From Coleofasciculus sp. B1-GNL1-01 (GTDB lineage Bacteria; Cyanobacteriota; Cyanobacteriia; Cyanobacteriales; Coleofasciculaceae): DNA of 64,000 nucleotides. The stretch lies in assembly GCA_040220235.1 (NCBI GenBank), contig JAVJTO010000051.1. The stretch is one strand, 5' to 3'. The notes under the pieces were generated by a model. It searched no databases. It was not told the DNA's origin and saw only the letters and a list, made by a program, of their open reading frames with translations. Shown piece by piece: positions 1 to 64,000 of this stretch. Position 1 is the stretch's first letter. Every line of letters starts with the position of its first letter. Both the position numbers and the translations under genes were made by a program.

Positions 1-79
1 GTAGGGGCGCACCGACGTGCGCCCTTTTCCCGACGTGCGCCCTTTTCCCGACGTGCGCCCTTTTCCCGACGTGCGCCCT
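1..79. repeat. GTAG-type palindrome with tandem 18-bp amplification of one arm
   Basis: GTAGGGGCGCACCGACGTGCGCCC followed by repeats of CCGACGTGCGCCCTTTTC; an inverted copy of the palindrome lies at ~19892-19915. Confidence 0.8.
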
Positions 80-91
80 TACTTATTCACC

Positions 92-658
92 TCAATTTTC
101 CATAATCCTCCATTCTCTTTCCTTAAGTTCTGCTAATTTCTCCAACAAACTTTCAGCTAAATCAAATAACTTAAACTCATCCTCTTCATCACCCGAATCG
201 CGGGTCATCTCTCCAACCGCAACCCCACCTGCCAAAATCGCGATCGCTTCATGCAGCCTATCCGATTCATCAGCAATACTCAAACACTCTTCCAACTGGG
301 CAATAATTTGAGCTAATCCCTCAGTTTCCATTTGCTGCTGCACTCGCATCGCTAAGGGATGATCACTGTCTCGCGCCCAAACTGCGGCGGGATAATCACT
401 CGCCAAAAAAGCACCGATAAATTCGACAATTGAGGTATCAATAAATGTCTGATCTGATGTTAAGGTGACAGAACTCTCTATCGTTGTTTCATCATCATCC
501 CATCTGTCTAACCAATCTCCCTCGATATCCTCAATATATAAATTCACAAAATCAAGTCCATGAGTCAGCCAATCCTGCTGCATTTTCCGGGATTTTTCCA
601 GCGCTTCAGAAAAAGCGCCTAAGTCATCATGACTGTAATTTTGTTGTTTGGTGACCAT
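92..658 (-). CDS. acidic hypothetical protein
   Basis: 188-aa ORF, co-oriented and closely spaced with 721..1413. Confidence 0.7.
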   Translation of the reverse strand: MVTKQQNYSHDDLGAFSEALEKSRKMQQDWLTHGLDFVNLYIEDIEGDWLDRWDDDETTIESSVTLTSDQTFIDTSIVEFIGAFLASDYPAAVWARDSDHPLAMRVQQQMETEGLAQIIAQLEECLSIADESDRLHEAIAILAGGVAVGEMTRDSGDEEDEFKLFDLAESLLEKLAELKEREWRIMEN

Positions 659-720
659 AAGTTAGATAGGAAATTCCGTTTGTGCTAAAAAAATTCGGTC
701 GTCAGAACCAATTTGCCCCG

Positions 721-1413
721 TTAGGGAAATTGGAGATAACGTCCCAGGGGAAGAAAGTCACTGTTATGAAGTGTTATTGTTACTAACTGCTCCAAAAAAT
801 CGGGTTTTCCAGGGTTATAACTTAGGAAAAGCCCTCTATCGATTACCCACATTTGTAGCGTATTTTGCCAATTTTCATATTTTTTTTGAGAATAGTTATT
901 ACTCACGCTAGTCACCTGAAGGCAAAGTGGTTTTCTTTGACGATAACTAACAATCAAATCGGTTGCCATAGAAAAATCGGCGATATAGCATCGCCAAACT
1001 GTACCCCCTCGACTCTCTATAGTTTGAACTATAGATTTAAGAATATCATCGTCTGCTGGACTGAACTCACTTGACATCAACTTTTGTTTCCAAATGTAAA
1101 ACTTTGGATCACTGCTATTTAGCCATTGGGGAAAAAGATAACCATACCAATATTGTTCCGTGGGTGTCATTTGCTCAAAGGCAGACTTCTGCAATTCTGG
1201 AGAGGATAAGCCTTTAAGCTTAAGCCAAACGTCAGCATCTCGAATCACCTCTAACAAAAACGCCATGACAAATTTTTTGGCAGTAAGTGAACCTGGTTTT
1301 ATGTCTTTCACCCAGCGGTTGATCTCATCTAACCGTTTTGCTAAACAGGGTTCTATTGATGATGCCTCTTTCATTAGGGATTTGAGTTGAGCCTTGATTT
1401 CTAGGGAATGCAC
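721..1413 (-). CDS. hypothetical protein, possible PD-(D/E)XK-like C-terminal fold
   Basis: 230-aa ORF; the ATDLIV...LCLQVTS segment resembles a restriction-endonuclease-like core. Confidence 0.65.
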   Translation of the reverse strand: MHSLEIKAQLKSLMKEASSIEPCLAKRLDEINRWVKDIKPGSLTAKKFVMAFLLEVIRDADVWLKLKGLSSPELQKSAFEQMTPTEQYWYGYLFPQWLNSSDPKFYIWKQKLMSSEFSPADDDILKSIVQTIESRGGTVWRCYIADFSMATDLIVSYRQRKPLCLQVTSVSNNYSQKKYENWQNTLQMWVIDRGLFLSYNPGKPDFLEQLVTITLHNSDFLPLGRYLQFP

Positions 1414-1699
1414 ATGATTGCTCTATTTGTTGATAACGGGATGATGGTTGAATTTATTATATCTTACTTCGTCCCAAGTCTCTACTTGATTCGCCATTGA
1501 TTAAATTAACATAAAGAAACGCTGAGTTGTGCAAAAATTGGACTTATCAGGATGGGGTGATTTAGTTAATCAACTTTGTAATTGATTTAAAGGGTGTGAT
1601 GCAAGCGTTGATGGCGCTAAAGCGCAACTACGAACGATCATTTCTGTTGCTTATTCAGATTGCTGGGACTGTAGCCAATTAAGTAAGACTTGAGTGCTA

Positions 1700-1930
1700 C
1701 TAAAATAATGTTTGATCTCGCCGTACTTGACTAATTTGTAAATTTAACTCATTTTCAAAACGTCTGCGATACTTTAGCTCATTTTCCAAGGCTGATAATG
1801 CTTCCATCACGCAAATACTTGGCAGGGCGAATTGTACCGATGGTAAGGTACTCTCTAACAGAGTATTGGCTTGCGGATCACGCCCAGTACAAATACTCAT
1901 CAAAAAATTAGTCTCCAAGTAAAGTATCAC
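1700..1930 (-). pseudogene. truncated PIN-domain protein (N-terminal part)
   Basis: (V)ILYLETNFLM...LPSICVMEA matches the start of a PIN fold; overlaps the stop of the upstream gene and ends after ~76 aa. Confidence 0.55.
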
Positions 1931-2390
1931 CCGCAATCTCCACGTCACTTTTGGTGCTTCCATCTTCTAGCTGCTGCAACAAACCAATAGCCGCTAACTC
2001 CTTAGTTGCTGGCGGTGTGACGGACTTCCAGTGATAGGCTAAGTCTCGCAGCCAAGACTCAATTAATGCTTCTAGATAATCTCCATCAATGGTTTGATTG
2101 TCACAGCTTGGATCATAGTAGTTTACTATATTTGTTGTTTTTAGGGAACAGATAGCCTCAGACCAATTGACGCCATCCCATTGAACAATTTGAATCGTTT
2201 CGGGGTCAACTAGCATCGCGAATGGAACCACGGTTTGTGTGGCTTTTAGGTAGGAGGTAAATTGAGAGAGGGTAAGCTTAACCACACGGCTACCTCTGAC
2301 ATCAGCAACTAGAATAACTCGTCCCTGTTTGTCTAAGGCAATTACATCAGCGGAGATTTGATGACGGAATATCGGATTGGCGGTTTCCAT
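1908..2390 (-). CDS. hypothetical protein, restriction-endonuclease-like fold, partner of the PIN gene
   Basis: 160 aa; ADVIALDKQGRVILVADVR; ESWLRDLAYHWKS. Confidence 0.7.
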   Translation of the reverse strand: METANPIFRHQISADVIALDKQGRVILVADVRGSRVVKLTLSQFTSYLKATQTVVPFAMLVDPETIQIVQWDGVNWSEAICSLKTTNIVNYYDPSCDNQTIDGDYLEALIESWLRDLAYHWKSVTPPATKELAAIGLLQQLEDGSTKSDVEIAGDTLLGD

Positions 2391-2416
2391 AGGGTTGATG
2401 GGTGATGGGTGATTGG

Positions 2417-3013
2417 TTATAGTTTAACAACAATGGGTTGACAATCTAATCCTTTGGCTGCTGTTGATTTTTCTTCACACTCAATCGGATTCGGCTGAAA
2501 TAACAGTTTCAAATTAGTCGTATCTTCAGGAACTTCAAACACAAGCTGTCCCTCTCGTTGATCGCCGGGACTAATTTCACCTGTCGGTGTTTCAATATCA
2601 TCTAATGCACTGGCTAAAAGCGCCACTTCGTAGGTGTTATTGTTGCTATCAATGATTTCAAAGGAAACGACGGAAAAGGTTTGTGATTGTTGTCCTTGAT
2701 TAACAATTGTTGTATCGACTACCACCCACTGATTTCCTTTATTGGGTTGAATCACACCTTTTCCGGGATGCACCCTAGTGCTGTTAACGGTAAATTGGAG
2801 ATTGAGATTGTTTTGACTGATGGAAATGACTTCACCTACCGAATGGGTTGGTGCTGAAATGGGCTTGGTTGCAGGAGATTCAGTCGTTTCCTCAGACGTG
2901 CGATCGCGGCTTTCAATCGTCTCAGGATTTTCTTCTGACGGAGAACATCCGAGGGCGATGGTGAGGAAGGTAATCGACGCGATCGCACCGATTCTTTTTA
3001 GCGTTTTATACAT
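2417..3013 (-). CDS. DUF4352-type lipoprotein
   Basis: lipobox-like IALGC, then a beta-rich domain ending GEISPGDQREGQLVFEVP. Confidence 0.8.
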   Translation of the reverse strand: MYKTLKRIGAIASITFLTIALGCSPSEENPETIESRDRTSEETTESPATKPISAPTHSVGEVISISQNNLNLQFTVNSTRVHPGKGVIQPNKGNQWVVVDTTIVNQGQQSQTFSVVSFEIIDSNNNTYEVALLASALDDIETPTGEISPGDQREGQLVFEVPEDTTNLKLLFQPNPIECEEKSTAAKGLDCQPIVVKL

Positions 3014-3087
3014 ACTTATTCATCTTTGTCAATATGAGCAAGAAGAAGAAACTGGTAGAAGGCAGGAGGTAAAAGTTATACCTTATT

Positions 3088-3152
3088 GTAGGGGCAGGTT
3101 TAGCCGTTTAATTGATGGGTATACCGATAACTTATCAACAAAACCCGCCCTC
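3088..3152. repeat. GTAG(G)GGCGGGTTT-N~38-AAACCCGCCC dispersed element
   Basis: same inverted arms at 9611-9677, 39577-39641, 42969-43035 and 63406-63467. Confidence 0.75.
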
Positions 3153-3200
3153 TTGTCGTTTCGATTTGAGACAAATGACAAATGACAAATGACGAATCTC

Positions 3201-5048
3201 CTAACTTCCCAACATCTGCAACTTATATAAAGCCGCATACAAACCATTCTGTTGCAACAGGTGTTCATGAGAACCAGATTCTACCAACTCACCCCGTTTA
3301 AGCACCAAAATTCGGTTTACATTGCGAATGGTTGAAAGACGGTGGGCGATAATAATTGCCGTGCGTTTTTCCAATAAATGATCAAGGGCTTGTTGAATTA
3401 ACGCTTCGGTTCCCACATCTAAACTCGCCGTCGCTTCATCTAACACCAAAATTTGCGGATCACGAATCGCCGCCCGGGCAAATGCCAATAACTGCTTTTG
3501 ACCCCCAGAAAGGTTGGTTCCCCTCTCCCGGAGTTGGGTATCATAGCCTTGAGGAAGTTGTTCAATAAATTGATCAACATTTGTGGATTCCGCCGCCGCT
3601 TTCACTTGTTCAATCGAGTAGTCTTCGCCCAAGGTAATATTACTTTTAACATCCCCAGCAAACAAAAATCCCTCTTGCAGAATAACCGCCATCTGACGCC
3701 GTAATTCAGCTTGTGGCAAATCTCGAATATCAATTCCATCCACTAAGATTCGTCCCTTTGTGGGTTCATAGAGGCGACACAACAAGCGAATAATCGAACT
3801 CTTTCCCGCACCTGTGGGACCCACTAACGCCACTTTTTCTCCAGGGCGAATGGTAAAATCTAAGTCCTTGAGAACATAGTCATCTTCTTTATAGGCAAAC
3901 CAGACATCTTCAAAGCGAATTTCACCTCTATGCGCTGTTATTTCTCCCTTACCATTGGTTCTCGATTGTTCTGAAACTAACGCCGCCTGGGATAACTCTG
4001 GATCACGAATTTCAATCGGCTCATGCATAATATCACTCACCCGTTCAAGTGCCGTGAATCCAGCTTGGAACATGGTAAACTTGTCAGCAAACTGACGCAG
4101 CGGATTAAACAAACGCTGGGCGTAGAGAATAAAGGCAGATAAGACCCCAAAACTGAGATTATCTTGCAGAATTAACCAACCACCTAACCATAATACAGCC
4201 GCGATCGCCACTAAAGAAATCCACTCTAATGTGGCGGATACAGCAGAATCGTGAAAGATGGTTTTATCGACTTCCGCCACATAGCGCTGGTTCACCTCCC
4301 GAAACATTTCAGCATTCACTTGTTCCCGGCGAAATAGTTGAACAATATTAATTCCAGCGATATTTTCTTGCAGCATTGAGTTGAGTGTGGAGAGTTCTTC
4401 TCTGGCTATATAATTCGCTTTTCGATATTGTCGCTGAAAGTAGATGATCAGTCCGGTAACTGGAAATAGCATTAAGATCAGAATTAACGCCAATTGCCAT
4501 TGTAGGGAAAACATAAAAATGGCAATAACCAGCATTGTGAAAATATCATTGAGAATGCCAATGGCACCACTGGAAAAGACTAATCCTAATGCTTCTACAT
4601 CGCTGGTGATCCGGGTAATCAGTTTTCCCACCGGGGTTCGGTCAAAAAATCGCACCGCCAGGGAGGTAATATGGTCGAACAAATCATTGCGAATCCCGGC
4701 GGTAATTTGCTGACCTAAGTTTTCTTCCAGGAATTTCTGAAAAATGCTACAGGATAATCGGATAATGATACTCAGTAACAACAGAGTTGCCAGAATATTA
4801 ATGCCTTCTGATAAAGAACGATTATCCAGAAACCACCAGGTTTCTTCTTGACGAATCAAGGAAACCGCTTGCCCAATAATTAAGGGTTGAATAGCGCCTA
4901 GAATGGATACGGGAACGAGTAAAATAATCGCTGTAATCAGTAGGCGCTTTTTAGTCAGCGCGTAAGGAACCAATCTCCGGAAAAGTCGCCAATCGGTTTC
5001 CCCGCGTCGGTTAGTACGTCTAGATGTTGGTGATGATGCCTTAGTCAT
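3201..5048 (-). CDS. ABC transporter ATP-binding/permease (MdlB-like exporter)
   Basis: TM domain, Walker A GPTGAGKS, signature LSGGQKQ, Walker B ILVLDEAT. Confidence 0.95.
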   Translation of the reverse strand: MTKASSPTSRRTNRRGETDWRLFRRLVPYALTKKRLLITAIILLVPVSILGAIQPLIIGQAVSLIRQEETWWFLDNRSLSEGINILATLLLLSIIIRLSCSIFQKFLEENLGQQITAGIRNDLFDHITSLAVRFFDRTPVGKLITRITSDVEALGLVFSSGAIGILNDIFTMLVIAIFMFSLQWQLALILILMLFPVTGLIIYFQRQYRKANYIAREELSTLNSMLQENIAGINIVQLFRREQVNAEMFREVNQRYVAEVDKTIFHDSAVSATLEWISLVAIAAVLWLGGWLILQDNLSFGVLSAFILYAQRLFNPLRQFADKFTMFQAGFTALERVSDIMHEPIEIRDPELSQAALVSEQSRTNGKGEITAHRGEIRFEDVWFAYKEDDYVLKDLDFTIRPGEKVALVGPTGAGKSSIIRLLCRLYEPTKGRILVDGIDIRDLPQAELRRQMAVILQEGFLFAGDVKSNITLGEDYSIEQVKAAAESTNVDQFIEQLPQGYDTQLRERGTNLSGGQKQLLAFARAAIRDPQILVLDEATASLDVGTEALIQQALDHLLEKRTAIIIAHRLSTIRNVNRILVLKRGELVESGSHEHLLQQNGLYAALYKLQMLGS

Positions 5049-5677
5049 AGTAAACCCTGGTTTGTAAAAGTCATACAGTCATACATTTGTACATTCATAC
5101 ATTCGTAGGGGCGAAACCTTCGCACCCCTATTTTTCAGTTCTACCGCTCAATTTTCGCCGCCAATGCTTCGCCCAGTAAAATTATAAAGTTTCGTCGCCA
5201 ATACTTTTTCCATGATAGGATTCTGTCTCTACAATTGGAAATCGTTCTCCCGATAGATACGCCGGAAAAGGCGGCTGAAAATACGTCCAATATATCATTC
5301 TAAATTAAACTATTCAGATAACTTCATACTCATTCCTGATAAAGGATTGACAAAACCCGAACATTGACAGTCAGAGGATTGTTAACTGTTCAAGGTGTGG
5401 GTACCGGGAACCGTCTTCTAGCATACAGGTTAACCTATCTGGGCAGATTCTGGAGGAGTTCGTCGTGGCGCTGTCTTCGCCTTAAAGTCAGACACTGACT
5501 ACAAACGCTGAAGTCAGCAACATTCTCGGTAGGTGTGTCAACCCGCCTCGACAAGCGCCGGATGTATTTCTTTCCAAGATAACGGATCGAGATACACCCG
5601 TACAGTGGAGTCAATTTAGCAATTTAGAGGTAAAATTGAGATGGAATTATCCAGTATTAGAAGCAGGAGAAACAAGA

Positions 5678-5998
5678 ATGGCTCAATCAAAATCCAATCC
5701 TACAGTACATCGTCGAGGCAGAGTATTTTCTGAGATTCAATGGTCTCCGGAAAAAATAGCCCATTGGAAATCGGAAAAGGAAGAATTGTATCAGCGTTGT
5801 CAATTAATTTTTGACCGATTAAAGCCGGAACTATTTAGTAAGTATAACAATGGGTATGTCGTGATTGAGCCAAATAGTGAAACCTATATTATAGACTTCA
5901 ATGAGATTACACTCCTGCAAAAGGTGCTTCAAACTTATCCTCACACCCAAACCTTTATGTTTAAGGTGAATAAAACTGGAGTATTCGGCACAATATGA
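5678..5998 (+). CDS. small hypothetical protein coupled to an aspartyl protease gene
   Basis: ATG at 5678 after AGGAG; stop overlaps the next start (ATGA). Confidence 0.7.
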   Translation: MAQSKSNPTVHRRGRVFSEIQWSPEKIAHWKSEKEELYQRCQLIFDRLKPELFSKYNNGYVVIEPNSETYIIDFNEITLLQKVLQTYPHTQTFMFKVNKTGVFGTI

Positions 5999-6366
5999 TT
6001 GAGGGGAAATTTGGAGATAATGAGGAGTTGATTTTTCAAATCGAGATCATTGCGGCTGAAGGATTAGAATTCGAGATCGATGCTATTTTAGACACAGGCT
6101 TTTCCGAGTGGCTGGCAATTGATAAGCAGGATGTAGATGAGCTAGGTTGGCTTTATGTTACAAACCAGTCAATGCAGACAGCACGCAGCTTTGATAAGTT
6201 TGACATCTATTTAGGGAAAGTTCGCATAGACAAACAAGAGTTTGATATTCCTGTTCATGCAGCTATCGGAGTTACGGATATTTTGCTGGGTCGTAAGTGG
6301 TTAAGAAATCGGCAGTTATTAGTGGATATGGCTTCAGGAGTGTTGACTTTGGGAGAAAATCAATGA
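5995..6366 (+). CDS. clan AA (retropepsin-like) aspartyl protease
   Basis: AILDTGFSEWL catalytic motif; C-terminal ILLGRKWL. Confidence 0.85.
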   Translation: MIEGKFGDNEELIFQIEIIAAEGLEFEIDAILDTGFSEWLAIDKQDVDELGWLYVTNQSMQTARSFDKFDIYLGKVRIDKQEFDIPVHAAIGVTDILLGRKWLRNRQLLVDMASGVLTLGENQ

Positions 6367-6417
6367 TTATCCTCACAACTTATGCTGACGAACTCAAACA
6401 AATTTTCTTCAGTCTGA

Positions 6418-7284
6418 TTACTCATGAATTCTGCCATCGGGTAAAATAGCGCCTGATAAAATAGCCCCTGTTAATTTTACTAACAATCGGTCGCCTGTCC
6501 CCACTTTAGCGCCGCGTAAATCTGCACCACTTAAATCCGCACCACTCAAATCCGCACCAATTAAATTCGCATCCCGTAAATTTGCCTGAACTAAACAGGC
6601 TTGAAATAAGTTAGCGCGAAACAAATTTGCTCCTTCTAAATTCGCACCTGTGAGATTCACATTATGTAAAAATGCGTCCGTCAGGTTAGCTTGACTGAGA
6701 TTGGCATTACTAAGATTACGTCCAGATAAGTCTTTTTCTTTCAGATCAACCCCCTGAAAATTACTACCACTGAGATCAGGCTGCGATCGCGGGCGCTGGG
6801 ATTGCGATCGCGTTCTGGGTTGGTAGTAGTTCCTGGATGAGGAGGGCGGTTGCTTCGGTTCTCTGGGTTGGTAGTAGTTCCTAGATGAGGAGGGCGGTTG
6901 CTTCGGTTCTCTGGGTTGGTAGTAGTTCCTGGATGAGGAGGGCGGTTGCTTCGGTTCTCTGGATTGGTAGTAACGCCGTGATTGAGTGGGTTCTCGTCGG
7001 GGCGATTTAGCACGGTAATAATAAGTATTAGACGCCGATTTGCGCGGCGGTGAGGATGGGGGTTTGGGGGTTTTGGGTTTTTGCGATCGCAGTTCGTCTC
7101 GCGCTTGGTTAATTTCCTTGAGTTTGGCTTCAGCTTTCTGGCGCAAGCGCTGATTGTCCTCGGGGACGCGATCCGGGTGCCAAATAAATGCCAAGTCTTT
7201 ATAGGCTTGGTTCACGTCTTCTAGGGAAGCTCCGGGTTCTAGTCCCAGTATTCTGTAGTAGTGGTCTAAGTTGTTAGATGACAT
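6418..7284 (-). CDS. DnaJ-domain + pentapeptide-repeat protein
   Basis: J domain with HPD; C-terminal A(D/N)LxG repeats. Confidence 0.9.
   Translation of the reverse strand: MSSNNLDHYYRILGLEPGASLEDVNQAYKDLAFIWHPDRVPEDNQRLRQKAEAKLKEINQARDELRSQKPKTPKPPSSPPRKSASNTYYYRAKSPRREPTQSRRYYQSREPKQPPSSSRNYYQPREPKQPPSSSRNYYQPREPKQPPSSSRNYYQPRTRSQSQRPRSQPDLSGSNFQGVDLKEKDLSGRNLSNANLSQANLTDAFLHNVNLTGANLEGANLFRANLFQACLVQANLRDANLIGADLSGADLSGADLRGAKVGTGDRLLVKLTGAILSGAILPDGRIHE
6813..6971. repeat. 48-bp in-frame tandem repeat (~3 units)
   Basis: encodes repeated REPKQPPSSSRNYYQP. Confidence 0.85.
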
Positions 7285-7870
7285 TGCCGTTTAGCACCTG
7301 TTGAGCCGTTAGCACAAGGTTGGGGAATCAATCAGAGTGAATGCGATCGCTCCTCTTATATTCTGTCGGGTCATACCAACCTTCGACCAAGGTGAGGCGC
7401 GTGACTTTGGGAGCATGTCACCTTTGTAGGTTGGGTTGAGGAACGTAGGCTCTCGCCTTCTCGTACTCCGGAGGAGAACCCGAAGGGTAGAGTAACCCAA
7501 CGAGAGCAGACTAACTTGGACATGGCAGGTTAGGAGCTTGGTGGATAGTTCTAGTGTATGGGGTTATTGCCCAAATCTTCACGACCGATGAGTTGAACAT
7601 AAACCTCCATGGTATTACCGTAAGGGAGTTCAGAGTCACCAACGATAATAGAAGCGTTTCCAGGTTTATCAGTCTTGCCCTCCCGACATTCTGCCTTTTC
7701 CTATCGTTTAAGGGACTAACCAATTCTTAAGTTGTAAGTTTTGGATATTGACAAAGTGTCCACACAGGCTAATTCGGGGATAGTTAGCTTCAATGAGAAT
7801 AAGTGGTCAGATTTTTTGCTCCTTTTTCCCTGAACTCACTACAATAAATACATGATGTAGGAGTGAAGAC

Positions 7871-10800
7871 TTGAACGATTTTACTCTAGCCAATCAGGAG
7901 TCTTTAGATGAATTAGCCTGGGCAATGGAAGCCTGTCAGGGACAGTTTTGCCTGATGTTGGCGCGTTGTAACTATGGGTATTTGCAACAACGCCTGATCC
8001 AGCAACTGCAAGACGAATGCACCTTCGACATCCGACTTATTCACCTGAAGCCAGACGACAAAACCCTATTTAGCACCGTGCGATCGCAACTCGGACAGGA
8101 GATGCCTTCTGCCCTTATGGTATCTGGCTTTGCCACTTTAGACAATCTGGACGATATGTTCGCGGCGATGAATCAGGTGCGGGAGGAGTTTCGCAAGAAT
8201 TTCCCCTTTCCTTTTATCCTATGGATGAATGATCTGGTTTATATTCGACTAATGAGAATTGCACCAGATTTCGAGAGTTGGGCAACAACAACCGCGTTTG
8301 CGATACCAACGGATGAGTTAATTAATAGTCTCCAGCAGGCTGTAAAGTCCCTATTTTCTAAAGCTTTAGCCGTCAATTCCCCTCAATCTTTATCTCAGTT
8401 AACCAAAAATTTAGACCTCGGTTACTTAACTCGTTCAGAATTCGAGTTAGCCTTAAAAGAATTATCCCAGCGCGAGATCGAGTTAACCCCCCAGTTTGCA
8501 GCCGATTTAGCATTTCTACGAGGAATAAATGCGGGGGATAGTCCAGAAGCCTTAGATTATCTTCAAAAAAGCCTAGAATTTTGGCAACAACAAACCGATG
8601 GCGGGGCGGGTTTTACCTTAAAAGTAGGGTTAGTATTATTTCAAATTGGACTCTACCACTATCACACCGTTAACCGCAAAAAACACCGCCAAGCAAATTG
8701 GCAAACCGCCAAGATCCCTTTACAGCAATGTCTAGAACTATTTGAACGAGAAAATCGTCCCGATTTAGTGGCAAAATGCATTACCCAACTCGAACGAGTT
8801 TTGCAACGGATGCAATCTTGGGATGAATTAGAACAAGTGGTACAAAAGGCGTTATCGTTGCATCAACGGTATAGCAGTATCAGTAGATTAGCCCAAGATT
8901 ATAGCTTTTTAGCCGAAGTCACCTTACAACAACAACGCTGGGAAGATAGTCGTCAAGCCGCACAACAAGCTGAGGATATTTTAGCCCAACTCCCCGAACA
9001 GAAGCGATGGTTTCAGGGATTAAACTTGCTATTTCTAGCCCAAGCGGAACGCCAGTTAGGGAATAAACAGGACGCGATCGCGCATTTGGTGCAAGCCAGA
9101 GATTTAGGTGATAAAGGACATCCTTTAGTTTATATCCGAATTTTAGCCGAATTACGCGATCTTTACTTTGAAGAAAAGCACTATTTAGAAGCTTTTGCTA
9201 TAAAGCAACTACGGCGTTCTATTGAACAACAATATAGTATTTGCGCCTTTATTGGTGCGGGAAGACTACAACCACACCGACAAGAAGCGTCAGCCAAAAC
9301 CGATAATCAAGAAACAGTTGCACCGGAAATTATCGCATCAGGGCGACAGCGGGATTTAGAGCGATTATTGGAACGAATTGGACGGAATGACTGTAAGCTA
9401 ATCGTGATTCATGGACTATCTGGTGTGGGCAAAAGTTCCCTCGTGAATGCGGGATTAATACCAGCGTTGAAGCACAGAGTTATTGGTATTCAAAATAATT
9501 TACCTCTTTTAATCCGAGTTTATACCAATTGGCTAGAGGACTTGAGCAAGCAATTAGCAACAAATTTCGTAACGGATGAGTTAGAGGAAGGAAAAACGGC
9601 AAATAATCCTGTAGAGGCGGGTTTAGACGATAACCTTTCTAGAAAACCACTAACCTCTCAACAAAACCCGCCCTCACCTTTTCAGGATGTAGACAATAAC
9701 ATCTCCAGAAAAACACCAACCTCCTTCCAAAACCCGTCCTACGCCAAAATACTGGAACAATTACGGCAAAATGAACAGCACAATATCAGGACGGTGCTAA
9801 TTTTTGACCAGTTTGAAGAATTCTTCTTTGTTTATCCCAATTTAGCGCAACGGCGACCTTTTTGGGACTTTTTAGGAGACTGTCTAAATATTTTATCAGT
9901 TAAAGTAATTCTATCGCTGCGGGAGGATTACCTGCATTATCTTTTGGAGTGCAATCGCCTCGATAGCATGAACGTCATTGGTCATGACATTTTAGGTAAA
10001 AATGTGCTATATGGATTAGGGAATTTTTCACCCGCAGATGCTCGATCAATTATAGAAGATTTAACCACGCGATCGCGCTTTTACCTAGAACCTGCCTTAA
10101 TTGATCAACTGGTCAAGGATTTAGCGGGTCAAACGGGGGAAATATTACCCATTGAGTTACAGATTGTTGGGGCGCAACTGCAAGCGGAAAACATTAAAAC
10201 TTTGGCTGACTATCGAGAGGTAGGAACGAAAGGGGAATTAGTCAAGCACTATGTCGAAGCTGTGATTGAGGATTGTGGTATTGAGAATCGACAAGCAGCG
10301 GAATTAGTGCTGTATTTACTGACGGATGAAAAGGGAACTCGCCCGCTAAAGACTCGCGCTGAATTAGAACGGGATTTAAAGGAGTTAGTTGATGAGTTAA
10401 CGGCAGACGCGAGTAAATTAGATTTGGTACTCAGGATTTTTGTTGAATCGGGATTAGTGTTTCTATTACCAGAGATTCCGGCGGATCGCTATCAATTAGT
10501 TCATGATTATCTAGCCGCGTTTATTCGTCAGCAGCAACAACTCGGATTATTAGTGGAATTGGCAGAAGCAAGGGAAAAGCAGAAGTTAACCGAAGCTCAA
10601 TTAAGGCAAGCACTAAAAGAGAAAGAAGCGGCATTACATAAAGAACAACAGGAACGTCAACGGGCAAAACTGGCAGAATATGAAGCATTAAATTCCTTAT
10701 CTCAGCTACTCTGGTCATCTCATGATCAGCTAGGAACTTTATTGGCTCTTGTCAAAGCGGGTAAAAAATTACAAGAGATAGCCGATTTGGTGTCATCAGA

Positions 10801-12739
10801 GGAACAAGCTTTGACATTGAGTCGTTTATATCAAATCATCCAACAAATACATGAGTACAATCGCTTGGAGGGGCATAATGGTTTAGTTTATAGTGTTAAC
10901 TTCAGTCCCGATGGTCAAATGATTGTCTCCGCTAGCCTTGATGGTACAGTAAAACTGTGGAAAGCGGATGGTACTCTAGTACAGACATTTATCGCTCATC
11001 CCAGCGGCGTTAAAAGTGCCACCTTTAGTCCAAATGGTCAAATGATTGCTTCGGCTGGTAGCAATGATCCAAATATCAAGCTATGGAACACTGATGGCAC
11101 TCTAAAACAAAAATTTCCGGGACATCATAAGGGGGTTCAAACCATTAGCTTCAGTCCGGATGGACAAAGGATTGTCTCTGGAGGTGGAGACGGTACATTA
11201 AAACTTTGGAAAATAGATGGCACTCTAGATCAAACATTTCAGGGACATAGTAATGTCGTGACAAGTGTTAGTTTCAGTCCGGATGGACGGATAATTGCTT
11301 CCGCCAGCCTTGATAAAACTGTGAAACTTTGGAATATTGATGGTTCATTAGTAGGAACCTGCCCCAATAACTCAGAACCTAGCACTACGTTAGATTCAAC
11401 TAATTCAACTGACAATAGCTATCGCCGTTTGGTTTTCAGTGTTAGCTTCAGTCCGGATGGTCAAATGATTGCCTCTGCCGAAAATAGTGGTACAGTAAAA
11501 ATTTGGAGTCTCGATGGTTCATTAATAAAAAAATGCCGGGGACATAAGAATTCCGTCCGTAGTACCAGCTTTAGTCCACATGGGCAAATGATTGCATCAG
11601 CTAGTGAGGATGGGACTGTGAAACTCTGGAATCTAAATGCTATGGAATTGCAAACTTTTCAGGGAGATAGCAATGAACTCTATAGTGTCAGTTTCAGTCC
11701 GGATGAGCAGATGATTGCCTCCGCCGATAACCATGCAGTTAAAATGTTGCGTATTAGTCGGAATACATTAGTAAAAACATTTCAGGAACATACTGGAAGA
11801 GTAACCAGTGTCAGTTTTAGTCCAGATGGACAAATAATTGCTTCGGCTAGCGAAGACGGTACAGTAAAACTAATTAATCTGAGTGGTGCATTAGTGCAAA
11901 CCTACCCAGCGCATAGTAGCGGAGTCACTAATGTCAGTTTCAGCCCGGATGGGCAAATAATTGCTTCGGCTAGCGAAGATTATACAATAAAACTTTGGAG
12001 AATTGATGGTACTCTATTGCAAATCCTAAAGGGACATAGCGGTGGAGTTAATAGTAATAGCTTTAGTCCGGATGGACAAATGATTACCTCGGCTAGCCGT
12101 GACTACACAGTAAAACTTTGGACAACCAATGGTACTCTATTGCACACAATGAAGGGACATAGAAGCGGAGTTAATAGTGTTAGCTTCAGCCCGGATGGAC
12201 AAATGATTGCTTCGGCTAGCTGTGACAATACAGTCAAACTGTGGCGTATTGATGGTTCTTTAGAACGAACATTTTATGGTCATAACAGTTCAGTCTTTTG
12301 TGTCAGCTTCAGTCCAGATGGGCAGATGATTGCTTCGGCTAGCTATGACTGCACGGTAAAGTTATGGCGTATTGATGGTTCATTAGAACGAACATTCACC
12401 AGACAAAATGAGTCGGTTTACAGTGTCAGCTTTAGTCCAGATGGACAAATGATTATCTCCGCTAGCTTTGACGGTACAGTGAAACTGTGGAGAATAGATG
12501 GCACTCTCGTACAAACATTCCAAGGACATAGTGGAGGAGTCGCAAGTGCTAGCTTTAGTCCGGATGGACAGAGGATTGCTTCTGCTAGTCATGACCATAC
12601 GGTAAAACTATGGAAGTTGGAGTCGTTAGATAATTTAATAGTACGTGGTTGTAATTGGCTGCGAGACTATTTGAAGACTAATCCAAATGTGAGTGAGAGC
12701 GATCGCAAACTCTGTGAGGGTATTGAGAAAAGTCGTTAA
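7871..12739 (+). CDS. TPR + STAND-type P-loop NTPase + WD40-repeat protein
   Basis: Walker A GLSGVGKSS, Walker B LIFDQFEE, many SVSFSPDGQMIASAS..TVKLW repeats; TTG start. Confidence 0.9.
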   Translation: MNDFTLANQESLDELAWAMEACQGQFCLMLARCNYGYLQQRLIQQLQDECTFDIRLIHLKPDDKTLFSTVRSQLGQEMPSALMVSGFATLDNLDDMFAAMNQVREEFRKNFPFPFILWMNDLVYIRLMRIAPDFESWATTTAFAIPTDELINSLQQAVKSLFSKALAVNSPQSLSQLTKNLDLGYLTRSEFELALKELSQREIELTPQFAADLAFLRGINAGDSPEALDYLQKSLEFWQQQTDGGAGFTLKVGLVLFQIGLYHYHTVNRKKHRQANWQTAKIPLQQCLELFERENRPDLVAKCITQLERVLQRMQSWDELEQVVQKALSLHQRYSSISRLAQDYSFLAEVTLQQQRWEDSRQAAQQAEDILAQLPEQKRWFQGLNLLFLAQAERQLGNKQDAIAHLVQARDLGDKGHPLVYIRILAELRDLYFEEKHYLEAFAIKQLRRSIEQQYSICAFIGAGRLQPHRQEASAKTDNQETVAPEIIASGRQRDLERLLERIGRNDCKLIVIHGLSGVGKSSLVNAGLIPALKHRVIGIQNNLPLLIRVYTNWLEDLSKQLATNFVTDELEEGKTANNPVEAGLDDNLSRKPLTSQQNPPSPFQDVDNNISRKTPTSFQNPSYAKILEQLRQNEQHNIRTVLIFDQFEEFFFVYPNLAQRRPFWDFLGDCLNILSVKVILSLREDYLHYLLECNRLDSMNVIGHDILGKNVLYGLGNFSPADARSIIEDLTTRSRFYLEPALIDQLVKDLAGQTGEILPIELQIVGAQLQAENIKTLADYREVGTKGELVKHYVEAVIEDCGIENRQAAELVLYLLTDEKGTRPLKTRAELERDLKELVDELTADASKLDLVLRIFVESGLVFLLPEIPADRYQLVHDYLAAFIRQQQQLGLLVELAEAREKQKLTEAQLRQALKEKEAALHKEQQERQRAKLAEYEALNSLSQLLWSSHDQLGTLLALVKAGKKLQEIADLVSSEEQALTLSRLYQIIQQIHEYNRLEGHNGLVYSVNFSPDGQMIVSASLDGTVKLWKADGTLVQTFIAHPSGVKSATFSPNGQMIASAGSNDPNIKLWNTDGTLKQKFPGHHKGVQTISFSPDGQRIVSGGGDGTLKLWKIDGTLDQTFQGHSNVVTSVSFSPDGRIIASASLDKTVKLWNIDGSLVGTCPNNSEPSTTLDSTNSTDNSYRRLVFSVSFSPDGQMIASAENSGTVKIWSLDGSLIKKCRGHKNSVRSTSFSPHGQMIASASEDGTVKLWNLNAMELQTFQGDSNELYSVSFSPDEQMIASADNHAVKMLRISRNTLVKTFQEHTGRVTSVSFSPDGQIIASASEDGTVKLINLSGALVQTYPAHSSGVTNVSFSPDGQIIASASEDYTIKLWRIDGTLLQILKGHSGGVNSNSFSPDGQMITSASRDYTVKLWTTNGTLLHTMKGHRSGVNSVSFSPDGQMIASASCDNTVKLWRIDGSLERTFYGHNSSVFCVSFSPDGQMIASASYDCTVKLWRIDGSLERTFTRQNESVYSVSFSPDGQMIISASFDGTVKLWRIDGTLVQTFQGHSGGVASASFSPDGQRIASASHDHTVKLWKLESLDNLIVRGCNWLRDYLKTNPNVSESDRKLCEGIEKSR

Positions 12740-12877
12740 GTTACCCTCTTTTTGCCACGGCGATTGAAATCGCTGCTACACAAACATAGGCAAAGCCTTC
12801 CCGAAGGGTAGGCCGCCTACGCGGACTGGGTTATAACGGGGGTAGGGACACCCGGATTTAGTATGAAACTAAAGTCT

Positions 12878-13226
12878 AAGACGACTGGATAAGAATTTTA
12901 GTCCATTTTAATGGACTTGGGCTATTAGCCCGGAGTTTGAACTCCGGGCTGGTTTTCGGGTCTACTTTATACCCTTAAATCGTTCTTTAGCCGACTGAAA
13001 CGCTTCTTGCATCACCGATTGAATTTTCTGGGGATCGGGTTTTTTCCCACCCATTAAATCCCCAAAATAAACACAAGCCCCCTCACCCAACGCCCACGTA
13101 TACGCCGCCGCCCAAGACGCCGCGATCGCACTCCCTAAACCGGGCAAAAATTTGATTAATTCTCGTCCCACAGCTTGGGCGACAAATCCTCCCGCGATCG
13201 CACTCACGACTCCCCTAACTTGAGAA
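12878..13226. repeat. ~350-bp direct duplication, copy 1 (3' end of the 13862..15193 gene plus downstream palindromes)
   Basis: near-identical to 13778-14126 at an exact 900-bp offset. Confidence 0.95.
12962..13226 (-). pseudogene. duplicated 3' fragment of the GTPase/DUF697 gene
   Basis: translation matches the last ~80 aa of 13862..15193. Confidence 0.85.
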
Positions 13227-13267
13227 AATGTGCAACAGCTTCCTTCTGTTTCGCTGTTAACTTTGGC

Positions 13268-13678
13268 TCAGACATAGGCAGGGGCTTTAATGCCTAATTC
13301 CTGCATGAGTGTCTCCAATGAGGTGTTTCGCAAACTTGCCAGTTCAATTAAATACTGAATTCGACAAGCATTGGCTTGTTCAATTTGGTCGGAGATCTCA
13401 ATTAATGTTACCTGTTCCTCAGGTGTTAAGATTTCAGCACGGCGTTTAGCCAGCAGGGCATGATACTGTTCCCATCTTTGTGGTGGTAAACCCAGATTAA
13501 TGTTTTGCAATAAGTCAGCTTCAGCCTTTGACAGGCGGGAAATAGGATGCGGAATTGGGCGCAAGCGCTCTTTCAATGCATTCACAATGTAATGATTGGG
13601 ATCAAGACCTTGTTGGGCAGCCTCATCCCGTAACTGTTGTTCGAGTTCTGGCGTAAGCTCAAGTGTGATGGTTGCCAT
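13268..13678 (-). CDS. antitoxin-like small protein (RHH-like N-terminus)
   Basis: MATITLELTPELEQQLRDEAAQQG start with helical C-terminus; lies between the duplicated segments. Confidence 0.75.
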   Translation of the reverse strand: MATITLELTPELEQQLRDEAAQQGLDPNHYIVNALKERLRPIPHPISRLSKAEADLLQNINLGLPPQRWEQYHALLAKRRAEILTPEEQVTLIEISDQIEQANACRIQYLIELASLRNTSLETLMQELGIKAPAYV

Positions 13679-13777
13679 CTGAATACCCTTGATTAATATG
13701 TTTCCTTATTTTTATTTGACAATAGTCTCACCAACCGCCTTGGGTTGAAACCCACGGCTGAAAGCTAAAGTCGTCTA

Positions 13778-14126
13778 AAGACGACTGGATAAGAATTTTA
13801 GTCCATTTTAATGGACTTGGGCTATTAGCCCGGAGTTTGAACTCCGGGCTGGTTTTCGGGTCTACTTTATACCCTTAAATCGTTCTTTAGCCGACTGAAA
13901 TGCTTCTTGCATCACCGATTGAATCTTCTGGGGATCGGGTTTTTTCCCGCCCATTAAATCCCCAAAATAAACACAAGCCCCCTCACCCAACGCCCAGGTA
14001 TACGCCGCCGCCCAAGACGCCGCGATCGCACTCCCTAAACCGGGCAAAAATTTGATTAATTCTCGTCCCACAGCTTGGGCGACAAATCCTCCCGCGATCG
14101 CACTCACGACTCCCCCAGCTTGAGAA
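13778..14126. repeat. ~350-bp direct duplication, copy 2
   Basis: near-identical to 12878-13226. Confidence 0.95.
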
Positions 14127-15193
14127 GGCGTCAGCGTCTGTCCATACAATTTTCCCAACAACCCAACCAGCGAGACTTGTAGCGCCGTTAAAACGGGCAT
14201 TGTGGCAAAAGGTAACGGTACAGCCGCCAGGGTTGCTGCCATAATCGAAAAGGCTAAAATATAACGTCGCCCGACATCCCGATAAAGATTCCCCAGTTGC
14301 TGACCCGCGTCTTTTTCTTCCAATAATTGCGAAATCGCCCTGGATTCGGCTTCCGGTAACAACTCGGCTAAGGCGTCGCTGAGTGCCTCTAAGCCATAAA
14401 ATACAGGATTATATTCATCTTCTTCTAGGGTAAAATCAATCATAACCGCCCGATTATAAAGTCCCTTAAAAGCCTGCTGAATCCCAGCAAAGGCGCGATT
14501 CAACTCTTCATAGTCTGGCGGATAAGCAGGATGATCAACGACATCAGCCGGATAAAGTTCATGTAAACAAGTTACAGCCAGCAAACAGGGAATCTCTGGA
14601 TATTTCTCTTGTAACTGTTCAGCCACCTGTCGCAGCGTATCCGTGGCAAAGTCATTAATTTTCACCGTCAAAATCAGGATTCTGGCACGATGAGTATCCT
14701 GTTCCAATTCACCTGCCAATTCCTGAATAATTATCGGCGTTTCTTGGTTAACATCACCCAAACCCACAGTATCGGTAAAAATCAGCAAGGGTAGGTCATT
14801 TGAGGGATAAGCATAACGCTCAGTATATTGCGTATGGGGACGAAATCCCTGACCCACAATCTCTGCTGAAACCCCTGTCAATCCCCGCACAATAGAACTT
14901 TTCCCTGATTGAGGCTTGCCAATCAGCAGCGCTTGGGTTGTGGGGAGTTCTTTCCGTACCGACGCCAAAATCTCAGCGACTTGCGCCTCATTAACACTAA
15001 ACCAGTCAATCACTGTTTGTGTCACTTGTTCGGTGGGAAGGAGTTTCTGCAAGCGATCGCTAGCTGTAGTCCAGAGTCCAGCCATGCGGTTCGTCCAGGA
15101 GTTATCAACCGACTCCGGATTTGTCTCTTCCGTTGGTTTTTGCACCTGCTGAGAATCAGCCGATGGTACGTCAGCCTTATGTTCGTCAGTCAT
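13862..15193 (-). CDS. YcjF/DUF697-type GTPase-domain membrane protein
   Basis: GKPQSGKSS P-loop, DTVGLG G3 motif, hydrophobic C-terminus. Confidence 0.85.
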   Translation of the reverse strand: MTDEHKADVPSADSQQVQKPTEETNPESVDNSWTNRMAGLWTTASDRLQKLLPTEQVTQTVIDWFSVNEAQVAEILASVRKELPTTQALLIGKPQSGKSSIVRGLTGVSAEIVGQGFRPHTQYTERYAYPSNDLPLLIFTDTVGLGDVNQETPIIIQELAGELEQDTHRARILILTVKINDFATDTLRQVAEQLQEKYPEIPCLLAVTCLHELYPADVVDHPAYPPDYEELNRAFAGIQQAFKGLYNRAVMIDFTLEEDEYNPVFYGLEALSDALAELLPEAESRAISQLLEEKDAGQQLGNLYRDVGRRYILAFSIMAATLAAVPLPFATMPVLTALQVSLVGLLGKLYGQTLTPSQAGGVVSAIAGGFVAQAVGRELIKFLPGLGSAIAASWAAAYTWALGEGACVYFGDLMGGKKPDPQKIQSVMQEAFQSAKERFKGIK

Positions 15194-15211
15194 CCTAATC
15201 GATGAATCCCT

Positions 15212-15769
15212 TCAATCCTGCCTATCTTTAAGATTACAAGTAGAGACGCGCCATGGCGCGTCTCTACCGATTGATTGGTTGAACATTTGCCAGATATCCG
15301 ATTCTGTATCCACTAGATTGACCGAATTCACCGCTAAAAATCCCTCGTTGGTTTGAGGCGGATGATCTCGCAATGCGCGATAAAACTCCTCAATCACCGG
15401 ATCAGGAACTTGACGTTGGCGCTGTCGGTTCCAAGTTTTGCAGGTTTCTAGGGGAGTGGTAAGATACCAAGCTAGCCAGCGCACGGTTTCACCCGATATC
15501 TTAGGCAAAAGCGATCGCCGCCATTCGGGTTTGGCATTGGTTGCATCGTAAATCACTAGGTTTCCATCGGCAATAGATCGATGAATTTGCCGTAATACTT
15601 GCGCCTCAATTAATGACCAATCCCCTTGGATGTTCTCATCCCCAAATAGCTGCGCCCGGATCGCGTCTGTGGACACAATCACGGCTTTGGGTTCAAGTTG
15701 AGTCAGTTTGGCAGCTAGGGTAGACTTGCCAGAACTGGGAGAACCTATGAGAAAATGACAAATCATCAA
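15212..15769 (-). CDS. AAA_33-type predicted kinase
   Basis: GSPSSGKST, VSTDAIR, IYDATN motifs. Confidence 0.85.
   Translation of the reverse strand: MMICHFLIGSPSSGKSTLAAKLTQLEPKAVIVSTDAIRAQLFGDENIQGDWSLIEAQVLRQIHRSIADGNLVIYDATNAKPEWRRSLLPKISGETVRWLAWYLTTPLETCKTWNRQRQRQVPDPVIEEFYRALRDHPPQTNEGFLAVNSVNLVDTESDIWQMFNQSIGRDAPWRVSTCNLKDRQD
15240..15267. repeat. 28-bp perfect palindrome GTAGAGACGCGCCATGGCGCGTCTCTAC
   Basis: identical copies at 31398-31425 and 35977-36004; variant at 51796-51823. Confidence 0.9.
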
Positions 15770-15965
15770 TGAATTGTTGTCAAAAGCTATTTACCCGACA
15801 ATCAAGCTATTACGGATCATAATTATAAGTACCTGGACATAAATTATGTCCGCTGTACCAAGAAATGTTCACAAGCCTCAAATCCTTACTGTTCACTGTT
15901 CACTGTTCACTGTTCCCTGTTCCTTCCTAAGCTCAACTGTCAACTTTAATTTTGTCCAACTACTT

Positions 15966-16487
15966 ATGACTTCTGTCAATACAAATTTATACCTAATTTT
16001 AGAAAACCTAGGTTTCTTTATTGTTGCCACTGGATTTACCGCAATTGTCGGCTGGGCGTGGCGGAAGGCAAAACCGTTCACTATTCCTGAACCCTTGCCC
16101 GCATGGTTTAAAATTTGGTTTGGCACAATTCAGGTTATCGGCGTCTTAGTTCCCCTAGTTGTTATGCTCCTGTGGGGTGTGTGGTGGAATTATTCTACCG
16201 TGTTAACTGTTCTTGCCTCCTATTTTTTGATGCTAGGATTACAAATTATATCGGAGATAATCACATTAAAACAGTTTCAATCGGTTGTTTGGGTGATGGT
16301 TCCTTACTTATACCTGCCTTATCGCCTCTGGCAATTATATGAAGGACTGACTATCCTGAATTCTGATAGCGAATTGATGTGGGTAAGGACTCTGTTAATT
16401 GTCGAAATTGTTCTTTGGGCGGGTAACTATCTCCTAGATTTAGCCCAGCTTCCCCGGTTGTTTCGATGGGAGGTGAAGGAAGGTTAA
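15966..16487 (+). CDS. hypothetical membrane protein
   Basis: several TM segments; probable start MTSVNT because the upstream extension crosses a GTTCACT repeat. Confidence 0.75.
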   Translation: MTSVNTNLYLILENLGFFIVATGFTAIVGWAWRKAKPFTIPEPLPAWFKIWFGTIQVIGVLVPLVVMLLWGVWWNYSTVLTVLASYFLMLGLQIISEIITLKQFQSVVWVMVPYLYLPYRLWQLYEGLTILNSDSELMWVRTLLIVEIVLWAGNYLLDLAQLPRLFRWEVKEG

Positions 16488-16661
16488 CTCTGTTAATCAG
16501 ATCCCCGACTTCTTGAAGAAGTCAGAGATCTTAGGTTGAATGGCACTGACTTTAGTCGTTTGTAGTCAGCGCTTTAGCGCTTCTGGCACTAAAGTGCCTA
16601 CTACAAACCCAGTTGGACTTTGGACAAAACCCAGGTTAAGTCAGTGCTATTGATCTTAGGT

Positions 16662-17795
16662 TTAGTGATCGTGGTGGTGATGATGATGATGATGATGACT
16701 GGAAGCCAATTCCGGATTAACCGCCATCGCCGTTTCGCTTAATAGTGCCTCAATCTGAGGATTTGCCCAATCTGCTGCCATGGCTAGAAAGTCAGGATGA
16801 TCATTAACACAGGGCATCTGCACATACGCCACATCAGAGTTACGATGCTCTAACCCATGGATGATGTGATGTACATCCAGCAAGGTTTCATGATTTTCTG
16901 TGGCAAAGCCAATCGGCATAAATACGATCGCTTTTGCCCCTAAATCAATCAGATTCTTCGCCGCTAACTCAGTATTGGGCTGTGTCCACTTAATCAAAGG
17001 GGTTTGGTGATTCAGCCAACCCACTGAAATTAACGGATACTTATGAATTAGCTTTTCCCGTACCCGTTCATACAAAGCCTCACTTTCCATGATGCCGGAG
17101 GTAAATCCCTTTGCTTCGTGGGGACAACCATGGTTCATCAGAACAATGCCAATTTGAGAGGGTAAGTAAGCAGAGGCTAAATCAGCCGCAATTTTTTCCT
17201 CTACCATCTGCGCCATCAAGTCAATATAGGCGGATTCGTTGTAAAAGGAAGGGATATACCGTTGTCCTTTGAGCCAATGTTCGTCACCCTCCGTCAACTT
17301 GACTAAGGCATTATTCACCTGTTCGACGGCAATACCACTGGTGAAGATAGAATCAACGACGAGGAGGGGATAAATTAGCAGTTTATCAAAGCCTTGGGCT
17401 TTAATCTGCTCCAACACCTGTTCCGGTAAAAACGGAGCGCAGAAGTTAAACGCCTTAAAGACTTGGACGCGATCGCCCCATTTTTCTTGCAGGTGTTGTT
17501 CAATTCCGGCGCGTTGCTGCTCAAAAATTTGGTTGTGGGGGGAGATGAAATTGTTGTGCTGATGTCCCCACTCATGGAAATCAAAAACGGCTAACAGTTT
17601 GGCTAAGGGGGGATACACCCAAGTAGGTACAGGTGCGAACTTAGCGGTTAATAAGTTTAAGGCTTGCTCATTATAGTTGGCAAAGTCTTCGTAACTTTCG
17701 ACTTCCCCATAACCCATGAGTAAAACGGCAACGCGATCGCCGCCTTCTGGGTTAGATGTGGGTATTGATTGGACTTTTTCAGGAGTGGCAACCAC
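16662..17795 (-). CDS. ferrochelatase-family protein with His-rich C-terminus
   Basis: VAVLLMGYG, LLIYPL, MNHG, PIGFATENHETLLD motifs; ends SHHHHHHHHHDH. Confidence 0.85.
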   Translation of the reverse strand: MVATPEKVQSIPTSNPEGGDRVAVLLMGYGEVESYEDFANYNEQALNLLTAKFAPVPTWVYPPLAKLLAVFDFHEWGHQHNNFISPHNQIFEQQRAGIEQHLQEKWGDRVQVFKAFNFCAPFLPEQVLEQIKAQGFDKLLIYPLLVVDSIFTSGIAVEQVNNALVKLTEGDEHWLKGQRYIPSFYNESAYIDLMAQMVEEKIAADLASAYLPSQIGIVLMNHGCPHEAKGFTSGIMESEALYERVREKLIHKYPLISVGWLNHQTPLIKWTQPNTELAAKNLIDLGAKAIVFMPIGFATENHETLLDVHHIIHGLEHRNSDVAYVQMPCVNDHPDFLAMAADWANPQIEALLSETAMAVNPELASSHHHHHHHHHDH

Positions 17796-17964
17796 AAGAC
17801 TATCCTATCAATTGATGGAACATTCACTGGGTCTCTTCCGAGGTTAGGAATTGAGACTCGCCAGTTACCCTTAGGGTAGCATCCCCTGCGGGGGGATGAT
17901 TCACCTGTCTCGCTACAATTAGTTTATTTGAAGCAATACGCCAATCAGGGGTGGCAAAAAACTG

Positions 17965-18126
17965 ATGCATGAGCCAGAGTCGAAAAATTGGCATCAAAAG
18001 ACTTGGGTGAGAGTCCTGTTACTAATCTTTGCTGTGCTGATCGCGGGGGGACTTTACCTGCTTTCTATCCGCATCGCCACTCAAAGACCTCGGAGTGTTC
18101 CGGTTACGCCCGACACCTCAGATTGA
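17965..18126 (+). CDS. putative 53-aa single-TM small protein
   Basis: manual translation MHEPESKNWHQKTWVRVLLLIFAVLIAGGLYLLSIRIATQRPRSVPVTPDTSD; below the ORF-track cutoff. Confidence 0.5.
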   Translation: MHEPESKNWHQKTWVRVLLLIFAVLIAGGLYLLSIRIATQRPRSVPVTPDTSD

Positions 18127-18163
18127 GACGGCTTGACTAATTTTACTCTCTTTTAAATTTAAA

Positions 18164-18250
18164 CGGAGAGGGAGGGATTCGAACCCTCGTTAGAGTTTCC
18201 CCTAAACAGCATTTCCAGTGCTGCGCCTTAAACCACTCGGCCACCTCTCC
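18164..18250 (-). tRNA. trnS: tRNA-Ser(GGA)
   Basis: GGAGAGGTGGCCGAGTGGTTTAAGGCG-CAGCA CT GGA AA TGCTG-long variable arm-GGTTCGAATCC-CTCTCCG. Confidence 0.97.
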
Positions 18251-18326
18251 TGGGGGTTTATTATGATCTGTGCGGGAGTCAATAGTATTCAACTTAGCAC
18301 ACAGTCTGTAATTATACACGAAACGG

Positions 18327-18695
18327 ATGACTCGATTCTATAAAATTACCATTCACCATCGCCAAACCAATACCAAGCATACTCTAGAAGTCCCAAGCGA
18401 TCGCTATATCCTCCAAGCCGCCGAAGACCAAGGCGTAGAACTGCCATTTTCTTGTCGCAATGGGGCTTGCACCACCTGTGCGGTGCGTGTCCTCTCCGGT
18501 GACATCTATCAACCCGAAGCCATGGGATTGTCTCCAGCGCTGCGCCAAAAAGGGTACGCCCTGTTATGTGTGGGGTATCCCCGTTCTGACATAGAAGTCG
18601 AAACCCAGGATGAGGATGAAGTCTACGAACTCCAATTTGGGCGCTATTTTGGTAAAGGCAAGATTCGGTTTGGATTGCCCTTAGATGAGGATTAG
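18327..18695 (+). CDS. 2Fe-2S ferredoxin with C-terminal extension (Fed2/FdC2-like)
   Basis: SCRNGACTTC...LLCV; YELQFGRYF tail. Confidence 0.9.
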   Translation: MTRFYKITIHHRQTNTKHTLEVPSDRYILQAAEDQGVELPFSCRNGACTTCAVRVLSGDIYQPEAMGLSPALRQKGYALLCVGYPRSDIEVETQDEDEVYELQFGRYFGKGKIRFGLPLDED

Positions 18696-19338
18696 AACAA
18701 ACAGCAATCACCAATATCAGCATTACTCCCCCCTTCCGAAGGGGGGTTGGGGGGGATGGAAAAGTCTAACACCTAACCTGAACAATACATATCCCAGCCG
18801 CCTTATCGCCCTCCTGATTGGCTGTAGCTTTCTCCTTTTACTGGGAGGATGTCAATCTAAAAACGTTCCTCCTGGTATCCCTGTACAAGTCCAACAAGTT
18901 GTTAGTGGACAAACCATCGAGGTATTAGATACCACTCAACAACCCGCCTTAATTGTTCGGGTACGGTTAATTGGTATAGAAGCACCCGACTTGAGACAAC
19001 AGCCTTGGGGAACGGCGGCTCAAACTCGGATTGAACAACTTATCGGTGAAACCAGGGGTCAACAACTGGTACTCCAATCGGTTTTCTTAGAACCTGATGT
19101 GCAAACTAAAGACAGTTTTGGTCGTTGGTTAGCCTACGTTTGGCATGATGGAGTCATGATTAATGAACAACTGATTAAAGAAGGATATGTTTTAGCGACA
19201 CCGCGATCGCCCAATAATAAATATAATGAACGCCTAACCCGCGCTCAGGAATACGCCCGAATTATGGGATATGGCATCTGGAACTCAGAACAACCCCTCC
19301 GTTTAACCCCGGCTGAATTTCGGCGACGCAATCCTTAG
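18685..19338 (+). CDS. thermonuclease (SNase) family lipoprotein
   Basis: VRLIGIEAP, DSFGRWLAYVW, GYGIW motifs; true start uncertain. Confidence 0.85.
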   Translation: MRIRTNSNHQYQHYSPLPKGGWGGWKSLTPNLNNTYPSRLIALLIGCSFLLLLGGCQSKNVPPGIPVQVQQVVSGQTIEVLDTTQQPALIVRVRLIGIEAPDLRQQPWGTAAQTRIEQLIGETRGQQLVLQSVFLEPDVQTKDSFGRWLAYVWHDGVMINEQLIKEGYVLATPRSPNNKYNERLTRAQEYARIMGYGIWNSEQPLRLTPAEFRRRNP

Positions 19339-19489
19339 AAGAAGGCAGGAAACAAGTTTGTAGTAAGCACTTTAGTGCTTAAACGCCTAGACGGAGTTGG
19401 CTCAGGTTCCCTCACGACAAAACAAATCTGATAGATTTTGCCGATTTTCTGGGCGCACATCGGTTTGGAATTGGGCGCACGTCGGTCAT

Positions 19490-19893
19490 CCGTGTCAACT
19501 TAAGCTCAACCCCTCTCCCCCACTATGCATTACCCACATCTTTCTTAACATTAGCGAGAGCGATCGCTATAGCGCTCTCCAACCCCTAGTCCTACATAGC
19601 CCATTCCCAATAAAACTCGGTCTTTGTCAAGAGTAGTTTGTGGTAATTTGTCAAGTTTAGTGGAATGAATTGAATTTAAAAGCCTTGTTAAACAAGGCTT
19701 TCAGGATTGTTAAGAAAGATGCGTATAAGGGATAGCACGCCGGGGAGAGGGGAGCAAAAAGCAAGCGGTATTCCAGAGTTACTTTGGAAGCGTCTTTATG
19801 TGATGGCTCCCCTTCTCCCTTGATGGGAGAAGGGGTTAGGGGATGAGGGTGAAACACTACCCCTGTATTACTTTTCGCCTTAAGTTGACACGG
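19490..19893. mobile_element. MITE-like non-coding element with 15-bp perfect terminal inverted repeats
   Basis: CCGTGTCAACTTAAG (19490-19504) and CTTAAGTTGACACGG (19879-19893). Confidence 0.65.
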
Positions 19894-20431
19894 GCGCACG
19901 TCGGTGCGCCCCTACGATTCTAATCTACCAATTAAGGTGTGCTACTCCACTAGCCATTGTCTACTTATTATAAAAATCGGACTATACGCCAAGCCTCTAT
20001 TCGTAGTGGACTGACCCAGCTAAAATAGGACTTTGTTTGTAGTGAGAATTTTAGTTCTCTAACGCCTAGCTGGAGAGGGCTGAAGCCCTCACTACGAACC
20101 CAATCTATTGCACAATTTTAGCTGCGTCACGCCAGTAGGGTGTGTTAGCGTAGCGTAACGCACCTTTACCCCCACAAGTGGTGTAGCTGCGTAAGTCCTG
20201 AAAAATAATCTTTGATGGTCAGAATTTGATTTTTTAACAGTTCGCCATGAACGTTTTACCTACTCGGTGCAACCCTATAAGAGTTGGAAGGTTTTATCAG
20301 AATTGATTCATCCTGCTAGTCGAATAGCACAATGAATCAAAACTAAATATTGTTTAATTTTATTAAAATAAAACCCAAAACACTCAGAATAAGCGAAACT
20401 ATCAAGCATACGATTACAGGGTGTTGAACCA

Positions 20432-23400
20432 ATGAAATCAGCTCGGTTATGCTGGCGTTGCTTATCCGTCTTGCTGTCTTTGTGCCAAGGTATACTTTTG
20501 GGTATCGCTTCACTGGTGGTTAATTCTCCAGTCTTGGCACAATCAATAACTCCAGCAGCCGATGGTACAGGCACAATTGTCACACCGGATGGGAACCGCA
20601 TCGACATTTCCGGTGGGAGTCTGTCGGCTGATGGCAAAAACCTCTTCCACAGTTTCCAGCAGTTTGGCTTAAATCCCGAAGAAGTCGCTAACTTTTTAGC
20701 CAATCCAGATTTAAACAATATCCTCAGTCGCGTCACAGGCGGTGACGCTTCTGTAATAAACGGGTTAATTCAGGTAACAGGCGGCAATAATACTAACTTA
20801 TATATCATGAATCCGGCGGGGATTATTTTGGGTCCACATACCCAACTCAATGTCCCCGGTGACTTTACCGCCACCACCGCCGACGCCATTGGATTTGGCG
20901 ATGGTAATTGGTTTAATGCTATTGGCGAGAATGATTATCAGAACTTAGTCGGCACACCTAACCAATTTGCCTTTGATGGAACAGAAGCGGGAAGTATTGT
21001 TAATGCAGGGGATTTAGCCGTATCAGACGGGAAAAACTTAACCCTACTGGCTGGCAATGTCGTTAACACCGGGACACTCACCGCACCAGGGGGAAGTATT
21101 ACTGTTGCAGCCGTTCCCGGTTCCAATTTAGTCAAAATTTCTCGTCCTGGGGGATTATTGTCTCTGGAAGTTGAACCCCCCAGAACTCCGGATGGTGAAC
21201 TATTGCCAGTTCAGCCAGGGGATTTAGCCGAATTATTAACGGGTTCGGGTGAGGAAGTTGAAACAGGCGTCGAGGTTAACCAATCAGGGGATGTACAACT
21301 GGCAGAGACTGGAGTCACCTTACCACAAGAGACAGGCTTAGCTATTATATCCGGTAAAATTGATGCTTCTCACACAGAGGCTGTAGGGGAACCCAGCCTT
21401 GCACCCTCATCCTCAACCGGAGGTGAGATTAATGTTATTGGCGATAGAGTAGGTCTAATTGCCGCCAACGTAGACGCATCAGGAACCCATGGTGGTGGGA
21501 TAGTCCAAATAGGAGGCGCTTATCAGGGACAAGGAACGATACCCAACGCCTCAAGAACCTATGTCAGCCCAGATTCAGAGATTAAGGCTGATGCTATCAC
21601 CAATGGAGAAGGTGGAGAAGTCGTAACGTGGTCAAATAACGCTACCCGATTCTACGGCACAATTAGCGCCCAAGGTGGAACAGAAGCAGGAGATGGTGGA
21701 AAAGTTGAAGTATCCGGAAAAGAGTTTTTAGACTATAACGGCAGTGTAAATACCCTAGCGCCTAACGGAAATATCGGCACATTATTATTAGACCCAACCA
21801 ATATAGAAGTGGTTACGGGTAATGGTGACGAGTTTGCAGACGGTTTAGACGATGTAGATAATTCAAATGACCCTAACCTTCCTAATCCTGCAACTCCTCC
21901 AAATAATTCTACTATTGCCAAGATCGATCCAAGTTTAATCAATAGCGCGACCAGCAATGTGACTCTACAAGCTAGCAATAATATTACCTTTACCAATGCC
22001 GTTAATATGACAGGAAACGGCGTGGGACTAACGGCTGACGCTGGAAACCGAATTGAAGTCAATGCCGATATCTCCACAACCAATGGTGCGATTGAACTCA
22101 ACACCAATAACGGCACAGGCGGGATTGTATTAAACGCCAACTTGAATGCCGGAACCAGCACAGTTACCCTAAATTCTTTCAATGGAGCCATTACCCGTGC
22201 AGGGGGAGTAATTACAGCCAATACCCTTGATGCCACAGCCACAGCATTTGGTACAAATGAGAACCCCATTCAAACCGATGTTAAGGAATTGAGTGTAGAT
22301 ACTTCTACTGCCCAAGGGAACCAGTTCATCAGCGAGACAGATGGACTAACAAAATTGGATCTCAACGCCGGACTGAATGGGGGTGAGATTGCCCTCACCA
22401 GTAGTGGTGCAATTACCGACGATGATGGTTCTCGCGATATCCTTGCTGGTTCACTATCTGTGCAGATTAGCGGGACAGGCAATTTTGGTAGTCAACAACG
22501 GGCGATTCGCGCTAACGTCAACGATTTGACCGTGGATACATCGGCAGAAGGGGGCAGTCAATTTATTGAGCTCAGAAGCGGTGTAACTCAACTCAATCTC
22601 GAAGCTGGAGAGGGCGATATAACTCTCAGCGTCAATGAATCAATTACAGACAATGACGCTGACACAGACATCACAGCCAATGCCGCTAATCTAACTCTAG
22701 CTCCTGATGATCCAGATGATGAAAATGCCCCAGAGACCAACTTAGGTACTCTAGATGACCCAATTCAAACCGATGTTAAGGAATTGAGTGTAGACACTTC
22801 CGCAACCCAAGATGACCAATTTATCAGCGAGGAAGATGGACTAACAAAATTGGATCTCAACGCCGGACTGAATGGGGGTGAGATTGCCCTCACCAGTAGT
22901 GGTGCAATTACCGACGATGATGGTTCTCGCGATATCCTTGCTGGTTCACTATCTGTGCAGATTAGTGGGACAGGCAATTTTGGCAGTCAACAACGGGCGA
23001 TTCGCGCTAACGTCAGCGACTTGACCGTGGATACATCGGCAGAAGGGGGTAGTCAGTTTATTGACCTGAGGAGTTCTATCACAAAACTGGATCTCAACGC
23101 CGGATTTAATGGGGGTGAGATTGCCCTCACCAGTGGTGGAGCAATTACGGACAATGATGGTGCTCGCGATATCCTCGCCGATACACTGTCTGTGCAGATT
23201 AGCGGGACAGGAAATTTTGGCAGTCAACAACGGGCGATTCGCGCTAACGTCAACGATTTGACCGTGGATACATCGGCAGAAGGGGGCAGTCAGTTTGTTG
23301 AACTTAGAAGTGGTGTAACTCAACTCAATCTCGAAGCCGGAGAGGGCGATATAGCTCTTACCGTTAATGAGTCAATCACGGACAATGACCCTGACATAGA

Positions 23401-26400
23401 TATCACAGCCAATGTCGCTAACCTGATTTTATCTCCTGATGATCCAGATGATGAAAATGCCCCAGAGACTAACTTGGGTACTCAAACTAACCCGATTCAA
23501 ACTGATGTTAATGAGTTGAGTGTAGACACTTCAACTGCCCAAGGTGACCAGTTCATCAGCGAGGAAGATGGACTAACAAAACTGGATCTCAACGCCGGAC
23601 TGAATGGGGGTGAGATTGCTCTCACTAGTGGTGGTGCAATTACCGACGATGATGGTTCTCGCGACATCCTTGCTGGTCCACTATCTGTGCAGATTAGTGG
23701 GACAGGCAATTTTGGCAGTCAACAACGGGCGATTCGCGCTAACGTCAGCGATTTGACCGTGGATACATCAGGGGGTAATCAATTTATTGACCTGAGAAGT
23801 TCTGTTAGTGCGCTAAATGTGAATACCAATGGTGGCAATGTCGCTCTTATCATAGATGGCGAAATGACTGATACCGCCAATGCTGCCATTATCAATAGTA
23901 ACGGCGGTAATATTTCCGTGACGGCGGATGATATTGACCTGGCTGCTAGTAGTGACTCAACGATTGATGCTGATACGGGAAATATAACTCTCCAACCCAA
24001 TGGCAACACGACAATTGGTATCGGAACTGGTGCAACGGGGAATTTCCATCTCGACACCACAGAATTGACAGAGAAACTCAACTCCTCTGGTATCGTTACC
24101 ATTGGTGGGGGAAATGGAGCCATTGAAATTAACTCAGATACAACAGAACTTGACCTGAGTGGAGAAACCTTTAACCTAAGTATCAGTGGCGGCAATCTTA
24201 CCTTCACGAAGCCTCTAATTTTGCGTGATAATGGCACATTGACCTTAAATACCAGAAGAGTTACCCCCACTGCCACAGGTTCAACCATCACGATAGGTGG
24301 GAACGGAACATTGGCACTGAACACATCCGGTGCAGTGGGTACAAATGCTCAACCATTAACAACAGCGATTATTCAATTAGCAGCAGATTCAACTAACAAT
24401 ATTTTTATCCAAAATAATGCCGCACTAGATTTGGGAACTTCTACTATTAATGGCACATTGGATGTCATGGCTGATGGTGCGATTACCAATAGTGGTCAAT
24501 TGGAGATCAGCGGCATCACCACCCTAGCAGCAGGAACCGCTAACAATATCACCCTAGACAATAGTGAAAACAACTTAAGTACAATTGCCATAACCAGTGG
24601 GAATAATGTCACCCTACAAGACAAAAATGCCATAGATTTAGGAACTTCTGACATAGAGGGCACCCTAAACGTCACAGCCAACGGAGAAATCACCAACAGT
24701 GGTCCATTGGAAGTCAGCGGCATCACCACCCTAGCCGCAGGAGTGGCTAACAATATTACCCTGAATAATGCTGACAACGACTTGAGTACAATTGCCATAA
24801 GCAGTGGCAATAATGTCACCCTACAAGACAAAAATGACATAGTTCTAGGAACTTCAGACATAGAGGGTGCCCTAAACGTCACAGCCAACGGAGAAATTAC
24901 CAACAGTGGCGCTCTCAATGTAATGGGTGATGCAAGCTTTGAAACAACTTTAGCAAACGCTGGCAATGTTCTCATCACCAACAGTAACCCAAATGGCACA
25001 GTTATAGGTGATTCCCTGATTGGCGGTGACTTCACCCTCAACTCAACTGGGGATGTCAATCAAACAGGAGCGCTGAAAGTAGCAGGAACGCCTCAGGTTA
25101 ACGATGCACCCACAGTCACCCTAACTAATGCAAATAATGTCCTACCTTTACTGACAACTTCTAACGGAGATGTAATCATCAGCAAAGTCGGTTCCATTGA
25201 GTTAGGAACTGAACCTGCAACTCAAAATGTGAGTGGGAATCTGACGGTGATAAGTCAGGCTGAAGGAGAGGAATTTATTGGAACACCATTAACAACAGTA
25301 AATGCTATTACTCTCGATCAACCCGGAAACTCTTTTGAGGGTAAGGTGAGCTTGACTACGGCTGCTCCTAATTTACAAAATGTTACAGGCACTCCAGGTA
25401 TTACTCAAAGTGTTCCAATTTCAGTGTCAGGAACAACGACCCTGAACGCGACGGAGAATGGCAATATCACCCTAGACAATAGTGAAAATGACTTAAGTAC
25501 AATTGCCATAAGCAGTGGCAATAATGTTACCCTACAAGACAAAAATGCCATAGACCTAGGAACTTCAGACATAGAGGGTCAACTAACGGTAACAGCCAAC
25601 GGAGAAATTACCAACAGTGGTCAATTGCAAATCAGCGGCATCACCGCCCTAGCCGCAGGAGCAGAGAACAATATCACCCTGAATAATGCTAACAATGACT
25701 TAAATACAGTTTCCATAAGCAGTGGAAATAATGTCACCCTACAAGATCAAAATGCCATAGATTTAGGCAGTTCAGACATTAAGGGTACCCTAGACGTCAC
25801 AGCCAACGGAGAAATTACCAACAGTGGTCAATTAGAAGTAAGCGGCACCACCACCCTAGCGGCAGGAGCGGCTAACAATATCACCCTGAATAATGCTGAC
25901 AACGACTTAAATACAGTTGCCATAACCAGTGGAAATAATGTCACCCTACAAGACCAAAATGCTATAGATTTAGGCAATTCTGACATTGAGGGTCAACTAA
26001 ACGTCACAGCCAACGGAGAAATTACCAACAGTGGTCAATTGCAAGTCAGCGGCATCACCACCCTAGCCGCAGGACTGGCTAACAATATTACCCTGAATAA
26101 TGCTAACAACGACTTAAGTACAATTGCCATAAGCAGTGGAAATAATGTCACCCTACAAGATCAAAATGCCATAGACCTAGGAACTTCAGACATTGAGGGT
26201 CAACTAAACGTCATAGCCAACGGAGAAATTACCAACAGTGGTCAATTGCAAATCAGCGGCATCACCACCCTAGCTGCCGGAACCCCTAACAATATTACCC
26301 TGAATAATGCTGACAATAACTTCAACACAGTCGCCGTTAGCAGTGCCAGAAACGTTACCCTCAACGACACCAATACCATCCAACTGTCATCTTTAACAAT

Positions 26401-29257
26401 TAACGGCAGGTTAGACGTAAATTCAAGTAACACGAGCCTTATCGGAAACATCACCACAGGAAACAACCTTACCTTTAATAGTCCAGTCACTCTAGACAAC
26501 GATGTGACCTTAGATGCTGGACTAACCACTCTGTCTTTTGCCTCCGGCTTAAATGCCAATGGTCACTCATTAACTTTAAAAGCCAGTGAAATTAATAATT
26601 CAGATGCAATCACAAACGGTAATCTCCTTACCTTACAACCTGCCACATCTAACCAAGCCATCACCATTGGCGCAACCAATAACAACACCGCCGCTTTAGA
26701 CTTGACAACCAGTGAATTAAATGCATTCCAATCCAACTTTAATACCCTAACCATCGGACAAGGAAACACAAACCCTGTCACCATCAACCCCATTACATTT
26801 AACAAACCAGTCACCATTCAAGGCGGAACCATTGATGTCAACGGCAGCATAACCGGGTCAGGGAACGCCTCGATTACCCTCAACAGTGCCACCACAAACC
26901 TGAACGCTACCATCGCCACCGATAACCAGACCATTACGATTACAGGGAACACCAATCTGGGAAATTCTGTCCTCCTGAATACCAACAATGGTGCAGGTAA
27001 TATCAATCTTAACGGCGCAATTAATGGCACTCAGACACTCACCCTTGATGCTGGGACAGGTAACATTAACGCCACAGGAAACATCGGTAACATCACTCCC
27101 TTAAATAGCCTGACGATTAATCGTGCTAACACTGTTACCACCCAAAATATTATAGCCACCACCGTTACCGTTACCGCCAATCAAACCATTAATACCGCCA
27201 ACATCAATACCAGTTCAACCCTCAATCCCGGTGGAGACATTACCCTAACCAGCAATAATGGCGTGATTACCACCAACAACCTAACCAGTTCTGGAACCAG
27301 TGGCGGTGATATTTTTATCCAAGCCTTGAACTCAATGACTTTGGGTGAAATTAATAGTAGTGGTAGTTCTGGTGATGGCGGTGATGTTACCCTTGACCCC
27401 ATTGGTGATATTGAAGTCAGTTTTATTAACGCTGAAGGGGGTAACAATGGCAAAGGCGGAAACATTGATATTACCGCAGGTCAATTTTTCCGCGCCACAG
27501 ATACCTTTACAGATGCTAACGGTGAAGAGGTTAGCATTTCTAGCGCGGGTGGGAATGATAATGGTAGTATTACGATTCGCCATGGGGGTAACAGCGAGAC
27601 TCCCTTTATTATTGGTGATGCCACAACCAATGGTACAGTTGGTGCAATTACCGATGGTGATATTACCCTCCTTCCCACCCAATCCTTGCTGTTTACCCAA
27701 ATAGACGGCGACATCGAAATTCTTAGTGTTGATGCACCGACAATTCCCGAAGAAGAACCTGTGGATGATTCACCGATGACACCTGTGGATGAGTCTCAAA
27801 TCAATCCCGTTGATGTCATCCAACCCACTGAAGTTAGCGAACTTCCCGAAGAAGATAACAATCAATTAACCGAAGACGAAGACACCAGCAAACCCGCCGA
27901 ATCAGCATCGGTTCCCACCACCACCAACACCACCACAACCCCAGCCGCCGAAACGGAAGTCGCTCAACAAGAAGGCAACCTCACCAATGCCTATGAAAGT
28001 CATCTCGGAGTTAGAAATACCCGCACCATCACCCCTCAAGAAACCAAAGCCCAGCTTAATCAAATTGAACAACTTACTGGCATCAAACCTGCCCTAATTT
28101 ACGCCTTCTTCAAACCCCAAACCCCCACTCCCGAAAAACCCAATCCCAAAGACGACATCCTCTGGCAATTTAATGCTTCCACGCCTCAACACCAACAATT
28201 TTCAACGAACCCCAATCCCCAACCCACTGACCAACTCGAACTCGTCCTGGTTACCGCTTCTGGAGACATCATTCGTCGTCCGGTTCCCGGTGCAACCCGA
28301 GAGAAAGTCCTGCAACAAGTACAACAATTACGTCGCGCTGTCACCAATGTTCGCATTCCTCGCCCCTATAAATCCTCAGCGCAACAACTTTATAATTGGT
28401 TAATTTCCCCCATCGAAACTGAATTACAAGCCCAAGGAATTAATAATCTTAGCTTTGTGATGGATAGAGGCTTGCGTTCCCTCCCCATCGCCACACTCTA
28501 TGACGGAAATCAATTTATTATCGAGAACTATAGCGTCGGGTTAATGCCCAGTTTTAGCCTCACTGATACCCGATATGTAGATATCCGAGATGCTAATATT
28601 TTAGCCATGGGCGCTTCTCGATTTAAGGAACAAGACCCCTTACCTGCTGTCCCCCAAGAATTATCCTTGATTACCAATCAGTTGTGGTCAGGGGAATCCT
28701 TTCTGAACCAAAACTTCACCCTAGATAATCTCAAAGAAGCCCGCGCTAATCAACCCTTTGGCATTCTCCATCTCGCTACCCATGGAGAGTTTAAAGCAGG
28801 TAAACCTAGTAACTCCTATATTCAGTTTTGGAATACCCGATTAACCCTCGACAAATTGCGAGAGTTACAATTAGATAATCCCCCAGTTGAACTGATGGTA
28901 TTAAGTGCCTGTCGTTCAGCCTTAGGGGATGAACAAGCCGAGTTAGGCTTTACCGGATTAGCCGTACAAGCGGGGGTAAAATCAGCGCTAGGTAGCCTCT
29001 GGTATGTCAGCGATACCGGGACATTAGGACTGATGACCACATTTTATCAACAGTTAAAACAAGCCCCGATTAAAGCTGAAGCCTTGCGACAGGCACAATT
29101 GGCAATGATGCGGGGGGAAGTGCAGTTAGACGGCGATGAATTAGTCACACCATCGGCTAGGATTTCTTTACCTGAGGAATTACTCAACCAGGGAAATATT
29201 AATTTAACTCATCCCTATTATTGGAGTGCGTTTACTTTAGTCGGAAATCCGTGGTAG
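20432..29257 (+). CDS. filamentous haemagglutinin (TPS domain) + C-terminal CHAT domain protein
   Basis: NLFHSFQQF and NPAGI TPS motifs; long internal repeats; CHAT HLATHG and VLSAC. Confidence 0.92.
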   Translation: MKSARLCWRCLSVLLSLCQGILLGIASLVVNSPVLAQSITPAADGTGTIVTPDGNRIDISGGSLSADGKNLFHSFQQFGLNPEEVANFLANPDLNNILSRVTGGDASVINGLIQVTGGNNTNLYIMNPAGIILGPHTQLNVPGDFTATTADAIGFGDGNWFNAIGENDYQNLVGTPNQFAFDGTEAGSIVNAGDLAVSDGKNLTLLAGNVVNTGTLTAPGGSITVAAVPGSNLVKISRPGGLLSLEVEPPRTPDGELLPVQPGDLAELLTGSGEEVETGVEVNQSGDVQLAETGVTLPQETGLAIISGKIDASHTEAVGEPSLAPSSSTGGEINVIGDRVGLIAANVDASGTHGGGIVQIGGAYQGQGTIPNASRTYVSPDSEIKADAITNGEGGEVVTWSNNATRFYGTISAQGGTEAGDGGKVEVSGKEFLDYNGSVNTLAPNGNIGTLLLDPTNIEVVTGNGDEFADGLDDVDNSNDPNLPNPATPPNNSTIAKIDPSLINSATSNVTLQASNNITFTNAVNMTGNGVGLTADAGNRIEVNADISTTNGAIELNTNNGTGGIVLNANLNAGTSTVTLNSFNGAITRAGGVITANTLDATATAFGTNENPIQTDVKELSVDTSTAQGNQFISETDGLTKLDLNAGLNGGEIALTSSGAITDDDGSRDILAGSLSVQISGTGNFGSQQRAIRANVNDLTVDTSAEGGSQFIELRSGVTQLNLEAGEGDITLSVNESITDNDADTDITANAANLTLAPDDPDDENAPETNLGTLDDPIQTDVKELSVDTSATQDDQFISEEDGLTKLDLNAGLNGGEIALTSSGAITDDDGSRDILAGSLSVQISGTGNFGSQQRAIRANVSDLTVDTSAEGGSQFIDLRSSITKLDLNAGFNGGEIALTSGGAITDNDGARDILADTLSVQISGTGNFGSQQRAIRANVNDLTVDTSAEGGSQFVELRSGVTQLNLEAGEGDIALTVNESITDNDPDIDITANVANLILSPDDPDDENAPETNLGTQTNPIQTDVNELSVDTSTAQGDQFISEEDGLTKLDLNAGLNGGEIALTSGGAITDDDGSRDILAGPLSVQISGTGNFGSQQRAIRANVSDLTVDTSGGNQFIDLRSSVSALNVNTNGGNVALIIDGEMTDTANAAIINSNGGNISVTADDIDLAASSDSTIDADTGNITLQPNGNTTIGIGTGATGNFHLDTTELTEKLNSSGIVTIGGGNGAIEINSDTTELDLSGETFNLSISGGNLTFTKPLILRDNGTLTLNTRRVTPTATGSTITIGGNGTLALNTSGAVGTNAQPLTTAIIQLAADSTNNIFIQNNAALDLGTSTINGTLDVMADGAITNSGQLEISGITTLAAGTANNITLDNSENNLSTIAITSGNNVTLQDKNAIDLGTSDIEGTLNVTANGEITNSGPLEVSGITTLAAGVANNITLNNADNDLSTIAISSGNNVTLQDKNDIVLGTSDIEGALNVTANGEITNSGALNVMGDASFETTLANAGNVLITNSNPNGTVIGDSLIGGDFTLNSTGDVNQTGALKVAGTPQVNDAPTVTLTNANNVLPLLTTSNGDVIISKVGSIELGTEPATQNVSGNLTVISQAEGEEFIGTPLTTVNAITLDQPGNSFEGKVSLTTAAPNLQNVTGTPGITQSVPISVSGTTTLNATENGNITLDNSENDLSTIAISSGNNVTLQDKNAIDLGTSDIEGQLTVTANGEITNSGQLQISGITALAAGAENNITLNNANNDLNTVSISSGNNVTLQDQNAIDLGSSDIKGTLDVTANGEITNSGQLEVSGTTTLAAGAANNITLNNADNDLNTVAITSGNNVTLQDQNAIDLGNSDIEGQLNVTANGEITNSGQLQVSGITTLAAGLANNITLNNANNDLSTIAISSGNNVTLQDQNAIDLGTSDIEGQLNVIANGEITNSGQLQISGITTLAAGTPNNITLNNADNNFNTVAVSSARNVTLNDTNTIQLSSLTINGRLDVNSSNTSLIGNITTGNNLTFNSPVTLDNDVTLDAGLTTLSFASGLNANGHSLTLKASEINNSDAITNGNLLTLQPATSNQAITIGATNNNTAALDLTTSELNAFQSNFNTLTIGQGNTNPVTINPITFNKPVTIQGGTIDVNGSITGSGNASITLNSATTNLNATIATDNQTITITGNTNLGNSVLLNTNNGAGNINLNGAINGTQTLTLDAGTGNINATGNIGNITPLNSLTINRANTVTTQNIIATTVTVTANQTINTANINTSSTLNPGGDITLTSNNGVITTNNLTSSGTSGGDIFIQALNSMTLGEINSSGSSGDGGDVTLDPIGDIEVSFINAEGGNNGKGGNIDITAGQFFRATDTFTDANGEEVSISSAGGNDNGSITIRHGGNSETPFIIGDATTNGTVGAITDGDITLLPTQSLLFTQIDGDIEILSVDAPTIPEEEPVDDSPMTPVDESQINPVDVIQPTEVSELPEEDNNQLTEDEDTSKPAESASVPTTTNTTTTPAAETEVAQQEGNLTNAYESHLGVRNTRTITPQETKAQLNQIEQLTGIKPALIYAFFKPQTPTPEKPNPKDDILWQFNASTPQHQQFSTNPNPQPTDQLELVLVTASGDIIRRPVPGATREKVLQQVQQLRRAVTNVRIPRPYKSSAQQLYNWLISPIETELQAQGINNLSFVMDRGLRSLPIATLYDGNQFIIENYSVGLMPSFSLTDTRYVDIRDANILAMGASRFKEQDPLPAVPQELSLITNQLWSGESFLNQNFTLDNLKEARANQPFGILHLATHGEFKAGKPSNSYIQFWNTRLTLDKLRELQLDNPPVELMVLSACRSALGDEQAELGFTGLAVQAGVKSALGSLWYVSDTGTLGLMTTFYQQLKQAPIKAEALRQAQLAMMRGEVQLDGDELVTPSARISLPEELLNQGNINLTHPYYWSAFTLVGNPW

Positions 29258-29321
29258 TTAAGAGAAAAAACACAACCAATTAGTTATAAGTAGGTTGATG
29301 GAAATAAACTCAACTCTATTC

Positions 29322-29456
29322 AGTTATAGCACTACGCAGATACGTTAGGACAAATCAAGAAAAATTCAAAATCGCTCAATCCCTTGTAAGGTAAGCTTTT
29401 TTCTTCACTATTGCCTATTGCCTATTGCCTATTTCCTGGCGCGTAGCGCTATAACT
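29322..29456. repeat. short inverted-repeat-bounded element containing CTATTGC repeats
   Basis: AGTTATAGCACTACGC and GCGTAGCGCTATAACT (15/16 inverted match). Confidence 0.6.
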
Positions 29457-30726
29457 AAAACTGCCCATTCCCCTGAACCACCTGTTTGAGTGTGGTTAAT
29501 GTCTCCAGAGTAATCATCCCGCGACGATACCCTTTCTGATTGGACATCCCCAGAAACACCGAGTCCCCACGTTTGGGATTGCGGGAAAATCTCGGTGAGG
29601 AATTGAGATAAATCGAAGCACTATCCACTTTGAGGGAGAATTGGCGACTTTCTAGGTAAGATTCAGTCACTACACAGTCAGCGTGGCGGCTACTGTATTG
29701 ATTAATCCACGCGATCGCGTCTTCGGTGCTATCGACTAATTTAAAGGCAACAACCTTATCTAAATACGGTTGACTCCATTCTGATTCAGACGCTAAAGTC
29801 AATTGATCGGGAAACTTTGCCACCAACTCAGCATCGGCTTTGAGTTTGAAGCCCTTGTCGCTCAAACTCTTACAGAGATTCATTAACGAAGATGGCTTTT
29901 GATTACGATGGATCAAGACTTTTTCGATCGCATTCACTGGATCAGGGATACTGGCGTGGCTGTCTAAAATAATCGATCGCACTCCATCCCAAGTCCCTGA
30001 TGCCGACCAATAGAGATAGCAGTTCCCCATCGCTGATCTTAAAACGGGTACCGTTGCTTGTTGCAAGACTTGCTGCACTAGCGTCGGGCGTCCATAAGGA
30101 ATCACCAAGTTTAAATAGTCATCCCGTGTGACTAAATCTCGCATAGAAGCCCCCTGTTCTGAAGGGAACAATTCCAAACAACCTGAGGGTAAACCCGCCT
30201 CGTCTAAGGCGTTCTGTAATGCTTGGACAATCACTTGATTCGATTGACTGGCTTCGCTACTTCCTTTTAATATCAAACTGTTTCCGGTTTTAATACAAAA
30301 ACCAGCCGCGATCGCACCTAACTCAGGGAACGCCTCATAAATTAAGGCAATCACGCCCAACGGCATCATTTGACAATAGGTTTGAGAATGGTCAAGTTGA
30401 TAAGACGCATTCATCACCCGACGAATCGGATCAGATAATTCCCCAATCCGCTGCAAAATCCCAATCGCAATCTGAAGTCGTTCTGGCGTTAGCTTCAGCC
30501 AGTCTAATACCAAATCAGGAACTGCCATTTCTCGACTGGCTTCCAAGTCCATGGTATTGGCATCCAAAATATCATCAAACGCATTTTGCAGGGCTTTTAC
30601 CATTGCTTGAACGCCACGCGATCGTTCAACTCCTTTTGTGGTTGCCAACACCACAGATGCCCGATATGATCTGGCAATCACAGGGTTGGACTGAGGCGTA
30701 GGATCAGAGGCTTCCATATCCATCAT
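29455..30726 (-). CDS. proA: gamma-glutamyl phosphate reductase paralog (ProA-like)
   Basis: PLGVIALIYEAFP, KTGNSLILKG, NSSPRF motifs; the catalytic Cys position appears substituted. Confidence 0.8.
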   Translation of the reverse strand: MMDMEASDPTPQSNPVIARSYRASVVLATTKGVERSRGVQAMVKALQNAFDDILDANTMDLEASREMAVPDLVLDWLKLTPERLQIAIGILQRIGELSDPIRRVMNASYQLDHSQTYCQMMPLGVIALIYEAFPELGAIAAGFCIKTGNSLILKGSSEASQSNQVIVQALQNALDEAGLPSGCLELFPSEQGASMRDLVTRDDYLNLVIPYGRPTLVQQVLQQATVPVLRSAMGNCYLYWSASGTWDGVRSIILDSHASIPDPVNAIEKVLIHRNQKPSSLMNLCKSLSDKGFKLKADAELVAKFPDQLTLASESEWSQPYLDKVVAFKLVDSTEDAIAWINQYSSRHADCVVTESYLESRQFSLKVDSASIYLNSSPRFSRNPKRGDSVFLGMSNQKGYRRGMITLETLTTLKQVVQGNGQF

Positions 30727-31137
30727 TTACGAACGCCGATAAGCTAACCAAACCATAAGCGCTGGCAAGACGGCTAAAATCACTGCCAGTAATGCCCAAA
30801 GAATTATAGAAGGACCGGTTGGAGATTGCAGCGCTAGGGGTAACCAGACAATCAGCAAAACCAGCACGATTAAGAGGGCTACAGGTAGGTAGCTTTCCCC
30901 AAGATTCCCTTGGGTACTCACCCAGCGATGACCTGTCCAACGCCACGTTTTTTTGTAGGGATAAGTCGTCGATAATTGCTCGATTGTAAGCCCATTTTCT
31001 TCAAGAACGAAAATCTGCTGACAGCGATTACAGCCAAAGGCTTCTGTCAGGGTAATCGGCACTAAACACCCCCGCCGCCGACACGGGCAGGGATATTCCT
31101 TACTTAAATCTATCTTTTGAGCTTTCTGAGGTGGCAC
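30727..31137 (-). CDS. hypothetical Cys-motif membrane protein
   Basis: YPCPC...FGCNRC and two C-terminal TM helices. Confidence 0.8.
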   Translation of the reverse strand: MPPQKAQKIDLSKEYPCPCRRRGCLVPITLTEAFGCNRCQQIFVLEENGLTIEQLSTTYPYKKTWRWTGHRWVSTQGNLGESYLPVALLIVLVLLIVWLPLALQSPTGPSIILWALLAVILAVLPALMVWLAYRRS

Positions 31138-31428
31138 AAGCGCTATTCAAAACCAAGATTACGTTGATGATTGAGTGTTCCTGATTACACGATTAACTTG
31201 CATAGTAAATCACTATAGCTTAAACTTATCCCCACAAATTCCCAACTGAGATTTTCTTGGAGACGCCCATGCTCTAATATTAGCGCTTTCCTTTCCCTTG
31301 ACCAATTATAGACCTGACTTTTCAGGGGATAGCGGTTAGGACAGATCATTGTAGAGACGTTGCCTGAAATAATGTAGAGACGCTGAAATAATGTAGAGTA
31401 GAGACGCGCCATGGCGCGTCTCTACATA

Positions 31429-31500
31429 AGCGGGTAACGCGATTCGAACGCGCGACATTCACCTTGGCAAGGTGACGCTCTACCACTGAGCTATACCCGC
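31429..31500 (-). tRNA. trnG: tRNA-Gly(GCC)
   Basis: GCGGGTATAGCTCAGTGGTAGAGCG-TCACC TT GCC AA GGTGA...GTTCGAATC...TACCCGCT. Confidence 0.97.
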
Positions 31501-31619
31501 ATTTATTTTGCTTTTTACAGTGTCTCAGAATAATCCGGGTTTGTCAAGTTATTTGTTATTTGCCATAGCTCCTCTGTTCCGAGACAGGCTTTGGCATGTT
31601 TCCCGATCTGATGAGTGGC

Positions 31620-32222
31620 TCATGAATTCCCAGACTCATTGTATTCAGAAGCGGACTCTGAAGGAAGAGACCGCCCGGATGAAACAGGTAAGGACTGAGT
31701 AGTTCCTGCTGTATCATAAGCATTATAAGAGGTTGAGCCATTTTGCCCCTTGAACTGCTGCATTAAACTCGCCATTTCTAAGGCACTCATGGCATATTCC
31801 CAACCCTTATTACTCTTAATTCCTGCCCGTTCCAAGGCTTGCTGCATCGTATCAGCCGTTAGAATTCCAAAGACTACAGGAATTCCAGTTTGAAAGCTAG
31901 CGGCGGCAATGCCCTTAGAGACTTCAGCCGCCACATAATCAAAATGGGGGGTTTGACCGCGAATGACAGCGCCCAAGCAAATCACCGCATCATAGCGGTG
32001 GCTAAGGGCAGCTTGACGAGCCATGAGAGGGACTTCAAAACTACCTGGCACCCAAATATAATCAACTTGGGAGCCATGAGGATTGGGATCAACACCGTGG
32101 CGTTTCAGGCAATCTTGACACCCGGCTAATAGCTTCTCTGTCACGAGATCATTAAATCGACCGATGATAATTGCCAAGCGCAGGGAGCTGGCTGATGTAA
32201 AATTTCCCTCAAAAACTGCCAT
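31620..32222 (-). CDS. ribH: 6,7-dimethyl-8-ribityllumazine synthase
   Basis: [22 protein letters not shown] motifs. Confidence 0.97.
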
Positions 32223-32312
32223 GGCTATCTTTCTTTGCCCTCTTGCGTCATGAGCATCTGTCTGTTGGTGAAGAAGCCCCGTCTGAATTTAATCATTCAG
32301 GCGGGGAGAAAG

Positions 32313-32504
32313 TCAGGCTACCACAAAATAGTTCAGGACGCCAACCACAATGACCAGAGCCAGCCAAAGCCCTGAACCTATCCAAATCAAATTTTTTGAT
32401 TGCTCCCAGTTTTGGGGGGTAGCATAGGCGACGGGAACGCCCACCACCATGACGAATGACAAAATTACCAAAGCTGCCAGTGATATTTGAAATAAGATAG
32501 ACAT
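32313..32504 (-). CDS. psbZ: photosystem II protein Z
   Basis: [19 protein letters not shown]; psbZ-ribH-trnG synteny. Confidence 0.95.
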
Positions 32505-32619
32505 TTCCTGTTGTGCCTTTCAAGACGTTAAATCCTTCTGATTGTAAGCTACCAAAAATTGACCCGCTTTTTTGAAAAAACTGAAAATCAACAACAAAGT
32601 AGATGGCAGATGAGGAAGA

Positions 32620-32906
32620 TGAGGGAGATGGGGAAGCAGGGGGAGCAGAGGGAGCAGAGGGAGCAGAGGGAGCAGAGGGAGCAGGGGGAGCAGGGGGAGC
32701 AGGGGGAGCAGGGGGAGCAGGGGAAGCAGGGGAAGCAGGGGGAGCAGGGGAAGCAGGGGGAGCAGGGGAAGCAGGGGAAGCAGGGGGAGCAGGGGGAGCA
32801 GAGGGAGCAAACAAATGGCGAATGACAAATGACAAATGACGAATGACAAATGACAAATGACAAATGACAAATGACAAATGACAAATGACAAATGACAAAT
32901 GACAAA
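32620..32906. repeat. STRR microsatellite block: 9-mer GGGGAGCAG variants then heptamer ATGACAA
   Basis: directly visible tandem arrays. Confidence 0.9.
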
Positions 32907-32908
32907 CC

Positions 32909-35695
32909 ATGGACTTAATCTTGTGTCACACGATTAGCGACTTTGATGCCCTCGGAGCGGCTGTTGGGCTGACGCGCCTGAAAACAGGAGCGAAACTTGT
33001 CCTAACAGGCGGCGCTCACCCGGCGGTTCGGGATTTTTTGGCACTGCATCGGGATGAGTATGCTTTGATTGAACGACGTTCGGTTAAAGTAGATCAAATT
33101 CATTCCCTCGTCGTGGTGGATACCCAAAAGCGCGATCGCTTAGGGAAAGCCGCTCAATGGTTCGACTTGCCTCATCTTACTGCCATTGAACTTTACGACC
33201 ATCACGGCGACACTCATTGTGATATTCCTGCTACATTCCGACAGGTTGAACCTGTAGGTGCCACCACAACGCTCATCGTCGAGCAATTACAACAAACCTC
33301 AATCCAATTAACCACCGCCGAAGCCACGGTGATGGCACTCGGTATCCATGTGGATACAGGTTCCTTAACCTTTGACCAAACCACCCCACGGGATGCCATG
33401 GCTCTGGCTTGGGTAATGGCACAAGGGGCAAATATCCGCCAGATTGCTGACTATGTTGATCCAGGACTTTCGCCCCAGTTGCAACAACTGCTCACCACAG
33501 CCCTAGAGCAGTTAAAATCTGAAAATTATCAAGGTAATACCCTGTCCTGGGTGTTCCTGAAAACTCAAGACTATGTACCGGGACTCTCAAGTTTAGCCTC
33601 ACGATTAGTTGATCTGACTGAAAGCGACGCCCTATTGCTGGCGGCAGAATATGGGGAAGATGGGGGAGATGGGGGAGATGGGGGAGATGGGGGAGATGGG
33701 GAAGATGGGGGAGATGGGGGAGAATCCAACCATCAACAATCAAAATCATCCCGTCTCACGATAATAGGGCGATCGCGGATTCCTGGCACGAATTTAAATG
33801 CGCTCTTACAACCCCTAGGTGGAGGGGGGCATTCTCAAGCCGCCGCCGTCACCCTACGCCATGAAAATCCCCCAGAGGTTTTGCCCCAACTCGTTGATCA
33901 ATTCAAGGAGCAAATTCCCCAACCCCTAAGCGCCCTGGAGTTAATGTCCTCCCCGGTGCGAACTATTCGCCCCGATACCACCGTTGGCGAAGCACAGCGG
34001 ATTTTGCTGCGTTATGGGCATTCTGGACTGTCTGTGGTTGATGAACATGACCAGTTAATTGGGATTATTTCACGGCGAGATATTGATCTGGCGCTGCATC
34101 ACGGTTTAGGTCATGCTCCAGTTAAAGGGTATATGACCCGAAACCTGAAAACCATTACCCCCCAAACCTCACTGCCAGAAATTGAGTCGCTGATGGTGAC
34201 TTATGATATTGGACGCTTACCCGTGTTAGAGAATGGGCAGTTAGTCGGGATTGTCACTCGTACTGATGTCCTGCGACAAGTACGCCAAGATCAAGAGCGC
34301 TGGGGAGAGACTTGCCCCATCCCGATGACCTATCCCTCATCCCGCCTGTTAAATATGCGGGAACGCCTTGCTCCTGCCCTGTGGCAATTGCTCACTCAAG
34401 CCGCCCAGGAAGCCCAGGAACGGGGTTGGCATCTCTATTTAGTGGGGGGAGCCGTTCGTGACGTATTGCTGGCGGATGAGAGCCAACCTTTGCTCCTAGA
34501 AGACGTAGATTTGGTGGTTGATGGGTTTCATCGGGCGGCTGATGTGGGCGCAGGAGTAACCTTGGCGAAAGCCTTGCGAGAACGGTATCCGAATGCTCGC
34601 TTAGAGGTTCATGGGGCGTTTCAAACGGCAGCATTACTGTGGCATAATGACCCGGTGTTGGATTCCTTGTGGATTGATATTGCCACGGCTCGGACTGAGT
34701 TTTATCCCTATCCAGCGGCGAATCCGGAAGTGGAAGCCAGTTCTATTCGCCAGGATCTCTATCGGCGAGATTTTACGATTAACGCTATGGCAGCCCGACT
34801 GACGGGGAGGCGAGGTGAGGCGTTGCCCCTACTGGATTTTTTTGGTGGGATGTTGGATTTGCGATCGCGTCAAATTCGCGTCTTGCATGCCAATAGTTTT
34901 ATCGAAGATCCCACTCGCATTTATCGAGCCGTTCGGTTTGCCGTGCGCTTAGGCTTTGAACTGGAACCCCAAACCCAAGACTATATCCAGTATGCGTTAG
35001 AGAGTGGCGTTTATGAGCGATCGCTAGGAGCAAAGACGCGAGCGCCTGCCCTAGAAACCCGCTTGAAAGCCGAATTAAAGTACATCCTAGAAGCCCCCTA
35101 TTGGCAACGGGCATTCCAACTCATCGGCTCACTCGGAGCATTACGCTGTCTTCATCCCAGCTTAAAGCTTGACCCATTGTTATGGTGGCGGGTTCGTCTA
35201 ATTGACCGTTGGTTACGACGCTTTGACCCTGACCAAACCCTCAAACATTGGCAGATGCGTCTAGAGGTGTTAATTGCCTATCTAGACCCTCAAGAACGCG
35301 GCAAAGTGGCAGAAAATTTACAACTGCCTATTGATAGTATTGAGCGACTGCAGCATCTCGGACAAGCCCAAACTGAGGTGGTAGAGTCTCTACCCCAATG
35401 TCAGCGTCCCAGTGAAGTCGTTTGGCTGCTACGTCAGTATAAATTACCCACATTGGTTTTGATTGCCGTACACAGTTCTAGAGCAATTCGGCGCAAGTTG
35501 TGGCACTATTTCACAAACTTGGCAATCGTGCAAGTTCCTCTTAATGGCAATGATCTCAAAGGTTTGGGGTATAAGCCAGGACCACACTATAAGGAGATAT
35601 TAGATGCCCTGTTAGCCGCAACTTTGGATGGCGTGATTCAGAATGAGGCAGATGCCAAAGCATTTTTAGAGCAGCATTATCCTTGCTCTAAGTGA
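32909..35695 (+). CDS. DHH-CBS tRNA nucleotidyltransferase (A-adding type)
   Basis: DFD and DHH motifs, CBS pair, LVGGAVRD...[22 protein letters not shown]. Confidence 0.92.
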
Positions 35696-35855
35696 GTTTT
35701 GACTCTTGACTTGGCACAATTTGGATATAGTTGGTAAAAGTATAGTCAAATATAGACAGACTGAATTTCATTGCAGAAATTCCCTTCGCTTTTACTTTGA
35801 GAGATTAATTCTCCTGGGGTGAACTACGCACCTCTCTATCCCATAGCGGTTAAAC

Positions 35856-37031
35856 TTATGGGAATGCTTTTCGTAAAATATTGTAGGAACCGATGACATC
35901 AGATTGAACGAGAACCCCCTGCTCTGTACGATATAAACCTCGTTTAATTCTTTTTCCACTAAAAACGGGTTTTTCAGTAGAGACGCGCCATGGCGCGTCT
36001 CTACCATAAACGGGGAGAGGATCTAAATTCAAAAAATTAGAAGCTGAGGTATAGGATTCTTCTTGAAGAATCACCGATATTCCTAGTAATTGACATTTGT
36101 AAATAATCATGTCAATTAATCGAGCATGAGGAACGGTCACAAATTTTTGATTGTTGACTTTTCCTAAGTTCACTTCTTGTTTCCAACCGTCATTTTTCCC
36201 AATAACTAAAGTCGTGATATTTTGGTCAACTAAAAGATTGACTAAATAACGACTAGCTCGATGAAGATAATTATCTATCTTCTGATTACGGCAACGGGTT
36301 AAACGACGGATTCTTTGGGAACTTTTGTGATTGCCTTTTAACAGAGATTGTAACTTCGCTCGACGCTGGTTATAAAATTGATTTAGGCTTTTTAACGGTC
36401 TGCCATTAATCAACAAAGGAGTAAAATCCGGTTGATTTGAAGTTACAGCCATTAAATTATCTATACCTAAATCTATTGCTGCTATCTTTTCATTGGGGGT
36501 TAATAACTGTTCTTTTTCTTCATAAATTACCTCGATTACATAACAATCACATTTCGGAATGATTCTTACTTCTGCTATACGGTTAGCCACTTGACTGGTC
36601 AACTCAATATTAGTTCCTGATAGCTTGACTAATCCTTTTCTTCTGGCTACTTGACTTATCGCTTGAATTGTATAAATTAGCAGATTTCGTCCTTTTTTGG
36701 TATCTTTATAGCCAGGGATTTTCGGTCTGCCTATAAATTTATCGGGATGCTTTTTAAATTCGGAGGTCGCGGCGAAAAATGATTTCCAGTTCCGATCTAA
36801 TCCTCTTAAAACTTGCTGTGATACTTTAGCTGGTAAGGCTTTATATTGTTCGGTCTCTTTCATTAAGGAAGCCATCTGATTATAAGTCAAATACCCATGA
36901 CCATAAATCCAGTTTTGACGGATGAGATAATTGGCTGAGTTGTAAAGATTTTTAGACTGCCAAGACAAGCGATCTATCGACCTCCAAAAACGATGCCCCT
37001 TTTTAATTATATGTCTTTGAGCTAGTCGCAT
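35856..37031 (-). CDS. tnpB: TnpB RNA-guided endonuclease (IS607-associated clade), C-terminus frameshifted
   Basis: MRLAQRHIIKK start; RuvC AIDLG, QEESYTS, SDVIGSYNI; the tail GIERCVVHPRRINL lies in another frame (to 35792). Confidence 0.88.
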   Translation of the reverse strand: MRLAQRHIIKKGHRFWRSIDRLSWQSKNLYNSANYLIRQNWIYGHGYLTYNQMASLMKETEQYKALPAKVSQQVLRGLDRNWKSFFAATSEFKKHPDKFIGRPKIPGYKDTKKGRNLLIYTIQAISQVARRKGLVKLSGTNIELTSQVANRIAEVRIIPKCDCYVIEVIYEEKEQLLTPNEKIAAIDLGIDNLMAVTSNQPDFTPLLINGRPLKSLNQFYNQRRAKLQSLLKGNHKSSQRIRRLTRCRNQKIDNYLHRASRYLVNLLVDQNITTLVIGKNDGWKQEVNLGKVNNQKFVTVPHARLIDMIIYKCQLLGISVILQEESYTSASNFLNLDPLPVYGRDAPWRVSTEKPVFSGKRIKRGLYRTEQGVLVQSDVIGSYNILRKAFP

Positions 37032-37192
37032 TATTGTCCGTGAGATTTTAATTCGGCTATAATCTTTTCGGTTTTTCGTTTCGACCTTCTTAAATTGATG
37101 ACCTGTCAAATTTCCTTGTTTCCACCACATAAAGGCAGTTCGATAACTGATTCCTGCTTTTTTGGTATAGATAGTCGGAGAGAGAGTTTCAT
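37031..37192 (-). pseudogene. tnpA: IS607 TnpA serine recombinase remnant (internal deletion and frameshifts)
   Basis: MKLS/DY/TKKAGISYRTAFMWWKQGNLTGHQ (MerR-like HTH) joined to RRSKRKTEKIIAELKSHGQ*, whose stop overlaps the tnpB ATG. Confidence 0.75.
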
Positions 37193-37246
37193 GTATATAT
37201 TACCCAACATGACTACATCTGACTATATTCTTATTGAAACTTTACA

Positions 37247-37505
37247 ATACCGTCGTAATCAGGTGCAGGAATACATCGTGTGGCAATTTTATGACCAACG
37301 CCTCGATTGGTTTAGATTACGAGATGGTGACTATGTTTCCCTACAACCGGATGATGAAGGGATTGTCAGGAGTGAGGTTTTTCCGGGATTGTGGTTAGCT
37401 GTACCCGCCTTGTTAGCAGGGGATTTGGCTCAAGTGCTGTCAGTATTGCAGGAGGGATTGGCGACACCGGAACATGGGGCATTTGTTGAGCAGTTAAGGG
37501 AGTAA
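37247..37505 (+). pseudogene. C-terminal fragment of a Uma2 (DUF820) endonuclease
   Basis: YRRNQVQEYIVWQFYDQRLDWFRL...SEVFPGLWL; N-terminus missing at the IS end. Confidence 0.8.
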
Positions 37506-39292
37506 TAACTGAAAGGATGTCCTCGGTATTTAAGCCGATCATGATGGGAGTCAGCATTAGCATTAGAAGGAATGTCTAGATCTTTTAGGTGTCGCTTAAC
37601 ACGACGAAGTTGACGTTCCCGTCCTCGATCCAATTGTTTGAGTTGGGAACAAACGATACGCCGCCCTTTAAGTTCTTTAAAACCAACACACCAACAAAAT
37701 ACTGAAGGTGCGTCTGGTGGAGTTCCGATTTGCTTGCGTCCAACGGACATTGAAATAAGTCTCTGATGCAGTCTATAAATAATTTGACCTTTGCTCCTCC
37801 GCGTACCAGGAGAATATGATTTTTCAGAAGAATTTGTTGATTTCTGCTTAGGACAAACGTACTTGAGAATATTGTCAGCTTGTTCAACTTGTTTTTTGAG
37901 TTCTTTTTCAACTGAAGAAGGGCGGATTCTAATTAATCCATCATAGCGGAGTTGGTATCCGAGAAAGGAAACCCAAGGAACAGCAGCCGCATTGTCTTTA
38001 GCTGCCCATTTGTAGGGAGACTTAGATTTTTTATCCCAAAAGCCCTTGTTGTACTTCTCAACCTGCCAGGGATCATGAGGCAGTAAGTTAAGTGAACTCA
38101 GTGCTGTTCTATATTGCTCAAAAGCACTATGACACTTTGCTTTATCCGGATGAACAATAATCATGTCATCACAGTACCTAGCATAAAATAAATCTGGATC
38201 GGGTTTTTCTGGATCTTGGAGTACCTGCCGATCTGCTTGATCGAGCAGTAAGTTAACAACTAAGCATGAAAGCGCACTTCCTTGGGGTATACCGATATAT
38301 TCATTTGATGGATTATTATAGAATTGTTTTAATTCATCTTCGGGCCATCCTGTATAACCTTCAGGATCTTTTTCTTTAAACCATTTATCAGCTTCATTTT
38401 GTGCATACCCTGAAAAGGAATATGATTCTAAATATGCATCAAAAATTTCTCTGGCTCGTTTATCGACTGCTGGTTCACCTGAATTTATCCGCTGTATTGC
38501 TAAATTTAGAGTATCTTTAGCTTTTTGATGGTGTACGCAATCAAAGAACTTCTGAATATCACATTCAGCAACCCAAAGAATTTGATCATCTCTCTGTTCT
38601 CTATACTCGATAATAGCCTTAAAAGCCTCATGATGATTCTTGCCACTTCTAAAGGCATAGGAACAATCCAAAAAAAATTTGTCAAATATTTTACAAAAAT
38701 AGCGAGCGCATAATTTATCTATAATTCGATCAACTATATTTTCGTATACAGCAATTATACGATAACTATGCTCATCAGATTTTGGAATTAGTTTTATACA
38801 AGGCTTACTCATGGAGTAGGGAGCAAACATTACCCAAAGTAGGCATCTTGCAAGGGTTTCAGACCCCTTTGAAAGAGCTAATATCCAAAAATTTGATGCT
38901 CCCATTTGATATGTAAATCCTAGAGCAGCACTCTTGATTTCGTCAATTTTTTTATTAAGATTTTTTAACCATATTTCATTTTTATACTTAGGATTATTAC
39001 GCACCCGCAACACAGTTTTACTAAGAGCTAACTTGTTGATTTCTATACTGCTCTTATTCTTGCGTTCGTGACGATTCGGACGATACCACTGCTTTCGCGG
39101 TGGGAATAAATCATGAATTATTTTGTCTGTTTTTGAAAGCTGGTCAAGCCGATCAGGGTGTATGGGTGGAGGTGCATCTTTTGATATGTTGTAGAGAAAT
39201 TGTTTGTCATGTCGCTTCTTAGCAAGTGTCACTCGCAGGGTACACAACTCACGAATGATATTCTCATCAGAGAAGCATTTTTCTAGGTGCAT
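37430..39292 (-). CDS. stand-alone reverse transcriptase, UG/DRT-like (YCDD)
   Basis: RT motifs PK..YRII, SYAFR, ECDIQKFFD, GIPQGSALS, YARYCDDM, FLGY; probable ATG at 39292 (MHLEKCF); the upstream TTG extension runs through the structured leader. Confidence 0.88.
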   Translation of the reverse strand: MHLEKCFSDENIIRELCTLRVTLAKKRHDKQFLYNISKDAPPPIHPDRLDQLSKTDKIIHDLFPPRKQWYRPNRHERKNKSSIEINKLALSKTVLRVRNNPKYKNEIWLKNLNKKIDEIKSAALGFTYQMGASNFWILALSKGSETLARCLLWVMFAPYSMSKPCIKLIPKSDEHSYRIIAVYENIVDRIIDKLCARYFCKIFDKFFLDCSYAFRSGKNHHEAFKAIIEYREQRDDQILWVAECDIQKFFDCVHHQKAKDTLNLAIQRINSGEPAVDKRAREIFDAYLESYSFSGYAQNEADKWFKEKDPEGYTGWPEDELKQFYNNPSNEYIGIPQGSALSCLVVNLLLDQADRQVLQDPEKPDPDLFYARYCDDMIIVHPDKAKCHSAFEQYRTALSSLNLLPHDPWQVEKYNKGFWDKKSKSPYKWAAKDNAAAVPWVSFLGYQLRYDGLIRIRPSSVEKELKKQVEQADNILKYVCPKQKSTNSSEKSYSPGTRRSKGQIIYRLHQRLISMSVGRKQIGTPPDAPSVFCWCVGFKELKGRRIVCSQLKQLDRGRERQLRRVKRHLKDLDIPSNANADSHHDRLKYRGHPFSYYSLNCSTNAPCSGVANPSCNTDST

Positions 39293-39319
39293 CCTGGACT
39301 CTACATTTATTTGATGGGA

Positions 39320-39510
39320 AAAAGAGGCGGACGAGTCTAGGGGTGGTGTGAGCCTCTTTTTTAAGAAGCCCATTCTACTAGAATACACAATCGTGACTTT
39401 ACAAACCGGACGAATAGTGTACCTAAGTCGGTCTCAAAACTGACTGGTGCTTCGATTTCACCTTGTAAGAAGGCTACCTCCGCCCATCAGACACCCCGGA
39501 CTCGTCCGGT
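39320..39510 (-). ncRNA. putative structured ncRNA/leader associated with the RT
   Basis: 5' GGACGAGUCCGGGGUG pairs with 3' CACCCCUAGACUCGUCC; internal hairpins include UGGGCUUCUU-AAAA-AAGAGGCUCA (39349-39372). Confidence 0.65.
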
Positions 39511-39513
39511 ACT

Positions 39514-39542
39514 AGTCTATTCAAAATATTCTTGGGTTTCAA
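39514..39542 (-). promoter_or_regulatory. sigma70-like promoter for the ncRNA-RT unit
   Basis: TTGAAA (39542-39537), 17-nt spacer, TAGACT (39519-39514); predicted start ~39507-39510. Confidence 0.6.
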
Positions 39543-39662
39543 CTCAACAGTCAAAGTGAGGAAGTTAAAGTTTTGTGTAGGGGCGGGTTTCACCATTATC
39601 GTGTCTTGCCTCACAACAGATATAACTAAACCCGCCCCAACCAAGATTGATTTAACTCAGGA

Positions 39663-40745
39663 TTAAGCAATGGTCACGTCGCCGGACAAGTAAACATCCT
39701 GAATCGTGTGGAACAGCTTAACACCTTCCTCGAAGGGACGCTGAAATGTCTTGCGTCCAGAAATCAGTCCACAACCGCCAGCCCGTTTATTAATCACAGC
39801 AGTGCGAACAGCTTGGGCAAAATCATTTTTCCCCGATGAACCGCCAGAATTAATCAAACCTGCACGACCCGCATAACAGTTGAGAACTTGATAACGAGTC
39901 AAATCAATGGGGTGATCACTGGTGAGTTCCGTATAAACGCGATCATCTGTTCTGCCATATTTTTCGCCCGTAGCTTTAGCCACCGCACCATAGCCATTAT
40001 TGCATTCAGGCTGCTTCTGCTTAATAATATCGGCTTCAATGGTAACACCCAGATGATTGGCTTGACCCGTGAGGTCAGCCGAAAGATGATAATCTTTATC
40101 TTGCTTAAAAACGCTATGGCGTAAATAGCACCACAAGATTGTTGCCATCCCTAACTCATGAGCGCGAGCAAATGCTTTACTCACTTCCTCGATTTGGCGG
40201 CTCGATTCCTCAGACCCAAAGTAAATCGTCGCCCCCACAGCCACAGCGCCTAAGTTCCAGGCTTGCTCGACATTGGCGAACATTAGCTGATCATATCGAT
40301 TCGGATACGTCAGCGTTTCATTGTGGTTCAGTTTAGCAATGAAGGGGATACGGTGGGCATACTTGCGAGACACCATGCCCAAAACCCCTAACGTCGTAGC
40401 AACCGCATTACAACCGCCTTCCAAGGCAAGTTTGACAATATTTTCCGGGTCAAAGTAGACCGGGTTCGGGGCAAAAGAGGCGGCGGCGGAATGTTCAATC
40501 CCTTGGTCTACGGGTAGGATAGACAGATAACCCGTATTAGCAAGGCGTCCGCTGGAGTAGATCTGCTGAAGGCTACGCAACACTGGGGCAGGGCGATCGC
40601 TATTGGCAAAAATCCGTTCCACCCAGTCTGGACTCGGTAAATGTAACAGACGTTTATCCACTTTGGCGTTGTACGTCAATAGATTGTCTGCCTCTTCACC
40701 TAACCAAGATTCTATCGATTGAGGTGCTGTTAAAGTAGCCGTCAT
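39663..40745 (-). CDS. fbaB: class I fructose-bisphosphate aldolase
   Basis: [29 protein letters not shown] motifs. Confidence 0.95.
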
Positions 40746-41233
40746 ATCGTTTTCCTCAAAGTGTTGTCACTTGTTTTTCAATTTTGACAGTCTGTGGGGG
40801 CGATCTCTGTCCCCATAACGATAGAGTTTGGCTACTTGGCAAATTCAAAATTCCCCATGCTGACACCGTAAGCATTCCAATAATGCGCGAATGGTCACTT
40901 GATTGCCATTGCGTTGTATTGATCACTACTCCTGCAATCACAAATGTATGCTGTAGAGATGTGAATACTTTTGTTTCTACTCAACCCAGAGAATCTTGAT
41001 TACTCATACGCGATTGATTGCATGACGTTCGGTTGAAGACAAGCTTTGTTGATCGGTTTTCGGTTATGAACTCTTCGGAGCGCGTCAATCCACCCCGAAA
41101 ATAGCGTAAGGAGTTGGATTATTGAAAAGTTGATCCGTGGTGGCTTGATTCGGTTTCTTTCGGTTTAGTTGATAGTTATTTTCTACGACTTCCTATTTGC
41201 CACGTTTCTTTTATTTAAGCAGATTCAACTTAA

Positions 41234-41461
41234 TCAGGAATCTTGAGGAATAGTATTTTGTCCTTCTAATAATCTGAGATAGGAATAGGGTACAGATAGG
41301 GGCCAAGTAATCGTGGCGATAACAAAACAAACTCCACAGCTCAGTTTATCGTCTTCCGATAACGTATTATCTTCTCTTAAACAGGTAAACCACTTGTTTA
41401 ACAAGCGTACCGCTACGACTAAGTAAAGACTAACTGAGCTAACTAGCATGATATGCAACAT
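41234..41461 (-). CDS. small two-TM hypothetical protein
   Basis: 75 aa, ATG after AGG, WPLSVPYSYL motif. Confidence 0.65.
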   Translation of the reverse strand: MLHIMLVSSVSLYLVVAVRLLNKWFTCLREDNTLSEDDKLSCGVCFVIATITWPLSVPYSYLRLLEGQNTIPQDS

Positions 41462-41654
41462 GGTAAACCTACCTTAAAGAATTGTTTTTTCAGCGCTAAC
41501 GGCTGGTTAAGTCCTTCGCTTTTTATCTAGTATACTGAACGATTTGCTTCTCAAAAGCCTATACTACCTATATTTACACAATCTTCACTGTCGCATTTTT
41601 TCCTTAACTGTATCTTAATAAAGGGAGTTGTTATCCGTCGCCGTTTTGTGATAC

Positions 41655-42725
41655 TCAGGTGAACTGAGTCTGGCAGTACGTGTCAAGCAAAGAAATGCAG
41701 TTGGCGATCGCACCCAAATGAGCCACCTCATAGCCATGGGTGTTTTGTGTCGGGAAACTCAAGCAGGCGGCGCGGGAAACATGACCAAACTTCATGGCAA
41801 TAGACGCATCGCTGCCAAACCCACTAATTGTGGCAAGCTGTAAAGGAACACCAATCCCATTCGCCGCCTGTCGCAGTTCCCAGTTGAGTCCCTCATCGTA
41901 AATCCCGTAGCCATCCTGGGACAACAGCACAGGTGCTTCCCCATCTTCAATTGGGTATTCTGAGGAGAGAGGGCAGATTTCTAGGGCGATTAAAGCATCA
42001 AGCGAGTGATTTTGGCTAAAATACAACGCGCCAATTGCGCCAACTTCTTCCTTCGCCGACGCCACTAAATAAGTATCCACAACGGGAGTTTTGACTTGTT
42101 CGGCGAGACTCAACAGAATGGCAACAGAGGCTTTGTTATCCAAGGTATAACTGGCAATGTAATCCTTGAGGCGTATGGGTCGCTTGCGGTGCTTTCCCAC
42201 AACCATGCGGGTTCCTGGGCGCACCCCAGCAGCGACAAGTTCAGCTAGAGTACATTTCGTTTCCACCCAAGCCTCTTCCCAACGCACGGGGACAGTTTCT
42301 TGTTGTGCTTTTTGGGGAGATTCATGGGAAACGTGACGTGATCCAAAGGAAAGAATCCCACTCAAGGTTTGATTATCCCCTAATAAATCGACAACGCCTT
42401 CCCCATAAACCCAGGGAAATGAGCCGCCGAGTTTGCGGACTTGCACTTGTCCCTGTTCGCCTATCGATTTAACAATACCGCCGATTTCATCTTTATGAGC
42501 AGTAATCGCAATCGATCGCTCAGGGGTTTGACCCGGTATCTTAGCAATAATATTCCCAGCTCGATCCTGCCACGATTCAACCCCTAAGCCATGCAATCGA
42601 CTGATTAGCAGTTGATCAATTTCTCGTTCTGCACCACTAGGAGAATGATGCAGCACTAACTCTTCAATAGTATTAAATAAGTGGTCGTAATTTGAGGATG
42701 GCATGAAGGCGATAAACTCACGCAA
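41655..42725 (-). CDS. M42 family metallopeptidase
   Basis: TAHKDEIG, LDNK, KEEVG, NTHGYE motifs. Confidence 0.9.
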   Translation of the reverse strand: MREFIAFMPSSNYDHLFNTIEELVLHHSPSGAEREIDQLLISRLHGLGVESWQDRAGNIIAKIPGQTPERSIAITAHKDEIGGIVKSIGEQGQVQVRKLGGSFPWVYGEGVVDLLGDNQTLSGILSFGSRHVSHESPQKAQQETVPVRWEEAWVETKCTLAELVAAGVRPGTRMVVGKHRKRPIRLKDYIASYTLDNKASVAILLSLAEQVKTPVVDTYLVASAKEEVGAIGALYFSQNHSLDALIALEICPLSSEYPIEDGEAPVLLSQDGYGIYDEGLNWELRQAANGIGVPLQLATISGFGSDASIAMKFGHVSRAACLSFPTQNTHGYEVAHLGAIANCISLLDTYCQTQFT

Positions 42726-43084
42726 TAAAGGCGAATACTACTGACCTAAGCTAGCTTCATTCGTAGTTGCGCTTTAGCGCCATAAACACCTCAGCGCTGA
42801 CTATAAATCTATGGATGTATTACATCGATTCATAAAACGCTTACGTCAGTGCTATTCAGCTCAAATCAACCAACACGATAACATACTCGTTCTATATCGG
42901 CAATAACAAATAATTCAACATTTAAAGCAAGAGACGTTATTGATATCAGACACAAAATTTCCATCCCTGTAGGGACGGGTTTAGGGATTAATCTTTCTAG
43001 CGTGTGATAATTGAACAGGCAAAACCCGCCCTTCCTATCCCCTAACTTATCAGACGAATCAGATTAGCGTGAGAATCGTCCTGG

Positions 43085-43559
43085 TTAAGGTTTAGGGGTT
43101 GCCGTCTGGAAAAAGGATTGCGCCTCAAACCCTAACCCCTGTGCCAAAACTGAGTTAGAAATTGCTGAATCGTTTGATTGTACCGTTGCACCGCCTGATT
43201 ATAACGCATCCGTTCTACAGCAAGGCGATTTTCTGTCCTGGCTATTTCATACTGAAGGTTCGCAAATAATTGACTTGATTGTAACTGAGAATTATTGGTG
43301 GCATAGTCTTAAAAACGATTAATCGCGTCATTCACTTGTTCCACAGCCGCCGCTTTTTTTCTGGGGTATCCGCTTGTAAATAAGCCTGACGAGATTGCTG
43401 AAATAAAGACCCATTTTTTTTCTCATGTTCGGTGTAAGCTTGAGTGACTCGAACTAAATTAGGAATCAAATCAGCCCGCCGTTGAAGTTGATTTTCCATT
43501 TGCGCCCATTTAGCCTGAACCACAGAAGCATGGCGGGAAAAAGAGTTATATGTCCATTT
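43085..43559 (-). pseudogene. lemA: LemA family pseudogene
   Basis: QLQRRADLIPNLV and, in another frame, LQYEIARTENRLAVERMRYNQAVQRYN; frameshifts and stops. Confidence 0.8.
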
Positions 43560-44180
43560 TTAGTCAGGTTTGTTTAACCGAATTTGATATAAATTAATAC
43601 CTGGAGGCGGTAACTGTGGCTGACATTGAGGACATCGCCACCCCACAAAACTGACAATACCCTTTTCTTGAGAAATTTGGGCAGAGTGACTAAGATAAAA
43701 TCTTAAAGTATTCCCATTTAATTCTTGTAGCGGTTGATGACAATGCTGGCAATAAAACGGTTGCCGTTGTCGTTTTATTCGTGTGGCTGATAACAGATTA
43801 TTGGTTAGTCTGTCTGCCAAAGGAAAAGTACTAACTCCCACCACCAACGCCATAATTGACAAGCTTATCAGTATAAGTATAAGTAAGGTTGGTTCAGGTT
43901 GAGAAGCAACTGTAATAGACCAACCTATCCAATATGTAAATGCAAACCCCATAGCAATCCAACCCATATAAGCAAGCCTTTGATGTAACCTCAGTGCTGA
44001 CTCCTCTAAAAGGACAGTATAGTTTTGATAAATTCTACCATCAGCAGAACCACCTGTTTGGGTGTGTTGTCCTATTGGTGAGATTAATATCGGACGACTC
44101 GCAATAATCCAGATTCGACTATAAGCCAGAATTACCAAAGCTAAACCTAGAATACCAATTAAGAAAATATATGGAATCAT
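43560..44180 (-). CDS. membrane protein with CxxC...CxxC motifs
   Basis: three TM segments; FYCQHC and WRCPQC. Confidence 0.7.
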   Translation of the reverse strand: MIPYIFLIGILGLALVILAYSRIWIIASRPILISPIGQHTQTGGSADGRIYQNYTVLLEESALRLHQRLAYMGWIAMGFAFTYWIGWSITVASQPEPTLLILILISLSIMALVVGVSTFPLADRLTNNLLSATRIKRQRQPFYCQHCHQPLQELNGNTLRFYLSHSAQISQEKGIVSFVGWRCPQCQPQLPPPGINLYQIRLNKPD

Positions 44181-44525
44181 GTTTGAGTTTCGGGATTAAT
44201 GGGAAATAAAAGAAATAGATATAGCTCAGTAGAGGTGTTAAGTAGTCGGACAATTTTCACTCTGTATATTGTTCGTGACAACCTTTAATAAACTATGACG
44301 TGCTGGCTATTGGTTAAAAACTGGAGAGGTATCGAGTCCGGATGTTGATTCAAATTCCGATGTCGTTTTGTTCAAGTTGTAATGACAACGAATTTGAGTA
44401 GAGGGCGACCCAACCTAATTGAATGGAATGGAGTATTTAATTAATGCAAGCGGGTCGCCCCTACAGTCCAGGCCACAGGTATTTCGGATTATCAATAAGG
44501 AGCGATCGCACTCAAGGAAGGCTGC

Positions 44526-45056
44526 TTAGAAATCACCGCCAGCGCCACCACCGCCACTGTCACCACCACCAAAACTACCACCACCGGAATCGCCACCACC
44601 GGAATCGCCACCACTGTAGTTACTGCCTGTATAAACACCTCCCGTGTGACTACTACTCGAAGAACGGCGACGCGAGGAACGACGACTCGAAGAACTGCCA
44701 TTACTATTGGCGACTAGAAAAATCACGACCGTTGGCACACCTAATAGTACGAGTAATGCCAGTAAAGCTTCTCCAGACGATTTATAGATCTTAGATTGGG
44801 ACTCTAAAGACGTAGTATTACTAGCGACTCCAGTATTCATTTTAGCCGTCGGCAAATCGGAAGTAATCGGATTGCTTTGTTTTTCGGTGTCTTCACTAAC
44901 AATCGCTGCTATTTCTGTCGCCAAACCGCTATTGACTGGTTGCGAACTGGTAACCTTATTAATCGTCAATGCTTGTGCGGCAAGGGGTGAAAAAACTGTG
45001 AGGCAAAGTGGAACTGTCCAAAGTATCTGTTTAAAATTAGGGGCAAAAGATTTCAT
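44526..45056 (-). CDS. TPM-less paralog: signal peptide, TM, Gly-rich tail
   Basis: N-terminus homologous to 46042..46857; tail SFGGGDSGGGGAGGDF. Confidence 0.7.
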   Translation of the reverse strand: MKSFAPNFKQILWTVPLCLTVFSPLAAQALTINKVTSSQPVNSGLATEIAAIVSEDTEKQSNPITSDLPTAKMNTGVASNTTSLESQSKIYKSSGEALLALLVLLGVPTVVIFLVANSNGSSSSRRSSRRRSSSSSHTGGVYTGSNYSGGDSGGGDSGGGSFGGGDSGGGGAGGDF

Positions 45057-45366
45057 GATTTCAATCTCCAAAAAAACTTGATGTTGATTGGGTTATGTGA
45101 GAACGCTGTCAATTCTTGAATCTGCGTCGTCTGTCTCTTACTCGCTATTGAGTCTTGGCTTTTATGCGAGAGGTTGATTGTTGTAATATCTCTTTACAAC
45201 TTGATAGTGTCGATTAACTAACTTAAGAGTTGGTAGAAAGTGATGCGATCGCTGATGGCGAAGACAGCGCCACTACAAACCAATGATGTTAGATGTAAGA
45301 GTTTGTAGTAAGCGCTTTAGCGCTTCTGGCACTAAAGTGCCTACTACGAACCAATATTGATTCCGT

Positions 45367-45831
45367 TTAGAAACCACCACCGCAACCGCCACCACCACTG
45401 GAACCGCCACCGCTGCAACCGCCGCCACCACTGGAGCCACTGCCACCGCTGCAACCGCCGCCACCACTAGAACCGCCGCTAAAGCCACCGCCCGTGTAGC
45501 CACTGTAGCCACTACTCGAAGAACGACGACTACCAGAACGATAACCGCTAGAACTGCTATCGCTATTTAGGGCTAGAATCAGCACTCCAACAGGTATGCC
45601 TAATAGTATGAGTAGTGCCAAAATAGCCTCGTTAGACGACTTATAAATACTGTCTTCAGCAGATGTCGTATTACTCGCGACTACAGTACTCGTTTCAGTA
45701 ATGACTGCTTTTGTTTCGTCGAATGTGCTTTCTTCAACGGTTAGGGCTTGGGCAGCCAGAGGGGAGAAAAAGGTTAGACAAACTGGAACTGTCCAAATCA
45801 TCTGTTTGAGTTGACGTGCCAAAGGTTTCAT
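45367..45831 (-). CDS. TPM-less paralog: signal peptide, TM, Gly/Cys-rich tail
   Basis: WTVPVCLTFFSPLAAQALTVEE; GGGGCSGG repeats. Confidence 0.7.
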   Translation of the reverse strand: MKPLARQLKQMIWTVPVCLTFFSPLAAQALTVEESTFDETKAVITETSTVVASNTTSAEDSIYKSSNEAILALLILLGIPVGVLILALNSDSSSSGYRSGSRRSSSSGYSGYTGGGFSGGSSGGGGCSGGSGSSGGGGCSGGGSSGGGGCGGGF

Positions 45832-46041
45832 GGTTTTAATCTCCGATAAACTGTTGATGTTGATTAGGTTATGGGGGAAAGCTGTAACTTCCTGAAGCTG
45901 AGTTGTCTGTTTCTTATTCATGGTTAACTCCTTGGTTGTCTGCAAAAGGTCAATTTGAGGAATAATGTTGCACACATTTAGCAAGCATCTGTTCTAGACT
46001 TGCGGCAGTCAAACCTTGTCAGTCTTCAACCGGACATGATC

Positions 46042-46857
46042 TTATAAATCACCGCCACCAAAACTGCAACCACTAGAACCACCACTACTGATACCGCCAT
46101 TGGAAGAACGCCTAGAATAACGATGCTTAGAATAACGACGCCTGGAAGAACGGTTACTATTGCGATTAGCAGCGAGTAGGACAATGATGCCCACAGGTAC
46201 TCCTATAAATAGAAGTAATGATTGCAACGTCCATCTAGAAAAGGTTTCTTCACTAGATAATTGAGATGAAGATACAGCCGTCGTACTGTTGGTCGTTTTT
46301 CTATTCGTTTGGATAGTATCGGTTGTATTGACGTCATCGCCTAATTGAACAACTAATGCTTTGGTTCCGGCTAATGTACCCGTGTCAAAGTCACCTTGCT
46401 TAAAAGGCGGAGTAATTTTAGTTTCGATAATCTGACCTACCTGGCCATCGGGTAAAATCGGTTCGATACCGTATCCGGTTTCAATCTCAACGCGGCGATC
46501 GCCTATGGAAATCAAAAACAGTACACCGTTGTCCTCATCCGCTTTGCCAATCCCCCAGTGATTGAACAATTTAGTGGTAAATGCTTTGGGTGAGGCGGCG
46601 GGAGACGTTTCAGGTACAGTCACCACTGCAATTTCTGTGCCATTTTCAATTTCCAACTCGGAAATCATTTGATTGAGTTGGCGTTCCGTATCCTGACTGA
46701 GAATATCTGCCATATCTGTTACCCAAGTGCCATTTAGCTGTTGAGGATTAGGAACCTCTTCAACGGTTAAGGCGTGGGCGGAAAGAGGTGAGAGGACAGT
46801 GAGACAGAAGGGAACTGCCCAAATTGCCTGTTTGATTTTAGTAGTTATTGTTTTCAT
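46042..46857 (-). CDS. TPM domain-containing protein
   Basis: WVTDMADIL, LFNHWGIGK..DNGVLFLIS.GDRRVEIETGYG. Confidence 0.9.
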   Translation of the reverse strand: MKTITTKIKQAIWAVPFCLTVLSPLSAHALTVEEVPNPQQLNGTWVTDMADILSQDTERQLNQMISELEIENGTEIAVVTVPETSPAASPKAFTTKLFNHWGIGKADEDNGVLFLISIGDRRVEIETGYGIEPILPDGQVGQIIETKITPPFKQGDFDTGTLAGTKALVVQLGDDVNTTDTIQTNRKTTNSTTAVSSSQLSSEETFSRWTLQSLLLFIGVPVGIIVLLAANRNSNRSSRRRYSKHRYSRRSSNGGISSGGSSGCSFGGGDL

Positions 46858-46899
46858 GATGTATTTCCTCTAAAAGCTGGAGTAAGTTTGTCACAGTCG

Positions 46900-47184
46900 T
46901 CAGGATGCACTTACCGAAACTGGATCAGTTTCCAGAGTCTGAGATGAAGTGGGTGTCACCTCTGCCTCACATAAAAATGCGATCGCAGGCTTGTTAATGC
47001 ACAGAGAGGACATTTGCGTGAGTGGCTGTCCCGGTTGGTGGATTTCTACATCCGTCAACACAATGAAATTTCGAGAATTATTGAGCATATCGGAGAGTCG
47101 AGAGCGATAGCTGTTAGGAAGGGCAGAAACTGCCATATCACCGAATATTTGAACGTTATTTAGGGTTAAAATTTGGACTCTCAT
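46900..47184 (-). CDS. small hypothetical protein
   Basis: ATG after GAGGAAG; RLSDMLNNSRNFIVLTDV. Confidence 0.65.
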   Translation of the reverse strand: MRVQILTLNNVQIFGDMAVSALPNSYRSRLSDMLNNSRNFIVLTDVEIHQPGQPLTQMSSLCINKPAIAFLCEAEVTPTSSQTLETDPVSVSAS

Positions 47185-47550
47185 CGAATTCTTCCTCAAA
47201 TTTCATTTATGCCGTCTGCTGACACCCTGTTCGTTTTTTGCTCATTCTTGTGAGTTATTTATGTTATAGCCTCTTTAAGTGAGCCTTGTCAAGGGGGAAG
47301 TACAAGCTTTAAACCGCCTTAGGATTCAACGCCAAGCTAAAGCTTAACGTCCTATAAAGACTACTGGATGGGAGTTTGAGTCAATTTAAACCGTACAAAA
47401 TGCCCTGGAAAGTGGAGGAACGTGAGTTATGTGAGCTATGTGAGGTATAGGTCAACCCCTACAACAGTTAGGACTGATAACCCACCTGCATAAGAAAGGA
47501 GCAGGGGGAGTAGAGGAAGATAAAATCTTGAAATATCATTGAGGCGAACC

Positions 47551-48426
47551 ATGGCAAACATCCCCAGCTTTACCCCTCAACCCACAGCCGATGGCTCATT
47601 CACCTTCTTTTCTGAAGCGTTTGGTGAATATTTCCACAGCACTCAAGGGGCAAAAACGGAAGCGTTGTTAAAATTTGTGGAACCTTGTCATCTGAAACAA
47701 AAAGCCCAACAGCAGGTTGTGCGTCTGCTGGATATCTGCTACGGCTTAGGCTACAATACGGCGGCGGCTCTAGAAACGATTTGGACGATTAATCCCAGAT
47801 GTCAAGTTGAATTAGTCGCCCTGGAATTAGACCCGACTGTACCGCGAAGCGCGATCGCACATCATTTTCTCAGTGGCTGGAATCACCCGATTCCCGAACT
47901 CCTAGAGTGTCTGGTGACAACCTCAGAAGTTAAAACGGATCAGCTTCAGGCGCAACTTTATTTCGGCGACGCCAGAAATAGCATCCAGCAATTGTCTCAG
48001 TTGAACCTCCAAGCTGATGCTATTTTTCTCGATCCCTTTTCTTCCCGTCGCTGTCCCCAATTATGGACAGTGGAATTTTTTCAGCAATTAGCTGAATGCT
48101 GTGCCAAAACAGGTAGACTAGCAACCTATTCCTGTGCGGCAGCTGTCCGTAGCGGCTTAATAACGGCTGGATTTAAGATTGGTTCGACACCCCCTGTAGG
48201 GGGACGACAACCGGGAACTGTGGCAAGTTTTGACGCTTCCACTCTACCCCCTTTCTCGGAGCGATCGCGTCAACATTTGCAAACCCGTGCGGCTATTCCC
48301 TATCGTGATCCTCAACTTGCGGATCAGGCTGAGATTATTCTGCAACGGCGGCAAATTGAGCAGCAATCTTCTACTCTCGAACCCACCTCACACTGGCAAA
48401 AACGTTGGTCGGCGAAAGAGGGATGA
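47551..48426 (+). CDS. MnmC-like SAM-dependent methyltransferase
   Basis: TADGSFT, LDICYGLGYN, FLDPFS..CPQLWT, LATYS motifs. Confidence 0.85.
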   Translation: MANIPSFTPQPTADGSFTFFSEAFGEYFHSTQGAKTEALLKFVEPCHLKQKAQQQVVRLLDICYGLGYNTAAALETIWTINPRCQVELVALELDPTVPRSAIAHHFLSGWNHPIPELLECLVTTSEVKTDQLQAQLYFGDARNSIQQLSQLNLQADAIFLDPFSSRRCPQLWTVEFFQQLAECCAKTGRLATYSCAAAVRSGLITAGFKIGSTPPVGGRQPGTVASFDASTLPPFSERSRQHLQTRAAIPYRDPQLADQAEIILQRRQIEQQSSTLEPTSHWQKRWSAKEG

Positions 48427-48612
48427 GGGAGCGAGGGGAAGCAGGGGGAGCGGGGGAAGCAGGGGAAGCAGGGGAAGCAGAGGGAAGATGGGGGAGATGG
48501 GGGAGATGGGGAAGATAGGGAAGATGGGGGAGATGGGGAAGATGGGGGAGATGGGGAAGATGGGGGAGATGGGGAAGATGGGGGAGAATGACGAATGACA
48601 AAGGACGAATGA
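48427..48612. repeat. STRR block (GGGGAAGCA/GGGGAGATG 9-mers and GAATGAC heptamers)
   Basis: directly visible tandem arrays. Confidence 0.9.
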
Positions 48613-49533
48613 CTAATGACTAATCCCCCATAGGAAAGCAGCCACACCGAGTAAACACAAGATACCCGATATCCCAGCTAAGGGATTATCTCCTATTCCC
48701 GTTATCCATATCGATCCTTTTCTGGTATAAGAAATCAGTTTGGCTTCCTGAAGACAGGTTAATCCCCAAATCCAACCCGCATGAAGTCCCCAGGCTAAGC
48801 CTAAACTCCCCCCATTTACACACCGGGCTAAAACTAATACCATACCCATTAGCCACAATCCAGGAATTTGAGGGAGCGTCTGTTGCTGTTCCCAAATCAG
48901 ATGTAATAGAGCAAAAATCAGACTGGATATTACCGCCGCTATTGCTAGAGAATAGTCCTGTTGGAGTTCCGTCAGAAGGAACCCGCGAAACACCAATTCC
49001 TCGATTAATCCAATCCCTAGTCCTATTGCACATATTGGCAGTCCAATCCGGGTCAATTGCTGCCAATTTTCTCCATGCCAATCCACCCAGCCTACTAGCC
49101 ATTGTCCCGTAAAGCTGATTCCTAAGCTCAAAATTGCCACGCCCAATCCCCCGACTAAGGATATCAAAATCCGCGTCGTCCAGTCCCAGCCATAGTCGGG
49201 AAACGATGTATCTTCTATCTGTGTTGCCCCCCAGATAATCAGGGGGGCAATGAGGTAAAGAACAGCGACGAATGGCAACTTTTTCTGTGCTGCCAAAGGC
49301 TTAGGAGGATGCCATTTCAGTCGGGTGGCGATCGCGATGGCTAAGGGCAACCACAACGCAGACCAAGCCAGAAAAAAAACCGCGACTTTTACTAGCGCCG
49401 ATGCGCTTATTAGCCAAATAATACACGGATTATCTGCCTGATCAAACATAGCCATAAGCGAGATCGGCAAACGGTGAGGAGCTATAATTTTTACGCTGCT
49501 ACTTTCATGCTGCCAAGGATGGATACTTTGCAT
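48613..49533 (-). CDS. CPBP (CAAX/Abi) intramembrane metalloprotease
   Basis: EELVFRG, FALLH, GLHAGW motifs; start uncertain. Confidence 0.88.
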   Translation of the reverse strand: MQSIHPWQHESSSVKIIAPHRLPISLMAMFDQADNPCIIWLISASALVKVAVFFLAWSALWLPLAIAIATRLKWHPPKPLAAQKKLPFVAVLYLIAPLIIWGATQIEDTSFPDYGWDWTTRILISLVGGLGVAILSLGISFTGQWLVGWVDWHGENWQQLTRIGLPICAIGLGIGLIEELVFRGFLLTELQQDYSLAIAAVISSLIFALLHLIWEQQQTLPQIPGLWLMGMVLVLARCVNGGSLGLAWGLHAGWIWGLTCLQEAKLISYTRKGSIWITGIGDNPLAGISGILCLLGVAAFLWGISH

Positions 49534-49560
49534 AACCCATCCTTTTTAGCATGAACTGCC

Positions 49561-49974
49561 TCAAACCTCTGCGGCTTCCAATTCCTCTTCGGACTCCTCA
49601 GATGTATCCAGATCCACCTGTTTTAGATGGATATGCTTGTAGCCCAGTTTAATTTCAAACTCATCACCGGGCTTCAATCCCATTTCCTGAGTGTAGGTTG
49701 AGCCAATCACAATCTGACCATTTTTATGGACGCTGACGCGATATGTCGGTTCCCGACCACGACCATCTTTTGCTCCCTCTGGATCTAAGGGAACACCCTT
49801 CGCCGCTAACACCGCATCATAAAAATCAGTTAAGTTGACGCGGGTCTGACCTGTTTTACTTTCGGAGTAATAGCCACAGCGTTTTGCTGTTTCTCGCCGA
49901 GGCAAGTGAGAAAGCTCTTTTACTTTTTGAAGTAAGGCTTTCCCCGTTAATGCATTAGCTTGGGTCTCTGCCAT
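49561..49974 (-). CDS. cyanobacterial AbrB-like regulator (cyAbrB)
   Basis: LTGKALLQKVK, AKRCGYY, SVHKNGQIVIGSTYT, GDEFEIKLG. Confidence 0.92.
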   Translation of the reverse strand: MAETQANALTGKALLQKVKELSHLPRRETAKRCGYYSESKTGQTRVNLTDFYDAVLAAKGVPLDPEGAKDGRGREPTYRVSVHKNGQIVIGSTYTQEMGLKPGDEFEIKLGYKHIHLKQVDLDTSEESEEELEAAEV

Positions 49975-50541
49975 AATTTCACAGACTATCCTTTATTTTT
50001 CAGGATGGTAAACGTCGTATGCTGCCAAGTGTATTTGGCTATATAAAAAATATATCGTTAAATCTCTGGTTTTGGTCAAGATTTTTTTGATCATTTATTA
50101 AAATTTCTAGGAATTTGAGCCATAAGGATTTTCCGGAGACGCCAAAGCCGCTTCTTAGGTTAAAATTTTAACCAAGATAGGACTCCGTGGCAAAAGATCG
50201 AACCTGAAGTATGTTCAGATCAGTGATCCATCTGGAGATTTGGCAGGTCATCTGGGAAAAATTTGACCAGACACAAGGGAGAGAGCATCTATCAACAGAA
50301 AATCAACACTCCCAAGGATGAATGCTGAGTGACCGCCGATTGTCTTAGACTGTAGTCAGTTTGCTAAATATCGCGGCTAAATGCTCACGGACAAGTTGAG
50401 CGAGTACCTTCTGGCAATATTTCTCATCTATATTTATGGGCGATCAGGAAATGAGGGGGTGATGGTCAATGGGTAGGTTGTGACTCCTGAGAAGGTGGTA
50501 ATTTTCATATAGGTGTTGAGATACAAAGAGAGCATATCACT

Positions 50542-51558
50542 ATGCAAGTTGCCTTTAAAATCATTCGACAGACTCAAAATACCTCCCCCACTATCGAGAC
50601 TTACAAGTTAGATGTGGAGGAAGGAAACACAATTCTGGAGTGCCTGAATCGGATTAAGTGGGAGCAAGATGGAACTTTAGCATTTCGCAAGAATTGTCGC
50701 AACACAATCTGTGGTAGCTGTGCGATGCGGATCAATGGTCGCTCCGCACTGGCTTGTAAAGAAAATGTGGGCAATGAATTGGCGCAGCTCCCTGAGCATC
50801 ATCGCCCGGAGATTCCGGAAATCACAATTGCCCCCCTGGGTAATTTACCCGTGATTAAGGATTTAGTCGTGGATATGCGGAGCTTTTGGGACAACTTAGA
50901 AGCGGTTGAACCCTACGTTAGCACAGCCGGACGAACCATTCCAGAACGGGAATTTTTACAAAGTCCCCAAGAGCGATCGCGCCTGGATCAGAATGGTAAT
51001 TGTATCATGTGTGGCGCTTGTTATTCAGAATGTAATGCTCGCGAGGTTGATCCCACATTTGTTGGTCCTCACGCCCTCGCCAAAGCCCAACGTCTAGTCG
51101 CCGATTCTCGCGATACCGCCATAGAAAGTCGCCTGGAAAACTACAATCAAGGCACTCAGGGAGTGTGGGGATGTACCCGCTGTTTAATGTGTAACGCCGT
51201 TTGCCCGATGGATGTCGCCCCCATGGATCAAATCGGTAAAATTAAACAAGAAATTCTGACTCGCAAAGACAAGCAAGCCAGCCGCTCAATCCGCCATCGC
51301 AAAGTCTTAATTGATTTGGTCAAACAAGGAGGTTGGGTTGATGAGCGCAAATTTGGTATCCAAGTGGTGGCGAACTTCTTCCGAGATATTAAAGGAATGC
51401 TCAGTTTAAGTCCCCTCGGATTACGGATGCTCGCCCGTGGTAAATTCCCCCTAGGATTTGACGCCTCCGAAGACACCGCCCAAGTGCGATCGCTGATTGA
51501 ATCCGTCCAAACCTTGAAATCTGAGACACCAGAGGAAGAAATTTTACCAAAATCATGA
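50542..51558 (+). CDS. sdhB: succinate dehydrogenase iron-sulfur subunit
   Basis: [28 protein letters not shown]. Confidence 0.93.
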
Positions 51559-51743
51559 CATCTCAAACACCCACCCCAGAAGAATCGACAACAGAAACCC
51601 CCAACCAACCCGAACCCGCTTTTGGGTGGACACCTTACGCCGAACAAATCAACGGACGGTTTGCCATGATCGCATTTGTGGCTTTATTGCTGATCGAGTT
51701 GATTACTGGTAAAGGTTTATTAGGCTGGTTGGGTTTGATTTAG
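51555..51743 (+). CDS. high-light-inducible protein (CAB/ELIP/HLIP)
   Basis: [13 protein letters not shown] chlorophyll-binding motif. Confidence 0.92.
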
Positions 51744-51867
51744 TTATTGGTCATTTGTCCTTTGTTAGGGAGCAGGGAACAGGGAACAGAATAGTGTAGA
51801 GACGTAGCATGCTACGTCTCTACACCCCCATCTCCCCACACCCGACACCCGACACCCGATACCCTGA

Positions 51868-52998
51868 CTACCAACGAGAATCGTGCGTCACTGAATTCCC
51901 CCCAATCGCCACCGCCCGTAAATTATATGATCCGGTTTGTCCGGCTTCATAAGCGTTTGCCATTAACAAATAAATCCCATCGCTGGGTAAAGTGACAAAT
52001 AATCGGGCATTCGTACCACCACCACTATCATCATCTTGGGCTAAATCATTGCCATTGGGATCAAGCAAAATTAAATAAGAATCGATTTCCCCACTGGTCA
52101 TATCGATTTGCACCTGCTGACCCGCTCTGCCTTCAAAGGCATAGATGTCAAAAAAGCTGTTATCGTCTGCTAAAACATGACTTCCCTGATCCAGCCGACC
52201 GGGAATCACTGTACCATTGAGGGCTAAGGGTTGGGGGGGACGGTGAGTCGGAGAGGGGCTGGACTGCTGCACCGTCTGGGACGCACGTCCATTGCCTACA
52301 GCCGCCAGAAACGGGCGAATTCTATCGATGCTAATCGCAAAGCCAATCCCCAGATTCCCGCCGCTAGGACTGCCTAAAATCGCTGTATTTACCCCAATTA
52401 ATTCACCTTGACTATTCAGTAGGGGACCGCCAGAATTTCCTGGGTTAATCGTGGCATCGGTTTGAATTAAGCCCCGTTGTTGGTCGATACGGCTAACAAT
52501 CCCTACGGTAAACGTGCCTTGATACCTGCCAAAGGGATTGCCGATAGCAAATGCCCGTTGTCCAACTTGTACGGGACGAGGAGCCAGAGAAATCGTCGGT
52601 AAATTGCTGGGAGTGCGAATTTTGAGAACCGCTAAATCTAAACCATTCTCCCCAAACGCCACCACATCCGCACTCAGGCGTCTGCCATCCGCTAGGGTTA
52701 CTGTAACTGTAGGGGAACCTGCGACAACATGAGCATTGGTGAGGACTAATCCATCGGCGCTAATAATACTGCCACTCCCTGTACCCTCTACCGTATCAAT
52801 GGAAACCACTGCTGGACTGGCTTGTTGATAAACCTGGATATTAATTTGTTCATCAATATCTTGAGCCACTACAACGGTTGAGCCTAGCCAGAGATTCAGC
52901 CAGTCAATTGGTGCGATCGCGTGGAGAGTCGTAGCACCAATCGCAGTCACAGTAGCAAGGATTCCCGATATAGCAATAGGCAAGCGTTTGGTACTCAT
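51868..52998 (-). CDS. trypsin-like serine protease with PPC domain
   Basis: TNAHVV, DLAVLK, GNSGGP; DSYLILL..DDDSGGG. Confidence 0.9.
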   Translation of the reverse strand: MSTKRLPIAISGILATVTAIGATTLHAIAPIDWLNLWLGSTVVVAQDIDEQINIQVYQQASPAVVSIDTVEGTGSGSIISADGLVLTNAHVVAGSPTVTVTLADGRRLSADVVAFGENGLDLAVLKIRTPSNLPTISLAPRPVQVGQRAFAIGNPFGRYQGTFTVGIVSRIDQQRGLIQTDATINPGNSGGPLLNSQGELIGVNTAILGSPSGGNLGIGFAISIDRIRPFLAAVGNGRASQTVQQSSPSPTHRPPQPLALNGTVIPGRLDQGSHVLADDNSFFDIYAFEGRAGQQVQIDMTSGEIDSYLILLDPNGNDLAQDDDSGGGTNARLFVTLPSDGIYLLMANAYEAGQTGSYNLRAVAIGGNSVTHDSRW

Positions 52999-53375
52999 GG
53001 TTGATGGTCATTAAACCTCAAGGTCTAGTTTTATGGTGGCTTATGCTCAAGTCATTGATCAGAATTATGTGACAATTTTTTTTGGATACACCGTAGGAAA
53101 AGCAGGGGGAGCAGGGGGAGCTGGGGAAGCTGGGGAAGCTGGGGAAGCTGGGGGAGCAGGGAGAGAAAGTTATATCTTTGAATGCAACGTGTTATTCTCA
53201 CTTAGGTTTTTTTCCTTAGACCTTTCTGCCTTGAAGACTTTGGCTACATGTAAAAGAGATCTACACCAATACAAGTGAGCTAGCTCCTATATGTGAGTCC
53301 AGCAAATGAAGTAGCTTGCTTCTCGAAAAGCTAATATGACGAATGACAAATGACAAATGACAAATGACAACTTAT

Positions 53376-55163
53376 TCAGCGCAAGGTCTTAAGTTGGAGC
53401 TGCGCTTCATTATATTGATCAATTCTGCCGTTGTCGAGATGTAGCTTAGAGGCTTGCTCTAAGTCGTTAATCGCTTCCATTGTATTCCCTAGTTCAGCAT
53501 GGGTTAATCCTCGACCCGAGTAAGCAAAGGCATTATTGGGATTAAGTTGAATGGCTTCGGTATAATCGTCTAGAGCGCCAGAGTTATCGCCAAACTTTCG
53601 GCGGACACGGGCGCGATTGGTGTAGGCGACGCTGTTTTGGGGATTGAGTCGAATGGCTTGGGTGTAATCTTCGAGCGCTCCTTGGTTATCGCCTAACTTA
53701 CGACGAATTTCCCCACGATTAATGTAAGCATTCTCATAACTGGGTTCAATGCGAATTGATTGGCTGCAATCTTTGAGTGCTTTTTGATACTCTTTAAGAT
53801 TTAAGTAGGCAATACAGCGATTGTTGTAAGCGATGTGGTTATTTGGATTCTGAGTAATTGCCTCCGTACAATCTGCGATCGCGTCTCGATAGTTTCCTAG
53901 GTTAAACTTTGCCTGACAGCGATTTGTGTAAGCCATACTATCTGTAGGGTCAATCGCGATCGCCTGGGTATAATCGTCTACAGCACCCCTATAGTCTGCC
54001 AAATGAAATCGGGTTCTACCTCGATTGTAATAAGCCTTAGCATCATTGGGATTTAACTCAATGGCTTGAGTATAGTCTGCCATGGCTTCTTGTTTATTAC
54101 CCATCGCCCCCAGCACTAATCCTCGTGCCGCGTAAGCTTGGGCATTTTGGGGATTGAGCTGAATTGCTTGATCGAGATCTGCGATCGCAGCTTTATACTG
54201 GTTCAGTTGGTAGTTGGCGATTCCTCGATGGTAGTACGCTTGATCATCATTGGACTTTCGTTGAATTAATTCGGTAAAGTCTTCTACAGCACCTTGCCAA
54301 TCTTCCAAATCGTAACGGGCTAGTCCTCGCTGATAGTAAGCATCTGTATTACTTGGAGCAAGCTCGATAAGTTTAGTGTAGTCTTCTATAGCGGCTTGAT
54401 GCGCTCCCAAATCATCGTAAGCTATGCCCCGATTCCCATAAGCTAATGGGTTGTTAGGATTAAGCTGAATTGATTCATCAAACGCCTCAATCGCGCCCTG
54501 CACATTACCACTTTTTAGGTGTTCCACTCCCTGTTCAAAAAACTCTTGCGCTTTTTCCCGGTCTGGATTTTGGCTTAGCAGCCCCATTAATCCCAGCCCA
54601 AGGGCTAAACTTATTCCTCCTACCAAAATGGGCAAACGCCATCGCTTCAGTCTGGATTGATTCGTCGATTTCGGCAATGCTTTTTCGGGAAATATTTCCC
54701 AATTGCCAGAATTAGCAATGGATGTTTGGGTCGAGGTGGATATCAAGGGGGATTCTACTTCGGGTTCAAGGGGTTTAGCTGCCAAGGTTAGCATTTCTTG
54801 AAACCGGATCAACCCTTGATCGTCCTTGGGCTGTTGACCGGATTTTTTCTTCAATGTATTTAAGGGATGATCGGGAACAAATTCTTCGACTAGATAAAAT
54901 TTTTTATTTTCGACAAAATAGTTGACAATTTCTGGATTTTGGTTAGTTTGTGCCAACCGTTCCAGGGTTTCAGATTTATGAGTCAAGAGAAATTGCAGCC
55001 TACGAAGTGCCTGAGGATTTTTTGTGGGCAACTTGAGTTGTCGAATTACGCAAACCGGGCAATCGGGATGGCGAGTATCGGCGGCTAGGTAAATTAATCC
55101 TGAGACACCTGAGCCTAAAATCCTGACAACACGATAACGATTATTGAAAACCTGATCGATCAT
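53376..55163 (-). CDS. TPR protein with a degenerate Ser/Thr kinase N-lobe
   Basis: RYRVVRILGSG...FYLVEEFV with no HRD/DFG; one TM; many TPRs. Confidence 0.85.
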   Translation of the reverse strand: MIDQVFNNRYRVVRILGSGVSGLIYLAADTRHPDCPVCVIRQLKLPTKNPQALRRLQFLLTHKSETLERLAQTNQNPEIVNYFVENKKFYLVEEFVPDHPLNTLKKKSGQQPKDDQGLIRFQEMLTLAAKPLEPEVESPLISTSTQTSIANSGNWEIFPEKALPKSTNQSRLKRWRLPILVGGISLALGLGLMGLLSQNPDREKAQEFFEQGVEHLKSGNVQGAIEAFDESIQLNPNNPLAYGNRGIAYDDLGAHQAAIEDYTKLIELAPSNTDAYYQRGLARYDLEDWQGAVEDFTELIQRKSNDDQAYYHRGIANYQLNQYKAAIADLDQAIQLNPQNAQAYAARGLVLGAMGNKQEAMADYTQAIELNPNDAKAYYNRGRTRFHLADYRGAVDDYTQAIAIDPTDSMAYTNRCQAKFNLGNYRDAIADCTEAITQNPNNHIAYNNRCIAYLNLKEYQKALKDCSQSIRIEPSYENAYINRGEIRRKLGDNQGALEDYTQAIRLNPQNSVAYTNRARVRRKFGDNSGALDDYTEAIQLNPNNAFAYSGRGLTHAELGNTMEAINDLEQASKLHLDNGRIDQYNEAQLQLKTLR

Positions 55164-55416
55164 GGCAGCCTAGCACCTGGCTTATCGCCCTAAAGCATCC
55201 GTTTGGGGTCATTTTAAGTGTAGTCTGATCCCAAAAGGGAAAGGGGAACTGCTTAGCAGGGAACAGTAAAGAATGTCCTAACCTCAATGGCACGCTCCAG
55301 TCAGCATTTTGCGATCGCCGAAATTCTTGATATACCGTAGGGTTGGTACTGCCCACCAGCATACCAGTCAGGGGCATTCACCCTCGCGTATCTGCGTAGC
55401 CCTAGATATAACTGGA

Positions 55417-56163
55417 CTACACCCTCTGTCTGGTTAAATCTAAGATTAACTCCGCTAACTGGGGAGTTGCGCCAAGGGGTTCACCGAACTCAAGTTGGAG
55501 TTGAGGGTATTGCTGTTGTAAATCAAGGACAGATTGCGCGATCGCGTCTGTAATTCCGCCAGCAAACAGAAAGTAAGGCACAATGGCGATATGCTGATAC
55601 CCAGCTTCCGCTAAGGTAGCAACTCGTTGACTGAGGGTTGGTTCGATTGACCAATAAGCATCTATAGCGCCTAATTGTTTGGCTAAGGCGGCGACTGGCT
55701 GGTTACCACCAGGACGACGTGTGCCATGAGAGATTAGAATTTTAATCGGAGCATTTAGGGGTGGCTGTTGATTCACCAGCAGTTGTCCTAAATGGGGATG
55801 TACTCCGATATGAGGTTGCAAGTTGATGGTTAATTTTTCCCCTAACCGTTGTTGTGCGATCGCTACTTCTTCCGGGATATCCTCCATCACGTGTACCCCC
55901 GGTAAGAGAAATAAGGGCAAAGCTTGGATCGGTGGGTAGCCAGTTCTTATCGCTTGAGTCGCAAACTGACAAATTTGTTCATGTAAGGGTAGAGGTGCTA
56001 GTTCTAACGTGGCAGTTCCGACGCGAATCCTCAAGGCTTGACTTGCCTCACCTTGACTCGCTAACTGCTTCTGGAGTAACTGTGCCAATTCCTCTAGTCC
56101 TCGCTGAGGACGTGGATCTCGGCTTCCATGAGCAATAAGTAGATAAGCAGAGGAGCTAGGCAA
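55417..56163 (-). CDS. sirohydrochlorin chelatase (CbiX/SirB family)
   Basis: AHGSRDP, PLFLLPGVHVMEDIP, HGTRR, PYFLFAG. Confidence 0.88.
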   Translation of the reverse strand: MPSSSAYLLIAHGSRDPRPQRGLEELAQLLQKQLASQGEASQALRIRVGTATLELAPLPLHEQICQFATQAIRTGYPPIQALPLFLLPGVHVMEDIPEEVAIAQQRLGEKLTINLQPHIGVHPHLGQLLVNQQPPLNAPIKILISHGTRRPGGNQPVAALAKQLGAIDAYWSIEPTLSQRVATLAEAGYQHIAIVPYFLFAGGITDAIAQSVLDLQQQYPQLQLEFGEPLGATPQLAELILDLTRQRV

Positions 56164-56354
56164 GAGTCTTAATCGTTAATGGGGATTACTTAATAAACAA
56201 TTGTATCGTCACAGTACCATATTCCCCTGCAATTGTCCTTGCATACGATGATTGAGGGTCGAACGATTACCCAACCTTGGCGATTCGTCAAGCAGGTGGC
56301 AAAAGCTGATGATATCCCCACCGTTGATGAATTGGTGCGCTTAGTCCCCCTCAC

Positions 56355-56756
56355 TTGAGTGAAGACTATCCTTTAAACGTCGGTCAGGAATTAGTCGATC
56401 AGCAAGAAAAACAGAATAATCCTCAGATGGGATTATATCGACAGGAAGGAATTGTTCTGAATGTGGAAACACCGTCTAAAGGATTTCAATGGAAATTTAA
56501 ACCCCCATCAATGGAAGAATATCATCGGTTGGCGAGAGTTAAAATTTGTCCAGTTACCGTATTTCATTCAATTTGGAAAATGGTCGATCATGGAGAGAAT
56601 ATATCACTTGCCGCTCTGCAAGAAAATATGGCAAAAGAATATGGAAAAGACACTGTATTGGAGCAATTAACCATGATTGAGCATCACTACTGGCTGTGGT
56701 ATTCCAACTACTTCGCTCAAATCGTTGCCGCCTTTGATGTTCAATCGGACAATTAA
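56355..56756 (+). CDS. hypothetical protein
   Basis: 133-aa intergenic ORF, start uncertain. Confidence 0.5.
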   Translation: MSEDYPLNVGQELVDQQEKQNNPQMGLYRQEGIVLNVETPSKGFQWKFKPPSMEEYHRLARVKICPVTVFHSIWKMVDHGENISLAALQENMAKEYGKDTVLEQLTMIEHHYWLWYSNYFAQIVAAFDVQSDN

Positions 56757-56760
56757 GCGA

Positions 56761-57705
56761 TTAGCATTGAATCGTTTCTTTCTCTCGTTTCAGGAATGGT
56801 AATGAAGTGGGGGAGGAATGCGTGGAAACATAATTCCAATTTCGCTCTTGACGATTACCTCCTTTACTCCGCAAGAAACCCACTAAGTTTTGCAAAAGTG
56901 ATGGCGTAATCCCTTGTTTCTCTGACGCTTTAGACAACTGAGCCGGTAAAGGCTCAATTTCTTGAGTGGGCAAAATACCAGCCAACAGAGGTACTTCCTC
57001 AACTAAACCTACAGTCATCAGGGTAAATGCGACATGCTGCACTTGTTCAACGGGAACATTTAGTTCTTTAGCGATCGCAGACAATGAAACTGTCCCTTGC
57101 GATCGTTCCCATACTTGCTCCTCTAAAGGATACAAGCGATAAGCCGGACTACCCGCCATGATACTAGCTAATCCTGAATTTGGATCAGGTAGTTTATCAT
57201 GGAGATTATCCCAATTTTTCAGTAATCGCAACCCTCTCAATGTGGCTTCTGTCGCTGAGATGCTCAATCCCGTCATTTCTTTGGTGGGGATGGGAGCGTT
57301 TGGAATAAATTTAAACTGACCTTCCTTGAGTTCAAATAACGTACACACTCGCTGCAATACCTGATTCTGAAAAAGCTGCTTTAAATGTTCGATTGACAAG
57401 ATTCCGTGATGTTTGAGACTCAACCCCAAGGGTTTATCAGTCGGACATAGCTGTACAAGTTTTGTTACTACACGCTGGCTCACTCCCATCTGTTCAGCAA
57501 TCAATTTCACTAAACCTTGATGATCTAATTGATGTGCTGCCGCCACAATACGTCCCTGGTAAACCCAAATGTAATAAATTGTGTTGAGTGGTGTGGGGTC
57601 TTCTGGCAATGCTCCTAGCGTCAACACTCCAGTTTTCTGTCCTTTCTCTAGAAACTGGAAAATTTCTGGTATCGAAAAGTCGGATAAGGAACTGGTAATC
57701 GACAT
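56761..57705 (-). CDS. DUF4388/PATAN-domain protein
   Basis: SLSDFSIPEIFQFLEKGQKTGVL; YYIWVYQGRIVAA. Confidence 0.85.
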   Translation of the reverse strand: MSITSSLSDFSIPEIFQFLEKGQKTGVLTLGALPEDPTPLNTIYYIWVYQGRIVAAAHQLDHQGLVKLIAEQMGVSQRVVTKLVQLCPTDKPLGLSLKHHGILSIEHLKQLFQNQVLQRVCTLFELKEGQFKFIPNAPIPTKEMTGLSISATEATLRGLRLLKNWDNLHDKLPDPNSGLASIMAGSPAYRLYPLEEQVWERSQGTVSLSAIAKELNVPVEQVQHVAFTLMTVGLVEEVPLLAGILPTQEIEPLPAQLSKASEKQGITPSLLQNLVGFLRSKGGNRQERNWNYVSTHSSPTSLPFLKREKETIQC

Positions 57706-58560
57706 AATTGTTGAATTGAACGCTACGCAGGATAATTTGCTCTACTACTAACGCATACTACGCTTTATTGGCTTACTTCGTAAGGTTTCAGACGCCTTGC
57801 TTTTCAATTCTTTACTAGCCGTGAGCAAATTGTCGGCTTTTTGTTATCTGCTATACGAAAACTTGGTGATTTGCCGCCAGGAACCTGGCATTTAGCGCTG
57901 AAGGTTTACTCTAAAATACTAAAATTTGTTAAGCGATCGGCTCAGTCTTTATTCCTAAGTATCTATACCGACTCCCAAAAAGACAAAGGGGATTGTATGG
58001 TGCTATTGAGTAGGTCATCTCAATTTGACGCTTATTCTGCTGGTGGATTATCTCCGTAAAATCACTGAATAATCATCTAAGATGTTAGCGATTGCTCACA
58101 ATCTTCAATCTAAACAAAAATCAAAAACTCTAACATTGTAAAAATTGATACAGTTAAATCCTTGAACTTGATCAGGACTACAGCTAGACAGAATCACCAG
58201 TGCTTGCCGTGGAGCATCGAACCTGTCTGCGATCGCGCAGAGCAGAGTTGACAGTTTTACCGTATAGAGCAGATAGGACTCATACCAAATTGCAGTCTAA
58301 TGTAGAACTTTCTTTTTCTCCCTCTCACCCCCTCACCCCCTCACCCCATCTACTCTATCTGCTATCTTTGAACGCAACTTGGTATCAGTTTTAAGGTGGC
58401 GTACTCCCAACCCTGCCCATACACCATCAATGACAGTCTCTCTATAACAAGAGCCATTCTATTGTATCTCCTTAGCTAGAGGCATCGGATTAATAAAGTT
58501 GCTTAAATTAAAATTAATCCCTAAACCACAGTAATTTGAAGCATTAAAAGGTAGAGTTTG

Positions 58561-60213
58561 ATGGCTAGATCAATTGAATTTAAATTATTCGCCCCTTACA
58601 ACAAAGGCGCTGTATTGAAAGGATGTTTCTCAGATTGGCAAGACATCCAGATGGAGAAAGGAGAGGATGGTTATTTCCGCACCTCAGTTGAGCTTGAGGA
58701 TGGCACTTACCAGTACAAGTTTTGTGTGCAATCTAAATCCTGGTTTTTGGAACCCGATCAATGGGTTGATGTCACCGATCCCTACGCGACAGGAGTGATT
58801 GATGACGAAACCCAGAATGGTGTAGTGAGAATTAAGGACGGACAAAGGATTGTTGATACCTACACCTGGCAGCATGACGACACCCCCTTGCCTCAAAATC
58901 ACGAATTAGTCATCTATGAAATGCACATTGGAGACTTCTCTGGTGGCGAAGATGATTCCCATCCACGCGGTCAATTCAAACACGTTGTTGAGAAAATAGA
59001 TTACCTGTGCGAACTAGGGATCAATGCCATTCAGCTGATGCCGATGATGGAATATCCGGGAGACTATAGTTGGGGCTATAATGTGCGCCATTTCTTTGCC
59101 TTAGAGTCTAGCTATGGTGAAACCGAAGAGTTGAAGCATTTAATTGATCAGTGCCATTCTCGTGGTATTCGAGTAATTGTCGATGGAATTTTCAACCATT
59201 CAGAATCCGAACACCCCTTAACCCAGATTGACCACGATTACTGGTATCACCATGAACCCCCTCATGAATTTAGTTGGGGACCAGAGTTTAATTATGAACA
59301 CTATGACGAGAACTTAGAGATTAAACCCGCCTGGAAATTCATTGGCGATGTGGTGCTATTCTGGATTGAGGAATATCATATCGACGGTATTCGCTACGAT
59401 GCGGCGAAGCAAATTGAAAATTATGATTTCATGCATTGGATTACTGAACAAGCCCATAAAAAGGCAGGAGATAAGCCATTTTACAATGTCGCTGAACACA
59501 TCCCAGAAACTCCCAGTATTACCAATGTGGATGGTCCGATGGATGGCTGCTGGCATGATAGTTTTGCCTACTGCCTCAAGGATCACATCTTTGGTGATAC
59601 CTTCGATGTAGAGCGTCTCAAGGATGCCCTTGATGGTAAGCGTCAAGGCTTTATGGGGGCAGTTAATCTCGTAAATTATCTGACTAGCCATGATCAAGAA
59701 CGGTTGATGGTGGAGTTGGCAGATCATGAAATCTTTGATGAAGTGGCATTTAAACGGATCAAGTTCGGTGTGGCTCTTTTAATGACGGCTGTCGGCATCC
59801 CGTTAATTTTAATGGGTGAGGAGTTTGGAGAATATAAACCGTTAAAGCCTGAGTCATCTAAACTGGATTGGACTCTGTTGAAAAATGAAGAAAGTCAGGG
59901 GTTATTGGACTACTACAAAGGTTTGATTCGACTGCGGAAAGAGAATTATGCTCTCTATGGAGACAACATTGATTTCTTCTATGAAGATCCCGAAGCCAAA
60001 GTTCTGGGATACATTCGCTGGAATGATGAAGGATCGCAGCTAATTATCATTGCCAATTTTTCGGATCACTTCTTGGAGGGATACGCTGTGTCCCAAATTC
60101 CGGAGTCAGGAAAGTGGCATGAATGGACGAGGGACTACGATGTTGAAGTGGTGGAAGGCAAATTGGAATTGGACTTGGGAGAGTACGAAGCCAAAGTTTT
60201 CGTCTGGCAGTGA
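58561..60213 (+). CDS. GH13 alpha-amylase family enzyme with N-terminal CBM48-like domain
   Basis: VIYEMHIGDF, SWGYN, DGIRYDAA, VAE, SHD catalytic regions. Confidence 0.9.
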   Translation: MARSIEFKLFAPYNKGAVLKGCFSDWQDIQMEKGEDGYFRTSVELEDGTYQYKFCVQSKSWFLEPDQWVDVTDPYATGVIDDETQNGVVRIKDGQRIVDTYTWQHDDTPLPQNHELVIYEMHIGDFSGGEDDSHPRGQFKHVVEKIDYLCELGINAIQLMPMMEYPGDYSWGYNVRHFFALESSYGETEELKHLIDQCHSRGIRVIVDGIFNHSESEHPLTQIDHDYWYHHEPPHEFSWGPEFNYEHYDENLEIKPAWKFIGDVVLFWIEEYHIDGIRYDAAKQIENYDFMHWITEQAHKKAGDKPFYNVAEHIPETPSITNVDGPMDGCWHDSFAYCLKDHIFGDTFDVERLKDALDGKRQGFMGAVNLVNYLTSHDQERLMVELADHEIFDEVAFKRIKFGVALLMTAVGIPLILMGEEFGEYKPLKPESSKLDWTLLKNEESQGLLDYYKGLIRLRKENYALYGDNIDFFYEDPEAKVLGYIRWNDEGSQLIIIANFSDHFLEGYAVSQIPESGKWHEWTRDYDVEVVEGKLELDLGEYEAKVFVWQ

Positions 60214-60609
60214 TACAAGTGAACTACTCCGGCTTACTTCATAGAAGCCGGAGCTTCTCACTTCCCAGGGGATTGCTTAAATTCCCTGCTCCCTCCTGTT
60301 CCCTGTTGCCGAGGAAGATGGGGAAGGTAGCTTATCATAGTATATAGGGATGTATGTAGAGATTAAGCATAAACGACTGTCTGGGTTCATCTAAAAGGTG
60401 GACATCTTGCGAGTAGTGGTTTAAGGCACTAAAACAGGGCAAGCAGGTTCCTGGGTGATGCACCATTAAAAACCTGCATGTAAACCATGATTCGGCGCGA
60501 CTTCCTCCCCAACGCTAAGATGGGGTATCCAGCCGCAAAAGTATGGATGAATAATCAACACTCAAGCCAGTTTAGACTTATAATTTTGACACCAGTCCCC
60601 ACCTGAGCT

Positions 60610-61713
60610 ATGTTTAACCGTTTCCAAGATCTATTTTCTAAGGGTAAAAAGGGTATCGGGATAGAATTAGCACCAGAACGTATTAGTATCGCCCAACTGC
60701 GTAAGCAAGGTCAGGGCTACAAGCTGGTGAGCCTTCACACCCATGAAGTCCCCGAAGGTTTGTTTGACGGAGGGAAGATTATCGATGCCGCCAGTTTAGC
60801 TGAACTTGTGACTGAAATTCTTGATGAACATAAACTCAAAGTCGAGCAAGTCGCCACGGCTGTCCCCATGCGGGAAGCGGTGATTCGGATTATTCCGATT
60901 CCAGCTGAACTCGATGACACTGAACTGCGAGATATGGTTCTCAACCATGAAGCCGGTCTATACTTACCCTATCCGCGCGAAGAAGTGGATTTAGATTACC
61001 AAAAACTGGGCTTCTTCATGGACGAAGATGGGATTGAAAAAGTACAAGTCTTGTTGGTGGCAACACGCCGCGAGGTGACAGACACCTATCTGGATACCTT
61101 CCAACTGGTGGGGTTAAAGGTGGATGTCCTGGAAATCAATAGTTTTGCCCTGATTCGCACCATCCGCGAGCAACTGCGACAGTTTGCGCCCCAAGAAGCG
61201 GCGGTATTAGTGGATATAGAATTTGATAGTACCGAAATTGCGATTATTGTCGATGGGGTTCCCCAGTTTTCCCGCACCGTTCCCATTGGCACATTCCAAC
61301 TCCAGAGTGCCTTGTCGCGAGCCATGAATTTACCGACATCCAGAAACACGGAACTCTTGCAGGGAATGACGATACCCAACACCCCCGTAGATGGCATTCG
61401 CACAGGTGCTACGGGCATTAATCCGGGAATGGCAGCACTGCTGAGAGTTTTAGGGGAACTCGCCGATGAATTGCGTCGTTCCATCGACTTTTATTTAAAT
61501 CAGAGTGAAAATCTAGAAGTGGCTCAACTCCTCCTCGCTGGACCTGGTGGCGGAATTGGACAACTGGATGAATTTTTCACCCAACGATTAAGCTTGCCTA
61601 CCACTCAGGTTGATCCGATTGCGGCACTATCCTTAGAGATGGAGCAAGATGTTCCCCCAGTACAACGACCCGGATTGGGAACGGTACTAGGATTAGGATT
61701 GCGGGAGGTTTAA
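60610..61713 (+). CDS. pilM: type IV pilus assembly protein PilM
   Basis: actin-like fold; GIGIEL; DELRRSIDFY; pilMNOQ order. Confidence 0.95.
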   Translation: MFNRFQDLFSKGKKGIGIELAPERISIAQLRKQGQGYKLVSLHTHEVPEGLFDGGKIIDAASLAELVTEILDEHKLKVEQVATAVPMREAVIRIIPIPAELDDTELRDMVLNHEAGLYLPYPREEVDLDYQKLGFFMDEDGIEKVQVLLVATRREVTDTYLDTFQLVGLKVDVLEINSFALIRTIREQLRQFAPQEAAVLVDIEFDSTEIAIIVDGVPQFSRTVPIGTFQLQSALSRAMNLPTSRNTELLQGMTIPNTPVDGIRTGATGINPGMAALLRVLGELADELRRSIDFYLNQSENLEVAQLLLAGPGGGIGQLDEFFTQRLSLPTTQVDPIAALSLEMEQDVPPVQRPGLGTVLGLGLREV

Positions 61714-61718
61714 CCCTA

Positions 61719-62600
61719 ATGTATAGTCTCGATATTAATTTTCTTAAAGATAGACCCGAATATCGCCAACCCGATAAAGGGTCTGAGTCCCCCAAAGCCA
61801 AAAAACAGATTCAAATGGGGGAAATGACGCCGCTGATTATAGGCGTGATTGTCGGGTTACTGCCGCTGGCGTTAGTCGCCGGAGTCGGTTTTTTGTGGTT
61901 ACCTCAGCAAAATGCCAAGTTAAATCAGGAAATTGCTGAAATCGACGCCGAACTGCAAAGCTTGCAAGCGGAAAAAAATAAAATTAATAACCTGAATAAT
62001 CAAATCCAAGCGGTGAGACAAGAAACCGAAGCCTTGGCAACGGTCTTTAATCAAATTAAGCCTTGGTCAGCCATTCTACAGGATATTCGCGATCGCGTCC
62101 CCACCGGAGTCCAAATTCAAGCGATTGAACAAACGGAAACCGAAACCCAAGCGGCGGAGGGGACTGAGGGTAGCGCCCCCTTACCCACAATTAACGTGGA
62201 GATTTCTGGTTTAGCACGTTCATTTGATGATGTAAACAACTTTCTGCTGACGCTACAGCAATCCCCCTTCTTTCAAGAGGAAGAAACTCATATCGTTAGC
62301 GCTCAACTGGAGGAGAACCCTGCTGAGTTAGAAGTACCGGAAAAGGAAGGCGGCGAGACGGTGGCTGAGATAACCTACGAGTTGCCCAAAGTGGTAGGCT
62401 ATACCGTTGAAACGAGCTTGACAAATGTCCCCGCCTCTGAGCTATTGCGCGAAATTGACCGCAAAGGAGCGGTGGGATTAGTGGCTCGGATCAAAGCCTT
62501 ACAGCAGATTGAGCAAAATCAGGCAACGGAGACACCTAGCGCAGCTCCAAGCCCAAGCCCAAGCCCAAGCCCAAGCCCAACCGAGACAACTACGGAGTGA
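61719..62600 (+). CDS. pilN: type IV pilus assembly protein PilN
   Basis: LDINFL N-terminal motif, TM, coiled coil. Confidence 0.92.
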   Translation: MYSLDINFLKDRPEYRQPDKGSESPKAKKQIQMGEMTPLIIGVIVGLLPLALVAGVGFLWLPQQNAKLNQEIAEIDAELQSLQAEKNKINNLNNQIQAVRQETEALATVFNQIKPWSAILQDIRDRVPTGVQIQAIEQTETETQAAEGTEGSAPLPTINVEISGLARSFDDVNNFLLTLQQSPFFQEEETHIVSAQLEENPAELEVPEKEGGETVAEITYELPKVVGYTVETSLTNVPASELLREIDRKGAVGLVARIKALQQIEQNQATETPSAAPSPSPSPSPSPTETTTE

Positions 62601-62607
62601 TGTAACT

Positions 62608-63387
62608 ATGACTTATGCTGATCCAGATTTTATCCCCGTTGAAGAGCAGGAGGAAGAACCCAGTTATCCGGTGGCGTTTGGGATTACCTTCACGCCAAAA
62701 GTGTCCGGAATTGTCTTCGCTGTCTTAGGCGTTTTGGGAGCCGCTTATCTAGCCATGAACGTGGTGCAGCCCGTGTGGCAAGAATACCAGGGCTTGAAGA
62801 CGCAGCGTCAAGAAAAAGAGGGTCAACTCCAAGATCCCGAAGAAATTCAGCAGCAGATTCAACAGAAAGAACAAGAATTAGCTCAGGTAAAGCAGCAAAA
62901 CCAAACGGTGACTGGTTTATTTGCTGATCAAGAATCGGTAAATACCTTGCTGCTCGATGTGAATCGGTTTATCAAAGACGCAGACGGAACATTGACGAGT
63001 TATGAACCTGTTCAAGTCAATGAAGAAAGCAATATCGTTACCGATAGTTCCCTGGGAGCAGCCGTTGACGGCAAACTCAAACGCCAAAGCTTTAATTTAG
63101 AGATGGAGGGCAGCTTTAACGAAATCCAGTCAATTTTACGGAGTATTGAGCGACTGCAAACCCTAGTCGTGGTGAAAGAGTTGACGACAGATATCAGCAC
63201 ACCGCAAGGGCTGTTAGTCGATGACAAAGGTACGGTGACACCCATTGTGCAGAAAGATGAAGAAATCATTCCCGGTGCTCCACCGACTCTGACAACAAGC
63301 TATAGACTGGATGTGTTGATGCCCTTGAGTGAGGAACAAAAGCAAGAGCAGGCAGCGGCAGCCGCCGCTGAAGGAGAAGCTCAGTAA
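62608..63387 (+). CDS. pilO: type IV pilus assembly protein PilO
   Basis: probable ATG at 62608; YPVAFGITFTP, TM, coiled coil. Confidence 0.88.
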   Translation: MTYADPDFIPVEEQEEEPSYPVAFGITFTPKVSGIVFAVLGVLGAAYLAMNVVQPVWQEYQGLKTQRQEKEGQLQDPEEIQQQIQQKEQELAQVKQQNQTVTGLFADQESVNTLLLDVNRFIKDADGTLTSYEPVQVNEESNIVTDSSLGAAVDGKLKRQSFNLEMEGSFNEIQSILRSIERLQTLVVVKELTTDISTPQGLLVDDKGTVTPIVQKDEEIIPGAPPTLTTSYRLDVLMPLSEEQKQEQAAAAAAEGEAQ

Positions 63388-63588
63388 AGCAAGGGGAGTA
63401 GGGCTGTAGGGGCGGGTTTTACAGATAACGTTGTGTTGGTGTCGAATAGCTTGACTAAACCCGCCCTTGGGGAAGCAGGGGAAGCAGGGGAAGCAGGGGG
63501 AGAAATTCTTAACCTTGATTAATTTCTAATTTACCCCCAGCATAATTATGATTAAGGTGGTTTAGAGGTCATAAGTGAGGAGTGAATT

Positions 63589-64000
63589 GTGAGACAGGAG
63601 CAACTGTTCAGTGGAATCGCGATCGCGACTGCCGTCTCTCTATCGATAACCCAACCCGTCTGGGCGGCGACGGCTCAAGTTACCGATGTTCGGCTCAATC
63701 CCAGAGGTAGTAGTTTAGAGCTGATTCTAGAAACCCAAGCTGGGGATCAGCGCCCCCAAGTTTTCCCGGTGAACCGGGGTAAGGATTGGGTGGCGGATAT
63801 TGTCAATGTTCGGTTGAATTTGCCCGAAGGCAACAGCTTTCGTCAAGACAACCCTATGGCTGGTATTACCGCTGTTACGGTGAGTCAAATCGAACCCAAC
63901 AGCATTCGGGTAACGGTGAGTGGGAATGAAAATTCACCTCAGGGTCAAATTCTCCAGCAAGAATCTCAGGCAATTACTCTAGGAATTAATCCTGCTCCCA
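63589..64000 (+). CDS. pilQ: type IV pilus secretin PilQ, N-terminal AMIN domain (partial)
   Basis: GTG after GAGGAG; signal peptide, then QVTDVRLNP...LELILET; runs off the window. Confidence 0.8.
   Translation, partial: MRQEQLFSGIAIATAVSLSITQPVWAATAQVTDVRLNPRGSSLELILETQAGDQRPQVFPVNRGKDWVADIVNVRLNLPEGNSFRQDNPMAGITAVTVSQIEPNSIRVTVSGNENSPQGQILQQESQAITLGINPAP

Follow-up and report, generated by a model that had tools for sequence, protein, structure and literature searches.

A stem-closed RNA upstream of a UG39 reverse transcriptase in Coleofasciculus and in most relatives of the enzyme, probably part of an RNA-templated DNA-making system

The window, a 64,000-nt stretch of Coleofasciculus sp. 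B1-GNL1-01 (contig JAVJTO010000051.1), carries on its minus strand a sigma70-like promoter, a predicted structured RNA and, 36 nt past the basal stem of that RNA, the start codon of a reverse transcriptase (RT) gene (Table 1). The neighbours of the RT are an aldolase gene upstream and Uma2 and TnpB genes on the other side. Between the aldolase gene and the promoter lies a palindromic repeat that occupies the same site in sister species, may terminate the aldolase transcript and resembles the short dispersed repeats of filamentous cyanobacteria. An IS200/IS605-family element at 35723-37251 on the minus strand, with its TnpB at 35856-37130, splits the Uma2 gene, which is whole in the sister species G1043 and G1044, and the open reading frame at 37095-37505 is a chimera of the end of this element and the 3′ half of Uma2.

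Table 1. Features of the locus, in window coordinates, in the order of the minus strand
Feature	Position	Strand	Basis or remark
Dispersed palindromic repeat, about 65-70 bp, host element outside the cassette	39575..39643	.	227 BLAST matches in the genome
Sigma70-like promoter, TTGAAA (39542-39537), N17, TAGACT (39519-39514), predicted start about 39507	39514..39542	-	9/12 match
Predicted ncRNA of about 180 nt, a basal stem closing its multiloop	39328..39508	-	z -3.86, no Rfam match, family-wide position
Basal stem P1, 5′ arm	39492..39507	-	pair probability 0.98-1.0
First inner stem-loop, CUGAUGG...CCAGUCAG, with GCCUU/AAGGU inside	39440..39490	-	p 0.66-0.89
Middle region with several near-equal folds	39373..39439	-	contains UUUU 39439-39436, a 15-nt loop and, at 39402-39373, 30 nt of weak pairing
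Last hairpin, 10 bp including two G-U pairs	39349..39372	-	p 0.93
Basal stem P1, 3′ arm	39329..39345	-	pair probability 0.98-1.0
U5 run right after P1, possible 3′ end signal	39319..39323	-	sequence
UG39 reverse transcriptase, 620 aa, ATG at 39292; YCDD 38176-38165	37430..39292	-	PADLOC, Pfam, Foldseek
3′ half of Uma2 gene, convergent with the RT, whose last 24 codons it overlaps; does not belong to the system	37247..37505	+	Pfam PF05685

The RT matched the PADLOC profile RT_UG39 over model positions 2-535 of 541 (563.6 bits, E 1.3e-169; next best 2.8e-26), and by this match it is a Class 2 UG/Abi RT of group UG39, with which it shares a single RT domain: RVT_1 (PF00078) was the sole Pfam domain, and structural matches cover residues 1-606. 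Membership of UG28/Drt9 was rejected on the far lower score of the Drt9 profile (83.9 bits, E 2.6e-24). Other identities tried and set aside were a group II intron maturase (TIGR04416 at 92.9 bits against a cut-off of 300, and no intron RNA family in the window), a retron RT (best retron profiles at E about 1e-7, St85 at 27 bits against a cut-off of 235) and Drt2 or Drt3a, for which the protein fell far under the profile cut-offs; the UG17 profile matched at E 4e-15. The predicted structure (pLDDT 91) had DRT9 as its best Foldseek match (9vma, E 4e-16), and in VIA-align DRT9 (Z 22.1, rmsd 4.4, 427 residues aligned) tied in Z with a DGR RT (Z 22.2, rmsd 3.1, 318 aligned), DRT9 aligning more residues of the two. 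The YCDD motif is intact, CDD is invariant in 105/105 aligned homologs, and a conserved C-terminal G-x-P-F-S-Y ends at Y596 (37507-37505), a tyrosine likewise found in 105/105 and preceded by S595 in 103/105.

In the accessible text of Mestre et al. 2022 (PMC9226505), UG39 is a Class 2 group, the former UG28b, split from UG28 and tied to a VirE/PriCT-2 gene; its link to defence is rated inconclusive, ncRNAs are predicted only for UG2, UG3+UG8, UG27 and UG28, and the text passages and supplementary file searched held no ncRNA for UG39. Within the literature searched, outside most subscription papers and preprint supplements, UG39 as an RT was named only by Mestre et al. 2022, and the name was absent from the preprints checked by term. 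The RNA described here is apparently new to the literature. Intact UG39 was found in none of 51 other genomes of the window's family, in 0/144 and 0/89 genomes of two other families and in 2/389 of a fourth; it was absent from the phage collection searched, and only 1/59 viral loci returned was full-length. At one locus (G168, L150:7724-8770), in a neighbourhood of small toxin-antitoxin-like genes, only the C-terminal half of the RT remains, and the N-terminal half was not found in the 13 kb examined. The only plasmid match, from a spirochaete (L156, NZ_CP035808.1, 17339-27008), carries separately annotated genes for a BT4734 partner and a UG39 RT.

The predicted folded RNA of about 180 nt is a real structured element. 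Against shuffled controls the minus strand of 39325-39512 folded at -68.9 kcal/mol (z -3.86), and none of 200 shuffles did as well, in keeping with the original prediction of an ncRNA here. Its ends pair as proposed, GGACGAGUC with GACUCGUCC over 9 bp and GGGGUG with CACCCC over 6 bp at probabilities of 0.98-1.0, with a 1x2 internal loop instead of the single bulge expected and with 15 Watson-Crick pairs and zero wobble in the best fold. The plus strand folds equally well (z -4.00), so that folding energy expresses no preference for a strand. Among the proposed inner hairpins, the 10-bp stem UGGGCUUCUU/AAGAGGCUCA (p 0.93) and CCUU/AAGG (0.89) were recovered and AUUCU/AGAAU reached 0.51, whereas UACAC/GUGUA stayed at 0.19 and AGUC/GACU and GGUG/CACC were absent among helices with p > 0.04; forcing either of the latter two gave a fold containing both together with UACAC/GUGUA, at -62.8 kcal/mol against -65.8 for the best fold, a cost of 3 kcal/mol. 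The most probable inner hairpin, at 39490-39440 (p about 0.8), had been overlooked. This one and the hairpin at 39372-39349 are the only firm inner hairpins, the middle of the RNA having at least three folds within 3 kcal/mol, and the weakly paired 30-nt stretch lies 5′ of the last hairpin. In a window-wide Rfam search only two tRNAs matched; the RNA itself had no match up to E 10, and it is single-copy in the genome. Its anatomy is as expected for its class, in this copy as a prediction.

Our set began with 90 UG39 loci, drawn from genomes, viral contigs and, as the best 80 of 446, metagenomes. We excluded 8 because they were truncated or lacked a usable start, 3 for having less than 200 nt upstream and 5 as duplicates, which left 74 and the window. 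Counting stems in MFE folds had little discriminating power, and a position-anchored score was used in its place. With this score, a basal stem scoring at least 28 and closing no more than 45 nt from the RT start was found in 45/75 loci against 1/75 RT-internal controls, and at a score of 24 in 60/75 against 19/75. The 30/75 loci below 28 include the window, which scored 27 with a greedy scorer that did not bridge the 1x2 loop. Similarly, the 200 nt upstream of the RT had a median z of -2.46 (40/74 below -2), against -0.02 inside the RT (4/74 below -2). The enclosed RNAs are 122-257 nt long, with one RNA per locus in the loci examined. By these measures, a stem-closed RNA before the RT is a feature of the UG39 family.

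In 42/45 strong-stem loci, 0-22 nt separate the close of the stem from the start codon, and a Shine-Dalgarno-like motif is present in only 2/45. An RNA so placed could govern translation, and the element might thus be a structured 5′ leader, or a non-templating scaffold, that sets the expression or assembly of the RT, whose DNA would then be untemplated or made from another template; that the RNA sequences could not be aligned between clades would suit such a role. Invariant single-stranded motifs in the multiloop of clade A, described below, would be unnecessary for a simple regulatory stem, and the RNAs of DRT2 and DRT9, which in the accessible descriptions also lie 5′ of the RT, are templates. 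We regard a leader or bare scaffold as quite improbable. The RNA is very probably the partner RNA of the UG39 RT.

Covariation was found in two clades: 15/27 pairs change on both sides in clade A (10 sequences) and 12/27 in clade C2 (9 sequences), in each case with 0/500 shuffles reaching this level, the structures having been derived from the same alignments and the related sequences not being independent. Slid registers of these alignments drop to 24-48% paired. The clade A covariance model found 5 held-out RNAs and the clade C2 model 1, each just upstream of an RT; a trimmed alignment of 14 clade B2 sequences gave no consensus fold, and MAFFT alignments of fixed windows yielded little consensus structure, if any. 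Three covariance models, R1 (from the two nearest relatives, L011 and L154), R2 (clade A) and R3 (clade C2), did not detect the RNA of the window, and its membership therefore rests on its position, fold, promoter and RT. R1 also misses L155.

The nearest RTs among the loci collected are 42-47% identical to that of the window (the closest proteins, 44-50%), and by eye their RNAs match its plan of a basal stem, two inner stem-loops, a single-stranded stretch and a last hairpin, with no sequence alignable to it. L011 and L154 have a CUG..CAG hairpin one base past P1, with one compensatory change between them, a likeness to the window again judged by eye. No credible DNA match to the RNA was found in the 51 family genomes, where one 24-nt match lay at the promoter end. 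An A-rich 5′ bulge motif was considered as a family-wide mark and rejected, since it occurred in 48/58 RNAs against 47 mirror-image and 46-48 shuffled ones, and folding the window's RNA on it costs 9.5 kcal/mol. Most RTs of clade C2 (L026, L027, L037, L043, L044, L048, L049, L051, L055, L065, L069) end otherwise than with the usual YYGxPFSY tail, some of them in a membrane-like C-terminus that is aromatic and basic, and upstream of the RT, L043 and L055 carry a gene with an NYN ribonuclease domain; clade C2 is possibly a subtype with its own effector.

TTGAAA-N17-TAGACT is present where it had been predicted, and GGACGAGUCCGGGGUG begins at G39507, six bases past the -10 hexamer, but the motif by itself is at chance level, with 8 sites in 3.1 kb against 7.7 expected. 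Promoter motifs are aligned with the stem across much of the family. In clade B1, the Bacteroidota-type motif TAnnTTT(G/A) stands at the 5′ end of the stem in 10/11 loci against 0.17 expected, and a -10 hexamer does so in 16/35 other loci against 6.9 expected, including 4/4 of the window's RT clade, where it precedes the stem by 5-8 nt; clade B2 has no promoter excess there (3/15 against 4.8 expected), and its RNA follows a same-strand gene. For 24 loci in this comparison the stem start was placed by eye. A deletion of the cassette in a sister species starts at 39546, 4 nt upstream of the -35 hexamer. At the other end of the RNA, a U-rich patch comes after P1 in 27/45 homologs and before it in 10/45. 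From the position of the promoter we infer transcription from about 39507.

Neighbouring genes were scanned as the longest open reading frame of at least 90 aa on each side, a rule by which smaller genes could be missed, giving 53/64 upstream and 47/60 downstream frames. A gene with BT4734-like and PriCT-2 domains was present in 22/53 upstream frames, all in clade B, and PF08800 (BT4734-like) was not found in the genome of the window (G000) or in G755 (the genome with locus L154) and G747, in a search whose control matched in 1/14. BT4734-like proteins are, in the part of the source available, a family of archaeo-eukaryotic primases (PMC5862659). Partner and RNA-RT unit point away from each other in clade B1 (L023, L025, L028, L039, L057, L063, L064, L076, L081, L083) and share a strand in clade B2 (L007, L031, L054, L060, L067, L072, L073, L078, L080, L086, L087, L091), where the 5′ arm of the RNA abuts or overlaps the last codons of the partner. 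In contrast to the group as set out in the accessible text of Mestre et al. 2022, then, the RNA is family-wide here and the VirE/PriCT-2 partner belongs to one RT clade only, which makes that published partner optional. Other neighbours in the scanned loci were restriction-modification, MmeI, type ISP, OLD, TIR, Schlafen, Fic and methylase genes. Within clades, DUF2130 genes recur downstream (L034, L047, L058), as do DUF5131 genes (L012, L022), and an OLD-family ATPase-TOPRIM gene recurs upstream (L056, L079), followed by an unknown gene of 343 aa.

Three Class 2 systems offer comparisons, and a cis ncRNA is used by all characterised Class 2 RTs in the descriptions available. DRT9 (UG28) consists of an RT and a 188-nt ncRNA and synthesises poly-dA (PMC12483538, PMC12489045). 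It is the best Foldseek match of the window's RT, and the UG39 pair resembles it in its two-part layout with the RNA 5′ of the RT, in RNA length and in a conserved aromatic C-terminal motif, and differs from it in its separate profile, in an RT of about 570-620 aa against about 499, in the position of the invariant tyrosine, which is off Y496/Y498, and in having no family-wide U-tract. DRT10 (UG17), in the accessible parts of two preprints, combines an ncRNA, a SLATT protein and an RT that makes telomerase-like tandem repeats (bioRxiv 10.1101/2025.10.16.682844; 10.64898/2026.06.29.735271). Like it, UG39 has a central stem decorated with smaller stem-loops and, in clade A, an A-B-A′ motif placed between two hairpins, in a linker of 17 nt, whereas the RNA of the window has no clear A-B-A′ and no SLATT gene lies beside its RT, nor was one among the Pfam matches listed for the 100 neighbours scanned. 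The original reading of the RNA as DRT-like is supported: the next gene encodes a Class 2 UG39 RT closest to DRT9 by Foldseek, and the RNA is stem-closed family-wide, covarying and promoter-aligned.

The third comparison supplies the main rival mode. UG27, also of Class 2, copies a central ncRNA hairpin into DNA of 50-100 nt and, in the available portion of the preprint, needs two accessory proteins and arrays of units (bioRxiv 10.64898/2026.09.22.753630). UG39 shares with these arrays a Class 2 RT and structured RNAs, roughly 150 nt long, whose sequences are diverse. A whole inner hairpin of the UG39 RNA might likewise be copied once into a short discrete cDNA, in the manner of UG27 or retrons, and the wide variation of UG39 inner hairpins in length and sequence, the lack of a repeat in the window's RNA and an end-to-end stem that resembles the paired ends of retron RNA would all agree with this. 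UG27, however, is phage-borne, and neither its accessory proteins nor its arrays are seen here, the fold of the RT is nearest DRT9 while retron profiles match weakly, and the repeat that is conserved in clade A lies in a single-stranded linker; we judge single copying of a hairpin improbable.

In clade A, AUUC-G-AUUC is invariant in 10/10 aligned RNAs, in the linker of ~17 nt between two hairpins, and therefore predicts (CGAAT)n DNA; one held-out member has AUUC-GA-AUUC. UUUU is also invariant in clade A, and only there, and poly-dA would therefore be possible in that clade. Internal UUUU is not enriched family-wide (33/58 RNAs against 28.8 expected, absent from L011 and L013). A short repeat was tried as a family-wide signal and rejected: it occurred in 30/64 RNAs against 18 expected (22/64 in the 5′ half), an excess driven largely by the related clade A sequences and weak elsewhere. 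The RNA of the window has no A-B-A′ repeat beyond chance, the best being UAGUAG (p 0.84).

The template of the window's RNA had been placed in a loop of ~28 nt closed by UACAC/GUGUA, to be opened and copied in DRT2 style. The fold with this helix, at -64.3 kcal/mol, is only 1.5 kcal/mol above the best, and clades A and B have, by eye, a weak hairpin with a large conserved loop in a similar place. In every fold that forms the helix, however, UCGU/ACGA pairs within the loop and narrows it to 15 nt, the fold is a minority one, and no aligned homolog speaks for it; we consider this location highly improbable. In the accessible accounts of Class 2 systems, the template is framed by two stem-loops, and because of this rule we place the window's template most likely within the weakly paired 39439-39373.

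Taken together, similar RNAs precede most relatives of the RT, and the RNA-RT pair is therefore probably a new RNA-templated DNA-making system, probably related to known anti-phage defences. We favour, with moderate confidence, a cis-encoded RNA that serves as template and scaffold of a two-part UG39 system like DRT9 and DRT10, here without a primase-like partner, and think it rather probable that short repetitive DNA is templated by the RNA as well. With a promoter of its own, the RNA would be transcribed, fold into a multiloop closed by the basal stem and bind the RT encoded downstream. Following the pattern of DRT9 and DRT10, its stem-loops would form a scaffold and anchor the boundaries, and the RT would repeatedly copy a short single-stranded stretch lying between two of them into simple-sequence single-stranded DNA, as an anti-phage response. 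A hydroxyl residue at the C-terminus of the RT would probably prime this synthesis. Protein priming is a hypothesis, because this invariant residue does not line up with the DRT9 primers: it falls within the part aligned to DRT9 up to about 475-482, short of the priming Y496/Y498.

A broader and doubtful proposal sees UG39 as a widespread telomerase-like system whose clades have each exchanged the RNA for one of their own and each write a different short DNA repeat, clade A making (CGAAT)n from AUUC-G-AUUC; most lineages, the window's included, would use the bare RT-RNA pair, and Bacteroidota-type loci would add a primase-like BT4734/PriCT-2 protein that could prime or make a second strand. 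The 5-nt repeat product predicted for clade A would test whether the telomerase-like A-B-A′ rule reaches into another family. The Class 2 defence RTs studied (DRT2, DRT3, DRT9, DRT10, UG27) each make a different unusual DNA from their own RNA, and for UG39 the RNA supplies the boundaries of the cassette for correct cloning, namely promoter, RNA and RT.

Its altered C-terminus makes the window's copy less suited to testing than its relatives. The homology of its RT ends at Y596-Y597, where the opposite strand has the Uma2 stop codon, and the last 24 codons are the antisense of the Uma2 remnant, a tail that may impair this copy; the family consensus runs on as S-Y-x-x-Q-F (Q in 72/105, F in 71/105). 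The preferred reading of the family could hold while this copy is an inactive relic whose RT has lost its native C-terminus. In the accessible text on DRT10, the priming residue must be at the C-terminus, and in the sister species G494 and G1043 nothing but deletion remnants is left. Against a relic, the 620-codon frame is intact, as are YCDD, promoter and RNA; tails of at least 20 residues occur in 26/105 homologs, and the same tail is found in the G1043 remnant and therefore predates the split of the two species. We consider a relic unlikely.

Comparison with the sister species points to turnover of the cassette at this site. In G1043, 39547 is joined directly to 37530, so that promoter, RNA and nearly the whole RT have been lost together and the last RT codons are kept, and G494 keeps RT fragments and has no RNA. 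Four other sister species have no cassette at the site, G1044 sharing only about 7 further bases with the end of the RT. Elsewhere in the window, low-complexity tandem repeats with 9-bp and 7-bp periods (32293-32910, 33500-33750 and 48230-48650) create spurious open reading frames, and one array reads in frame within a 928-aa gene of CBS/poly(A) polymerase type.
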